A DNA stretch of 61,090 nt, the filler included, from Aduncisulcus paluster (taxonomy: Eukaryota), in assembly GCA_024181965.1 (NCBI GenBank). It is 12 parts of 12 records of this genome, joined end to end, with 100 filler letters (N's around TTAATTAATTAA, not from the genome) between each part and the next. Parts side by side here need not be neighbours in the genome. Positions count along the whole stretch, not along the records: positions 23,718 to 27,838 come from BQXS01011118.1; 11 more parts are not named here. One strand, written 5' to 3'. Under the pieces are notes generated by a model. It had not been told where the DNA came from and ran no database searches. It was given only the letters and a program-made list of their open reading frames with translations. A program made the translations under genes and the position numbers. Shown here piece after piece: positions 1 to 61,090 of the stretch. The stretch's first letter is position 1; the number at the start of each line of letters is the position of its first letter.

Positions 1-308
1 CTTGGAGGGTTATGGGGGGTCGCTTCTCTTTGGGGGGTGAATCATATGCCGACATATTTCTTGTATGCGTTGCCCTGACCAATTTGTTAGTGACAAGATC
101 CCCGTTAAGACGAGATGAAGCAGCGACGTATCGACATTTGATGAGAAAGCATTGGTATTCCCTTCCTAATAGGAGGGTAGAAGAAGACGAGGAAGAAGAC
201 GAGGAAGGTCAAGATGCACCAGCTGAACACTCACCAAACTTATCTTTGCTCTCTCAAAGTGCCGTTTTAACCAGTGATTCACGTCCAACCGAAGAAGAAG
301 ATGATTAG
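1..308 (+). mobile_element. C-terminal part of a PIF/Harbinger-like (DDE_Tnp_4, HARBI1-like) transposase, 5'-truncated by the window edge
   Basis: The frame is open from position 3: WRVMGGRFSLGGESYADIFLVCVALTNLLVTRSPLRRDEAATY, then an acidic tail. This resembles the segment after the catalytic Glu in protist DDE_Tnp_4 proteins (W..M..r(y/f)......y..If..CvALTN.....PLR.d). The catalytic residues lie outside the window. Confidence 0.55.
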
Positions 309-458
309 ATCGAGTTCAAGCATTGTAACATAATTACGAGATATTAAACAATAAATATTCATTGTTTCTGTATTTAATTAAGAAAATATCATATTTTACG
401 ATAATACAATTACGATATTAATCAATTACGGAAAAATCAATGAAATTTCACATCCGGC

Positions 459-596
459 GGACCAATTTCAAAATTCGAACCAATTTCGAAATTGCCGACT
501 AATTTCGAAATTGCTGACCAATAAAGTTTATTGATGGAGTAATTTCTTTATTAAAAATAATTTCGAAATACCCCCCCTATTCGGAAATTCCCCTAA
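459..596. repeat. Short subterminal repeats (AATTTCGAAA-type) and a candidate transposon right end (...GAAATTCCCC at 593 followed by TAA)
   Basis: CCAATTTC(G/A)AAA(A)TT-type units at ~461, 481 and 501, plus AATTTCGAAA at ~559. C-runs at 571-577 and 590-593 are followed by TAA, the typical Harbinger target site. The sequence becomes very AT-rich after this point. Confidence 0.4.
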
Positions 597-718
597 TATA
601 TAATAATATTATTGAATTAAAACTTTATTTTGTCGAAAAAACAAGAGCATGGAAAGTGATTGCCAATCAGATCGGTGGACCCTCAGAATACAGAAGTAAA
701 GGTGATAATATCATTCAA

Positions 719-1879
719 TCATAGATCCTTTTCGAGAACTACTCCAATAAAATCGCACCAACTTTCAAAATTAAGGGAATTTCCTGAATATTCAAAAACT
801 TGATCTCCATCAATTTGGATAATGATTGGTAAGAAGTCATCGGAATACTTTTCGAAGAAATACATGTTTTCTTCATCTTGTTTTTCAACGCGTACAATTT
901 CGATATCCAATATCCATTGACCTTTGTCATCAGGTTCATCTTCCTCCAGGATTGCTCCTTCCTCCACATTATCCTCACCTACGATCTTCCACAATGTGTA
1001 CATGAAATCTTCGACTAATTGGTATACCTTTTGAGTGTATTCATCAAATATGTCCCCAAATATTACAATATCTCCATCTTCGAGTCGATGAAGCTCACTA
1101 ATTGTGATACGAGGAATGTTTGTCTCAATCGGCTCAAGAACAGTAACGTATGTCCCAATGTAAGCGTCGATATTGAAATTAGATACAAAATCAGCTCGGT
1201 GTTCCCCTAAAAATGAGCCGATAGCAGTGATACTCCTTGGGCCAAGATATTTTGACCACACAGCTCCGTCAAAGTACATCATTGTTGGATAACCACGGAT
1301 ATCCATGACAGAACAGTATTCTCGAAGATCAGGGTTTGAACACTCAACCTCGTAGAAGAGAGTGTCACTGATGGCAAGGGAGGCAGCCTGGAAGACTGGG
1401 GCAAGAGCTTTGCAATGGCCACACCATGAAGCATAGAATTTAACAAACAATGGTTTTTCTTCCAATAATGAGTGGTTGTACATATCATATTCATTCTCAA
1501 ATTGGAAGATTGCGGGATTATACCAATAAACTATTTCTCCGAATAAATTCGGGAAAATAGATTCAACAACAGGAAGACCAGGAAGCTCTTCATTAATGTC
1601 TTCATCGATATGTATGATAACTTGAGGAGCTACAAGTTCAGATTCTTCAGGATTATCCAGGATGCATTCCATAAACACAAGAGGGAGATCATGCCCATAA
1701 ATCGTGTTTTCGAACACAGAAAGAGCTTTTTGGGACTGTTCATCCTGTCCAAGAATAATAAGGATGAAATTTGAAGAGATAGAATTAATATCATCGCAAG
1801 AGATGGTTTCAATCTCAGTTGCCATACATAATGAGCTGATACCCAATAAGAAAATGAAAAAAAGGCTGATTATATTCAT
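719..1879 (-). CDS. Secretory thioredoxin/protein disulfide isomerase-like protein
   Basis: Signal-peptide-like N-terminus from the ATG at 1879 (MNIISLFFIFLLGISSLCMA). One active thioredoxin domain (FVKFYASWCGHCKALAP...IRGYPT). C-terminus EKDL. Confidence 0.85.
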   Translation of the reverse strand: MNIISLFFIFLLGISSLCMATEIETISCDDINSISSNFILIILGQDEQSQKALSVFENTIYGHDLPLVFMECILDNPEESELVAPQVIIHIDEDINEELPGLPVVESIFPNLFGEIVYWYNPAIFQFENEYDMYNHSLLEEKPLFVKFYASWCGHCKALAPVFQAASLAISDTLFYEVECSNPDLREYCSVMDIRGYPTMMYFDGAVWSKYLGPRSITAIGSFLGEHRADFVSNFNIDAYIGTYVTVLEPIETNIPRITISELHRLEDGDIVIFGDIFDEYTQKVYQLVEDFMYTLWKIVGEDNVEEGAILEEDEPDDKGQWILDIEIVRVEKQDEENMYFFEKYSDDFLPIIIQIDGDQVFEYSGNSLNFESWCDFIGVVLEKDL

Positions 1880-3401
1880 TGATAACGTTATCAAAAATGG
1901 GTTTCGGAAATTTTTATATCCATGATCAACAGAATATCATGGCAATATTTGACATGATTTTGAATGACGACTTCAAAGTCAATTTGTGATAGAAAAGAAT
2001 ATAATGTGTATATTTTTGCCGCAAATTTTTAACTATTTTTGTTAAACTATCGATCCAAACGAATTCTTAGATCTAAAATAAACCGATCTCAATGAGATCA
2101 TCTCATTTCGGGAAAATTTACGAATATACATTCAAAATAAAGATGAAATAAGCTCTAGAGAGAAATTAAAAAGAAAATTATCGGCAAAATAGAGCAAAAT
2201 CCCATTATACAGAGCAAGAAGAAGTAATCGTAGTCAAAACTTTTAACAAGCAACCAATTGCAAATATAAACCCAATAACAGACAACTCTACAACATGGTG
2301 TCACGAATTGAACCAAAGATCCATCGTCAATTGTCCAAAATAATGAAATTATGGAGAGAAGTCTCTTGACTTCTTGTGAAGCTCTAAATAGAGAAACAAA
2401 CACAACATATTGGTTTTCTTTGTGGTGATATTAATATTATTTTTGCTAAATTCGATATTGGTTATGGCCGAGTCTAAAAATAGAAATTCTAAAAATAGAT
2501 TTCCAAAGTTCGTTTTACTTCTTTTTTGATAAAAAAACGTTCATTCAACTATTTTGAGATGTGGATTCAGCGTATACGCACAAGAAATGCAGAAAACGAA
2601 GAAAACAAATATACAAATATACAAATTGGGGAGTTTTTGAGCAGATTCCACATCATTGACTCTGATCCCAACCTTCCTCATGCTCAACACCGGCAAGACC
2701 AGGTTCTCCTTCAATGGTTCCAACAGAGCTTTATGATTAATGATGAAAGGATCAGAATTCCAACAACTACTGTGGGTTAATGATACCACTATTAGAGATA
2801 GCGCTTTTGTGGCACATTTTATTCAATACTTCCAACAGAGCCATCATACTTCATACGTTGTTCATGGATAATGGAATCAATGCTTGGACATTCATAGCCT
2901 TCTCCAATCTTGGGCAAGAAACGTTTGATGCATTAAACTTTGACACGGGCTTGGTGGACACTCATGCGTTTGTCAGCATCCAGAAGAGTGAGACCTGTGA
3001 GTACAATTTTGGACTTTATTCTAGCAATAATCAAGATCTTGATGATCAAGATATATTTAACTGAATAAACGATTAAGATAAAGTGGAGAAGATATATTTG
3101 TTGAGAAACAATGTGAATGTGGAGAAGAGATGTAGTTTCTGAAAAATAACAACACTCAAGAAGACACTAAGACCTGAGATAGACTGAAAAGTGAGTGTGT
3201 TGGTATAATCTGTATCAAAGACCCTTTCTTCAGAATAGGGACAATCAACGCGAGAGTTCTTCACGTCACCACCACTGTAATTCAATACTATACTTCTTCT
3301 CTTCTCCATAAACACGACTACCACAATATACCATACTGTACTGTACTGTACTATACAATATGATTGGATAAATGGCCAGAGTGTGAATGACAACACACAG
3401 C

Positions 3402-4910
3402 TCATTCATCAACATGGGAGATCTTTTTCTCTCCGTCAGAGGTTCCATCCATTTCTCCATCGCTACTCCTTCTCTTCCCAACATCACCCCCATCCATAGC
3501 TTCACCTCCATCAATTGTTTCACCTCCTCTTTTCTGCCAAGCAATGACTGCAGCCTTCTTAGGACCCCAGTTCGAGGGTAAACGATGGTACAGCGCCATT
3601 CGATGAGGATTGCCGTGCTTACAAAAGATGCTAGAGTCATCGCAGCACAAACACACGGCACTGCGATCACTGCACTTCTCACCACGACATACGACAACAC
3701 CAGCAGAGACATCACAGCCACATTTGCAGGTGCCTTTCATAGGGTGGATTGGATACACATGCTCTTTCTTGATGGCCTTCTTACGTTCCTCGGATGGGAG
3801 TAAATCATACCCTTTCATTCTCTCACACCGCTCGGAGAACAAGCGCTGGGAATAGTCACACACTGAATACTGTCCAACGCGAGACATGAGTTTCTCAGCA
3901 ATGGTTCTATTTTTAAACCCTTCAAGGCTGCACTGAACAGAACTTACACTCTTGAATGTATTGACAATCTTATAGATAACCTCCATTGGAGCATCTGTCT
4001 TGAACCCATCGCCACACACGTGAGTGGGTCCAAACTGGTATCCCAAGGAACGCAAGGCGGATGACATGTACCGTTTTTGAGGGGTAAGTGCCTGAAGAAC
4101 TCCGAACAACTTATCAAGCTTGAAGAAGTATGGTGTGGGATGCAACAGTTCCTCAGCAACAATGGTGAGATGACTGCCAATCTGAGCAAGGGATGACAAA
4201 GTACACAAAGAGTCTAAAAACTTATTTGGAACGAAAGGAGTGGATGTTTTATCTTCCTCTTTCTCCTTGTCTTCGCTCTTCTCTTCCTCTTCCTCTTCCT
4301 CTTCTTCCTCGACCTTAGATTCGTCATTTTGTCCCTTTTTCCTCAAAGAAACTTCCCTGTTAACCTCAGTGAAGAGATCCATGCAAAACTCCACAAACAA
4401 TTTATCGTGGAGCTGATCAAGCCACATCGGTCCACCCATGGATATACTAGAGTCACACAGAGCACATTGGGTTGGGATGGATGCACGTGCAGTCACAATA
4501 CGAGTTGTGGAGAGGATAGACATACTCTTCTTCTGTGAATAGAAAGTATCTTTGGTTTCATCAGAAGAGGAATCAGCTTCTTCTTCCTTATCTGAGATAG
4601 AGACATCCTTCTTTGGTCTCAATTCTTTGTGAACCTCAGCTTGTTTGTCTTCTTGGAGTTCAGAGTCTTTCACTGCAGATACATCAGACGTTGCAGATTC
4701 ACCTTTCCATTTAGGGTTCATTTTTCTCCGCTTCTCTCTGGCGATTCGTTTCTCGTCCCTTCTCTCTTTTTTTGTTTTACGATCACTAATAGCACAAAGA
4801 TCTTGACGATACACACAACCACACCCGACACACTGGCCAAGAAGACCATTCCTTAATACCACACTTCTGACACCAGCGCTGCAGTCAAACACACGTATAT
4901 AGACACGAAG
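3402..4910 (-). CDS. TRM1: tRNA (guanine-N2)-dimethyltransferase Trm1, C-terminal portion (5'-truncated at contig end)
   Basis: Open to the linker (LRVYIRVF). Contains CVGC and CALC pairs, GGPMWLDQLHD, ALRSLGY..GPTH...GFKTDAP and NWGPK, all matching the Trm1 C-terminal region. Confidence 0.85.
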   Translation of the reverse strand, partial: LRVYIRVFDCSAGVRSVVLRNGLLGQCVGCGCVYRQDLCAISDRKTKKERRDEKRIAREKRRKMNPKWKGESATSDVSAVKDSELQEDKQAEVHKELRPKKDVSISDKEEEADSSSDETKDTFYSQKKSMSILSTTRIVTARASIPTQCALCDSSISMGGPMWLDQLHDKLFVEFCMDLFTEVNREVSLRKKGQNDESKVEEEEEEEEEEKSEDKEKEEDKTSTPFVPNKFLDSLCTLSSLAQIGSHLTIVAEELLHPTPYFFKLDKLFGVLQALTPQKRYMSSALRSLGYQFGPTHVCGDGFKTDAPMEVIYKIVNTFKSVSSVQCSLEGFKNRTIAEKLMSRVGQYSVCDYSQRLFSERCERMKGYDLLPSEERKKAIKKEHVYPIHPMKGTCKCGCDVSAGVVVCRGEKCSDRSAVCLCCDDSSIFCKHGNPHRMALYHRLPSNWGPKKAAVIAWQKRGGETIDGGEAMDGGDVGKRRSSDGEMDGTSDGEKKISHVDE

Positions 4911-4911
4911 A

Positions 4912-5011
4912 NNNNNNNNNNNNNNNNNNNNNNNNNNNNNNNNNNNNNNNNNNNNTTAATTAATTAANNNNNNNNNNNNNNNNNNNNNNNNNNNNNNNNN
5001 NNNNNNNNNNN
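4912..5011. other. Artificial contig linker N44-TTAATTAATTAA-N44; identical linkers at 9726-9825, 14543-14642, 18839-18938, 23618-23717, 27839-27938, 34717-34816, 39260-39359, 44311-44410, 49575-49674, 57034-57133
   Basis: Eleven identical 100-nt spacers whose central 12-mer has stop codons in all six frames. ORFs run open into them. Confidence 0.98.
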
Positions 5012-7750
5012 TGTGGGAATTATGATGGAACCGATACTTGTGACTCTGAAACACACACATGCACCTGCTCTTCACCTTCATCGTCACCTCTCATGACTGG
5101 TGATCTGTGTGAGATTGAGAGTGGAGTGACACTACTGTCTTCCCTTGGGATGGATGTTGCCCTCGTTGAAGCTATCTGTGAGTCCATGTATGTTGATGTT
5201 ACTGCTGTTCAATCGTTATGTTCTTCTTCTTCTGCTGAAAACATTCTCTCCTCACTGACTGTGGATGATCTCACCACCATCACATCTCTCACCATCCCAA
5301 CCACCGTGGCTTCCCTCTCAGGGCTTGAATATGCCGAGCACCTTGAAATCCTTTCGTTTGCACCAGGGAACACTCTCATCTCTGATCTATCACCCATTGC
5401 ATCCTTATCCTCGTTGTATGTGCTTGAGCTTGATTCGCTTGAAAACATGGATGTATCACTTCTGAGCACATTGACGGATGCTGTCGGTGCTCTGAAGATG
5501 GATCTTGAGTCTGACACTTCACGCTGGAATGGAACATCTGAATCGTACTGTGTTGGTCTGTGCTCGTTGCGAAAGCTTCGTATCAGTGGACTTAAGGAGG
5601 GTGTTGGAGTTGATTCATCCTCACACTCAACATTTGATTCCTTTGTCAAAGTGGAAGCATCATCATTTATACTTGATTCATCATTCACTTCTTTGCTGAA
5701 CAACATTGCCATGTGCAGTGGTCAGTGTGTCGGCAGTGATGATGGAACGAAAGTATATCCATTGTCCTCCACTCTGACACATCTTGATCTGTCATCCAAT
5801 GATATCTCTGACCCTACCATCGTTTTACTCCAGCCTGGTCTCTCTGGTGTGACACATCTGACTCTGAGTGACAACTCCATCTCTGACCTTGCCCTGTTGC
5901 AACAAGCTATTGATGGTCTTGAGAATGTCGCATATGTTGATGTGAGTGACAATAGGCTTGATTGTGGGTCGACTGTGTCTGAGTGTTTGAATGCACTTAA
6001 TAACCTTTGTGCCCGTGATCTTTATGACACTAGTTCCTTTAGTGCTGTCGATTTCGGGAATGATGAGGTTTCTGGGTCTGTTTCCCAGGATATTTCTTCT
6101 GCATGTGGATCTGACTCTTCTTCTTCTTCTTCATGTTCATATCTGGAAGATCATCGTGTGTGTGGAGTCGATTATTCTGTTGACAATGTTGATGATACTG
6201 CGTTGTCATGCATCTGTGGGTCAGGATACTATGAAGACGTATCCTCTGGTGAATGTGTGTTAGCTTCTTCTTCTTCTTCTTCTTCTTCTGCATGCTCCAA
6301 CTGTGGTGGTGAGCGTGGTACATGTGTGTATGACTCCGAGTCTGACTCTGGTGATGAATCCTCCCCACTATTCTGTGAGTGTTCAGATGGATGGTATGGA
6401 ACTGATTGTTCATCCATCTGTCCTGTTTCTGATGATCTTGGTTTGTGCAGTGGATCATCTCGTGGAACATGTGATGCTGCCACCCATACATGTGTGTGTG
6501 AGTCTGGGTATTATGGATCTTCATGCAACCTCTATTGTGATAGTTTGTCAAGATGTGGTCTGCACGGTCGATGTTCTGTCGATGATCTCTCTTCCGATTC
6601 TTCTGAGACATTGTATTGTAAATGTGATGCTGGATGGTATGGGTCATCATGTTCTTCCCAATATCCTGTTGAGACTGTTGAGTATGTGAATGATGATGAT
6701 GAAACAAACCCAACTATCGTTGATTATGTGTGTGGAGTTAATTACTCCACAGATCCATCTTCATCATATTCAGACTATGCAATCTATTCACCAGATACTG
6801 ACACATATTCGTGTGACTGTTCCTCCTATGGTCTCATCACTGATGCATCCACATCCACATGCATTGATCCTGCGACTCACCCTGAATACAAGGACATTGC
6901 TGGAAATGACACTGCTTGCTTGACCTGTGGAACAACCACGGATAGTCATGGTACATGTGTTCTTGGTGAAGGAGAAGATAGTCTCACAGCCATGTGTCAG
7001 TGTGAGTATGGATGGGGGAATGATAGTTCAACAGCATTATCATCAGCATCATCATGCTCTGTTGACATGTGTGGAGTGAGTATGGATACTTACACTGAAA
7101 GCAATGCAGATCCATCCACTCTGTGCTCATCGCATGGAGTGTGTTACTTATACTCCTCTTCATCTTCTTCTTCCTTCTTGTCATACGATTGCAACTGTGA
7201 TGATGGTTGGTACGGATATTTGTGTGGACAAGAAACTTCATTCTGGTCCACTAACATTATTATAATTCTTTCATTATCGCTCATTACACTTATATTGTTC
7301 TCGTTTGCTATATATATTTGTTGTAAAATTAAGTTAGTTAAACAACAGAGCTCCAGTAGTAACTTCTCAGATATTCTTCAGGTGACACAAACGCCGCAAA
7401 TGGTTTCATTGAATGCTATGAATTCTGACAATGATATCTCTACGTTTTCTCAGATTCCCATTGATATTCAAGATGCGGATGATCAGCAACACAAGAAAGT
7501 TACTATTGTTCGTCGCAAGAAGAAAGCCCTTATCAAACGTAAACCAGCTCTAAAAACATTATTACAACCTCTCTCTCAACAAGGCGATACTGAGTTGGCC
7601 GTTGATTCCGTTGTAGAACCTCGTTCGACGCATATTGAGATGGGAACAGATTTGGGTGAGCAAGAATCACAATCTCACACAAGTATTAAACGGAAAAAGA
7701 AGAAGAAACGTCGAACAATACGAAAGAAAATCATCATTGAAACGCGTTAA
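5012..7750 (+). CDS. Type I membrane surface protein with LRRs and multiple EGF-like repeats (5'-truncated)
   Basis: The frame is open from the contig start. LRRs (LTHLDLSSNDISD, VTHLTLSDNSISD, YVDVSDNRL) and EGF-like motifs (CECSDGWYGTDC, CVCESGYYGSSC, CKCDAGWYGSSC, CNCDDGWYGYLC). One TM helix (IIIILSLSLITLILFSFAIYICC) and a basic cytoplasmic tail. Confidence 0.85.
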   Translation, partial: CGNYDGTDTCDSETHTCTCSSPSSSPLMTGDLCEIESGVTLLSSLGMDVALVEAICESMYVDVTAVQSLCSSSSAENILSSLTVDDLTTITSLTIPTTVASLSGLEYAEHLEILSFAPGNTLISDLSPIASLSSLYVLELDSLENMDVSLLSTLTDAVGALKMDLESDTSRWNGTSESYCVGLCSLRKLRISGLKEGVGVDSSSHSTFDSFVKVEASSFILDSSFTSLLNNIAMCSGQCVGSDDGTKVYPLSSTLTHLDLSSNDISDPTIVLLQPGLSGVTHLTLSDNSISDLALLQQAIDGLENVAYVDVSDNRLDCGSTVSECLNALNNLCARDLYDTSSFSAVDFGNDEVSGSVSQDISSACGSDSSSSSSCSYLEDHRVCGVDYSVDNVDDTALSCICGSGYYEDVSSGECVLASSSSSSSSACSNCGGERGTCVYDSESDSGDESSPLFCECSDGWYGTDCSSICPVSDDLGLCSGSSRGTCDAATHTCVCESGYYGSSCNLYCDSLSRCGLHGRCSVDDLSSDSSETLYCKCDAGWYGSSCSSQYPVETVEYVNDDDETNPTIVDYVCGVNYSTDPSSSYSDYAIYSPDTDTYSCDCSSYGLITDASTSTCIDPATHPEYKDIAGNDTACLTCGTTTDSHGTCVLGEGEDSLTAMCQCEYGWGNDSSTALSSASSCSVDMCGVSMDTYTESNADPSTLCSSHGVCYLYSSSSSSSFLSYDCNCDDGWYGYLCGQETSFWSTNIIIILSLSLITLILFSFAIYICCKIKLVKQQSSSSNFSDILQVTQTPQMVSLNAMNSDNDISTFSQIPIDIQDADDQQHKKVTIVRRKKKALIKRKPALKTLLQPLSQQGDTELAVDSVVEPRSTHIEMGTDLGEQESQSHTSIKRKKKKKRRTIRKKIIIETR

Positions 7751-8072
7751 GTTAACGATATGATTATTCAATAATCATTATTATTGTAGTTGTTAGCAGG
7801 ACTGATATTACAATGGTTTATTTTATTATTTTATTTTAGGATTATAATTATATTAATTTTTATATTAATATAATTCGAATTAATTATTGTCGCCACCTTG
7901 CAGAGATTAATACTTTTTTGACTTCCATTTCTGGGAGATCCAAAAATTATTGTAAAGAGATTTTGCGCTTTTATTTTAATAAATTTGTTCACGGACATAA
8001 ATCCCAGATAAACTAACATAGTAAATTTACTTCCACATGATGGTTTTAAAACATGGTCTTGATTGTCATGAA

Positions 8073-9233
8073 TCATTCAGAAAATATCCTTCTTTTTCCA
8101 ATCCAATCGGATGTGAGAGTCTCACGCTCATTGGATTTCCATGGAAGAAAAGATAACCGTTCAGCTGCAATGGTTTCCTCGGGCAAAGTAAATACAAGGG
8201 AGAGGATCCGGAAAGTTCGACTATTCTTCTCTTCCCACTTTCCTTTCCCTTCAATCTCACACAGTACAACATTATCCAAATCAATAGGAAGGAAGTGCCA
8301 TTCATACCAATGTTCAGGTTCTGCGAATTCATACTTTTTGTTTATCTTCTTACCATCAGAATCGGTGAAAGTGAAGAGAAGAGAGGGTGAAATGTCATAC
8401 TTATCCACACACATATAAGCACCTTTCATTGGACTAGGTGATGGGAAAGGGATGGAAAGATGGGATAAAGGGACAACACTTTCCCCTTTTAACATTTCTT
8501 GTGCTTTTGAACTCTGATCATACTCCTCAGATTCCTTACTAAACGCATCATCCTTGCACTTAACCATTGAGAATGAAGGATTTACAAGCTTTGGATCATC
8601 TCGTAGAATGGGAATAGAATCTCTACCTTCAGATTCTTCATCTCCTTCCTTAACAAACTCTGCTTTCACAACAGGAGCTTCAGACCATAGTTTCTCTCTG
8701 GCTTCACGAGATTTGAGTTCTTCAGGAGATTCTTCTCTACTAATGAAAACAAGGTAGATGATACTAAACCACTCTTCCTCTCTTCCTTTCCCTGTAATCT
8801 CACACAAAACAACATCAGGGAGATCAACAGGAAGGAAATACCAAAGAACATCTTCAAATTCAGGAAATTCATATTTCTTGGATGTTTTATCGCCCTTTGA
8901 AGATGTGAGAGTGAAGATAAGATGTGATGGAGATGAAGAGTCACCATATAGACAGATATAAGCACCTTTCATTGGGGAAGATGAACAGAAAGGAATGGAG
9001 ATATGGGTAAATAGTCCATAATTACCCTCTCCTTTCATCATATCTTGTGCTTCAGAACCCTGATCGTAGTTTTCATCACCTTTTCCCTTTGTTCCATCAA
9101 TTGCTTTGATAGTTGGAAATGCTGCACCCTTAATATTGGGGGCATCTCCAGGAATTGGACAACAAGTCACATCTCCTTCATGAACAAACACAAGCTCCAC
9201 AGTTTGAATAACAGCATCTGTGGATGAACTCAT
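8073..9233 (-). CDS. Protein of two tandem copies of an uncharacterised ~170-aa domain ('domain X')
   Basis: Internal duplication of MMKGE..FTHISIPF..SPMKGAYIC...SPS(H/L)L.FT.T...G.K..KKYEF.E....W.FLP(V/I)DL..VVLCEI.GKG. Paralogues at 28358-29690 and 58049-59188. Confidence 0.85.
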   Translation of the reverse strand: MSSSTDAVIQTVELVFVHEGDVTCCPIPGDAPNIKGAAFPTIKAIDGTKGKGDENYDQGSEAQDMMKGEGNYGLFTHISIPFCSSSPMKGAYICLYGDSSSPSHLIFTLTSSKGDKTSKKYEFPEFEDVLWYFLPVDLPDVVLCEITGKGREEEWFSIIYLVFISREESPEELKSREAREKLWSEAPVVKAEFVKEGDEESEGRDSIPILRDDPKLVNPSFSMVKCKDDAFSKESEEYDQSSKAQEMLKGESVVPLSHLSIPFPSPSPMKGAYMCVDKYDISPSLLFTFTDSDGKKINKKYEFAEPEHWYEWHFLPIDLDNVVLCEIEGKGKWEEKNSRTFRILSLVFTLPEETIAAERLSFLPWKSNERETLTSDWIGKRRIFSE

Positions 9234-9615
9234 TTGAATAGAGATAGAATTTCTTACCTAAAAAATAAATACGAGCAGAATAATGAATGAATCCGGTTAA
9301 AATATTTCTTAATATACATCTAATAAAAGACGCAACATATAGTAAACATACAATTTGCTTGTTTGTCAAGAAATCGAAAAAATGGACTGAACAAGCAACC
9401 CTTCAATAGATAAGATTGGAAACTTTAAAAAAACGCATATAAACGAGTTAAATGCTGGTAAATGATAAAAACATGTTTTATTTTCATTTCCATGCCATGG
9501 TGTTTATTCTCGATATCTCAGGCTTTTGGAGAACCCTCAGGACTGGATATAGTTCCATTTCACGTGTTAAGAACATTTATGAACGATTTCAATGCTATTC
9601 AATAACATGGATATA

Positions 9616-9722
9616 TTTCCATTTCATTTCTATCCTTATCCTTGCCTTTATGTTTCATTTTCACTTGCTTTTGCTTACAATCAAAAATATCAAGAACTCG
9701 GAATACGATGGTATACATATGT
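9616..9722. repeat. 107-bp dispersed repeat, copy 1
   Basis: Reverse complement of 10052-10158, one mismatch seen. Confidence 0.9.
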
Positions 9723-10051
9723 CTGNNNNNNNNNNNNNNNNNNNNNNNNNNNNNNNNNNNNNNNNNNNNTTAATTAATTAANNNNNNNNNNNNNNNNNNN
9801 NNNNNNNNNNNNNNNNNNNNNNNNNGCTGAAATCTTGCCACCTTCAATTAATACGTCACAACATGGAACTAATTCATGGTTACCACGTTCTTGAGAATAT
9901 AAAACAACGTTTCCGCCTTTTAAAATGTTAAACAAGGTTACCTTCTTATATATATTGTCGGAGATGGCATTGGAATTGGAGTTGGATTTGACTGCGGGGA
10001 AATGTCATGTTCCATGAAGCATCAGGGGATTATATTCGTAGAAGTATACAT

Positions 10052-10158
10052 ACATATGTATACCATCGTATTCCGAGTTCTTGATATTTTTGATTGTAAG
10101 CAAAAGCAAGTGAAAATGAAACAGAAAGGCAAGGATAAGGATAGAAATGAAATGGAAA
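10052..10158. repeat. 107-bp dispersed repeat, copy 2 (different contig)
   Basis: Reverse complement of 9616-9722. Confidence 0.9.
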
Positions 10159-10635
10159 GCCTGACAGGGTTTGTAAGAATTATCACGAAGATTTCTGATT
10201 ATTATTGGTTTTCTTTATTTATATGACGGCAAACTCTGCTTTGTGCGAAAAGAAATAAACAAAGACTTCCTTTTGATAAGTAATATTTTGCTATATAAAT
10301 TTTTCTTTCAGAAAAACTTCAGTTTTTGGTTTAAAACAGAGGTCTCCAGACACGTAAGGAAGAGGCTTTTGTAATAGCACATGAGTAGAAAAAACCAGTG
10401 TGTGAGAATATTTTAATTACAATTGAATAAACGTCAAAAATAAATAAAAAAAGAAAGAAAGATGAAATAAAACTAGATGCTAAATGAAACGAATCATTTA
10501 GGCGTATAATATTATATTAATACAAAAATACAAAAAAAAAAGTCATAGGGGAGTTGCTAATATCTCCAGAATATTTATCAATATATATACAAACTACAGT
10601 CAAAGAAAGTCAAGATATCATAATAAAAATAATCC

Positions 10636-12958
10636 TCATTTTGACGTTGATAGCCATTTCTTGAGTGTCTGGATGTAATGGTTCATCATAGGAATGCACA
10701 TACAAACATTACATGCCCTAAGAATAGTTCCAGACCCAACGATAGGGCGTGCATGCTCATTTTGAGCACACAACAGAACAATGAACATGGCTATATACAC
10801 ACGTTCCTCGTGGTTTACCCTACCAGAATGCACTGCAGCGTGTCGTTGTCCAGACAAACGAGGAGAGCAGACTTCAGGATGTGGCATACGTGATAACGGT
10901 GTCGATTCGTGCATCATATCATTAGGGATAAGGGAACACTCGACTCCACATGCACAAATATAAGTGTTTTTATGCACATGATTCGGAGAAGAAGGTGGAA
11001 TCGATGCACCGATATGACTAAGGTCTTGTTTCTTTGACTTCGAACTCAGTGAAGAGGAAGATCCCCGTAATTCAATGCGACATGATGCAGGGGTGTTGAT
11101 TCCCATGTGTTCTTTAAGACACTGCAGGAACAAGGGAGACAGGAAACTGGCACACCTTGAAGGATCTTTCTCTCCATTGAGTACTCCTGCTATGGCAAAT
11201 ACATAGTAAGGCAACATTTCATGTCCTATTGTACTATGAGAAGATCCCAACAATAAGGAAGAAGAGGAAGAGGAAGAGGAAGAATGGGTATATTGATGTA
11301 CATCCGGTGAACAAGGTCTTCGAGGGTTGACATGATCATTCATGAACAAAGCATCTTTCACTTCTCTTATCTTTCGTCCTTTTCTTAATGAACTCCCAGA
11401 TAATGATATAGCTTTCCCAGTCAAAGAGACTTCCTCTTCTTCTTCATCTTCCCCATCCTCCATATGGTTAGAAACAGATGAAGGAGAATGGCATGGAAGA
11501 GTGGAACCAGAATCACCAGAGTCACCAGAGTCACTAATACCACCGATACCACCAATACCACCAATACCACTAATGCCACTAATGCCACCAATGACAAACT
11601 GTTCAACGCAGATCCGAAGCATGTCTGCACCTCCTTCTTCCCAAAAAATCGTTCGTTCTCTATCCGTTTCAATGTCGACAATGCTACCAGCAGATGAGGA
11701 CAAGGAAGAAGAAGAACTACTGCCAAGGTCATGATGGCAAGCAACACAAGCAGGGGGATCAGATAATGAGGAATCATCACTACAATCCCCTCCACGATAT
11801 CCAGATGTTGTTGTATCTTGATTATCATGTCCAAAAGAATAAGGATGGGACGAACGATGGGGCTGGGCATGGTGATTGTGACTGTGACTGTGACTGTGAT
11901 CGTGGGAATGATGTATCATTTGCTGATATTTCAACAATCTCTCTCGGACTCCCTGAACACATCCTGAAGTGCATCCTAACATCCCGTTAATACATAGCAA
12001 TAATTCTTTCTTGCCTCCACACACAGACTTGAGCATCTCAGCAAGCCATTTCCCACATCCATACAGACAGACACAAAGACCACCATAGCGATCGCACATG
12101 GCATACAACACAGTCATCGAGAGAAGCTGAGAAGGAGACAGTGAGTGGAATGATTGTTTAGGCAAAGTATCATTACCAATCGTTGTTTCTGTTCCACTCC
12201 CTTGAGTATTTGTCTGGTAGTGACCAGTATGTTCTCTTTGAGGAGAGTGAGTGAGAGTAGGTGATGGAAGAGGAATAACTGAGAGTAATGTTGGAATGAT
12301 ATCAGAAATGAACAAAGCCTCAAGAAAGAGATGGACAGAAGAGGAAGAGGAAGAGGAAGAGGAAGAGGAAGATGGCAACGAAGAGGAAGAGGAAGTATGA
12401 GAAGAATGGGAGGAAGTGTGAGAACCATGGGAATGGGAGTGATCTCCACTGTGAACAACTCTGGATATCGTGGAGGCAGTATTTTGTTGACGTAAGGTGA
12501 GGCTTGGAGATATCTTCTGAAGGATCTCATTCAAAGCCAATGTAATCCTATGTATCGATGGTGAACGGATCTGTTGAACTATTCTTGCACACAAAGTAAC
12601 ATAGTCACTCACTCCTTTCTCTCTCTTTGTCTTCATTACAACTCCATAAAGCAGATCAGGATTATCTACCAAATGTTGTTCAAATGCTTGCTCCCTGGCT
12701 ATGAACGCTGACGATGACGAAGCTTTGAGATAGGGCGTAGAAGATTGGACAACTTTTGGAAGGGCTTCTTTACCAGCGGTTAAAGATATTTGTTGGAGAG
12801 ATAAGGGTGATTTGGGAACTCCATGTGGATTGGGAGATGGTTTAGGGGTTGTCTTCATCTTGTTGGCAGAAAAATCAGGCTCATAAGGAGTGAAATGAGA
12901 CACAAGGAAAGGGAGAGAGTGTGCCACACGATTGGACAAAGAAGATGAGGAGGAGGAA

Positions 12959-12993
<35 letters not shown>

Positions 12994-14535
12994 AGATGGT
13001 GAGAGTTGAGATACACTGCTCTCTGACATGTTCTTCCTGAATTTCATTGCCTTTTTAACATCAGAGTGAATGTCTCCATCCTTCTCTTCATCTTCAGCAT
13101 AATCATTGTGACCTGTACCATCTGCATATTGACCAGACTGACTAGACATTTGGCTTGATATCCTCATTCCAAGCTCTCCTTGTTGAGGATTGGCACAAGG
13201 ATTAATACCATCACAAGAAGCACCAACAATCGTTGACAATGTCAGAGGACCAACATCTGGTCCAAATTGTTTTGGAATGCCAGAATAAGATAAAGATAAA
13301 GAAGAAGAATAAGAAGAGGAAGAGGAAGAGGAAGAATGTGTTGGTCCAAGTGATGATTGAGGAGTGAGTTCAGAAGTTGATGGATGGTGACCAATGTCTA
13401 CTTGTGATCCTGTGAGTTGTGATCGAGTCAATTGCTTGGATCCAGATGTGAGACTCTTTGTATACCTTCTCCGTAGTTCCTCTCTCTCTTCTTCCTCCAA
13501 ACGATGTTTTTCCCACCATTGGTTCCTTTCTAACCGTTTTTGCATCATTTTGTGCTCCATCTCAGGCGTGAATCTAAAGCCATTACCCAAAACAGACACT
13601 TTCTTTTGATGCATCAGAGAGCGTTGTTCAAGGGAACAAACATCTTCACTGGTAATAGAAGAACCCACAAGTCCACGCGAAAACCAATGATGACCTCGTG
13701 AAGGTTGTTTGCCTAATTTATGTTGTCCAACTTTCTTTCCAATAAGAGTGGATGATGATGATTGTTCTCGTCCTCCTGGAGCTGGGAAGTTTGTAGAATC
13801 AGTCTTAGAGAATGTTCTTCTATGATCTAAATATAGAACATTCTCACGGCTTGAGACACTTTCTTGATGTCCCGTTGGATTGGTGCTGAACTGAGATGCC
13901 ATGGAGTAGTACGAGAATGGGGACACAGGATCCATGGGAGGTTCTACACATTGTTGATGAGTGTCAATGTTGCCGCCACCATGACGGGATCGTCCACCAC
14001 TATATTTGGCATCAGGAGTAGTTAGTTTCCTATGAGACTGAAGGCCACGAGCACTCACAGTACCACGAGCACTGTCAGCATCAATCAAGGAAGACTCCAG
14101 CACATATCCAGGTGATGTCCATCGTCCCTCGAGGCCAATCTGTTTCACACCGAGTGAATGCGGTATCCTGGAACCTCGTTTGACTCTGGGATTATTGGGA
14201 GGAGGATGTGGCGTTATACTATGGTTAGCTGGGTTAAATTTGGAAAAGGCTTTGTCTTGCGTGTCAACAACCAAACGAGTGGAGCCATAGGGATCACGCG
14301 CAACGCCCTCGGGAGATCTATTTATAGAAGATTGAGTCTTGGAACCTATTTGGGATCGGTATGAAGTACGCGCAAGTGGGGAATTGCGCGCAAGTGGGGA
14401 ATTGCGCGCAAGTGGGGAATTGGAACTTGTAGCCGCACGATGTGTGTGTGATGTTGTTGATATCGACGATTTAAGAGACTTCTTGCCTCCGTTCTGTCTT
14501 GCAGAATGTGTCGTGGTCTTAGTATGAGATTTCAT
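10636..14535 (-). CDS. Large low-complexity (Ser/His-rich) hypothetical protein, possibly 5'-truncated
   Basis: 1299-codon ORF followed by an AT-rich 3' region. Contains poly-Ser tracts and an 18-bp repeat x3 encoding NSPLAR. No recognisable domain. Confidence 0.75.
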
Positions 14536-14642
14536 CCCTGTTNNNNNNNNNNNNNNNNNNNNNNNNNNNNNNNNNNNNNNNNNNNNTTAATTAATTAANN
14601 NNNNNNNNNNNNNNNNNNNNNNNNNNNNNNNNNNNNNNNNNN

Positions 14643-15405
14643 AACCCTCAGTACAAATATGTAGACAATTGATTTCTTGAGGAAAGATAAAAGGGATATG
14701 AAGACAATAGAAGCGAACATAACCCAGACCCTCAAGACAATCTCTAAGATTAAGGGGGGAATCATCACGAGCAAACACGCCGGACTGGAAGGCGGTATCA
14801 CGGAGAGCTTGAGATACAAGAGTGAAGGGGACAGGAGGTTGATGTGAAAAAGACTTTCGAATTAATAATCCAGATAAACTATTCTCTCTTCTAAACTCCA
14901 TTTTTTTGGCCAATTCACACTCAAGAGAGGAGAGGTCAGAGTCGGAGATGAGAATATTCAACCTAGAAATAGAACAAGTCGAAAATCCTTTCCATGCCTT
15001 CAATAAAATGAGTTCACATTGGGAGCTACTCAATTTTGGAATTTCGAATTGGTAAGATTGATATATTTTCCGTGGAAATCGTAAAATATATGCTACAACG
15101 CCCATTGATACATGAAATATAATAATAATATCCCGAGGGAGCGAATCACGTTCTATTTCAATTTGAAAGGATTCAATTGAATGTTCTTTCTGGAAGGGAA
15201 GTGACATGAAATCAAAATTTAAGGTGAAGTCGCCTTCTAAAAATCGTGAAAAATCACCATCAAAATAAAAACCATCACACTTGCACAGTTCATGGTTATA
15301 TTGAACAATTTTGAGATGATCAAAAGGGAGAACATTATCGATTTCAATTGGATATAATACTTCTAAGGAAGAAATATCAATATTTTCCACTGAAGAATAA
15401 ATCAT
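14643..15405 (-). CDS. Divergent domain-X-like protein (3'-truncated at linker)
   Basis: FLEGDFTLNFDFMSLPF...I.I....LPRDIIIIF...CELI...W....CSISRL, and a second unit starting CLEGLGYVRFYCLHIPFIFPQEINCLHIC. Both parallel the MLKG....SHLSIPFPSPSPMKGAYIC pattern. Confidence 0.55.
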
Positions 15406-15567
15406 AACATCTTTTAAAATATGTTTATAACTTCAAGTTAATTTTCAAATTTGTAATGGCAAAAATAATGAAGAATCAAGTAAAACAATAGACTCTACTT
15501 TAATATGAAAAAGAAAAATCGACAATTCTTATTTAAAATAAAGTTAAAATTCAAATCAATATGACTA

Positions 15568-16062
15568 TTACCCAATTGGAGCAAGGGACATATTAAGTGA
15601 GGTTTGAAAATCTAAACCCTCAATAGAGATTTTAGCACTTCCTTTAGACGATGTATATGGGTATGTCGTGAGTTTAAATGCATAATCAACAGAGATTACC
15701 ACCCCAGCATCATAAAAATCCATAATAATTGAATTATCAGCACCAGATAGGGAAATAATAGTTTCATCATCATCAAAAAACGAAAAAGACTCGATATCAA
15801 AGTTCTTAAAATCAATTTGTCCTTTAGAAATTCCTATGTTGAATGGAACCATGATATCGGGAATTTGAATTGCATTCGCCGCTTCAACAACCCAAGGTTC
15901 TAACCCAACTTCAATTAAATCGACTATTCCATTTTGTGTGAGCGTACCTTGAACAGAAGCCTGGGGTAAGTCCAAAGTAGCATAAACCAGTTCACAGTAG
16001 AATAAAAGGGAAAAGATCACAAGAAAATGAATAATAAGATTATTAAAAACAAAAATAAACAT
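15568..16062 (-). CDS. Secreted BPI/LBP/CETP N-terminal-domain-like protein (short)
   Basis: Signal peptide, then QGTLTQNGIVDL...AIQIPDI.....I.KGQIDFKNFDIESF and a G.A.ISI.G strand. This is the pattern of the BPI N-terminal barrel. Confidence 0.6.
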   Translation of the reverse strand: MFIFVFNNLIIHFLVIFSLLFYCELVYATLDLPQASVQGTLTQNGIVDLIEVGLEPWVVEAANAIQIPDIMVPFNIGISKGQIDFKNFDIESFSFFDDDETIISLSGADNSIIMDFYDAGVVISVDYAFKLTTYPYTSSKGSAKISIEGLDFQTSLNMSLAPIG

Positions 16063-16336
16063 ATAAAAAAGGTATGGTAAATTAAGGTTCCATCAAACAA
16101 GAAAAAAGCTCTTATGTATTCCATCATCCAAACAATTAGGATAATATCATCAAAAAATTAAATAAAACATTCAAATAATATTTTGAGCATTTTAATTTTA
16201 TTGTAATTCCTCAGAATATGATATTATAATAAAAATTGATTTGCACAATGATTCAGCCCAAATACTTCCTTTTTCACAATTTTTTTCTCAATAATATTGC
16301 TTGTTTAGATAATTTAGAGTGGTTATTTAATCATAA

Positions 16337-18838
16337 TCATTTAAATATGAGTTCAACAAATCCACCATGATTTTCGTATTCCTCTCGAATCAATTCCCAA
16401 TAATCTCTTAAATCATTATTTAGCATACTTTCCATGCTCATCGTAGTCACCGAGTGAGGATATTTGATGACTTGACTTTCAAAGAATATTGGAGGAAAAG
16501 ATGGATCAGAGAAATCAGATTTTGGAATTCTATCGATTTTTTGCGAGTAAAACGTAGAAAGGTTAAAAGTAGGGTTATAAAAGTTAAGAGAAGGAAACAT
16601 TGAAATTATAAATGAAGTGTACGGTTTTAATCCAAAAATATCACACAAATAACAGAAATTAAACAATATTCTTTCCTTTATATCCAAAATATGTGGCTCT
16701 ACAAACACATCAAGATCGGATTCTTCTCCAATCCAACTATTATTGGAACCAAAACACACAATCAATTGATCTCCATGAACTTCTTTGACATATCCAAATT
16801 CCTGATTCGAATACCATTTGCTTAAAACATGTCTCTCTGAGAAATTGTGAAAAGAAGACAGAGATTTATGATCATTTTCAATATGACGAAGTGCTACAGG
16901 TTTCAATCGCACCATACAAAGAGGACTGGGAACAATATGAGGCCGACAACATTCAGCCTTGACACTATTTGATGGCAAGGGACACCGTTTAAGAGGAACA
17001 AATGGGAATACATCGGATATATCGCATGGGAAAGAAGTATCATCTTTTGGGAATATATTTATATCCTTCATAAAGTCAAACCAGAACCGGATGTGTCTTA
17101 ATTTTGGACATAATAAAAGACAAGGAATCATGAAATTCAAAGATTTGAAGTTGTCATGGTACATACCAAGTTCCACAACAAGAGAAACGATATTGACCAT
17201 CTGAAGGAGGACTGGCTGGAAGAACCTGAATGATTCTTCATATTTCAACATATAATCGCCGAAATCAGCATGATAAAGACTCATAAACCAGCAAATATAT
17301 GGAATATATTGATGGTATTCCTTACTAAGGGTTGCTTGAACAGAAGAGACAACGTGGTGCTCACTTGATAAGAAAGGAGAGGAGAAATAAGTCGAATAAG
17401 GGGTGAAATCGACAGTTAAATCTCCAAAATACTGTTTAGAGACACCCTTCGATTCTTTTTGAAGCTGAATCATGTCGTTTGAACCTTGATCAGACTGTTT
17501 GTAGCATTTAGAGGCCATTTGGTGACAAAAATAAGCTCGATGTCTTTTCCAGATATGATCTTTCTCAATAGATTGACGAACATGTGAGAAAGCATGAATA
17601 TTTCTCTGAGAAACTGATTCGTCGAATCCATCTTTCATATAGTGTTGAGTTAAGAAGAGAGCTCGTCGAAATGGAATCAATTGGAATTTGAACATATACT
17701 GGTTTCTTTTCTGTTGATTCAAAGCAAACCAACAATAAAATATAACTATTGAAAATGAATGATAAACATCCTCAGCGAGTGGAAAATGAGGATGGGCGGG
17801 AGAATAGAAGTGATATGAAGACGTTGAAGAGGAAGAACATGAAGAGGAAGAGGAATATTCTGAGGGTTCAATACAAGGAGACTTATAAAATATGTTTGAA
17901 GGTACAGAAGACTCCGTGGATAGGAAGAAATCTGTACGCGTTGATGGTATACTAGTGCAATGTTCACTCTCTCTCATCTTGGCTTGAATGGGAAGCGAAC
18001 CAAAATATCCCATCGGAACCTCAGCCTCCTTATCATCGCCTTGTTCCTTGTGTACATCTTCACACATCAGAATAAGACTCAGAAATAAGGAAATGACAAC
18101 CAAATACTTGGAGTTTATAGTGAAATGTGGGAATTGAGAGAGAACTCCACTGACCCAAGAAATGTAAAATGGACGAACTTTGGAGTAGATGACGAATGTA
18201 TGGGTGAAGGAGATGAGCGAGAGATACGAAATGAGAGAGAGGAAATTATACGAGATAATCTGAAACCCAGGAGAAAGTGGGGAATATGAATTGACGATCG
18301 AGAATCCTCTCTGTGTCGGAGATCGAGTGTATGAAAGGCGAGGACACGAAGAAGAAGAAGAAGAAGAAGAAACTATGCCACGAATTATTCTAAAAAACAT
18401 GTCAGATACAAAGACATCCAAACCAATGTTCTCACAAGAAACAAAACAACATAACATCCCTATCAAAAGGTTAAGGATGGAAGGAATCCGGAAAAATACA
18501 TCCAACCATCGTGGGAAAACACACTTAACTTCTTGAAATATCTCATGAATGAGGGATTTTTTGAGGATTTTGTTGATTATTCTAAAGTTGGAAAACATGG
18601 TTGGAGAAACATGATCAAAATGAAGATTAATGAACTTAACAAGCATGAATATTAGACTTTTCAACGCTAAACATATATTCAACATTTGAATGTTAGAAAG
18701 TTCAGATAAAGGCTTGAAAGAATACGAAGAAATAACCTTGATCAATCGCTGAGAAAGATTTGAGATATGATGAGAAATAATAGGACCCAAAATGGAAGAA
18801 GAAACCGCATGAGAGCATAAAATAAGAGCGTGGTGACA
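16337..18838 (-). CDS. Hypothetical protein (5'-truncated) with a possible SH3-like Mib/HERC2-type repeat near the C-terminus
   Basis: The frame is open to the linker (>830 codons). The segment MVRLK...GYVKEVHGDQLIVCFGSNNSWIGEESDLDV resembles KEG/Mind-bomb SH3 repeats. Confidence 0.7.
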   Translation of the reverse strand, partial: CHHALILCSHAVSSSILGPIISHHISNLSQRLIKVISSYSFKPLSELSNIQMLNICLALKSLIFMLVKFINLHFDHVSPTMFSNFRIINKILKKSLIHEIFQEVKCVFPRWLDVFFRIPSILNLLIGMLCCFVSCENIGLDVFVSDMFFRIIRGIVSSSSSSSSCPRLSYTRSPTQRGFSIVNSYSPLSPGFQIISYNFLSLISYLSLISFTHTFVIYSKVRPFYISWVSGVLSQFPHFTINSKYLVVISLFLSLILMCEDVHKEQGDDKEAEVPMGYFGSLPIQAKMRESEHCTSIPSTRTDFFLSTESSVPSNIFYKSPCIEPSEYSSSSSCSSSSTSSYHFYSPAHPHFPLAEDVYHSFSIVIFYCWFALNQQKRNQYMFKFQLIPFRRALFLTQHYMKDGFDESVSQRNIHAFSHVRQSIEKDHIWKRHRAYFCHQMASKCYKQSDQGSNDMIQLQKESKGVSKQYFGDLTVDFTPYSTYFSSPFLSSEHHVVSSVQATLSKEYHQYIPYICWFMSLYHADFGDYMLKYEESFRFFQPVLLQMVNIVSLVVELGMYHDNFKSLNFMIPCLLLCPKLRHIRFWFDFMKDINIFPKDDTSFPCDISDVFPFVPLKRCPLPSNSVKAECCRPHIVPSPLCMVRLKPVALRHIENDHKSLSSFHNFSERHVLSKWYSNQEFGYVKEVHGDQLIVCFGSNNSWIGEESDLDVFVEPHILDIKERILFNFCYLCDIFGLKPYTSFIISMFPSLNFYNPTFNLSTFYSQKIDRIPKSDFSDPSFPPIFFESQVIKYPHSVTTMSMESMLNNDLRDYWELIREEYENHGGFVELIFK

Positions 18839-18938
18839 NNNNNNNNNNNNNNNNNNNNNNNNNNNNNNNNNNNNNNNNNNNNTTAATTAATTAANNNNNN
18901 NNNNNNNNNNNNNNNNNNNNNNNNNNNNNNNNNNNNNN

Positions 18939-21519
18939 TCTCGATCAGTGTGAGAGCAGCATTAAATCTAAAAATAGAACAGAATTGAATCATGTCACCC
19001 CACAATACATGTTCTACTCTCTTTGACAGAGGAGGAAGGATGGAAGCAGGGAAGTTGGGAACTGATGTCAGAGTTTTGAGAGGCAACGAGTCCAAATTAT
19101 GCAGAATATGCACCAATATTTGTTTTAGAGTAACAGATGTGATGATACCATGGATAAAACTATTGGTTTTTGAGGCAATATCAGTAGAAGATCCGACAGA
19201 CCCTGACTTAGGAGATATCTCTACTGGGGAAGAACTTCTCTGAGCAACTGAAGAAGAAGAAGAATGTAACTTCGTATCTTCATATTTAGTTTCCACAGCC
19301 CACTCCCAAAGCACCGTGCAGACCTGAACACGCATCACGACACTCCTTCGTTCCTCATCCTTCCCACTTGCCATGAGCACACAAAGACTCTCACCAGCAG
19401 AGAGAGCAGCAGAAAGCAGGAGCAACGGACTAAGATACTCATTCGACAAGGAAGGAGCTTCACTCCCAGCAGCAGAGGAGGATATTAACCCATTCCAAAG
19501 ACATTTTGGGAAAGCAACACAGATAGGTATTGCCATAAATTGATGATCAACGCTTGACTCCTTCGAGGACGAACTATCATCCTTACTCCCTTGCATCGCT
19601 TCACTCACTAGTTGATCTCTATAGATCCTTATCAAGGATACACCATTCATAAAATGCCAAAAGGCCATACTCAAAAAGTCTATGAGTGTCGTCGTCACAA
19701 TGTGAGACAAAGATACTGCACGAAGTTCCTTTGTTTCCTTTGGATCCCTCGAAAGAGCAGCAGAAACATGGACGGATGAAGCCACACACTGAGAAAAGAA
19801 GAGAGGAGGAAGCGAAAAGGGAGAGTAAAGTTCATACGAAAAAGCAGGCTCTTCTTGTTGTTGTGTTTCAGAGGCAGTATCAACATCTCCTCCCTTTTCT
19901 TCCCCTTCTATCTTCTCAGTGTGTCCAGAAATAGAAACATCTGAATCATCATGACCTTCAATTTGTTCTTTCTTTGCCATTTTTATATTTCTCTTGCTCA
20001 AAAGGGGCTTTCTCTTTGGAATCCAGATAGATCGGTATAATTTATAAACTTGATCAGAGATCCACAAGTGTACGTTGGAAGCAGCCCGAATATCATTTTC
20101 ATAATTAAACCATAATCTAAAAATAAACATGAGAATATGTGCTAAAAATAGGTATACTTTCCCCATCAGTGCATCAGTGACTGCTCTTTGTTGTTGTGGG
20201 AGTCGTTTCAGAATTCCACTCCCTTTTATCAGATGAATATGGTCTATCAGTGACATCATCGTGGCGACAATTGTATTCGTGAAGTCAGCAAGGCTTGAAT
20301 CCTTCAGAAACAATGAACGATGGCGCTTAGACCCGTTTGATCCGAGGACTCTCTTCACCACCTCTGATGTCGCACTAACGACGAATAAAATAGAGTAATG
20401 GAAATGAAGAATGCAAAACTGATCTAAATATAGCATAGCAGTGTGGCATTCATCGGTGGACAGAATGTTCCCAGAAAGATGAGCACAGGAATCAGTAGAA
20501 CATGTTCTGGAACGAGGAAGAGGACCAGTTTGCGTTAGAGAAAGATGAGAAAGTTCAAAAGAACCCTCTTTTGGACTAGATATCGATTTTTGTCTTGTTG
20601 ATCCCAAACTACTAATATCTTTCCTCGATTTTTCGGTATCAATGGAGATTTGACGAGAAGAAGAAGCTTCAATAGGCTTCTCTTGTAATTGATCTATTTT
20701 TAGATGAGAATGTTCGCGCGAATGATCATCGAAATCCTGAAATTCACTCCGACTAGGAAGAATACCAGAGGCGATAGAGGATACATATTCAGAAAACTCA
20801 GAGTTAGTCATCATTAGGCGAGTTTTAGCTTGTAAAAAACACTCTTCTAACCGTTTAAGTGCCTGTTTGAATATTTTTGACATTGGAAGTGAATTAAATC
20901 GCCGTAAACTTGAAGATATTTCTTGATATTGCTGGTGAAGTGAATGTTCTTTCTGCTGTTGCTGCAAATACTCTTCTTCTGTTAGTACATGCTCACTACC
21001 TGGCTTGGAAAGCTCATATTCCGCCTTTTTCTGTGAGTATTCACATTGTTTAACAACTGTCACTAAATCCTTTTCTTTCACTGTTTTTTCATCAAATTTA
21101 TCATTAATTGATAAGTGGTGATGTATTGACATGTATATTGAGACTATATTCATCCTATTTAGTGGTGGAAGGGGAGAGAACAGGAATAGAACTTCTGTAA
21201 GAAATAATAATGAACATGTAGTAAGAATATTGGGTGGATTATTATCAATAATGTTTAATGTGTAATCAATAAATGGCTTTATCTTCTTTTGTAATGGATA
21301 AAACTCTTCAACCTTCAATTCAGTAGGAGTTGGTAATAGAACCCACATATCCTATAAAAAAATATTAAAATATCATTTAAAGAAAAATATTAGGACAAAA
21401 TTCAATTTCAACAAGAAGGATAACATTTTAAGTTAATAAATACATACAAACACAAACTGAGCTTGACGATGAAGCTCTTCTTGCTCGATACTTTTTAATT
21501 TGCCCAAAAGAATGTCCAT
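18939..21519 (-). CDS. Hypothetical protein, two exons (21519-21448; 21351-18939), 3'-truncated
   Basis: The ATG at 21519 gives MDILLGKLKSIEQEELHRQAQFVF. A GTATGT...TTTTTATAG intron (21447-21352) joins it in frame to DMWVLLPTP and the ~800-codon ORF. Confidence 0.75.
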
Positions 21520-21871
21520 TATAACAAAATTACTCTTGGGATGTTGGCAAATTCAAGCGAACAAAGCAGAATATTTTTTCTCAACAATCAAATCATATTG
21601 GTATATTTAAATAAATAAAATATTATTAAAAAGATATTTTTTATCGAATATTGTCATGTAGAAGCCGCTAAAACTTCCATTTCGAAAGAGAGTTAATAAT
21701 TTATTGTTTTTCAAAATTGTCGTAAGCATACTCCAAACTACATTATAATACAATATGACTTACTCTGCCTCCAGCGTATGAATGTGAAGATATGATTGTC
21801 TCAGCAACTTGAAGCTCGAAATAAATATAAAGATTCGATTTGCTTTATGATCTGCCATGTTGATATCTATC

Positions 21872-23617
21872 TTATTCAAACAATTGCCTGACTTCATCAT
21901 CAACATCTTGGAAATCATGGATGATATTATTTCCGGCATTATATGGTTCAGCGCCCATCATCATTGCAGTGGGCTGAGTTTCATGGGGAACATATGGAGA
22001 TGGGCTCTTATGGCTCATTTCTGCACTTCCGGACATCCTGTCGGGTCTTCCGTAGAATGATCCTACGGGAACTCTCGGAAGGGAACTCGGAGGGGGACGA
22101 TATGACTGATGGTCAGAGTAAGGAGGCGAGAATTGGTCAATGTGGGAGGGCATGGGAATACCACTGGACACAAACGAACGACCACCGCCAGTAGAACTAT
22201 GTCCAGTCTTGTAGAAAGGACTTCCGCCACTATAAGGCAGATATTGGGCACCACCAATTGTGGAGTGGTAGTAAGGGTGAGCCCTCATATCCACAACATG
22301 ATCAGAGGCAGCGAAACCCGCAGAGATTGATGCTATCGAAGACGAATCACCCGCTCCTTTGGAGGCAGGAAGAGAACCTCCAAGTTTGGTGGAAGAGGAC
22401 ACATATCCATTTGGATACTCGGACATCTTCTGCAATCTGGCCTGTTTCTTCTTCTTTTGTTCAAGTTCAGCCTTTTCCAATGCCTTCTTCTCTTCCTCAC
22501 GCTTCTTGTTCTTCAAGTAAGCCATGAAATATAATCTCTCATGAGTATTCATTTCAGAGAGTTTCTTCTTCATCAACACCTCAGAGTCACTGAGCTGATG
22601 TGAGGAAGACTGTGGAACATCTCCGCTCTGATGAGACGAAGAGGAGGAGGAGGAGAGAGAAGAGGCAGAGAGAGAGGGTCTTGTGGAGGCAGGGGGCAAG
22701 GAAGGGACGGGTTCTTGGGTAGGGACTTCAGAGGGTTTTGCAGAGGGAGAGACGGAGGAAGGTTGAGATACCTCCTGGGACGTTTCAAGGGATTCTTGTA
22801 TTTTCTTGGCTTCCTTCTCTTTCTTCTCGAGGGCTTTTCTTGCCAATTTAATAGATGTGCGGTTGATAGTAGGGTGGTAGCATGTACTCTCTTTAATTTG
22901 CCGAGCCTTCTCCTCTTTGCGCTTCTCGATAAGATATTTTTGTTTTGTAAGCCGTTCATAAACACTCATGGAAGACAAGGATCTTGAGGAGCCTAGGATA
23001 GGCACGGGAGGCTTAGCTGAGGAGATTGGAGGAGAAGCAGACTTCTTACTCCGACTTTTCTTATCGTTGTCAGCAGAAGTGGAAGAGGTCATACCATAAT
23101 CGATTTTTGTTCTCTTCATCACCTTCTTGGCAAGCTCAGCAGAATGGGGATTTATCATCGGCCTAAAAGTAGCTTCTTTCATTTCTTCCTCAGAGCGTTT
23201 CTTCTTGGCACTCGTAAGCTTTTCTTTTTGCTGCTGGATCTGAGACTCGATATATTCCTTCTTGAATACACTCATCCTATCACTTTGACCATCAGAAGAT
23301 GTGGATATTTGAGGCTTTCCAGTGACGAGTTTTAGCTCATCTTCCTCCCGTTTGGTTTCCATGCGTTTCAGTTTCTCATTATGCTCTTTCCACAACTCAG
23401 TTGAGCGCTCAGAAAGAGGAACCCTACCGGATTCACATGAAGTTAGTTGTATTGACCGCTTATTTATGGATGGCTGATGTGTGCATTCCTTCAATTCTTC
23501 CTTGATCATTTTATCACGGATATCCTTGTGGTTTTGCTTAATTTCAGCCAGCCTCTTCTTATTGCGTTCTTCAAAATCTTGAATATCTGAAGGAGTAATG
23601 TGAAGCTTACTTCCAAT
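21872..23617 (-). CDS. Coiled-coil protein with repeated (C/A)T(F/H)xPxIN and (Y/H)ERL motifs (5'-truncated)
   Basis: The frame is open to the linker. Motifs CTHQPSINKRS, ATFRPMINPHS, CYHPTINRTS, SVYERL and THERLY sit among charged helices. Confidence 0.75.
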   Translation of the reverse strand: MGSKLHITPSDIQDFEERNKKRLAEIKQNHKDIRDKMIKEELKECTHQPSINKRSIQLTSCESGRVPLSERSTELWKEHNEKLKRMETKREEDELKLVTGKPQISTSSDGQSDRMSVFKKEYIESQIQQQKEKLTSAKKKRSEEEMKEATFRPMINPHSAELAKKVMKRTKIDYGMTSSTSADNDKKSRSKKSASPPISSAKPPVPILGSSRSLSSMSVYERLTKQKYLIEKRKEEKARQIKESTCYHPTINRTSIKLARKALEKKEKEAKKIQESLETSQEVSQPSSVSPSAKPSEVPTQEPVPSLPPASTRPSLSASSLSSSSSSSHQSGDVPQSSSHQLSDSEVLMKKKLSEMNTHERLYFMAYLKNKKREEEKKALEKAELEQKKKKQARLQKMSEYPNGYVSSSTKLGGSLPASKGAGDSSSIASISAGFAASDHVVDMRAHPYYHSTIGGAQYLPYSGGSPFYKTGHSSTGGGRSFVSSGIPMPSHIDQFSPPYSDHQSYRPPPSSLPRVPVGSFYGRPDRMSGSAEMSHKSPSPYVPHETQPTAMMMGAEPYNAGNNIIHDFQDVDDEVRQLFE

Positions 23618-23717
23618 NNNNNNNNNNNNNNNNNNNNNNNNNNNNNNNNNNNNNNNNNNNNTTAATTAATTAANNNNNNNNNNNNNNNNNNNNNNNNNNN
23701 NNNNNNNNNNNNNNNNN

Positions 23718-25548
23718 AATCTAAGGGGGTAATCATATGATAGGTCGGTGGTCAGGAATCGTGTATGGGCAGAAATGCATCCAGGCATCACCATTTGCAT
23801 TGAAGCTGGAGAAGAGGAAGAGGAAGAGGAAGAGGAAGAGGAGGAAGAGGAAGAGGAAGTGGGTGAAGCAGTACTATCATCATCAGTATAATTTGCTATA
23901 TTATTCCACCCGAGTTGAACATTGGCCACCTCTGTTTCTACTTCTAGAGTACAGACAGAGTAGTTTGTACAAACAGTCAGGGGACTAACAAGAAGTACTG
24001 GTGTCCTGAGGGTTGGATTAGAATCATACAAGGAAGAGGAGGAAGAGGAGGAAGAGGAAGAGGAAGAGGAAGAGGAAGAGGAAGTGGGTGAAGCAGTACT
24101 ATCATCATCAGTATAATTTGCTATATTATTCCACCCGAGTTGAACATTGGCCACCTCTGTTTCTACTTCTAGAGTACAGACAGAGTAGTTTGTACAAACA
24201 GTCAGGGGACTAACAAGAAGTACTGGTGTCCTGAGGGTTGGATTAGAATCATACAAGGAAGAGGAGGAAGAGGAGGAAGAGGAAGAGGAAGAGGAAGAGG
24301 AAGAGGAAGACTTATTCTTGGAAGAGGAACGATTAAAATCATATTTAGAGCTTGTTGCTGAAGAACAAGAATGAGAATGGGTATTGAATTTGTTTGACCC
24401 GTGGAGAGATTCATCGATAAGCATTTTAGATAATGTGTCATCTGAAGAAACCTCACCGAAACTCTTTAGAATATGGTCAGGAACACCACTTGGACAGGAT
24501 ATATTGTTGATTAAAACCCTCCCGGATCCACTATAAATGGTAGACTTGAATGAAACGACATTTATACGCGTCGAGGCACTGGATTCGCTTGAAACTCCGA
24601 AACCAAGGTATATGGGGGCAAAGATACTATATATATCGAGAATATCAAACATACCGGTTGCTACCGATATGGAACCGGTTGGGCCGTAATGAGAAATAGA
24701 TAGTGAATGCAATGTGGGGATTGGATTGGGGGGGGAGAAGAGAATGAAGAATTTGCAACCGGAGTTTGAATCAAAACATTTCCGCTGAATATGTTGACGT
24801 TGATCGAAGAGATTTGGGAATAAATATTAATAGGAATCTCAACAAGAATGCTGGATGAAGCACAAGAATATTTTGTTCGTTTACCAATAGAATAGAAAGA
24901 CGAGGATGAAAAGTATTGCGTTTCTTTTTTGTTCATGGTCGTTTCCTCTTTTAGTTCATCGAGCCACTCACGAGAACCATGGCCGAAAACAGTGACAAAA
25001 GAACTATCTCCAAGGTTTTTAATCAGAATATCGGGCCTTTTTTGCAATTCAAGTTGCTCTTTATCCATGTTATTCTCAATTTGAGTCAATAAAATCCGGT
25101 CTGACGGTTCTGTAAGGACGTTGATCGTAATAGAGCCAAAAAACACATTTAGGGTCATAAGAAGTTCTCCGTTCTCATTAATATATTTGTTGATCTCGTC
25201 TTGAGGGACATTATATGAGTTTTCCGCAAGATAGTAACGTAGAGACATGAAAGGATCAATAACATGTTCCACCGTAGCTGAATGACTTAATAATTTACAC
25301 GAATGCATTTGAGATAGATATGTAAGTGCCGACACTAATGAAAAAATGACTATTATCCAGAAGATCAAGCATTGGCAAGTAAAATGTGGTAACCCAACTA
25401 TTCGATCCCATAATGTTACTTGCTTGAAATATGAGACGTTCTCATCTTCATCTAACATCGAAAAATGAGACCAAAATATTCCGAAAAAGTACCTTGTGGC
25501 GAAGAAAACGTTTTGTCCATCTTCTCTGCACTTCAATATATCTGCCAT
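23718..25548 (-). CDS. Hypothetical single-pass membrane protein, probably one gene split by a frameshift at the G8 run 24728-24735; 3'-truncated
   Basis: ORFs 24661-25548 and 23718-24712 overlap, and the second has no ATG start. One extra base in the homopolymer fuses them (SSPPP-NPIPTLHSLSISHYG). N-terminal TM (LIFWIIVIFSLVSAL). The start may instead be the ATG at 25458. Confidence 0.6.
23810..24310. repeat. 225-bp direct tandem duplication bounded by GAGGAA microsatellites
   Basis: Identical unique segments start at 23859 and 24084. They encode LYDSNPTLRTPVLL...STASPT twice. Confidence 0.9.
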
Positions 25549-25563
25549 TTTTTAGGCATTAAC

Positions 25564-27838
25564 ATGGCAGGAGATGATCATGTTAAAGCATATCAAATCA
25601 AAAGAATGATGGAATACCTTGAAATAGTCAAATGCTCATCCAAATATAATATTTCCCTTCTTATACCACCAACAGAACAACTTGCAACAATAATAACAAT
25701 GATAACTAATGAGTATAATGATGCATCAATCATTAAATCGAGATATACCCGCTCGATGTTAATGGGAATGTTAGGAAAAGTTCAAAGCCTTCTTGACAAA
25801 CATTCTAAACTTCCCAAGAACGGTTTGGCCATTTATGTCGGAATTATATTAAATAAGGAAGGTAAAGAGAAGAAATTTAGTGTTGATTTTGAACCTTTTG
25901 CCCCCATAGAAGATTTTCTATATGAACTTGATGACAAGTTTCATGTGGCATCGTTAACGGCCAGTTTCCCTACAGAAATCGTAACTCTTCCACAGATAAA
26001 GTATTCTTCCCCCAAGAAATATCAGAAAGAACAAGAGAAACTTAAGACAGAAGTTTGTGGTCTAACAACCAAACCAATCCCAATCTCGCACTCTTTATCG
26101 CTATTATACCATGGATCAGCACATTCTCGTGCATTACTATCCCGATCTATCCCCGATAACGCTCTATTTGTCGGAGAATGTCGATTTGGTGGATCTAGTC
26201 GTGGAACCATTGAAATTCGTAATGAAGGGCGTGAAGATGGAATTGTTCTTGTTCAATGTACTCCTACACCCGATAAAGAGTATGATAATATCGGGTTTGT
26301 TCCCCATGGATGTGATTTGAAGGCTTTAGATCTAGAAATGCACAGCATAGTGAAAACAAAGACCAAAAACACAGATATCACAGATATCACAGGTATCACA
26401 AGTGAGGGTGGTGAACAACAAGAGTCAGAGAAACAAGAACACGAAGACCACCAAGATAGACCCAAGGAAGAGATAAGCTCTCAAACTCCTACAAAACCTT
26501 CAACAAAACCTGCGCTACCCTTCTCTTCCTCTCTCTTCTCTACGTTCCCTTTGTTTGCACTGTCTGTATCGCCCTCCATTTCACATCATAACCAACGTCT
26601 ATCACCTTCTTCCTTTGTAACTTTAGACGACGAGAAGGCTCCCGACCTTATCGATGCTCTTACTCCTCATTGCCGGTTATTACTTGTAAGTGCCGGTTGT
26701 AGCCGGTTTATTCAAGTTGAGTATCTCCCGCGTAAAGCCGGTCGTGAAGATCAATTACAGCAAGTAGCAGCAAAGAAAGAACTACAAGATGAGAAGAAAG
26801 AGAAAAGAGAGGGTGAAGATGAAACAAGAAGGAATCGGAATACATTACTGTCTTATTCAGATAATGATGGAGATAAAATAACCATAAACGATAATGAACT
26901 TATAAAGTTTGCAATGTGTGGAGTTCGTTCCTCTTCTCTACTCTCACATCTAAGTGTATTACAGAAAGCTATTACCACAGGGAAACATAACGAACACCAA
27001 TACATTAATGTTGATGAAGACAAACATGAAGGAGATGAAGAAGAACAGAAAGGAATTGAAGAAGAAAGAGAAGAAGAAGAAAGAGAAGAAGAAGAAGAAA
27101 GAGAAGAAGCAGGAGCTATGAGAACAGATCAGAAGAAGAAAGAGAAGAAGCAAAAGCAAAAAGATTCTTGGCAAGCTGGACGGAAATTGGGTGACAGAAA
27201 CCCTCTAGTTGGTGGCAGACAGAAATGGGGAAGAGCAGATGTTCGAGCAAGGAAAAGCGAGGAATCTAAACGCAAAGAGTTTGAAGTTGATGTTTTACAT
27301 TCTATTTGTCTTGGTCGTGTTATACGACACATTCACACTCATCGTAATTTGGACTTTCAGACTGTCGGTATTGGTTCCCAATATGTCTATCGTACAAATC
27401 TTACAGTCTCAAACACTCATTCAAATTCCATTGAAGTGATGCCAATTGTCCATTCTGCTCTTCAATCAAGTGGAGTAGTGACTATTACACCCAGAACGGC
27501 TGTTATACCTGCCAATTCACATATTAATTTCGTTGTTGCTCTGAATTGTCATCCTTCAGGAATTCGACAAGTGTTGCCTGTTGATGGAACACCAATGCTT
27601 TGGGGAGGTGGGAAAAGTAGTGAAGATCTTGGTATGGTTTATGCTGATATTGTTACCAATGGTTGGAAATCACGGAAATTCTCAACGACACTCTCTCAAA
27701 AACATGGACATGAACAAGAAGAAGCTATTATTACAGATCATGAAATTGGAGTTGATTTCTCTTGTGTTGCATTGGATTCTCCGATATCTTCAATGTTTCC
27801 TCATAATTTATATCCTTCCTTGAGTGAGAAAGTTGATA
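25564..27838 (+). CDS. eRF1 domain-1 (N domain) fusion protein with downstream Ig-like/ASH-like segments; 3'-truncated
   Basis: Residues 1-131 align with the eRF1 N domain: YQIKRMMEYLE...ISLLIPP..Q.....MITNEYNDASIIKSR...LPKNGLAIYVG.I...EGKEKK..VDFEPF.PI...LY..DDKFH. No GGQ domain follows. Later segments (LDFQTVGIG...LTVSN...ITPRTAVIPANS..NFVV) look like an ASH/MSP Ig-like fold. Confidence 0.8.
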
Positions 27839-27938
27839 NNNNNNNNNNNNNNNNNNNNNNNNNNNNNNNNNNNNNNNNNNNNTTAATTAATTAANNNNNN
27901 NNNNNNNNNNNNNNNNNNNNNNNNNNNNNNNNNNNNNN

Positions 27939-28394
27939 TGTTTTATACTCATATTCTCATCGATAAAAAACTCATCTCAAGAAAGAACATGAAACATCAT
28001 ATTTCGATGTTTGGGAGTTAATATTTCAGTTAGAAATTAGCAGCAAAAATTCATTTGGTGGGAATCACTTTCAGTTAAATTGGATATAGCAAGAAAATTA
28101 GCTTGGCGAAGCTGAATCATTGGATAAAGCATTAATTTTGCTGGTAGTGTTATTTTCTACAATTTAAATTAATGTTCGGCGATAAATATTCTTTTGTTGT
28201 ACCTATTTAAATCATAGATCTTGCCACAAGTTATTTTCGTGTTTTCTCCCCGTACAATAATTTTTTTTGTAAGTTTATAGAATTATTTCATTAATTATAA
28301 TATAATTTTGTGTTAAATCTTCCTTTCTTATTTCTTTTTTGTAAAGACATTGCGTCGATGCATCCAACACATTCTCCCAGAGTATGTCTTATTA
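27939..28394. repeat. Left arm of a long inverted repeat (456 bp visible, cut by the contig start)
   Basis: Reverse complement of 33563-34034. One substitution and a 16-bp indel were seen. Confidence 0.95.
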
Positions 28395-31300
28395 ATAGCA
28401 ATAGTTTTTCAGTTTTAGTGAAATAATATATTATTAACTTGTGATTTTCTTCCATTATTTTGTCCATATATTGAATCGTCATCCCTCTATTTTCACGACA
28501 CCTGTTTTATTGTTTCGTTTGTTATTTCTGCGATGAATGAATGTTTTTCCATAGCTTCTATCCGTTCGACCTAGGTTTATACATGAAGGAAATTGGGTAT
28601 GTATTCCAATTCCACGAGATGACCCCATTATCGTTAGTCCTGTGTATTCCAATATTAAAGGAACAAATTCTACATTCGATACAAGCGATAGCCAATATGA
28701 CAAGGGTGATTATGTTCAAAAAATGATGAAAGGTGAGCGTAATGAGGGATGTATTACTCATGTATCCCTCACTTTCTCACCAACTCCAATTCGTGGTGCT
28801 TTTATCAGTTTATGGGGTTCGACATCATCTCCAGCATATCTTATCTTCACGTTCACTTCCTCAAATGAAGCTAAAATATCTAAGAAATATGATTTTCCTG
28901 AGTTTCGGAATTATTCTTGGTTTTTCCTTCCTATTGATCTCTCTGATGTTGTTCTTTGTGAGATCAAAGGAAAAGGAAGACGTACTGAGGATTTCGATAT
29001 CATGTCACTCGCTTTCATTCGAAAAGAGACCATTGAAGAAGCTAAATCCCGAAAACAACGAATTTATTCCATCGAGAAACTATGGTCTGAATCTGTATGT
29101 TGTTATTAGAACACGATTATTGTTATTATATAATGTTTGTTAATTTATTATCATTTTTCAATTTATTTTTCATTTATTTATTTATTTATTTATTTATTTC
29201 TGTTACTCAGGATTTTGTTATAGCAGAGTACAAAAATGATGGTAATATTGAGGATATTCCTATTCCACGTGCCGATTCATATATTATTCCTCCTGATTAT
29301 GAAAAGATAATTGCCATTGATGATGGAAAGAGTAAGGAATCGAAATATTACAAAAGGAGTACAAAAGCAAGTGAAATGCTCAAAGGAAGGAATGGAGGTG
29401 TATATTTTTCACACATGGCCATCCCTTTTCCATCACCTAGTCCCATAAAAGGTGCTTATATATGTATGGACAAAAGTTATAGTTCACCCTCTCTTCTCTT
29501 CACTTTCACGAATTCTGATGGTCGGAAAATCCCCAAAAGGTATGAATTTGCAAAACCTAAAAAACAATCTGGATGGTTTTATCTCCAAATCGATCTGTTA
29601 AACGTTGTGAACTGTGAGATTAAAGGTCGAAATGAATGGGGATATCAATATAGCAGACATTCATGCATATGCTCCCTCGTATTTGTTAGAGGTGAAAGTA
29701 GCATTGTAGAACGGGATAGAATTATTCCTTCTGGTCCTGACACTGATTCTATTTTTAGCTCTCTAGCTAGGATAGAATCTTCTTCTTCTATTTATAGATT
29801 GATTAATGATCGGGAAGAGAAAGAAAAGAAAGCTCCAAAACATGATTCTTTCATATTGACTTCTAAATCAGACATCCAGAGATTACGCACTATTGGTCAT
29901 GGTGGGTTTGGAGAGGTTCTTCTTGTCAAAGTTAAGGGCATTCCTTTCCCGTGTGTTCTGAAGAAGATGCTTAAAATCGCGGATAAAAAGGTTGTGAAAG
30001 ATTGTCGAAAAGAATTTAAAACTCAACGTGAATTGTTTAACAACCCCAAATGTTTCAACCGTATATCACGTCCTTTGTATATTCTTGACCTGCTTGACTC
30101 CAATATGAAAGGTGAATATGGATTTATAATGGAATTTTGTGCTGGAGGCAGTGTAAGTTCATTTGCCAGGAAATGGTGTGCCGTTGAGAAGTATGAAAGT
30201 CAAGGGGAAGAAGAAGAATGCTCATCTTCAGAAGAAGATAGTGATGATCACAAATATTTTGATCCCATGACATTAAACCCTGTGAAAGTGAGTGCCTTAT
30301 GTGTTGGAATGATTGAGTGTCTTTCTGAAGTGTTTAGAGCAAAGAAGAGTCTTGTCCATCGAGACATTAAGCCTGACAACTTCCTTGTTCGTTTTGATCC
30401 TGATTCAAAGAAATGTACTGTTGTTCTCTCTGATCTTGGATTGGCACAGATCTTAGATTCCATATCATCTTCATCAACTACCAAATCAGGTTTGATTCAA
30501 CCCATTGAGTTTGAAAAAAGGAAGGGAAAAAAAGAAAGGAAAAAACAAAATCCATCCAAATGTGGAACTCTTGTGTACAACTCTTATGAAACCCTTCGAG
30601 ATGGCACCCAATCTCAGAAGAGTGATGGATATTCTCTTGGAATGTCGATTCTTGCTTTATTCTTATGTGAACATCCTTTTGTTTCATTGCCCATATTCAG
30701 AGAAGTTATAAAAAAGCACCAAGGAAACATGATTGAAATTAAGATAATGAAAACTCTTTTGGAATTGATGGAAAATAACATATATCCAAGACTTATTCAA
30801 TCTCCCTTGTTTAAATCTTTGTTAACCATTGAAGGTGGTAAATTCCAGCCTGTTTATTCCTGTCTGAATGAAGTGTTCACAGGTTTAACTCAACTCGATG
30901 TTGGCAAACGTATGAGTGTTCATGAAGCTCGTGAGAAAGTTCAATACATCAAACCTCTTCTTCCAAAGATTGGAGAAGGGTGGGAATGTCCATCCATTGA
31001 GGATATTGTGAAGACTCAGCTTGCCAAGCATAAAGGTGATTCTGGATGCATTGTTGAGGAAGATGCTTCAGATATTATGGGAGAATTGGCTTCTAAGTCT
31101 GAAGAAGTAATGTTTTCTGCGATGCTCTCCTCAAAAAGACAAAGTGAAGAATCTCGTTTCCATGTATCTGATTACGGTGAGATTATGTTAAAAGAATTGA
31201 AGCTTTCAATCAAAAGAACATGTTCACAGTCGGAAATTATATCTCTCTATAAAAAATCTCACTCAAAAGTCAAGTTTATCCTTGATTCATTACTCTTTTA

Positions 31301-32489
31301 TTCAGACCAATCACATATTTTGATCACATCATATCAAAAACTTTTCAATCTATGTTTTGAGTGTCTTTCCTTGTTCGTGAAGCATAAAGTTACAAAAGGA
31401 GATGGGACTTTGAAGGAAGATGAGGATGATATTGAGGTTATTCTTGATAGTTCTCTCATCAAGAACATTATTGACACTTTCTTGCCTTCAATGATCCGAG
31501 TTGAAAATATTCTGCGAGTGAAAGAAGAAGAGGAGGAAGAAGAAGGTGGAACTAGTGAAGCTGGGGTGAATTCTATCACAATGTTATTGTTTAGGATAAT
31601 TGCTGTTTCTACAGTTCATGTTGAATCCCTTTGTATTTCTATTTTCCCCCAAATCTCAGCACTTCTCTCCAAGATGTTTATTCTTGGCTTATCCAAGAAT
31701 TTTAAAGATTCTTTTATTGAGGATATACTAACAACATGCAGAAATATTGCATTTGCCAAAGATGATCCCACCAAGAACTCTCTTTTATCCCTTCTTCTCC
31801 CTCACATCTTACCTTGGATAAAGAAGTATCCTGACAAGAAGATCTTTTTCTTGTGGACAAACATCTTGAAGAATATCACCCTTGACAAAGATAACACCGA
31901 TCCTCATAAACATCGTTCCTCACAACTCTGGTTTATGTTCCATCCTGTCTTGGATGTGATTAAGGATTCTGCTTCCAAAGGTATTACATTCAATGATGAT
32001 GCTGTCATTCGCTGTTTATTGTTCTTTGCTAACTTGAGTTGCATTCCTTCCCAAGCTGTTGAAGTGTATTATTGTATTAAAGATGGTCTTCTTGATAGTT
32101 GGTTTGAGACGATAAAGAAGCAGAGTGAAGAAGGGAAAGATGATGGAAATCAAGAAAGTATAATTCGCTGTTTAGATTTCTTCGATCATATCATTTGTAT
32201 TTCCCAAGATACCAAAAATGAAATTCGTAAAGCCATTAAAGAACATCTCGATGTCTGGTTAGATCTTAACGGTAAGAGGAAGGAGAAGCTATTATCACAG
32301 TCGACATCTTTTTCGCATAGTTTTGTGGATGAACCACCAGATTATATGTCATTTTCAGGTAGAAGTTACGAAGAAGAATTGAATGAACCCTTAAATGAAG
32401 GATCTGAAGATACCCAACAACAACAATTCAGTGATTCCCATGAAGAAGAGGGATTATCTGAGTCTGGGATTGAGGAAAGTATTGAATAG
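28358..32489 (+). CDS. Domain-X x2 - Ser/Thr protein kinase - alpha-helical (ARM-like) domain protein; predicted exons 28358-28381, 28555-29094, 29211-32489
   Basis: Kinase motifs IGHGGFGEV, VLKK, HRDIKPDN, DLG, CGTLVY and SDGYSLG. Intron 29095-29210 (GTATGT...CAG) joins KLWSES|DFVIAEY in frame, matching the paralogue KLWSEAPVVKAEF. Intron 28382-28554 (GTATGT...CATAG) joins MHPTHSPR to LLSVRPRFIHEG in frame (less certain). Confidence 0.85.
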
Positions 32490-33562
32490 TAGTATTGATA
32501 CTTTACATATATATATATAGATATATATAGACTATATAATATAATGGTACTACCATTGGTACAGTATAGAGCACTTCGAGGTAAACAGCGTCTTTTTTGA
32601 ATTATTCATTGATGAAATTGTGAAACCCAGTTGTTGATGTATAACCGGTAGTTACCGGCATGTACCGGCTCTAATTCTCGATAATAAATTTGCTAGCCAC
32701 CCTAAACAGGGTTAACCCAGTAAACTTTTCTGAGTAAAGTCTTCCCACTTTGAAAAGTATGAATCGTAGTATGATAGCTTAGCTATTAGCTTAGCTAATT
32801 TAGCTATGAATTATCATTGAATATGAAATCACGCAAAACGTTACACCAATTAAATTGGTCCAATTTCAAAACAGGGAACTTTATTCAATAAATTTTATTG
32901 CAGCAAACCAATATCATTTAGTATAACATCGTTACTAACATCGTTAGATTTAAAGAGGTCCTCTCAAACGACATATCTATTAACAACTCCGTTAGATTCT
33001 AAAGTTCCACTCTTTATTTGTATCAACGTTCAAGAATGCGAATGTAAATATATCCGTGAAGTATATAGAGACGCTAATTATGAAGATTTTGTCGTTTGTT
33101 TTGGTGTTACTCGAACAGAATATTGTTACATTCTTGAATATAACTGATCATATTGCTTCTCATCATTGGTGAATTCAAAAAATCATTCAATCATTCAATA
33201 GCTGATAGAGATTGTTTGCTAATAGAAGACGAAAGTGTTTATGGAGGAAATATTATTGAAACAGAAGAACTATTATTGAAATAAAATACTCAGTATTACA
33301 TGCCGTATAGAAGCCTTTGGAGTTATTTTAGGAACTTATTTTAGGGTTGATCAACTACCAGAGGAACGTCATCGAAGCTCTCGATGTCTTGGTAAAGCCA
33401 GATTTGTTGAGAAGATGACCTTGCCAGCCGATCCAAATGCTCCCATGAGCACAGCTCGTGTCCGATGCGTCTCCGAAGTAGGACTTGAGCCTCGTCATGT
33501 TTTTTTTCCTGCGTGATTGAGAACGTTAAGCCCTGTTTGTTGATGGGTGGGTTTGATACTAC

Positions 33563-34034
33563 TAATAAGACATACTCTGGGACTCCCAGATTCTCGGAGA
33601 ATGTGTTGGATGCATCAACGCAATGTCTTTACAAAAAAGAAATAAGAAAGGAAGATTTAACACAAAATTATATTATAATTAATGAAATAATTCTATAAAC
33701 TTACAAAAAAAATTATTGTACGGGGAGAAAACACGAAAATAACTTGTGGCAAGATCTATGATTTAAATAGGTACAACAAAAGAATATTTATCGCCGAACA
33801 TTAATTTAAATTGTAGAAAATAACACTACCAGCAAAATTAATGCTTTATCCAATGATTCAGCTTCGCCAAGCTAATTTTCTTGCTATATCCAATTTAACT
33901 GAAAGTGATTCCCACCAAATGAATTTTTGCTGCTAATTTCTAACTGAAATATTAACTCCCAAACATCGAAATATGATGTTTCATGTTCTTTCTTGAGATG
34001 AGTTTTTTATCGATGAGAATATGAGTATAAAACA
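33563..34034. repeat. Right arm of the long inverted repeat (472 bp; may extend further right)
   Basis: Reverse complement of 27939-28394 with a 16-bp insertion near 33583-33598. Confidence 0.95.
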
Positions 34035-34816
34035 CGATAAAACATCGAATTCCGGGTCAAAAAAATCTTGTGGAGCAAATGGCATGTTTTTATTGATTTG
34101 ATTCCCCTCTTTATACTGTGCCTTCATAACATCTTCATTGTACAACGTCTTAAGAATATTTTTCCAAATAATTCCCAATATTCCTGGAATATTACGATAA
34201 AAACGGAGCTTACAGTCATTGTAACTCGGTATCCATGTCATTATTCTTCATCTAATGCTTGTTGTTGTTTATCAATGATATATGTTTGATTTTCGAACCT
34301 TTTGACACCGTATTGTTCTTTTTTATTGTCATAAAACTGAACTCAACCGTTTGTTATTTGCCATACTACTCCCTAAAATACTGCTACAAACAAAAAACAC
34401 TCAACTTTCTGGTTCTGTTCGTTGCTCCTGGTTTCCACCCATTGTCTCTGAAAATAATTGACAAATTGACACAACAGCTCCTCGCTTAACTCATTTGAAT
34501 CTCGAATATCACATCAATAGCATCAATGACATCAATGCTATTCCCCAATCTGTGTGTCACATCATCTTATTCTTGGACGATGATTTTTGATTCGTGATCT
34601 TTCCTTTGTTTTGCAGAATCCAAGCTTTTTCCTTCCCTCTCTCTCTTTCTCTCTCTCTCTGAACAGTTCAAACAACATAAGAAGAGAACTTGATCTGCCC
34701 AATGAACTTGATTCTTNNNNNNNNNNNNNNNNNNNNNNNNNNNNNNNNNNNNNNNNNNNNTTAATTAATTAANNNNNNNNNNNNNNNNNNNNNNNNNNNN
34801 NNNNNNNNNNNNNNNN

Positions 34817-37075
34817 CCTGCAGGATCTCCACTCTATTTAGTTGTGATCTCCCTTGGTTCGATCTTTCACGAGTCTTTCCCAACTTCTTTGTCTAAACAA
34901 CTCACCAGTAACAATTCGAATATAATTCCCATCATTCTGCGTCTAACTCTTGAACAGTTTGATGACACAAACCCTTCATGGAGACAGAAGAGTCCATATT
35001 TTGCTCGTAAAGCCGCGTGTACCCTGAATGGAATGTACTTTGAGGTGGATGTCCTTCAAATGAAGGAAGGCCTGGAAGAAGAAGAGGTTTCTGTCGACAT
35101 TATTCATAGATTTGAATATACACAGGATGCAAAACAACTTATAAAAATAGAAAGAGATCTTGAGAACTTCTTCTTTGCACACTGTTTCTCTATTTTTAGA
35201 TATATCGGTCCTCAATGTGACGGATCTATGTGTTCAATCAAAGATTCAGGTTTAAATATTCCTATTTCCATGCACATTGGTATTGAACCTTTCCTCAATT
35301 CCAATGTTGTCAGGTTGATAGTACCTTTTCCCACTATTGAAGGACATTTCCGTGGCACAACTGTATTTGAGCTAAATTTAGCGTATTTTGACACCGATCT
35401 CTTTACTTGGAGCGGTGTGAATAGAGATTTGACATATCCATTTATCATTAATTCTGATTACCTTATCTATCACCCTCGGAATTCCATAGGAGTGTCCATA
35501 GATGACGTCGAGGTTATTGATGGTACATTCTCTTTGTCAATCGCTGCTCTACCTCTTGAACTCAACGTTGATAGTGGAACGAAGGAATCTGCCAAATTGT
35601 ATTCACCCGACGTATCAACAGGTTCTGTTTTTGAGATGTCAGTGTCCTATTTTTGGCAATACCCCCTAGACGGTCTCGTTATCTTCTTCAGCGTCGGAGA
35701 TCCAGACCTCATTGATATTTCCACCTCTGTAACAACTGCATGTGAAGGAGATGACGATGGCGTGTGTGTTCCGCAATATACTAATCTCCAAAGCAGTAGA
35801 TTTGTGTGGGATGGAGTCTCTGAGAATACCGAAGATATCTGGACAACGCTTGTATTTGAAGAATCTTCTCCTCGTGGTGCCTATTCATCTCTTAATCATG
35901 TCGGAGTTCATCTCCCTGTTTCTCTGAGTTCTGAAGACATTGATTCCGATCTAGTTGAAGAAATTACAAAGTGTCTCCATACCGATTCATGTTCTTCAAC
36001 AATAATATCATCTAAAAATAGAAATAGAGCAATCTCTTTGACTTTTATTGACTCAATCCTCCTTGAAGCTGATGAAGATCGAATCACCGATGACGTCGTT
36101 TGTATTGCAGTTTCTCTGAATAATATAATGCACCATTATCCCCTCTCATACATTCCTCTTGATTACACTGTTCTTGAGCAATCATGGAATGCAGAAGCGA
36201 TTGCGCAACCAGGAAGCATCATCATTTCTGCCCCAATTCTTGATTTCCACGATGTTATGAGTGTGTATATCTCTGAGGCTGTTGAGTACAACGATGCTCC
36301 CTTCATGGTAAGATCTATTGCTCTGACATATGATTCTGTCGTTGATATCCTCGGATCATCCCTCTCCGATTCAACAACCACCTATCTTCTCTTGACACAC
36401 ACGGGATATGTTGTTGCTTCAACTAATTCAGATCACAATGAAATGATTTCCGAATCTGGGTCAATATTCATAGGAAATTTATGGCCAGCCTTGGGAACAA
36501 CTTTAGTCAATGAGTCTATATTTGTCACTAACGATTATTTTGATTATTCTTCTTCAAATATCATAAGCTCATATTCATTTGATAGCAGTCTGAGTTCAAA
36601 TGAAATTTCCTTGAAAACTGGATCCATTATGTATTATATTGAGTATTCTGAACTATCTTTCTCCGCCTTATGTTCCAATAATGGTGAGTACTATTCAGAT
36701 TCCTCCGATGAAACACCTTCTATCATTGTATTTTCCCTTCCAAATGTTGAATTGGTCGGAATAATTGTTGAAAACACCCCGGATATTGATACATGTGATG
36801 AGTTTGAACCAGAACAAGCTTCAATTGCTGAGACATTCTCCATTTCTTCTCTATCTCACACAGCCCCCTATATTCTACAAGGAACTCACGTTAACATATT
36901 GGATGCAGTCATCGAGGCAAAAGAAACATGGATTGAACTCTCCAAATTCGATTCTCAATGTTCATTGGATATGATTCTCGCGAAGAATGAAAGACTTGCT
37001 TCTTGGATATTCCTTGTGCTTTCAATGAGCATTGTACTAATATTTACTATTGTCATTTCACTTCTTAGCTGGTGA
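34817..37075 (+). CDS. Cache-domain membrane protein, CACHD1/alpha2delta-like, C-terminal portion
   Basis: Open from the contig start. YPFIINSDYLIYHP and YP....DY..LEQSW..EAIAQPG.IIISAP.LD....YLLLTHTGYVVAS...FIG..WP.L...LVN match dCache pocket motifs of alpha2delta/CACHD1. Ends in a hydrophobic anchor. Confidence 0.6.
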   Translation, partial: PAGSPLYLVVISLGSIFHESFPTSLSKQLTSNNSNIIPIILRLTLEQFDDTNPSWRQKSPYFARKAACTLNGMYFEVDVLQMKEGLEEEEVSVDIIHRFEYTQDAKQLIKIERDLENFFFAHCFSIFRYIGPQCDGSMCSIKDSGLNIPISMHIGIEPFLNSNVVRLIVPFPTIEGHFRGTTVFELNLAYFDTDLFTWSGVNRDLTYPFIINSDYLIYHPRNSIGVSIDDVEVIDGTFSLSIAALPLELNVDSGTKESAKLYSPDVSTGSVFEMSVSYFWQYPLDGLVIFFSVGDPDLIDISTSVTTACEGDDDGVCVPQYTNLQSSRFVWDGVSENTEDIWTTLVFEESSPRGAYSSLNHVGVHLPVSLSSEDIDSDLVEEITKCLHTDSCSSTIISSKNRNRAISLTFIDSILLEADEDRITDDVVCIAVSLNNIMHHYPLSYIPLDYTVLEQSWNAEAIAQPGSIIISAPILDFHDVMSVYISEAVEYNDAPFMVRSIALTYDSVVDILGSSLSDSTTTYLLLTHTGYVVASTNSDHNEMISESGSIFIGNLWPALGTTLVNESIFVTNDYFDYSSSNIISSYSFDSSLSSNEISLKTGSIMYYIEYSELSFSALCSNNGEYYSDSSDETPSIIVFSLPNVELVGIIVENTPDIDTCDEFEPEQASIAETFSISSLSHTAPYILQGTHVNILDAVIEAKETWIELSKFDSQCSLDMILAKNERLASWIFLVLSMSIVLIFTIVISLLSW

Positions 37076-37245
37076 AATAAGTATTATTATCATTTGAATT
37101 AAATTATTCTTTCAACATCTTTTTTATCTTATAATTATAAATTATAATTATTATCTTTTCTTTCTCAAAATTCAAGGTAAATCTATTTTTAGATATTATA
37201 AATTATAAAATGATAATTATTTTAAAAATAATAAATATTTTTGAA

Positions 37246-39258
37246 TTATCTTATCGATGAAGGAATGGAATCTTCAAAATCTGAGGAAACATTATTGATA
37301 AAGGTGGGAGAAATTCTGAACAATGAAGCCCCACCCTCACTGACAGAAACAACATCTCCGTCATTTGTCATGACAAAGTTTGTGTATATTGTTGTACCAG
37401 TTAAAGGAGTGGATAGAATAGAAGTTGAAGAACTATCCATTTCATAGATATTGAAAGAAGTTGTATCATACCAGGAAATATAATATCTGAAGGAAAGATT
37501 GATCGTAGCACTGGACATAGCAGACCCAATAATGTGGAAATCCGAAGAAGAAGCTGAAATAGAATCAGAATAGAGAGCAGAACCTATGATAGATGCTGTC
37601 TGAGTCGCAGAAGTAAGAGAAAATTGAAGACTATAAACCTCAACGCTTCCTCCAGAATGGAAAGAGATTCCCAATAACATATTCGCAGTCTCAAGAGCTG
37701 TAAAATCATAAAAGTCATATCCACTTGTCGAAACAGTTCCAGAAGATCCGCTATCATTGATATCACCAAGCTTGATATATGAGAAGGTATCGTTCACAGG
37801 CCCAGACACAAGCCAATCATCTCCATTAGACGTTACAACACCTGTAACATAACTAACCTCAGTTGTTGTACCAGCCAAGGTCATATTATTTGTAGAAAGG
37901 TTTAGTTCTAAATACCCTACACCGATTGCATTGGGAATAGCATAAAGATATTCAACACCGGATACATCTGTGTATATGGTTCCTCCTGCGAATCCACTCC
38001 CAAAGTCCCCAATGAAAGAGTATTCTTCGGTAAAAACATTGACTTTTAATATAGGACCAGCACTGGTCGGGAGGTAATATATACAATTATTTGAAGCAAG
38101 AATACCATCGGAAAACATGTCACTTCCATCAAGATCAATGTTGAGTTTCTTCATAACAGGAATTGAAGCAGAGACATCAATGGAAAGAATATGACTCGAG
38201 GAATCAGGTATGGTGTATATAGTTTGTCCATCTGGCCCAATAACGGCACCATTATACAGTGAAGACTGAGCAGAAAAGGCAATAGTAGATATCGAAGAAG
38301 AATAAGAAGAATATTTACCAGTATTTGAGGCCAGCATCGAAGAATAATCAGCTCTCGAGGTGGTGACAGAGTATGGAGCCTGATAAAAAAGAATATCCGG
38401 ATCCACCCATCCCAGTTCCTCAGAATTGCTTCCAACCGAGAGTATTTTCCCTCTGTCAGATGAAGATACCGTCAATTCGATAATGCCTGTTGAAGAACGA
38501 GTGATAAGAGAGCCAGTCGAAGTTAATGGAAGGACGGTTTCAATGGTACCCCACGAAAGATCTTGAGAGTCGTCCACTGTTAAAACTCGATATTCACCAG
38601 CAGAAAGACCTGTTGGAGCACTAAGAGAGTCGAGCTCCGAACCATTAAATGTCAATAAATCTCCTAAAGAAGTCAAATATTGCTTCCATTCAAGATCACC
38701 ACTAGAATTAACATTGAGCATTGCAGCATTGTGATAAGAGTTAGTTAACCATGAAAATGTTGTTGAATAAGTCAAAATACTACCTTGAATAGCAGAGCTA
38801 AATGGTTCAAGAGTTGTCAAAGATGTCCAACTTGGCGCACCCCCACTAGAAGCTGTGGACAAAACGGTCCCTCCCGTTCCAGCAGCCGTAAGTTCAGTGA
38901 ATCCGGAACTGCCATTGCTGAGCATGAGAGAATTTGCAGCCGTAAAATTGAACATATCATATAAGCTGGTCCATTCAATTGATGATCCATTGACACGCAA
39001 GATATCGTTAGTGCTAGTTCCAGTTAACTTAAGTTCTTCCCAATCGGTACCACTATGTGTCAATAAAGATCCACTTTGTGTAAGTGGTATGAGGGAGTCA
39101 ATATCAGCCCAGGTGAGACCAGTAGACGCAGTGCCATCGCTTATTAAGATTTGTCCATTAGATGATGCAGCATCCACATATGTAATATCACTTGCGTTAC
39201 GACCTAATAATTGTCCTTTCGTAGTAAGGGGAAGAGTGGATGAAACACTATCCCATTT
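37246..39258 (-). CDS. Protein with phage-tail-fibre-like ~45-aa repeats and a C-terminal beta-propeller-like region (5'-truncated)
   Basis: Open to the linker. At least six repeats of the form PLTxxGxLL...L......IL......xxW (e.g. PLTTKGQLLGRN...NGQILISDGTASTGLTW). These are followed by blades such as YNGAVIGPDGQTIYTIP...IL.ID and FSDGILASNNCIYYLP...ILKVN. Confidence 0.65.
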   Translation of the reverse strand, partial: KWDSVSSTLPLTTKGQLLGRNASDITYVDAASSNGQILISDGTASTGLTWADIDSLIPLTQSGSLLTHSGTDWEELKLTGTSTNDILRVNGSSIEWTSLYDMFNFTAANSLMLSNGSSGFTELTAAGTGGTVLSTASSGGAPSWTSLTTLEPFSSAIQGSILTYSTTFSWLTNSYHNAAMLNVNSSGDLEWKQYLTSLGDLLTFNGSELDSLSAPTGLSAGEYRVLTVDDSQDLSWGTIETVLPLTSTGSLITRSSTGIIELTVSSSDRGKILSVGSNSEELGWVDPDILFYQAPYSVTTSRADYSSMLASNTGKYSSYSSSISTIAFSAQSSLYNGAVIGPDGQTIYTIPDSSSHILSIDVSASIPVMKKLNIDLDGSDMFSDGILASNNCIYYLPTSAGPILKVNVFTEEYSFIGDFGSGFAGGTIYTDVSGVEYLYAIPNAIGVGYLELNLSTNNMTLAGTTTEVSYVTGVVTSNGDDWLVSGPVNDTFSYIKLGDINDSGSSGTVSTSGYDFYDFTALETANMLLGISFHSGGSVEVYSLQFSLTSATQTASIIGSALYSDSISASSSDFHIIGSAMSSATINLSFRYYISWYDTTSFNIYEMDSSSTSILSTPLTGTTIYTNFVMTNDGDVVSVSEGGASLFRISPTFINNVSSDFEDSIPSSIR

Positions 39259-39376
39259 CNNNNNNNNNNNNNNNNNNNNNNNNNNNNNNNNNNNNNNNNN
39301 NNNTTAATTAATTAANNNNNNNNNNNNNNNNNNNNNNNNNNNNNNNNNNNNNNNNNNNNAGGAGAAAGAAGAGCTA

Positions 39377-40279
39377 ATGGCTAACAAAGATACAGAAAAA
39401 CAAGAGTCATCAATTCAGGAATCCAATGAAACCTTCGAGTTCTCCAAGAAGGAAGAGTCAAAGAAAAAATCGAAGGAAGAGAAGAGTGAGAAGGAAGAAG
39501 AAGAGAAAGAGCAATCCCATGAAGAGAAAGAAGAGACAATTGGAGAGGAAAGCCATGAAGTTAAAGAGGGAAAAGGAGAGGACATGCAAGGCCATGGACA
39601 GTGTCAATGTTCTATTCCAAATATTGAGGATATTTTAGACGATAGTCAGTATTCATACAATATCAATAAGATTGCTGAACAAATCAAATCATTCGATGAT
39701 AAACTTTTACACGTTATTCAAGTGGATCAACAATGGAAAGGAGAAGATAATGAATTGGAACGAACTCTATTTCCTTCAAAACGTCACGCTACATGTCTTC
39801 GTCAAGATGGTCAAGATACAAAAGAATCTGTTGACATTTGTGCATCTAAACTGAGTGATTATCACCAAACCATGCTTGATTCTATAATTCCTCCTTCTAT
39901 AATTCCTCCTTCTCAACCTTCTTATTCCTCCTCTGCTTCCTCCTTTGCTTCCTCCTTTGCTTCCTCCTTTGCTTCATATTCGAGTGGAGTTTCTGAACTA
40001 ATGGATCACTTTGCAACAGTAATGCTTGATTATGAGTCTCAAATACATAAATCTGAGTTATTGGAGTTGGGAGTGAAAGAGGAAGATCTTGAAACCATCA
40101 AGGGGGATGTCAGTGAGAACAAGGAATGCTTGACGAGACTTGGGTCGTCTGTTTTGAGAATGTCTCGTATTTTTAAGGAATATGATTCTTTGTTACAGAT
40201 AGTTGAGAGCACTATAATACAAAAAAAAGGTTCCAAAAGAAGATCAAGTTTCTCTGGTGTCGGGAAAGGTTGGAGATAA
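39377..40279 (+). CDS. Hypothetical protein with Glu/Lys-rich N-terminus and helical C-terminus (may be 5'-truncated)
   Basis: 300-codon ORF whose frame is also open back to the linker. AT-rich sequence follows the stop. Confidence 0.65.
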   Translation: MANKDTEKQESSIQESNETFEFSKKEESKKKSKEEKSEKEEEEKEQSHEEKEETIGEESHEVKEGKGEDMQGHGQCQCSIPNIEDILDDSQYSYNINKIAEQIKSFDDKLLHVIQVDQQWKGEDNELERTLFPSKRHATCLRQDGQDTKESVDICASKLSDYHQTMLDSIIPPSIIPPSQPSYSSSASSFASSFASSFASYSSGVSELMDHFATVMLDYESQIHKSELLELGVKEEDLETIKGDVSENKECLTRLGSSVLRMSRIFKEYDSLLQIVESTIIQKKGSKRRSSFSGVGKGWR

Positions 40280-40956
40280 TATCTGAGTATATTATGATAC
40301 AATGTACTACAAAAATATACATATTATACAAATATACATTTATAGTGCAGTATAGTGCAGTACAGTACAGTATAGTACAGTATAGTATAGATATTCAAAT
40401 AAGGGACAAAAGTTCATAAACAAAGAATGATAGAAGAACATGATCTATTTATATTTATTGAGAAGAAACTCTGGACTTGGGATACATTCTAATTCGTTGA
40501 AAAAAGTCAAAAATGGGCAATATTATATTGTACAGCTTTCTGATGTTTGGAATGATTTGTTATGATATAATTATTATGATATAGGGCTTGTATGATTGAC
40601 AATATAAGTTTAGTTTAGTATAGTATATGTTTAACTATCCTGTAATGAGGGAAGAAAGATATCTTTGAATTGATTAGCTGATTTCGAAGAATCTTTATAT
40701 CTGTTGTTCAGTATTTGATAAAGTTTCATCAAATTAAGCAAGAGAAAGAATAGTAAAATAGGGAGCTTAAAATCAAGATATTTCTATAGTATAACGCCGA
40801 ACTATATAACTAATGCAATATTAGAAGAGTAGGAATAAGACAACGTGCCAATGCAACACTAATATAAGATCAAATATTTGAAGGGTCTCCGTAACATCAT
40901 AATAAATTATTATTATTATTAATATATGATCCTTCCAATATGTGATTACACCATAA

Positions 40957-43900
40957 TCACTCGAATATACTATCACTGTCCTCTTCTGATAGTGATAAGG
41001 CGCTATCTTCCTTCTCAACTTTCCCATCAGTCTTATCTACACTTCCATGTGAGCTTCCATGAGTTTGCTGTTGTTCTTGAAGGACTTCTTTGAGCACAGC
41101 AGCCCACACCTTAAGATCCTCTTCTCGTGCAAGAGCTTCAGCCTTCCCGAGAACACTCTGAACATATAACTTTTTCAGCAGGGAGTTTTTCATCGACACA
41201 TCTTGATCTATCTTCTTAACTTGCTTAATAGAGTTCTGGAGGATAGATTCAAGAACAGGGATGATCTCTTCTTTCTCAGAGAATGCAGAGAGAGGGGGGA
41301 ATCGTAATCCGTATCGAATAATCTCTTCTTCATCTTCGGAAGGAGAACTTTCCTCTTCTTCAAAATCAATCGAAGAATCATCAAATTTCCCATGAATATC
41401 TTTTCTCTGCTGACGTGTCGTCATCTTCCGTTCCTCTAACTTCTGGAGCAATCTCTCCCTTCTCCTTTGTTTCTTCTCAGCATCGAGATACATACTAATG
41501 GTGAAATCAACATCAGATTTGGCATTAGGTAACAATGAATAGGCATTATCCAACGAAAGTTCATCTCCTTCACCGACAGAAGAATGATCAAAATCACTAA
41601 ACATTTCTTCCAAGCGATCTTTCAACTCTTGCCCAATTTCTGTTCTATTATGTGATGTGACATGACCAGCTTCATCTCCCTTTCCTCGAGTAGATCTACC
41701 ATCAGTTGTCAAAGTTACAGGGTTTGATGACGGGTGGGAACGATCGGTGATGGCGGAAGGGGTCACATCTTTGGGACTCTTGATCGAGGTCGAGGGATTA
41801 GAGCCCGTTGCATCGGTGCGAAGTCCATGAATATCACGAGGGGACGGTATAAATTTAGATGTCAGAGTCGGTGTAGGTGTGAACGAGAGAGGATTTCCAC
41901 TCACGGGAGGGGTGTCAATGTCATCTGTTGTTGTATCTCCATTCTTGCTACCATTATAACTTGGGATTGGAACTACTTGCTTGCACATCTTCGAAATACC
42001 GCCGCCAGAACCATTAGACTGACTATGACATTCTATGAACTCTTTCTCAATGATATTAATAGAAACGTTCCGAAAATAGGACATGGGGTCACTGATTTGC
42101 AAGTCTCTTGGCTGATGAGGAATCATCGGTTTGTCTGTGGCTGAACCATGGATATCGGAGATCTCTCCCTTAGTCTCTGGATTGGATCCTTGTCCATGGA
42201 TAGATGTCCTTTGTTTATCTTTAAATCTCTGCATATTAACACTGCTTAAAGACATGTTAAGAGAGAATAGAAGGGAATATAATGAGGATAAACTGTCCGG
42301 GGCTAGAGAAGACACAGATAGTGAAGCAATGTTGGGATGAACACCACCAGAAAGAGCATCACCTGAGTAAGGATACACTTCATTCTTCCTAGGTGTAGGA
42401 TCACTCCCTGGATATGATGATACTCCCACTTGCTTTGATTCTGGATTACGCATCATTCCTGTCGGGATAATGTCTTCTTCGTCTCCATCGTGGGGATGAT
42501 GATGACGACTGGAAACTACTGGCCTGATTTTGCCCATTGTTGTTGAATCACGTTTATATACTGTACTATACTGTACTGTACTATTGCCCCCTAGTTTCCA
42601 TCCCTTATCACCTTCCAGTCTTCTCTTCTTGGCATACAGAGCAGGCAATGGAGCTGCATCTATATCTTTATCAGGTATGCCAGAAGCCGTGCATACTTTA
42701 TCAATCAAACCAAACCATTTGCTTGATGGGGTATCTCCCATCTCTTTCTTGCACATATGTAGAATTCCAAGGAACATTTCACGCTGTTCTTTCAAACTCT
42801 TGTCTTTCTCCTCTCTCTGCTTTGCTATCTTTCTCTGAAGTTGCCTTAATATGTTAGACGGGTCTCTCTCTTCATTTCTAATAGCCTTTGTCGTCACAAG
42901 CTTACATCTCTGAGCAAACTGCAACGTGCTTAAGGTTTCTGTCTCAGATATAGGGGCAGGCGATACCGTAGCTATAAGAACAACGTTACTGTTACCACCA
43001 AGGCTATCCATAAGGATCTTTGTGAGCTTTGAATCTCTGTATGGAACATGAGTACTCCCCTTTATGATTAAGGCATTAATAACATTCCCGAGTGCACTGA
43101 GAGATTGGTTGATGCATCTAGCTTCCTCCAGACGTTGTCCGTTGCTCTTGCTTTTCTTCACACGCTCACTTCCTGCAAGATCCACGAGAACAAGCTTAGC
43201 TTCAATGGCTCTAACTCCACCCTCCATGATGACACCATCCTCCACTGGTCCAGGGGAATGTGCGCCCGAGAGAAGAGAGAGAGGGGGAGATGCCATGTAT
43301 GAGGAGGAATCGATAGGATGTGTATATGAATCATCGAGAGGCTTTCCACCCTCTTGTCTGACAGAGATAGTCAAGAGAGTGTGGGAACGGGAGGATGTGG
43401 CATTCATCAGGGTAGGGGCAACGGCTCTGTTCTTGAGACCTACATTGACAACACTCACAGCCTGAGATAGGTTCTCCAATCGTACAGTGGTAGCTCCACC
43501 GACAACAAAACCTTTCTGGCGCATTTCATGGAGGGGAAGGGGACCTGCCCCAGGGTTAAGAAGATCATATGCGGTATCTTTGTATATTTGAATGAAGGAT
43601 AAAGTAACGGCAAATGAGAATCCTCGTCTTTTGGCGACACGGTCGTTTAAAGCTGCAAATATATGGGCCAATGAGCGTGAGACAAGACCACTAGCGTTGG
43701 GAAGAACATGGGCATACATTTTGGGCTGTTTTCCTCCTCTTTTCCCATCTTTACGTTCAGGTACCTTGTCAACAATTCCCATAGTATAGGTTTTTCCAGT
43801 TCCAGTTTGACCATATGCAAAGATTGTTCCATTATATCCATTTAATACGTCATTCACAACAGGTTTTGCCGTAAAGTTATAGACATCAACCTGTTTTGAC

Positions 43901-44103
43901 GATGCACCAAATACACGGTCAAAAACAAACCTTCGTTTTTCAAAATCTGATTTCGTTGTGGTAAAATCAACAGTTTTTTTATCAACATGGCAAGTAACCG
44001 CCGATTTACCTGGTATTTCATCTCTATCTATAGCATGTTGAATTTCTCGTGAATTGAGTGGTCTAAATCGTACTGCAACTTTAATATTTCTTTCTTTTCT
44101 CAT
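40957..44103 (-). CDS. Kinesin with N-terminal motor domain
   Basis: NIKVAVRFRP, FDRVF, P-loop GQTGTGKT, switch I SSRSH, switch II DLAGSER, HVPYRDSKLT and ETLSTLQFA, followed by coiled coil and a long tail. Subfamily not assigned. Confidence 0.95.
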   Translation of the reverse strand: MRKERNIKVAVRFRPLNSREIQHAIDRDEIPGKSAVTCHVDKKTVDFTTTKSDFEKRRFVFDRVFGASSKQVDVYNFTAKPVVNDVLNGYNGTIFAYGQTGTGKTYTMGIVDKVPERKDGKRGGKQPKMYAHVLPNASGLVSRSLAHIFAALNDRVAKRRGFSFAVTLSFIQIYKDTAYDLLNPGAGPLPLHEMRQKGFVVGGATTVRLENLSQAVSVVNVGLKNRAVAPTLMNATSSRSHTLLTISVRQEGGKPLDDSYTHPIDSSSYMASPPLSLLSGAHSPGPVEDGVIMEGGVRAIEAKLVLVDLAGSERVKKSKSNGQRLEEARCINQSLSALGNVINALIIKGSTHVPYRDSKLTKILMDSLGGNSNVVLIATVSPAPISETETLSTLQFAQRCKLVTTKAIRNEERDPSNILRQLQRKIAKQREEKDKSLKEQREMFLGILHMCKKEMGDTPSSKWFGLIDKVCTASGIPDKDIDAAPLPALYAKKRRLEGDKGWKLGGNSTVQYSTVYKRDSTTMGKIRPVVSSRHHHPHDGDEEDIIPTGMMRNPESKQVGVSSYPGSDPTPRKNEVYPYSGDALSGGVHPNIASLSVSSLAPDSLSSLYSLLFSLNMSLSSVNMQRFKDKQRTSIHGQGSNPETKGEISDIHGSATDKPMIPHQPRDLQISDPMSYFRNVSINIIEKEFIECHSQSNGSGGGISKMCKQVVPIPSYNGSKNGDTTTDDIDTPPVSGNPLSFTPTPTLTSKFIPSPRDIHGLRTDATGSNPSTSIKSPKDVTPSAITDRSHPSSNPVTLTTDGRSTRGKGDEAGHVTSHNRTEIGQELKDRLEEMFSDFDHSSVGEGDELSLDNAYSLLPNAKSDVDFTISMYLDAEKKQRRRERLLQKLEERKMTTRQQRKDIHGKFDDSSIDFEEEESSPSEDEEEIIRYGLRFPPLSAFSEKEEIIPVLESILQNSIKQVKKIDQDVSMKNSLLKKLYVQSVLGKAEALAREEDLKVWAAVLKEVLQEQQQTHGSSHGSVDKTDGKVEKEDSALSLSEEDSDSIFE

Positions 44104-44410
44104 AATATAAAGTGATTTGTTAAATAAAATATAATAATACGAATTTGATACCGACGAAAATGGTCAACTTGGCGATTCTTTTGAAGAAAATGAGTAATGT
44201 ATTACTTAATGTGCATAATTAGGCATAAATATCGATTTTTATTGCATATGAAATTTGAAGGACACATTTTCTAAAGGAGAATGATTGCCCTGCTACAATT
44301 TTGCAACTGCNNNNNNNNNNNNNNNNNNNNNNNNNNNNNNNNNNNNNNNNNNNNTTAATTAATTAANNNNNNNNNNNNNNNNNNNNNNNNNNNNNNNNNN
44401 NNNNNNNNNN

Positions 44411-46411
44411 CATGAGCATTATATTAAAGCTATTGACAAGATCCTCGCTGACCCTACCATCACTGCCCACACCATCTCTGGTACTCTGAAGACTGGTGCC
44501 CAAGAACACTTCTACCTTGAGACACACACTGCTCTTGTTGTGCCCCATGACAGCATGGGAGATGTTGAGGTTTATACGACCACACAAAACACTACTGTCA
44601 CTCAACAAATGTGTGCACGTGTTCTTGGCATTGACATGTGTCGTGTGAGTGTCGGTGTGAGGAGACTTGGAGGAGCTTTTGGAGGGAAAGAAGCAGTGTT
44701 TAACTACACTTGTGCCGCGGCCGTTGCTGCTCAGAAGACTGGAAGACCCGTGTTCTTTGCTCTAGACCGAAAGGATGACACTGCATACTCTGGGAAAAAG
44801 CATCCCATGAACATTTATTACACCATTGGATGTGATTCCAAGGGTAAATTGACCGGTATCAAGGTTGATGTGTATGGAAATGGTGGTTACAGCCTTGATT
44901 TGAGTCGTGCTGTGTGTGAACGTGCTCTTCTACACATTGACAATGCTTATTATTTCCCTCATGTATACATCAGAGGAACGATGTGCAAGACAAACCTCCC
45001 CACAAACACTGCATTCAGAGGATTTGGAGCTCCTCAGACGTTGCTAGCTGTGGAAGAGGCTATGGAAAAACTCAGCATGGAAGCAGGAATTGACGTTGTT
45101 GACTTCAAGCGTCGTAATTTATATACAGAGGGCCAACTTACTCACTATGGAATGTCAGTGAATGGGACCTCCAATCTTCATGAATCTTGGGACAAATTGA
45201 TGCACAGTGCTGCTGTTGTGTCTCGTCGGAGAGCTGTCGCCGAGTTCAATGCCACCAACAGATTCATCAAGCGTGGAATCGGTGTGAGTCCTCTCAAGTT
45301 CGGTGTGGCTTTCTCTCAGACATTTTTGAACCAAGGAATGTCCCTTATTCATATCTACAAGGATGGCACTGTCCTGGTCTCACACGGTGGTATTGAGATG
45401 GGTCAAGGTGTTCACACGAAGATCCAACAGATTGTTGCTGATGAACTCCATGTTCCTCTGTCCTTTGTTCACATCAAAGAGAGCAAAACCGATTGTGTTC
45501 CCAACGCTTCCCCTACATCCGCCTCTACTGGCTCAGATATCAATGGAATGGCCGCCAAGCATGCCGCTGCTACCTTGTGGCAGCGTATCCTCCCATATGT
45601 CAAGGCTGAGCGTGAGAAGAGAAGCCTGAATGTTGATAATCCCATGTTTGTTCCCCGTGATATCGGCTTTGAGAGCGACCACCCTGAGGAGACCGATGAT
45701 GAATGTCTTGGTCTTGCCTCTGATTTCGATAGTGGCAGTTGGAGAAGTGCCATTGTTTCTGCTTGGTTTGCTCGTGTGTGTTTGTCGTGTCAAAGTTTCT
45801 ATCGTATTCCCATCAGTGGATACAGCTTCGTATCTGGGAAAGGTATTCCTTTCTCTTATTTCTCATTCGGGTGTGCAGTCTGTGAGGTGGAAATTGATAC
45901 TAGAACTGGACAAATGAGCAACGTGAGAACTGATATTATATTCGATGCTGGGAAGTCGTTGAATCCTGCCATCGATATTGGTCAGGTCGAGGGAGCATTC
46001 GTTCAAGGAATGGGATGGATTACAATGGAACAGATGGTCCAAATCGAACAACCTGGAAAAGACGGCAAAGGATCGGTTGATACCGGAAAGATTCTTTCGT
46101 CTGGACCTGGTAATTACAAAATCCCTGGAGCTCTCGATATCCCCCGTGACTTCAGGGTTTCTCTTCTCCCCCATTCTCTCAATCCCCTTGCTGTGAATAG
46201 ATCCAAGGGGGTTGGAGAGCCTCCTCTATGTTTGGCTGTTGTTGTCTATTGTGCTGTCCGTGATGCGGTCAGAAGTGCCAGGCAAAGTCATGGCACAAAG
46301 GGAGACTTTGACTTGAGAGTGCCAACAACCATGGAAAGTATTCGTCTCTGTTGTTCAGATTTCGTAACAGATCTTTATGGCTTATCTGATGAGAGAAGCA
46401 TTTCCAAATGA
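44411..46411 (+). CDS. XDH: Xanthine dehydrogenase/oxidase, molybdopterin-binding C-terminal portion (5'-truncated)
   Basis: Open from the contig start. QEHFYLE, GGAFGGKE, AFRGFGAPQ, GGIEMGQG, SLNPAIDIGQVEGAFVQG and SKGVGEPP. The Glu (GGKE), Arg (FRGFG) and catalytic Glu (GEPP) typical of XDH are retained. Confidence 0.93.
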   Translation, partial: HEHYIKAIDKILADPTITAHTISGTLKTGAQEHFYLETHTALVVPHDSMGDVEVYTTTQNTTVTQQMCARVLGIDMCRVSVGVRRLGGAFGGKEAVFNYTCAAAVAAQKTGRPVFFALDRKDDTAYSGKKHPMNIYYTIGCDSKGKLTGIKVDVYGNGGYSLDLSRAVCERALLHIDNAYYFPHVYIRGTMCKTNLPTNTAFRGFGAPQTLLAVEEAMEKLSMEAGIDVVDFKRRNLYTEGQLTHYGMSVNGTSNLHESWDKLMHSAAVVSRRRAVAEFNATNRFIKRGIGVSPLKFGVAFSQTFLNQGMSLIHIYKDGTVLVSHGGIEMGQGVHTKIQQIVADELHVPLSFVHIKESKTDCVPNASPTSASTGSDINGMAAKHAAATLWQRILPYVKAEREKRSLNVDNPMFVPRDIGFESDHPEETDDECLGLASDFDSGSWRSAIVSAWFARVCLSCQSFYRIPISGYSFVSGKGIPFSYFSFGCAVCEVEIDTRTGQMSNVRTDIIFDAGKSLNPAIDIGQVEGAFVQGMGWITMEQMVQIEQPGKDGKGSVDTGKILSSGPGNYKIPGALDIPRDFRVSLLPHSLNPLAVNRSKGVGEPPLCLAVVVYCAVRDAVRSARQSHGTKGDFDLRVPTTMESIRLCCSDFVTDLYGLSDERSISK

Positions 46412-46685
46412 AATTCAGATCTTTAACTTTTATTTCACTTCAATCTGATTTTAATTTTATCATTTTATAGTAGCAACTACCAATACCCTTTATGGGATAC
46501 CTTTATTTATCAATAAATTTCGATAACAACAGCAAATTTATGTTTTTTTTGTAAACTATTTTAAATATTAAACCCTTCCAAAAAAATCACAATTTTTTGT
46601 AATACAATGTGGTTGTATGGTTGAATTATCATTTATAAATATAAATTTCGTAAAGATCCGAGAGAAAATCAAATTTTCATAAATT

Positions 46686-46757
46686 TGCCGAGACGGAGAA
46701 TTGAACTCCGATTTGCCGGACCACAACCGGCTGTAATGGCCATTATACTATCTCAGC
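46686..46757 (-). tRNA. tRNA-His (GTG)
   Basis: Acceptor stem GCTGAGA/TCTCGGC, anticodon stem GCCGG/CCGGC with loop TTGTGGT, T arm CGGAG-TTCAATT-CTCCG, discriminator A. No intron and no encoded CCA. Confidence 0.93.
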
Positions 46758-47179
46758 ATGACAGAAAATTTTATGAAATATATAAAATAATTTAATTTCA
46801 AAAAATTCAATCATTGTCATATATCAGTCCATATAAAGTATTACCAAGACAATAAAAATAAAAAAACGTCGCCATTTATTGTGATATTTTTAATCAAACA
46901 AAGCCTGCTATTTTGGAATCATAAATCCAAAAATATAAAACGGCATAATAGGTGAACTAATAAGGATAAAAATATTCAAGATGAGGAATGAAGGTAAAAA
47001 TAAATCTAAGAGTTAAACAAAGACAATCTCATCTTCTCGGAAAAATATGCACATATAACGAAATAAATAACGATTGTCAATTATCAAAGTCGTGAAATAA
47101 TAATAAAACATGCGAATAAATAATAATAATAATAATAATAATAATATAAAAAAAAAAAAAAAAAAAAAAACCCTCAACA

Positions 47180-48706
47180 TCATGCAAGACCATACCCCAT
47201 CGAAAGAACATTATCAGTGCTTGGTCTTCCCGCATCATCCAATACACTGCTTCCTATGAGCTGATCTGTCTCAACAACATACTGGGGAACTGAAATATCC
47301 ACCTGTGTTTGATCTTGAGGTCCACACACAACACAGGAACCAAGCCCCGAAGGCTTGGCAGGTGGGGGAGTTGGTTCACTGATGCCAGAATACAGCGGTG
47401 GTTGGAATGGCTCATCTGGTTCATACATTGCCTTGTCTTTCTCTTGCATGGCCACAGGCATCGATGGTGGAGCTTCCCCCGAAGTGGCATGTTCATACAC
47501 TTTGCCAGCACCCCCACCAGCAGTATAAACAACTTGGGGAACAGCACGAATGGACTCCAGATAACGTCTATCAGCGAGACAAAGGTTAGAACACTCCATT
47601 TGTTCGCTGTCAGTGAACACAGTCTTCACAAGAGTTCGATCAGCGTGAGTAGAAAACATGCGATAGATTGCTTCGAACCAAAAACCTTGACCGGTGCAAA
47701 AGGCAAAGAAAAAGAGAACATTGGGCAAAACCACGTTGCTTCCACCACATATAGCGTAAATCATCGGATGTTTGGCAAATTTAGTCCTTTCCCGGGAATA
47801 AACGGATGAAACTTCAGAAACAATCTCATCATTGAGCTCTTGGTAATTCACAGATACAGCATCCGGACCAGTCTGTTGGGAGTATGATACGGGGGGTGCG
47901 ATCGGCGCTGGGGGTCTAAATTTATCGGCAAGAAATTTAAAATCGAGTTTGGCACCAGGTACAGCTTTAGTAACGATTACATCGGTGTGAACATCTCTAA
48001 ATTTATGTTCAGCATATAATTGTAGCCGTCTAGCATCAACATCGCGAGCCATTAAGGACGAGAGCTGAACATCGACAGTGACGTGAACACTTCCCATGTC
48101 ACAAGCTCCAGCAACATCTTCCCAAGACACTCCTCCACCACGTGACCTTGTCTCACCCTTTAGTGCAAGAACTAATGATCTGTCAATCCAATGTGAAATC
48201 AAAAAGGGATACGACATTCGGAATGTGACCACTTTCTCTGTATGAGTCTCTCGCTCAACCCGGGTTCGCCCTTCGGAATCTGTCACTGTCCTGGTTGTTG
48301 TATGTGTTTCATAGTGATAACATTCGACGGTGTGATGGATAGTTGGTTCTGCCATAATGGATTGTAACATTACATCAGTTCCATCAATATCATCCCCAAC
48401 ATAGGAACGAAGAAGACGAGCAAATGGATTAAAAATCATAAAAAATACATAAATCATCAATGTTAAAACAGGATACATGATGTAAAAAAAAATTCCATAA
48501 TAACATCCAAGAGTGAAGCCGAGCATAATAGCAATCAATATCGAGCAAATCAGATTAGATATTGTCGGAAACTTATGATATGAACCCGAAGACTTCTGGT
48601 TTTGTCCCGATTTTATCACTGCAACAATACAGAAAATAATATTCCCGGAATTTAAAATAAGTGCATCGATAGCGCCAGCTGCAGCACTACTATGAATTAA
48701 TCCCAT
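47180..48706 (-). CDS. TMEM151-like membrane protein
   Basis: Three N-terminal hydrophobic helices, then P.IHHTVECYHYETHTTTRTVTD.EG......HTEKVVT....F....W.D.S, which resembles the conserved TMEM151 core (CYHY motif). Confidence 0.65.
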   Translation of the reverse strand: MGLIHSSAAAGAIDALILNSGNIIFCIVAVIKSGQNQKSSGSYHKFPTISNLICSILIAIMLGFTLGCYYGIFFYIMYPVLTLMIYVFFMIFNPFARLLRSYVGDDIDGTDVMLQSIMAEPTIHHTVECYHYETHTTTRTVTDSEGRTRVERETHTEKVVTFRMSYPFLISHWIDRSLVLALKGETRSRGGGVSWEDVAGACDMGSVHVTVDVQLSSLMARDVDARRLQLYAEHKFRDVHTDVIVTKAVPGAKLDFKFLADKFRPPAPIAPPVSYSQQTGPDAVSVNYQELNDEIVSEVSSVYSRERTKFAKHPMIYAICGGSNVVLPNVLFFFAFCTGQGFWFEAIYRMFSTHADRTLVKTVFTDSEQMECSNLCLADRRYLESIRAVPQVVYTAGGGAGKVYEHATSGEAPPSMPVAMQEKDKAMYEPDEPFQPPLYSGISEPTPPPAKPSGLGSCVVCGPQDQTQVDISVPQYVVETDQLIGSSVLDDAGRPSTDNVLSMGYGLA

Positions 48707-49326
48707 GTGATAATGAAAAAAGATATAAAAATAATTTATAATATCTCACCAAAAGCGACTCTCAGGGAACTTGAGGGAATAAAAGAATTCTTCTCGTGAT
48801 TTAGCTCTCAAAATTGATATATCTTGGATCATATTCATGATAGATCAAATAATTTATTGGATAAATTCTATTCTGCAGTTCAAGTATTCAACGTTTATTC
48901 AGTGAAAATTGTGTAGATAAATAAATTTAATATGTAAAAACCGTCAAAAAATCTCGAAATGGCTTGAATACTAGCAACAATCGGGGACAACATTATTTTG
49001 TCATCGCATGACAAAAAATAAGTCTGTAAAGTTCACACCTTGAAGGCAAAAATAAATAATTGGACCAAAATTGCAGTTATCCATGATTCAAAAAATACGT
49101 TAATTTAATGATAATTTCAATGATGTATTAATAATTTAAACGAAATCCGAAATATCATGGATTATTGGAGTACAGAGAAAATACAAAAAACAACAACAGT
49201 GGCAAGCAAAGCATTATAAATAGATACTAACAAACAAATAATAATAAAACTTGAAATGGTTGGAGTAAATAATAATAATAATAATCATAAACAGCGCTAT
49301 AAATTAATAATTCAGTAATTAATAAT

Positions 49327-49572
49327 TTAGACCTCGATTCCATCTTTCGGACAACCCTTCTTGTGGAAGATCTTCCTTACCTTTCTTGCGGCACACCCAT
49401 AAATCTTATTCTGGGACAAGTTGACTCGGGTCATCTTTGGGGAACAGATGGAACATATTCTGGTCGCGGAAGCAATCGACAAAACGTTGGAACGCAGACT
49501 GAGACTTGCAATCTCAGAAACATCATCAGCAATATCTTCAGAGACACCTTCAGAGACACCTTCAGAGGTATC
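49327..49572 (-). CDS. C-terminal fragment of a leucine-rich-repeat protein
   Basis: The frame is open from the linker: ...IASLSLRSNVL...MTRVNLSQNKIYG...EV-stop. Two LxxLxLxxN units. Not listed in the ORF track. Confidence 0.55.
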   Translation of the reverse strand, partial: DTSEGVSEGVSEDIADDVSEIASLSLRSNVLSIASATRICSICSPKMTRVNLSQNKIYGCAARKVRKIFHKKGCPKDGIEV

Positions 49573-49674
49573 TTNNNNNNNNNNNNNNNNNNNNNNNNNN
49601 NNNNNNNNNNNNNNNNNNTTAATTAATTAANNNNNNNNNNNNNNNNNNNNNNNNNNNNNNNNNNNNNNNNNNNN

Positions 49675-51266
49675 TCAGACTCCTTCCTCCACTCTCCAGG
49701 CTTGTCGTGCTCGCTAAGAGAGATGCAACGCGGCACACTCATCCGTTTCACCTCACACCCTCGCAGAGTCTTCACCATATCCGCACACACGATCCTTGGC
49801 TTCGTCGATACACCTTGGAACTCGTCATCACATGAACCAGACGAAGACATGGGCGGGAAGGCAACCGTCTTCGAGAGATGATGTCTTGGCTTTCCTCGCA
49901 TCCGCTTAGTGCCGAGAGTGTGCGTTTGGGAGGACAGTTTCTTTTGCTTGAGGGTCCGTGAATCAATCAAAGGGTTGTCGAGCGCATGCTTAAGGGCGGA
50001 GAACAGACCGACAGTGTTCACATGACGGTACTTGGGATCAGGCCTCCACTCACTGTGCTCATGAACATACTTGAGCTGCTTCTCAAGCTCATTCAGCTCC
50101 TTTTCTCGCTCAACAGCAGTCGAACACACGCCATCAACATCGTCACGCACAGAGGGGCTGCCGGAGAACCTCCTTGATTCAACGCCTCTTTAATAGTACA
50201 TTTATGTTAAAAATAACAAATAACGCAATAAATTTCAATATATAGATATAATCTTAACACTATTTCTTAAATTTTCAGCAATTTACAGTAATTGAGCAAT
50301 TCCACTGATGGTTCCAACTTCTTCGTCTTCATCTTGGGTCATATCTTGAGAAATAGGTGCAAATAATTGAGATGGGGTCGGTGTGGCTGCCGAATATGAT
50401 CTGAAGGGACGCCCACCGAAAGAAGTATGATGCATCGATGCTCCGTGACTCGAACCTTTGCCACAGAACGATTGTGGAGAGAGCAAGGACGAGGATCCCA
50501 AGGAAAGACTTGGAGAAACAAAGAGAGATCTGGGTTGGCTCACATAAGTGTCAGTCAAATCCACATGGGAGTCCATTGAGAACGACAAGGCCAGAGGAGA
50601 CCTACTACCCGGAAGGGGCTGGGATAATGGAGACGATGCCGGTTGGGACATATATGGGGAACGAGAAGCCACAGGTTTCACCGATATGATTGGTTGCGAC
50701 CGCGACGAATATGGATCGGGCTTCACTTTTTTACACTCAATTCTTCTTTTGACGAGCTTAATTTTTCCTTCTGAGAGAATATATAATTGCCTCCGTGTGG
50801 GACGTAGACCAGCACGTACTTTTTTCAGTGCTGTGGGAATTCGTTGAAATTGGAAAGGAGTAATGGCATCAACCATTGCACCTTTCAAATTTGGAACTCG
50901 TTCCTCTTTTGTTAATGATGGAACCGCCGACAAAGCGCATAAAAACCCACTGGACATCTCTTCTTGTATGACGTCAACCGGAGGAGTGAACGTCTCTCGA
51001 TAATATGATCCCATGGGCGAATCGTCAATGAGGATTGGAGAATATGATCTAGATCTGCTAAAAGGTTCTAAAGGAGGGGCAGATTGGCATCTTGTTTCAA
51101 AAACAGCACTGCATTGTTGTTTTGTAGGTTTAAAAGATTTGAATCCTTGAAAAGTCATCTTATGAATTTTTTTGAGATCGCTATGATGTTTTTCCCCCGC
51201 CAAAAATCTCTTAGTACGATCTTTAGACGGAGGAATGTCTATTATTTTGAGGGGGGTGTCAACCAT
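49675..51266 (-). CDS. Hypothetical Ser/Pro-rich protein, probably two exons (51266-50287; 50187-49675), 3'-truncated
   Basis: An AT-rich 99-nt GTAAAT...AAG segment (50286-50188) joins the two ORFs in frame (IAQLL-GVESRRFSG). The downstream ORF has no ATG start of its own. The ATG at 51350 is an alternative start. Confidence 0.55.
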
Positions 51267-51752
51267 GTGATCAAAAAAGCAAAAACTATATAAATGCGCA
51301 AAATGTCTAAAATGTGCTTTGATTTGGGAGTTCGAGCATAAATTGTTCATTAAAATAACTAATTAGATGTAATATGCTCTTTTTATTTGCAATAAATCCT
51401 AAACTTTACCGATTGAGAAACCAAAAATGTTCTTCAACTCGCTCATAATGTTTCACAATTATTAGAAATAAAAAAAAGAGTTTACAGGAACAGATAAACA
51501 AATTTTTATTAAACTATCTTTTCTTAGTACAGTATTCAGTCAAATAGCGAGAGCAAACTGCTAGTTGTTGATATATAAGATAATATCACAATATTGACCA
51601 TATAGTCATAATATCAGAGTGATTTTATATTACCACCTATTTTACTTTTGGAAAAGCCTTTGTGTACGAATTAGAACACGCAACAACTTGTTTTGGGTAC
51701 AATTCCGCGGTAATCATAATAATACCCTGTAAAATCGAGTGTCATATAACCG

Positions 51753-54700
51753 ATGAAAGATAAAGAACCCGATTATTTTTGTGATGGAATAAGCGATAGC
51801 TTTATCAAATACTCTGTCGTTATATTGGAGGGAAAAGAAGATAAAGAACAACCTAAACCAAAGAATATTACCAATAACAAACGTAGAACCACGGAAAAAC
51901 CTATTGAAGCAAAAATATCTTCTCCAATTAAGAAACAGGCGCTCATTCAAGAATCTCATGTCGTTGAGCCACCTTCTCCCTCTCCCCCGAAAGAAATACC
52001 AAAGGAAATTGAAGAACCGTCACCAAAGCCTATAAAATCCCCCGTAGTACCAAAGAAAAAACAAAAGAAGCAGTATAATAACAAGAAAGCAACATCTATG
52101 ATAAAGGCAGGAAGGAAAAAGCTAGAATCTGAATATATATCATGTTTTCTTGCATATTTGCCTTTCAATAGGGCTATTTGGTTCAGCAAACGTCTTTCTA
52201 TTCTGCGTTGTCCAAAAATACGTATTTTGAATGATGATTCCTTGTTTTCTGTCATTCCACAGGAATCCATTAACATTATATTGCATTCATTGTTTAAAAA
52301 CATCAATTATCAACGCCCATTACTTAAAAATGAAACCGTTAAGACTCCCAAGAAGCGAGGAAGAGGTCGAGGTCGAGGAAGAAGCCCTATCGTTGGTACA
52401 CCCTCTTCTTCCCATGCTAACTTCCACTCTCGTTCCATATCCAGTCGTAGTTCCCACTTAGCCCTGTTTTCCTCCTTCCCCTCGCTTGAAGCTGTTGATA
52501 AGTTAAACATGCTGATTGCTCCACCTTTCTCCCCTCTTCCTTCACTTAGCCTTTCCTTTCCTCCCCTTCCTGTGCAGTTACCAGATATTGAAGATGAGAT
52601 TGATGAGTGGAAGAGTGCTTTGTATAAGAACTATCTCGATAAGGTTGAGGAGATCAAACATTCCACTGCCGCTCACAACATTGCCAATAGCAATGATATA
52701 AATGCTCCCTCAATACCTTTGGAGATCCCGAAGTTTGTTCTGCCCCTTCTCCCGACCTCTATGTCTTCAAAGCTCAACCAGAAGAAGACTTTTTCATCTA
52801 TGCTCCCGGCTGAGCTATTCTCTTCCATTTATAGGACTATTTTGCTATGCGGGAGGGGTGACGTAACCTTTTATAGTAATTTATTGGCCGCTGGAATATG
52901 TGGAACGTTATCAGAACTCTGGAAGGGTTCTATCATCGAGGACTGGGAAATAGAGTATCTAATCGATCCCAAATACTCTTCTAAAAGGTCTAGATCCAAG
53001 AAGAAAGAGAAAGGAGAGCAGAGTGCCGAAGAAGCGTTTGAAGAAAAGGAAGAGAAGGAAGAGAAGGAAGAGAGGAAAGAAGAAGAGGAAGAGGAAGATG
53101 AAAGTCCTCCATCGCCGTGCAGACTTGTAGATGAACACAGACTTGTAGATGAACAGCAATTGTATAGTATAGATTTAAAGAAAAAAGATCTTGGACAGAT
53201 ATCTGGACACGATCACAACAAACTTGCTACCGAGGATAATAATCCTTCTCATAATTCTATTTCTGTATCAGCTTCTTCTTCAGACATTCTCAATTCCAAA
53301 AATAGATTTCCAAATACGTTTATAAGTGATGAATCTGCCGCCATTGGTGTTCTTGGATCTCTACGAAGACTAGCAAAGACTCAGACACATTACGATTGTA
53401 TGCATCTTGCTGTTGCCACTATCTGTATTAATTCTGTCTTGAATGATCCGAATGGCATCCCTGACGTCTCTCTCGAAGGTGTTGTCCGAGGTGTGTACCG
53501 GGCTGAAGAAGAGAGAGAGGAGAGGGAGAGAGAAAAGAAGAAGAGGGAGAGAGAGAGAGAGGAAGAGAGAAGAGAAAGAGAAGAGGAGGAAGAAGAGGAA
53601 AGAAAAGAGAAGGAAGAGAAAGGAAAGGGAATTACTATCAGGCCAACCTTCTTCTTCTCTCTCTTCTTCCTCAGCATCAACTGAAACCTCATTATCGGAT
53701 ACCATTGGCTGTGAACCTTCAACCGTAGCCACTCAATCTGATGTCATTGATGATACTGAATCTGCTCTCATACAATCTCGAGTGAATCGAAACCTTGGTT
53801 TTACCCACTCAGTTTATGCCTTCGGAAGTACCTTAGAATCGTCTCTGTGTGAAATGAATCTTGGATTGCCAAATACTTATTATTATGACGGAGAGGAAGA
53901 GGAAGAAGAAGAAGAAGAGGAAGAGGAAGAGGAGGAAGAGGAAGAAGACGAAGAAGACGAAGAAGAACAAGAGGAAGAAGAAGACGAAGACGAAGACGAA
54001 GAATTAACAATGCAACAATATGTTGACAAAGTTCTTAAAAAAGACTCTGAAGAACTCTTAGAACTTTCCTCTAAATTGATATTACCGTCCACTTTATCTC
54101 CCAGGAAAAAGAAAGAGAAGAAAAACAAGAAGAAGAAATCCAAAGATATTCATGGACTTGAATCAGTTCTCTCTTCTTCTCTCTCTTCTTCCTCAGCATC
54201 AACTGAAACCTCATTATCGGATACCATTGGCTGTGAACCTTCAACCGTAGCCACTCAATCTGATGTCATTGATGATACTGAATCTGCTCTCATACAATCT
54301 CGAGTGAATCGAAACCTTGGTTTTACCCACTCAGTTTATGCCTTCGGAAGTACCTTAGAATCGTCTCTGTGTGAAATGAATCTTGGATTGCCAAATACTT
54401 ATTATTATGACGGAGAGGAAGAGGAAGAAGAAGAAGAAGAGGAAGAGGAAGAGGAGGAAGAGAAAGGAAAGGGAATTACTATCAGGCCAACCTTCTTCTT
54501 CTCTCTCTTCTTCCTCAGCATCAACTGAAACCTCATTATCGGATACCATTGGCTGTGAACCTTCAACCGTAGCCACTCAATCTGATGTCATTGATGATAC
54601 TGAATCTGCTCTCATACAATCTCGAGTGAATCGAAACCTTGGTTTTACCCACTCAGTTTATGCCTTCGGAAGTACCTTAGAATCGTCTCTGTGTGAAATG

Positions 54701-57033
54701 AATCTTGGATTGCCAAATACTTATTATTATGACGGAGAGGAAGAGGAAGAAGAAGAAGAAGAGGAAGAGGAAGAGGAGGAAGAGAAAGGAAAGGGAATTA
54801 CTATCAGGCCAACCTTCTTCTTCTCTCTCTTCTTCCTCAGCATCAACTGAAACCTCATTATCGGATACCATTGGCTGTGAACCTTCAACCGTAGCCACTC
54901 AATCTGATGTCATTGATGATACTGAATCTGCTCTCATACAATCTCGAGTGAATCGAAACCTTGGTTTTACCCACTCAGTTTATGCCTTCGGAAGTACCTT
55001 AGAATCGTCTCTGTGTGAAATGAATCTTGGATTGCCAAATACTTATTATTATGACGGAGAGGAAGAGGAAGAAGAAGAAGAAGAGGAAGAGGAAGAGAAG
55101 GAAGAGAAAGGAAAGGGAATTACTATCAGGCCAACCTTCTTCTTCTCTCTCTTCTTCCTCAGCATCAACTGAAACCTCATTATCGGATACCATTGGCTGT
55201 GAACCTTCAACCGTAGCCACTCAATCTGATGTCATTGATGATACTGAATCTGCTCTCATACAATCTCGAGTGAATCGAAACCTTGGTTTTACCCACTCAG
55301 TTTATGCCTTCGGAAGTACCTTAGAATCGTCTCTGTGTGAAATGAATCTTGGATTGCCAAATACTTATTATTATGACGGAGAGGAAGAGGAAGAAGAAGA
55401 AGAAGAGGAAGAGGAAGAGGAGGAAGAGGAAGGAAAGGGAATTACTATCAGGCCAACCTTCTTCTTCTCTCTCTTCTTCCTCAGCATCAACTGAAACCTC
55501 ATTATCGGATACCATTGGCTGTGAACCTTCAACCGTAGCCACTCAATCTGATGTCATTGATGATACTGAATCTGCTCTCATACAATCTCGAGTGAATCGA
55601 AACCTTGGTTTTACCCACTCAGTTTATGCCTTCGGAAGTACCTTAGAATCGTCTCTGTGTGAAATGAATCTTGGATTGCCAAATACTTATTATTATGACG
55701 GAGAGGAAGAGGAAGAAGAAGAAGAAGAGGAAGAGGAAGAGGAGGAAGAGGAAGAAGACGAAGAAGACGAAGAAGAACAAGAGGAAGAAGAAGACGAAGA
55801 CGAAGACGAAGAATTAACAATGCAACAATATGTTGACAAAGTTCTTAAAAAAGACTCTGAAGAACTCTTAGAACTTTCCTCTAAATTGATATTACCGTCC
55901 ACTTTATCTCCCAGGAAAAAGAAAGAGAAGAAAAACAAGAAGAAGAAATCCAAAGATATTCATGGACTTGAATCAGTTCTCTCTTCTTCTCTATCTTCTT
56001 CTCTATCTTCTTCTCTCTCTACCTTCTCATCTTCACTGACAGCTTCCCTAACTATAAATAGATTCCAATATACTCATCTCGATCATATTCATGCGACTGT
56101 AATGCGTGATAGAAGAGCCAAGATACGAGAACTTATTAGGACTATGGCAGAGAAGTTGGCTGGTTTAAGCGACAGAGTGAGTGATTCTGAAGAGGAAAGA
56201 GTACAACACGAGACTATCAATGATATCCGAAAGATTTTGCGGGAAGTACGAGAGGAGAATGAATGGGGTGAGGCTGGGAATGAAATTGAAGAGAGACAAC
56301 GAGTCAGTCAATACAAAAAGCTTTTGCGACAGAGAGAAGAAGAGGAAGAGCGGAAGAGGAGAGAAGAAGAAGAGAGGAAAAAGGAGGAAGAACAAGAGAA
56401 AAAAGAAGAGGAAGAGAGAGAGAGAGAAAATGGGAAAGAAGAAGGAAAAGCGGAAGAGAAGAAAGGAGAGAAGGAATCGTTATCTAAATTGTCCAAATAT
56501 ACAAAGAAAAAGAAGACATTAGTTAACAAGGAAAAGAAAGAAAAAGAAAGGAAAGAGAAGAAGGAAAGAAGAGCAAGTAGAAGAAATAGTTCTGGAAATT
56601 CCAATGCTGGTCCATCTTCTTCTTCGACTTCTTCTCAATCCTCTAATTCTGGTCTAAAAATAGATTCTAACACCGGTGTGGCTCATTCGAACGATGAAGA
56701 AAAATCATATTCCAAGTATTACCATGAAAAAGATTCTCATTTCAAAAAATCTCTAAAATCTAAAATATCTCTCCCTTCTTCTCTTGAGTCATGTTCCATA
56801 CCTTCTCAATGTTCTATTCTTAGCTCAGACAGTGCGTTATCTGCCCTTCCTGTGCCCCCTTCTCTTCCTTTCTTCAATTCACCCCTGTTGGATGCTGCTA
56901 GAAGCTCTGCATACCGTCATGATCCTCGATTCCAAAGCCTATGTAGATGTTTTGAAAGATATTACCCAGCTCGGCCCGCAGAGTTGACTTCTCTTGACTC
57001 TGGTATGAGTATGCTCTCCTCATCATCTCACAC
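51753..57033 (+). CDS. Large low-complexity hypothetical protein, disrupted by a frameshift in the GA tract (~53505-53620) and by tandem repeats; 3'-truncated
   Basis: Consecutive ORFs in shifting frames (51753-53684, 53443-54528 ... 55349-linker) share repeated blocks. Confidence 0.55.
53620..55990. repeat. Six near-identical copies of a ~250-bp core (mostly 322-bp period), plus two copies of a ~240-bp extension
   Basis: Core TCTCTCTTCTTCCTCAGCATCAACTG starts at ~53657, 54180, 54501, 54823, 55145 and 55467. Junctions fall in GAA/GAG and TCT microsatellites. Confidence 0.92.
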
Positions 57034-58048
57034 NNNNNNNNNNNNNNNNNNNNNNNNNNNNNNNNNNNNNNNNNNNNTTAATTAATTAANNNNNNNNNNN
57101 NNNNNNNNNNNNNNNNNNNNNNNNNNNNNNNNNCATCAGCATATTTTGATATTCTCCATTAAACTGAAGTGAACTATACCTACATTCTCTAATACCCAAT
57201 TTTTAATCAATACTTGGTTTCATTGCTTCTTATTCACTCTCGACTCCTTTCTAAAATGACTTAGCTTATTTCGATGGCTCTAGAGAGTAGCATCATGATG
57301 CCTTGTCTTGCTAAATCTTCTCAATATACGTTTGCTGTTCCCTTTTTTCAGAAATTTCTATTGATTACCGTACACTCATTCCTTCCTACTCCTCGGTTCT
57401 TTAGTTACACACTATGTGCAACTTTTGTTCACTAGTTTTTTCACTACATTGTTTACTTGGTAGAGTTTGCCTTTCGGTGTCTTCGTCTCTATGCTGAATA
57501 CACTACAATCAGTATCCTTCTTGTCTGAAACTTTATCGTACTGCAGTCAGTCTGTTACCACCTAATATACCCTTTAATATCCTTCAATGCCTTTCTTTTC
57601 TCTTTTTATTTCTGTCTTTTTAGTATCTCCCCTTCCCTAATAAATGCATCCAGTTTTCGGATATTTTGGATAGTTTTCTCTCGAGGGGAATTAACACATA
57701 GTGACGCTATTTAAATTTTAATATATTATTAAATACATAATTTTAGATTAATAAATTATTAAATTATCTTAAGAAATGTATAATATGATGATTTAGAGTC
57801 GATCTCCATTTTTTGCTACAAATTCTATTTATTTTGCATTATTTGTATGTTAAATATAATTTATATTGGATTATGTATTCATTGTTTTTCCTCTTTTCAT
57901 TATTGTCGATTTACTTTATTATTTTTAACAAATATGCGATTTTTGTCTTACTTGTGCCTATTTTGACCATAATTCCTGATCTTTTTCGTCGATAAAATAT
58001 TATTAATGTCATAATATAAAGATTATATTCTGCGTTACACCATTAATA

Positions 58049-59188
58049 ATGAGTTCACCAAAATCTGCAATCTCCAGTCCAAGAATAGAAGAAATGGAAG
58101 TTCAAATCATTAATCCAGAGTTTATTCATAATGGCAATTGCCATTGTATTCCAATTCCAAGAGATTCCCCAATAATTCGGAGAATGGATATTTTTTCAAT
58201 CAAAGCTAGAAATGAAACCAAGAAATCCGATGATAAAACATTCGATCAAAGTTACAACGCACAACATATGATGAAAGGAGAGTGGAATGATGGAGAATTT
58301 ACTCATATTTCCCTTCCTTTCCGTCCCATATCCTCTCTTACTGGCTTAAAAGGTGTTTATATCTGTATATCCAATGTTTTCGAAAGAGATTCGCCTCCAT
58401 CGCATCTTATATTTACTTTTACATCTTCAAAGGGGGAGAAAATATCCAAGAAATATGATTTTTTTAAAAAAATTTATGGTGATTATTGGTATTTCCTTCC
58501 TGTTGATCTCTCTGATGTTGTTCTGTGTGAGATTACAGGGAAAGGAAGGATAAAATCGGAGTTTAAAATCTCTTCTCTGGCTTTTATTCGTGAAGAAACC
58601 CCTGAAGAAACTATAGTTTATAAAACCAGAGATAAACTCTGGTGTGAAACTCCAGTTGTGAAACCAGAGTTTATTAAGGAAGGACGCTCAGAAATTCATG
58701 GTGGAGATTCTATTCCCATTCCTCGTGATGATCCAACGATTGTTGATCCTTTATTCTCAATGGTTAAGGGGAAACTTGATTCGATGAGTAAGGAATCTGA
58801 GAGCTATGAACAAAATTTCCAAGTCCAAAAAATGTTAAAAGGAGAATGTAGTGTAACTTTATCCCATCTTTCCATTCCATTTCCATCACCTTGTCCAATG
58901 AAAGGTGCTTATATCTGTGTTCATAAATATTTAAGTTCACCCTCTCTTCTCTTCACTTTCACTGATTGTGATGGTAAGAAGACCTTCAAGAAGTATGAAT
59001 TCACAAGAGCTGGACACAGTTATGAATGGTATTTCCTTCATATTGATTTAGATAATGTTGTATTGTGTGAGATTGAAGGGAAAGGAAGATGGAATTTGAA
59101 AAAAAGTCGAGATTTTTGTATACAATCTCTTGTATTTACTATGCCGGAGGAACCAAGTGGTGGATTAGCCACCAAATTTGATGAATAA
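58049..59188 (+). CDS. Two-copy domain-X protein, paralogue of 8073-9233
   Basis: Long near-identical blocks with the 8073-9233 product (FLPVDL.DVVLCEITGKGR, LSHLSIPFPSP.PMKGAY.CV.KY..SPSLLFTFTD.DGKK, IDLDNVVLCEIEGKG.W). Confidence 0.88.
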   Translation: MSSPKSAISSPRIEEMEVQIINPEFIHNGNCHCIPIPRDSPIIRRMDIFSIKARNETKKSDDKTFDQSYNAQHMMKGEWNDGEFTHISLPFRPISSLTGLKGVYICISNVFERDSPPSHLIFTFTSSKGEKISKKYDFFKKIYGDYWYFLPVDLSDVVLCEITGKGRIKSEFKISSLAFIREETPEETIVYKTRDKLWCETPVVKPEFIKEGRSEIHGGDSIPIPRDDPTIVDPLFSMVKGKLDSMSKESESYEQNFQVQKMLKGECSVTLSHLSIPFPSPCPMKGAYICVHKYLSSPSLLFTFTDCDGKKTFKKYEFTRAGHSYEWYFLHIDLDNVVLCEIEGKGRWNLKKSRDFCIQSLVFTMPEEPSGGLATKFDE

Positions 59189-59578
59189 GATCCATATCAT
59201 CCATGCTGATTCGTTAACACAACCAGAACAGTATTTCTTAGCTTAATTCTTTTCTACTATACTGTACTATACTATACTCACTCTCTGAGAATATACTGTA
59301 CAAGTACACTGTAAGTTCTGATATATTCTTAAATGGGGGAAGCTTCAGAGGAATGTACTGAATCTCGGGTCAGATATAATGAAGGGCCTTATTGAAGGAT
59401 TAGGAAAATATCTTTTCGACTTGAAGCTTTAATGTAGACATAACTGAGATAATATGTTTATGGTTGATGAAACTACCCACAGTATAGTATCTTACAACAA
59501 GAAATAAGAAATTTGGGATTAGAGGGCTCTGAGAGAGAAACACAAGGAGTCACAACACAAATTAGTGCAGTATAATAA

Positions 59579-60481
59579 TTATTGGAAGCAAGAAATACGA
59601 GGAATAAGAGCTGGAACAGTGGAGAACATGGATATGAGTTTGTCCCAGTATTCTTTTCCTCCCCCTAAAGACCATCTCGGTTTTATCGTTGTATTCCACC
59701 CATCAAGAAGATCATTAATATTATCATAGATTTCAACAGCATGTGATGGATCACAACATAAGTGGGAGAAGAATAATAAAACTCTTTCATGGCCATTCCC
59801 AAGAATCTTATCCCCAACAAACTCTCTCTTAACAACATCAAGAACAGGGTGGAAGAGAGGCCAAGCTTCAGAACAGAGTGATTTGTTGGGGGTTGAATTA
59901 TCACTTGAGAGGGTGATTTGTGATAGAATATACATCCATTTTCCATAACACTTACTATTATTGTATGTCCTCAACCACTCTCTTATATATGGTTTGATGA
60001 GGGTGAAAATAGAGGATCGAGTGGAAGTAGAGGGAGAATTAGAGATGTTTCCGAGAGTATTTAATAAATCTAGAGCAACATAACCTCCCAATTTCTCCTT
60101 ACTTCCTCTCTCAAAAATGTGTTGGAAAGTGGGGGAGATCTTTGGAAGGAAGGAATCCCATTTATCTTGAACTTTGAAAGTATAATCAACACAAATCTCA
60201 CAATACTCTTCATCAACATCTCCTTCCAACAATTCCTCACATCTGGATAGATGATTAATGAAAGTGTCAATGAGATCATTCAGATCAGGAAGAGGGAGAA
60301 AGATCTTATTTCCAGAAATATCATGATAAACAAACCAGTTTAAACACTGAGCACAAAGAACAATTTCTCTCTTGTGCTCTTCAATCTCACTCTTTGATTG
60401 GAATGTAAGGAAGACAGAAAGAATCTCATCTCGATGTTCATGATAGAGTTTGGAAGCGGATTCTGAGTCAGAACATTTCAC
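59579..60481 (-). CDS. Alpha-helical (ARM-like) domain homologous to the C-terminal module of the kinase at 31180-32280; no ATG found, so a fragment or an unresolved upstream exon
   Basis: LIKPYIREWLRTY...W..ILSQITL..DN..P.K..CS..W..FHPVLDVVK...LLFFS.L...P.HAVEIY aligns with the kinase's LLLPHILPWIKKY...W..ILKNITL..DN..P.K..SS..W..FHPVLDVIK...LLFFANL...P.QAVEVY. Confidence 0.7.
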   Translation of the reverse strand: MKCSDSESASKLYHEHRDEILSVFLTFQSKSEIEEHKREIVLCAQCLNWFVYHDISGNKIFLPLPDLNDLIDTFINHLSRCEELLEGDVDEEYCEICVDYTFKVQDKWDSFLPKISPTFQHIFERGSKEKLGGYVALDLLNTLGNISNSPSTSTRSSIFTLIKPYIREWLRTYNNSKCYGKWMYILSQITLSSDNSTPNKSLCSEAWPLFHPVLDVVKREFVGDKILGNGHERVLLFFSHLCCDPSHAVEIYDNINDLLDGWNTTIKPRWSLGGGKEYWDKLISMFSTVPALIPRISCFQ

Positions 60482-60731
60482 GATTGTTAGTATGATGGTA
60501 TTACAATGTTGTTTATTTATTATTGACAGAAACTATTATTATTATTTATTATTTTGAAGTTATCATCTTATTATATTAAAGGATTAAGAATGTTTTATTT
60601 TTTGGTTCCGGTTTGGTTTCAAATCCAAAAACTGGGAATTTATATTTTATTTCAAAATAGTAAATTTGCTCCAAGCATAAATTCTGTAGAACAGCTAACA
60701 ATAATATTATTGAACAAATGCCAGCTACAGT

Positions 60732-61088
60732 TCAAACTACAAGTGGTGCAACGGTAGACGTACCGTGTTTGCGCAAATACACTTTGGAAGATCTCAATGA
60801 ATTTTTCTTGAGATATGATGCATATAAATCGAATCCGAGAGTTTCGAGTCCTTCTTCTTGGATAAGGTTGATCGATCCGGCCCTGCTTTCATCGTTGAAA
60901 GATATTTTGGGTTTTGGAGTCATTGATAGTACTGAAGAATTAAAAAAGTTCAAAAAGGCTTTGTATGAACTTGACGGTCCTACTTCTTCATTTGATTTGC
61001 ACACTGAACTTGCTGGGGTGTGTATGAAGAAAGATTTGTCGGTGGTATCCTTTATTGAGTACGTAAAATCGTTCAAGGCGAAGGTACA
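60732..61088 (-). CDS. C-terminal fragment of a hypothetical protein
   Basis: The frame is open from the window end to the stop at 60732, and an AT-rich region follows. No motif recognised. Confidence 0.4.
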   Translation of the reverse strand, partial: CTFALNDFTYSIKDTTDKSFFIHTPASSVCKSNEEVGPSSSYKAFLNFFNSSVLSMTPKPKISFNDESRAGSINLIQEEGLETLGFDLYASYLKKNSLRSSKVYLRKHGTSTVAPLVV

Positions 61089-61090
61089 AC

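What the first reader, a model, noticed from the sequence alone, without database searches (positions are those of the whole stretch)
25564..27838. Orphan eRF1 stop-codon-recognition domain with rewritten decoding motifs, fused to a non-release-factor protein
Seen: the first ~131 aa (25564-25956) align end to end with eRF1 domain 1. All three stop-recognition motifs are altered: GTS reads SKY, TASNIKS reads DASIIKS, and YxCxxxF reads YELDDKF. No GGQ-bearing M domain appears in the following ~620 aa, which are Ig/ASH-like and charged segments. Known: these motifs decode stop codons, and GGQ is required for peptide release. Inference: this is not the working eRF1 but a repurposed domain, perhaps an RNA/ribosome-binding module, termination modulator or decoy. 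The Giardia/hexamitid lineage includes stop-codon reassignments, so such paralogues would matter if the host is a fornicate.
Basis: partly seen in the sequence, partly recalled or inferred. Interest (0 to 1): 0.75.

Follow-up and report, generated by a model that had tools for sequence, protein, structure and literature searches.

The report
Release-factor fragment fused to ciliary protein
In a free-living flagellate, an old, still-conserved copy of the stop-codon-reading domain of release factor eRF1 has lost most of its codon-reading residues and forms the front end of a giant flagellum-type scaffold protein, a pairing I found nowhere else and whose purpose is untested.

Summary
Residues 1-133 are an eRF1 N domain (Pfam E 1.9e-10) with GTS, TASNIKS and YxCxxxF changed as described. 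The frame runs off the contig and continues over four more contigs to about 2,300 residues, with no GGQ and several ASH/Hydin-type Ig domains (central-pair type; CFAP74 is my best guess, not shown). Contigs from two runs of one sample bridge the junction. The genome has two canonical eRF1 loci with all motifs and uses all three stops, so the genetic-code angle fails. Against that eRF1 the domain is 43% identical, indel-free and synonymously saturated; simulations need omega near 0.25 or lower. The motifs are not specially rewritten (11 of 17 kept, against 35 of 71 elsewhere), though 4 of 6 base-reading residues are lost. The genome scatters broken fragments of both parent genes, which offers an origin. 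Best reading: an old captured fragment, kept folded as a decoding-dead N-terminal module of a ciliary scaffold. RNA or ribosome binding is not excluded. It is single-copy, with no relative found; the scan had not reported it on other DNA.

The parts
25564..25962 (+). Diverged eRF1 N (stop-codon recognition) domain, aa 1-133; homology stops at the N/M domain boundary
   Evidence: Pfam PF03463; phmmer against PDB; eRF1 profile 128 bits over aa 3-133; 55 of 129 aa identical to the genome's own eRF1, no indel
25639..25647 (+). GTS motif position, reads SKY
   Evidence: alignments
25720..25740 (+). TASNIKS position, reads DASIIKS (T58 and N61 equivalents lost; A59, S60, I62, K63, S64 kept; R65 and R68 just behind also kept)
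25921..25941 (+). YxCxxxF position, reads YELDDKF (C127 equivalent lost; Y125, D128, F131 kept)
25963..26130 (+). Junction and linker; no significant remnant of the eRF1 M domain
   Evidence: 808 of 1,615 scored shuffles reach the observed score; one contig in each of two runs crosses it with no joint
26131..26930 (+). Probable first ASH/Ig-like domain, broken by low-complexity inserts (read by eye; no family hit)
   Evidence: inference from the translation; Pfam gave no hit on sub-pieces
27016..27270 (+). Acidic, then basic, helical low-complexity segment
   Evidence: translation; helix in a low-confidence model
27271..27800 (+). ASH/Hydin-type Ig-like domain
   Evidence: ESM Atlas feature score 0.94, 10 of the 10 best family hits in one clan, TM 0.47-0.60 to Hydin/CFAP65-type models; Pfam ASH E 0.01, under its cut-off
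27664..27838 (+). Contig end; 175-nt exact overlap with G000:C1482. The frame continues via C4661/C1983, C8054 and C11096 to a TAG stop at about aa 2,301
27839..27938 (.). Artificial linker between unrelated contigs (N runs around a stop-in-all-frames 12-mer); not genomic
   Evidence: 11 identical linkers in the window
23718..25458 (-). Head-to-head neighbour gene of unknown family; one frame once a G missing from the assembly at 24727 is counted
   Evidence: both runs show the extra G; frames checked

Best explanation
An old gene-fragment duplication copied the 5' part of the host's own eRF1 gene and joined it in frame to a ciliary multi-ASH scaffold gene (central-apparatus type; CFAP74 is the best guess). 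The eRF1 piece now supplies the start codon and a folded 133-residue N-terminal module. It cannot terminate translation: it has no GGQ or M domain and no C domain for eRF3, and 4 of 6 base-reading residues are gone. Selection keeps the fold, most likely as a structural cap or protein-contact module in the axonemal complex. SHOWN: homology, the fusion in DNA, missing M and C domains, intact canonical eRF1, single copy, constraint on the amino-acid sequence since the duplication, fragment scattering in this genome. INFERRED: origin by that same process, translation from Met1, ciliary location, a structural role, CFAP74 identity.
For: Constraint: third-position identity 0.32, pS 0.84 (saturated), dN 0.59. 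Two-branch simulation: 0 of 400 runs reach that third-position value at omega 1 or 0.5, and 15 of 400 at 0.25; changes are more conservative than neutral (11 of 400); 9 of 12 Gly/Pro kept (9 of 400). No indel and no low-complexity window in the domain, against 5-10% of windows in the rest. GC3 0.29 matches the adjoining frame (0.26), not canonical eRF1 (0.37). It groups with the host's eRF1 (90/84) and shares 7 of 32 of its derived residues. Origin: broken 72-99% copies of the gene's 3' part lie on 6 other contigs, broken eRF1 pieces on 2, and P0003 is a database chimera built from such a piece. Partner: ASH/Hydin Ig by Atlas for two regions (0.94 each). ASH proteins are central-apparatus components (PMC6548120 and PMC7999657, passages).
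Against: No homologue of the fusion was found, so constraint cannot be dated to after the fusion. Hydrophobic-core retention is not significant in the fairer test (23 of 26; 103 of 400). The tree branch is at the length cap, so the grouping may be long-branch attraction, and an unrelated row shares 5 of the 32 derived residues. All ASH Pfam hits lie under their cut-offs; CFAP74 rests on one E 0.029 hit and recalled domain order, and the CFAP74 family searches of the genome did not list this gene. The AlphaFold model of the domain is poor (pLDDT 51.5; rmsd about 9 A to eRF1). The last contig join is a 26-nt overlap, although in frame and found at only those 2 places.
Confidence: 0.55

Rival explanations
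1. The domain was co-opted as a codon-blind RNA or ribosome tether that couples the ciliary scaffold to translating ribosomes or mRNA (co-translational or local assembly of axonemal complexes).
For: Kept: the equivalents of R65 and R68 (rRNA contacts), K63, E55 and the three loop stabilisers A59, I62, S64. Lost: the base readers T32, T58, N61, C127 (roles from PMC4605324 passages). The surface hairpin around aa 100-112 is among the best-kept stretches (7 of 10).
Against: Motif retention is not above background (p 0.29). The domain is not more basic (K+R 17, D+E 17; canonical 18 and 16). eRF1 normally reaches the A site with its M and C domains and eRF3 (established knowledge), and all of these are absent.
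Confidence: 0.15
2. The divergence and constraint built up in a former stand-alone eRF1 paralogue; its N domain was grafted on late and is now a tolerated passenger that only donates a promoter and start codon.
For: Pairwise data cannot place the constraint before or after the fusion. The genome makes chimeras now (P0003). eRF1 paralogues with fast N domains are known in other eukaryotes (PMC3359775 passages).
Against: No donor or diverged M or C remnant: PF03463 gives 4 loci (pelota, 2 canonical, this one); PF03464 gives 2 (canonical, pelota); PF03465 gives 5, all pelota, canonical or near-identical fragments. The DNA is single-copy. GC3 matches the partner. Homology ends at the domain boundary.
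Confidence: 0.2
3. Termination modulator or decoy tied to a stop-codon reassignment.
For: Fornicates include code variants with a changed GTS motif (PMC9161772 passages).
Against: Canonical eRF1 keeps 17 of 17 motif residues. TGA, TAA and TAG all close long frames (20, 10, 4 of 34). Standard-code frames reach 3,536 and 4,156 aa. The domain sits on a 2,300-aa ciliary-type scaffold.
Confidence: 0.04
4. Assembly chimera, or an untranslated dead fragment upstream of the true start.
For: The assembly is fragmented (23,235 contigs). The Atlas record of this protein begins at Met46. Whether run X2 is RNA is only a guess.
Against: One contig per run crosses the junction with no differences or joints (X1 24321-27055; X2 25588-27055; both runs are one sample, and X1 may be the source of the window). 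Met1 lines up with the canonical start, and aa 3-45 stay open and alignable (13 of 43 identical). Only about 4% of 400 unconstrained neutral runs stay stop-free.
Confidence: 0.06

Closest known systems
eRF1 N domain (Pfam PF03463; human eRF1, PDB 1dt9, 2llx)
   Same: Gap-free alignment over 133 aa, 39-44% identity to most eRF1s; keeps E55, K63, S64, R65, R68, Y125, D128, F131 equivalents
   Different: No M (GGQ) or C domain; G31, T32, S33, T58, N61, C127 changed; fused to about 2,170 unrelated residues
Pelota/Dom34 and the baeRF-1 / VLRF-1 (Vms1/ANKZF1) offshoots of aeRF1 (PMC6514570, passages; the names Vms1/ANKZF1 are recalled)
   Same: Release-factor domains reused in new architectures
   Different: The offshoots in those passages keep the central domain and lose or replace the N domain; here only the N domain is kept. 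The genome's pelota is a separate gene
Multi-ASH central-apparatus proteins (CFAP74/FAP74, Hydin, CFAP65, CFAP47, DLEC1)
   Same: Size near 2,300 aa (FAP74 is 204 kDa); tandem Hydin/CFAP65-type Ig domains; weak Ig-CFAP74_4th hit (E 0.029)
   Different: No curated cut-off reached; long low-complexity inserts; the N-terminus is an eRF1 domain. The coiled-coil and first Ig domain that I recall for CFAP74 are not evident
Variant-code eRF1s (Iotanema, ciliates; PMC9161772 and PMC3359775, passages)
   Same: Changed GTS motif and fast N-domain evolution
   Different: Those are complete, working release factors in organisms with reassigned stops; this host has an unaltered eRF1 and uses three stops

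Membership tests
eRF1 class-1 release factor | N domain homologous to PF03463 | tested here: met
eRF1 class-1 release factor | Intact GTS, TASNIKS and YxCxxxF motifs | tested here: not met
   2 of 6 base-contact residues kept
eRF1 class-1 release factor | M domain with GGQ | tested here: not met
   GGQ in 0 of 6 pieces of the frame; no profile hit
eRF1 class-1 release factor | C domain (PF03465) for eRF3 binding | tested here: not met
eRF1 class-1 release factor | N-domain fold retained | tested here: inconclusive
   model pLDDT 51.5, with helix and strand order like eRF1; Foldseek hits eRF1 but rmsd about 9 A, and the model used an eRF1 alignment
Multi-ASH (Hydin/CFAP65/CFAP74-type) ciliary proteins | Tandem ASH/Hydin-type Ig domains | tested here: met
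   Atlas feature scores 0.94 for two separate regions, structure hits for one; Pfam only under cut-off
CFAP74 orthologues | CFAP74-specific Ig domains (PF24771, PF24770, PF24778, PF24798) above cut-off and in order | tested here: inconclusive
   PF24798 is the only hit on one piece (E 0.029, 14.9 of 28 bits); genome-wide family searches did not list this gene; PDB sequence searches found no CFAP74
CFAP74 orthologues | Reciprocal best match or tree placement with CFAP74 | not testable with these tools
   no CFAP74 sequence was returned by any search
CFAP74 orthologues | Located in the C1d projection with CFAP46, CFAP54 and CFAP221 | not testable with these tools
   needs proteomics or imaging; the PF14858 search rang nowhere, controls included, so it says nothing
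Variant-code release factor | Host reassigns a stop codon | tested here: not met

The most novel reading that the evidence does not exclude
A eukaryote has turned the stop-codon sensor of eRF1 into a codon-blind RNA or ribosome-binding module on a central-pair scaffold, giving a direct physical link between translation and axoneme assembly, and a use of the eRF1 N domain outside release factors that I found no report of.
Probability: 0.15. Interest if true: 0.75.

Novelty: new variant of a known kind. Interest (0 to 1): 0.42.

Why it matters
The release-factor offshoots in the review passages I read keep the catalytic-fold domain and drop the codon sensor. This gene does the reverse and keeps the sensor under selection on a ciliary scaffold. 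It is a natural test of which eRF1 N-domain residues serve the fold and which serve decoding. It also suggests that this genome's habit of scattering gene fragments sometimes yields a lasting new protein. Its weight is limited because it is one gene in one genome with no function shown, and it says nothing about genetic-code change.

Tried and rejected
GGQ-loop remnant: a PKK at aa 150 recalls the eRF1 loop, but 808 of 1,615 scored shuffles (of 2,000) score as well; rejected. Genetic-code link: rejected. Targeted rewriting of the motifs: not significant. Homologue searches: none at E<=0.001 among 79 candidates of similar length; 1 ordinary eRF1 among 116 longer candidates; 3 hits for the downstream ASH region, one same-species chimera and two unrelated repeat proteins; 0 of 446 metagenome stretches; no eRF1 above 73% identity among the best 80 of 528 metagenome loci. 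These searches use word filters or representatives, so absence is weak. The eRF1 N domain of the fusion was not run through the 1.84-billion search; that one job went to the ASH region. The single-sequence fold of aa 1-758 was unusable (pLDDT 34.5; no Foldseek hit). A separate gene holding a CFAP74 N-terminal half was not identified: the one PF24771 hit (C11188) scores better as PF14874, and C11198, C11670 and C10119 do not look like it by eye. Expression: no RNA holder is on record. Run X2 is RNA only by guess; its contigs leave 25472-25587, between the two head-to-head starts, uncovered where X1 runs through. With one sample this is not used as evidence. No complex prediction was sent, because no binding claim needed it. 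Literature: searches returned no paper on an eRF1 N-domain-only fusion (listings only; subscription journals are mostly missing; no supplements were read, and fornicate genome supplements could list this gene). Earlier scan notes: none on this.

Full report
Setting. The window is not one stretch of chromosome: 11 identical linkers join 12 contigs. The finding lies on the piece 23718-27838, which is G000:C11118. The host is a fornicate flagellate: a protein 95% identical to part of this gene is named Aduncisulcus paluster by its source, and earlier scan notes on this genome give the same name (unchecked AI notes).

The observation. The frame 25564-27838 is open for 758 aa. Pfam gives eRF1_1 at aa 26-132, E 1.9e-10, and nothing else at E<=0.01. 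phmmer against the PDB aligns aa 2-134 to human eRF1 without a gap. A profile from 29 eRF1s matches aa 3-133 at 128 bits and stops at the end of the N domain.

The gene is three times longer than reported. The contig end overlaps C1482 exactly over 175 nt. The frame continues through C4661/C1983 and C8054 and, by a 26-nt in-frame overlap found at only those 2 places in the genome, into C11096, where it runs 1,289 aa to a TAG. The total is about 2,301 aa; GGQ occurs in 0 of 6 pieces and the eRF1 profile finds nothing beyond aa 133. The last join is the weakest link.

The fusion is not an obvious assembly error. In each of two public runs one contig crosses the junction with no other letters and no joint: X1 24321-27055 and X2 25588-27055. 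Both runs are one sample, X1 may be the source of the window, and X2 is RNA only by guess, so transcription is not shown. The DNA from 25300 to 26900 has a single match in the genome.

The partner. ESM Atlas puts aa 570-758, and separately aa 235-700 of the C11096 piece, with Hydin/CFAP65/ASH Ig domains at 0.94; in each case the 10 best family hits share a clan, which a third of shuffled proteins also achieve, and the first region also gets TM 0.47-0.60 structure hits. Pfam hits are all under cut-off: ASH E 0.01, Ig-CFAP74_4th E 0.029, Hydin Ig E 0.17. ASH proteins are central-apparatus components with a possible microtubule-binding role (PMC6548120 and PMC7999657, passages), and CFAP74 belongs to the C1d projection (PMC11651342, passages). 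The order of Ig domains resembles CFAP74 from its second Ig domain on, which would mean that eRF1 replaced its first part. That comparison is recalled, not tested: four CFAP74 family searches of the genome did not list this gene, and PDB searches found no CFAP74.

The working eRF1 is elsewhere and ordinary. PF03463 finds 4 loci: pelota, two canonical eRF1 starts and this gene. The canonical copies are identical over the 516 nt they share, and one contig reaches GGQ. They keep 17 of 17 motif residues. Of 34 distinct frames of 300 aa or more, in the window and 17 fetched loci, 20 end in TGA, 10 in TAA and 4 in TAG; eRF1 ends in TAA, pelota in TGA and this gene in TAG. Standard-code frames reach 4,156 aa. 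So no stop is reassigned, unlike Iotanema, where a GTS change in the working eRF1 goes with UAG read as Gln (PMC9161772, passages).

Age and constraint. Over 129 codons the domain shares 55 residues with the host's eRF1, with no indel; position identities are 0.55, 0.62 and 0.32; pS is 0.84 (saturated) and dN 0.59. In a two-branch simulation matched on the 88 positions where host eRF1 equals the consensus (46 kept), 0 of 400 runs reach the third-position value at omega 1 or 0.5, and 15 of 400 at 0.25. Replacements are more conservative than neutral (11 of 400) and Gly/Pro are kept (9 of 12; 9 of 400), but hydrophobic retention is not significant (23 of 26; 103 of 400). The mutation model was assumed, not fitted. 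The domain has no low-complexity window, against 5-10% in the rest, and its GC3 matches the partner. In a 40-row tree (37 rows drawn at random from the distinct references) it joins the host eRF1 at 90/84 on a capped long branch. Of 32 host-derived positions it shares 7, keeps the ancestral residue at 8 and has a third at 17; the best unrelated row shares 5. The 118 references are the top hits of one search, three long proteins (P0007-P0009) left out, and are biased to conserved eRF1s. I read this as an old duplicate of the host's gene, with moderate support.

What happened to the motifs. Using residue roles from the human termination complex (PMC4605324, passages), the domain keeps 2 of 6 base-contact residues (E55, K63), 3 of 3 loop stabilisers and 2 of 2 rRNA-binding arginines. 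Overall, 11 of 17 motif positions are kept against 35 of 71 other conserved positions (p 0.29), so 'rewritten' overstates it: decoding was lost as the whole domain drifted within its fold. The kept arginines are the only hint of nucleic-acid binding, and the domain's charge is neutral. The AlphaFold model is too poor to confirm the fold.

Origin. This genome scatters gene pieces. Broken copies of the 3' part of this gene, 72-99% identical, lie on 6 other contigs. Broken eRF1 pieces lie on 2 contigs; one has stretches 90-97% identical to the canonical gene, the other a 98% stretch of 46 nt, and they are 85% identical to each other. P0003 joins such a piece to a foreign N-terminus. The eRF1-ASH gene looks like an old product of this process that survived. 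No diverged donor or M/C remnant was found, though these searches score only the best candidates.

Mechanism and rivals. Most likely (0.55) the domain is a folded, decoding-dead N-terminal module of a ciliary scaffold, kept for structure or protein contact. Next come a late graft from a lost paralogue (0.2), an RNA or ribosome tether (0.15), an artefact or untranslated piece (0.06) and a termination decoy (0.04). None of these functions was tested.

Novelty. The aeRF1 offshoots in the passages I read keep the central domain and lose or replace the N domain (PMC6514570), and the known extra eRF1 genes are described as whole eRF1 genes (PMC3359775, passages). Paper searches listed nothing on an N-domain-only fusion; sequence searches found no relative; scan notes had none. 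All of these have limited reach. It is a new architecture made from two known parts by a known process, in one genome so far: real, odd and testable, but narrow. Interest 0.42.

Noticed in passing
window, 11 places (first at 4912-5011, last at 57034-57133): The window is 12 unrelated contigs joined by identical artificial linkers, so gene neighbourhood across linkers means nothing.
   Followed up: yes
window 24727: Both runs carry one G more than the assembly in a G run; counting it merges the two minus-strand frames (25548-24661 and 24652-23718) into one gene of unknown family.
   Followed up: yes
G000:C11824 end, C10087 both ends, C12305 start (L031, L032, L052): Canonical eRF1 seems to be a recent tandem duplicate around a cyclin-like gene (by eye); the shared middle is collapsed in the assembly, and 590 nt at the 3' side are 99.8% identical.
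   Followed up: partly
G000:C12501, C12497, C12695, C11026, C11010, C10025, C10004, C11033: Scattered broken fragments of the ASH gene and of eRF1 at 72-99% identity; the database protein P0003 is a chimera made from such a piece.
   Followed up: partly
L007, L010, L011, L029: Small overlapping contigs differ in the length of a poly-Ser tract and by single residues, which explains the assembly break; alleles or slippage variants.
   Followed up: partly
G000:C10018, C17, C12326, C10119, C12475, C9689, C11188, C11198, C11670: Other ASH/Ig ciliary-type genes, with frames up to 4,156 aa; C10018 and C17 look like CFAP65 and Hydin by recall only; C12326 and C10119 show internal near-duplicates at scaffold gaps.
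   Followed up: partly
window 8073-9233, 29097-32489, 58049-59188: Members of a repeated two-module family without Pfam hit, one fused to a kinase; they appear to be the family described in earlier notes on this genome.
   Followed up: no
window 44555-46411 and 46685-46758: C-terminal molybdopterin-binding part of a xanthine-dehydrogenase-type enzyme, followed by a tRNA-His gene.
   Followed up: no
window 53370-55500: Tandem repeats of about 320 nt that give several near-identical frames in an acidic, Ser-rich gene.
   Followed up: no
P0006: A divergent but complete metagenomic eRF1 (405 aa) with an inserted residue before its NTS-type motif; it sits on a very long branch.
   Followed up: no
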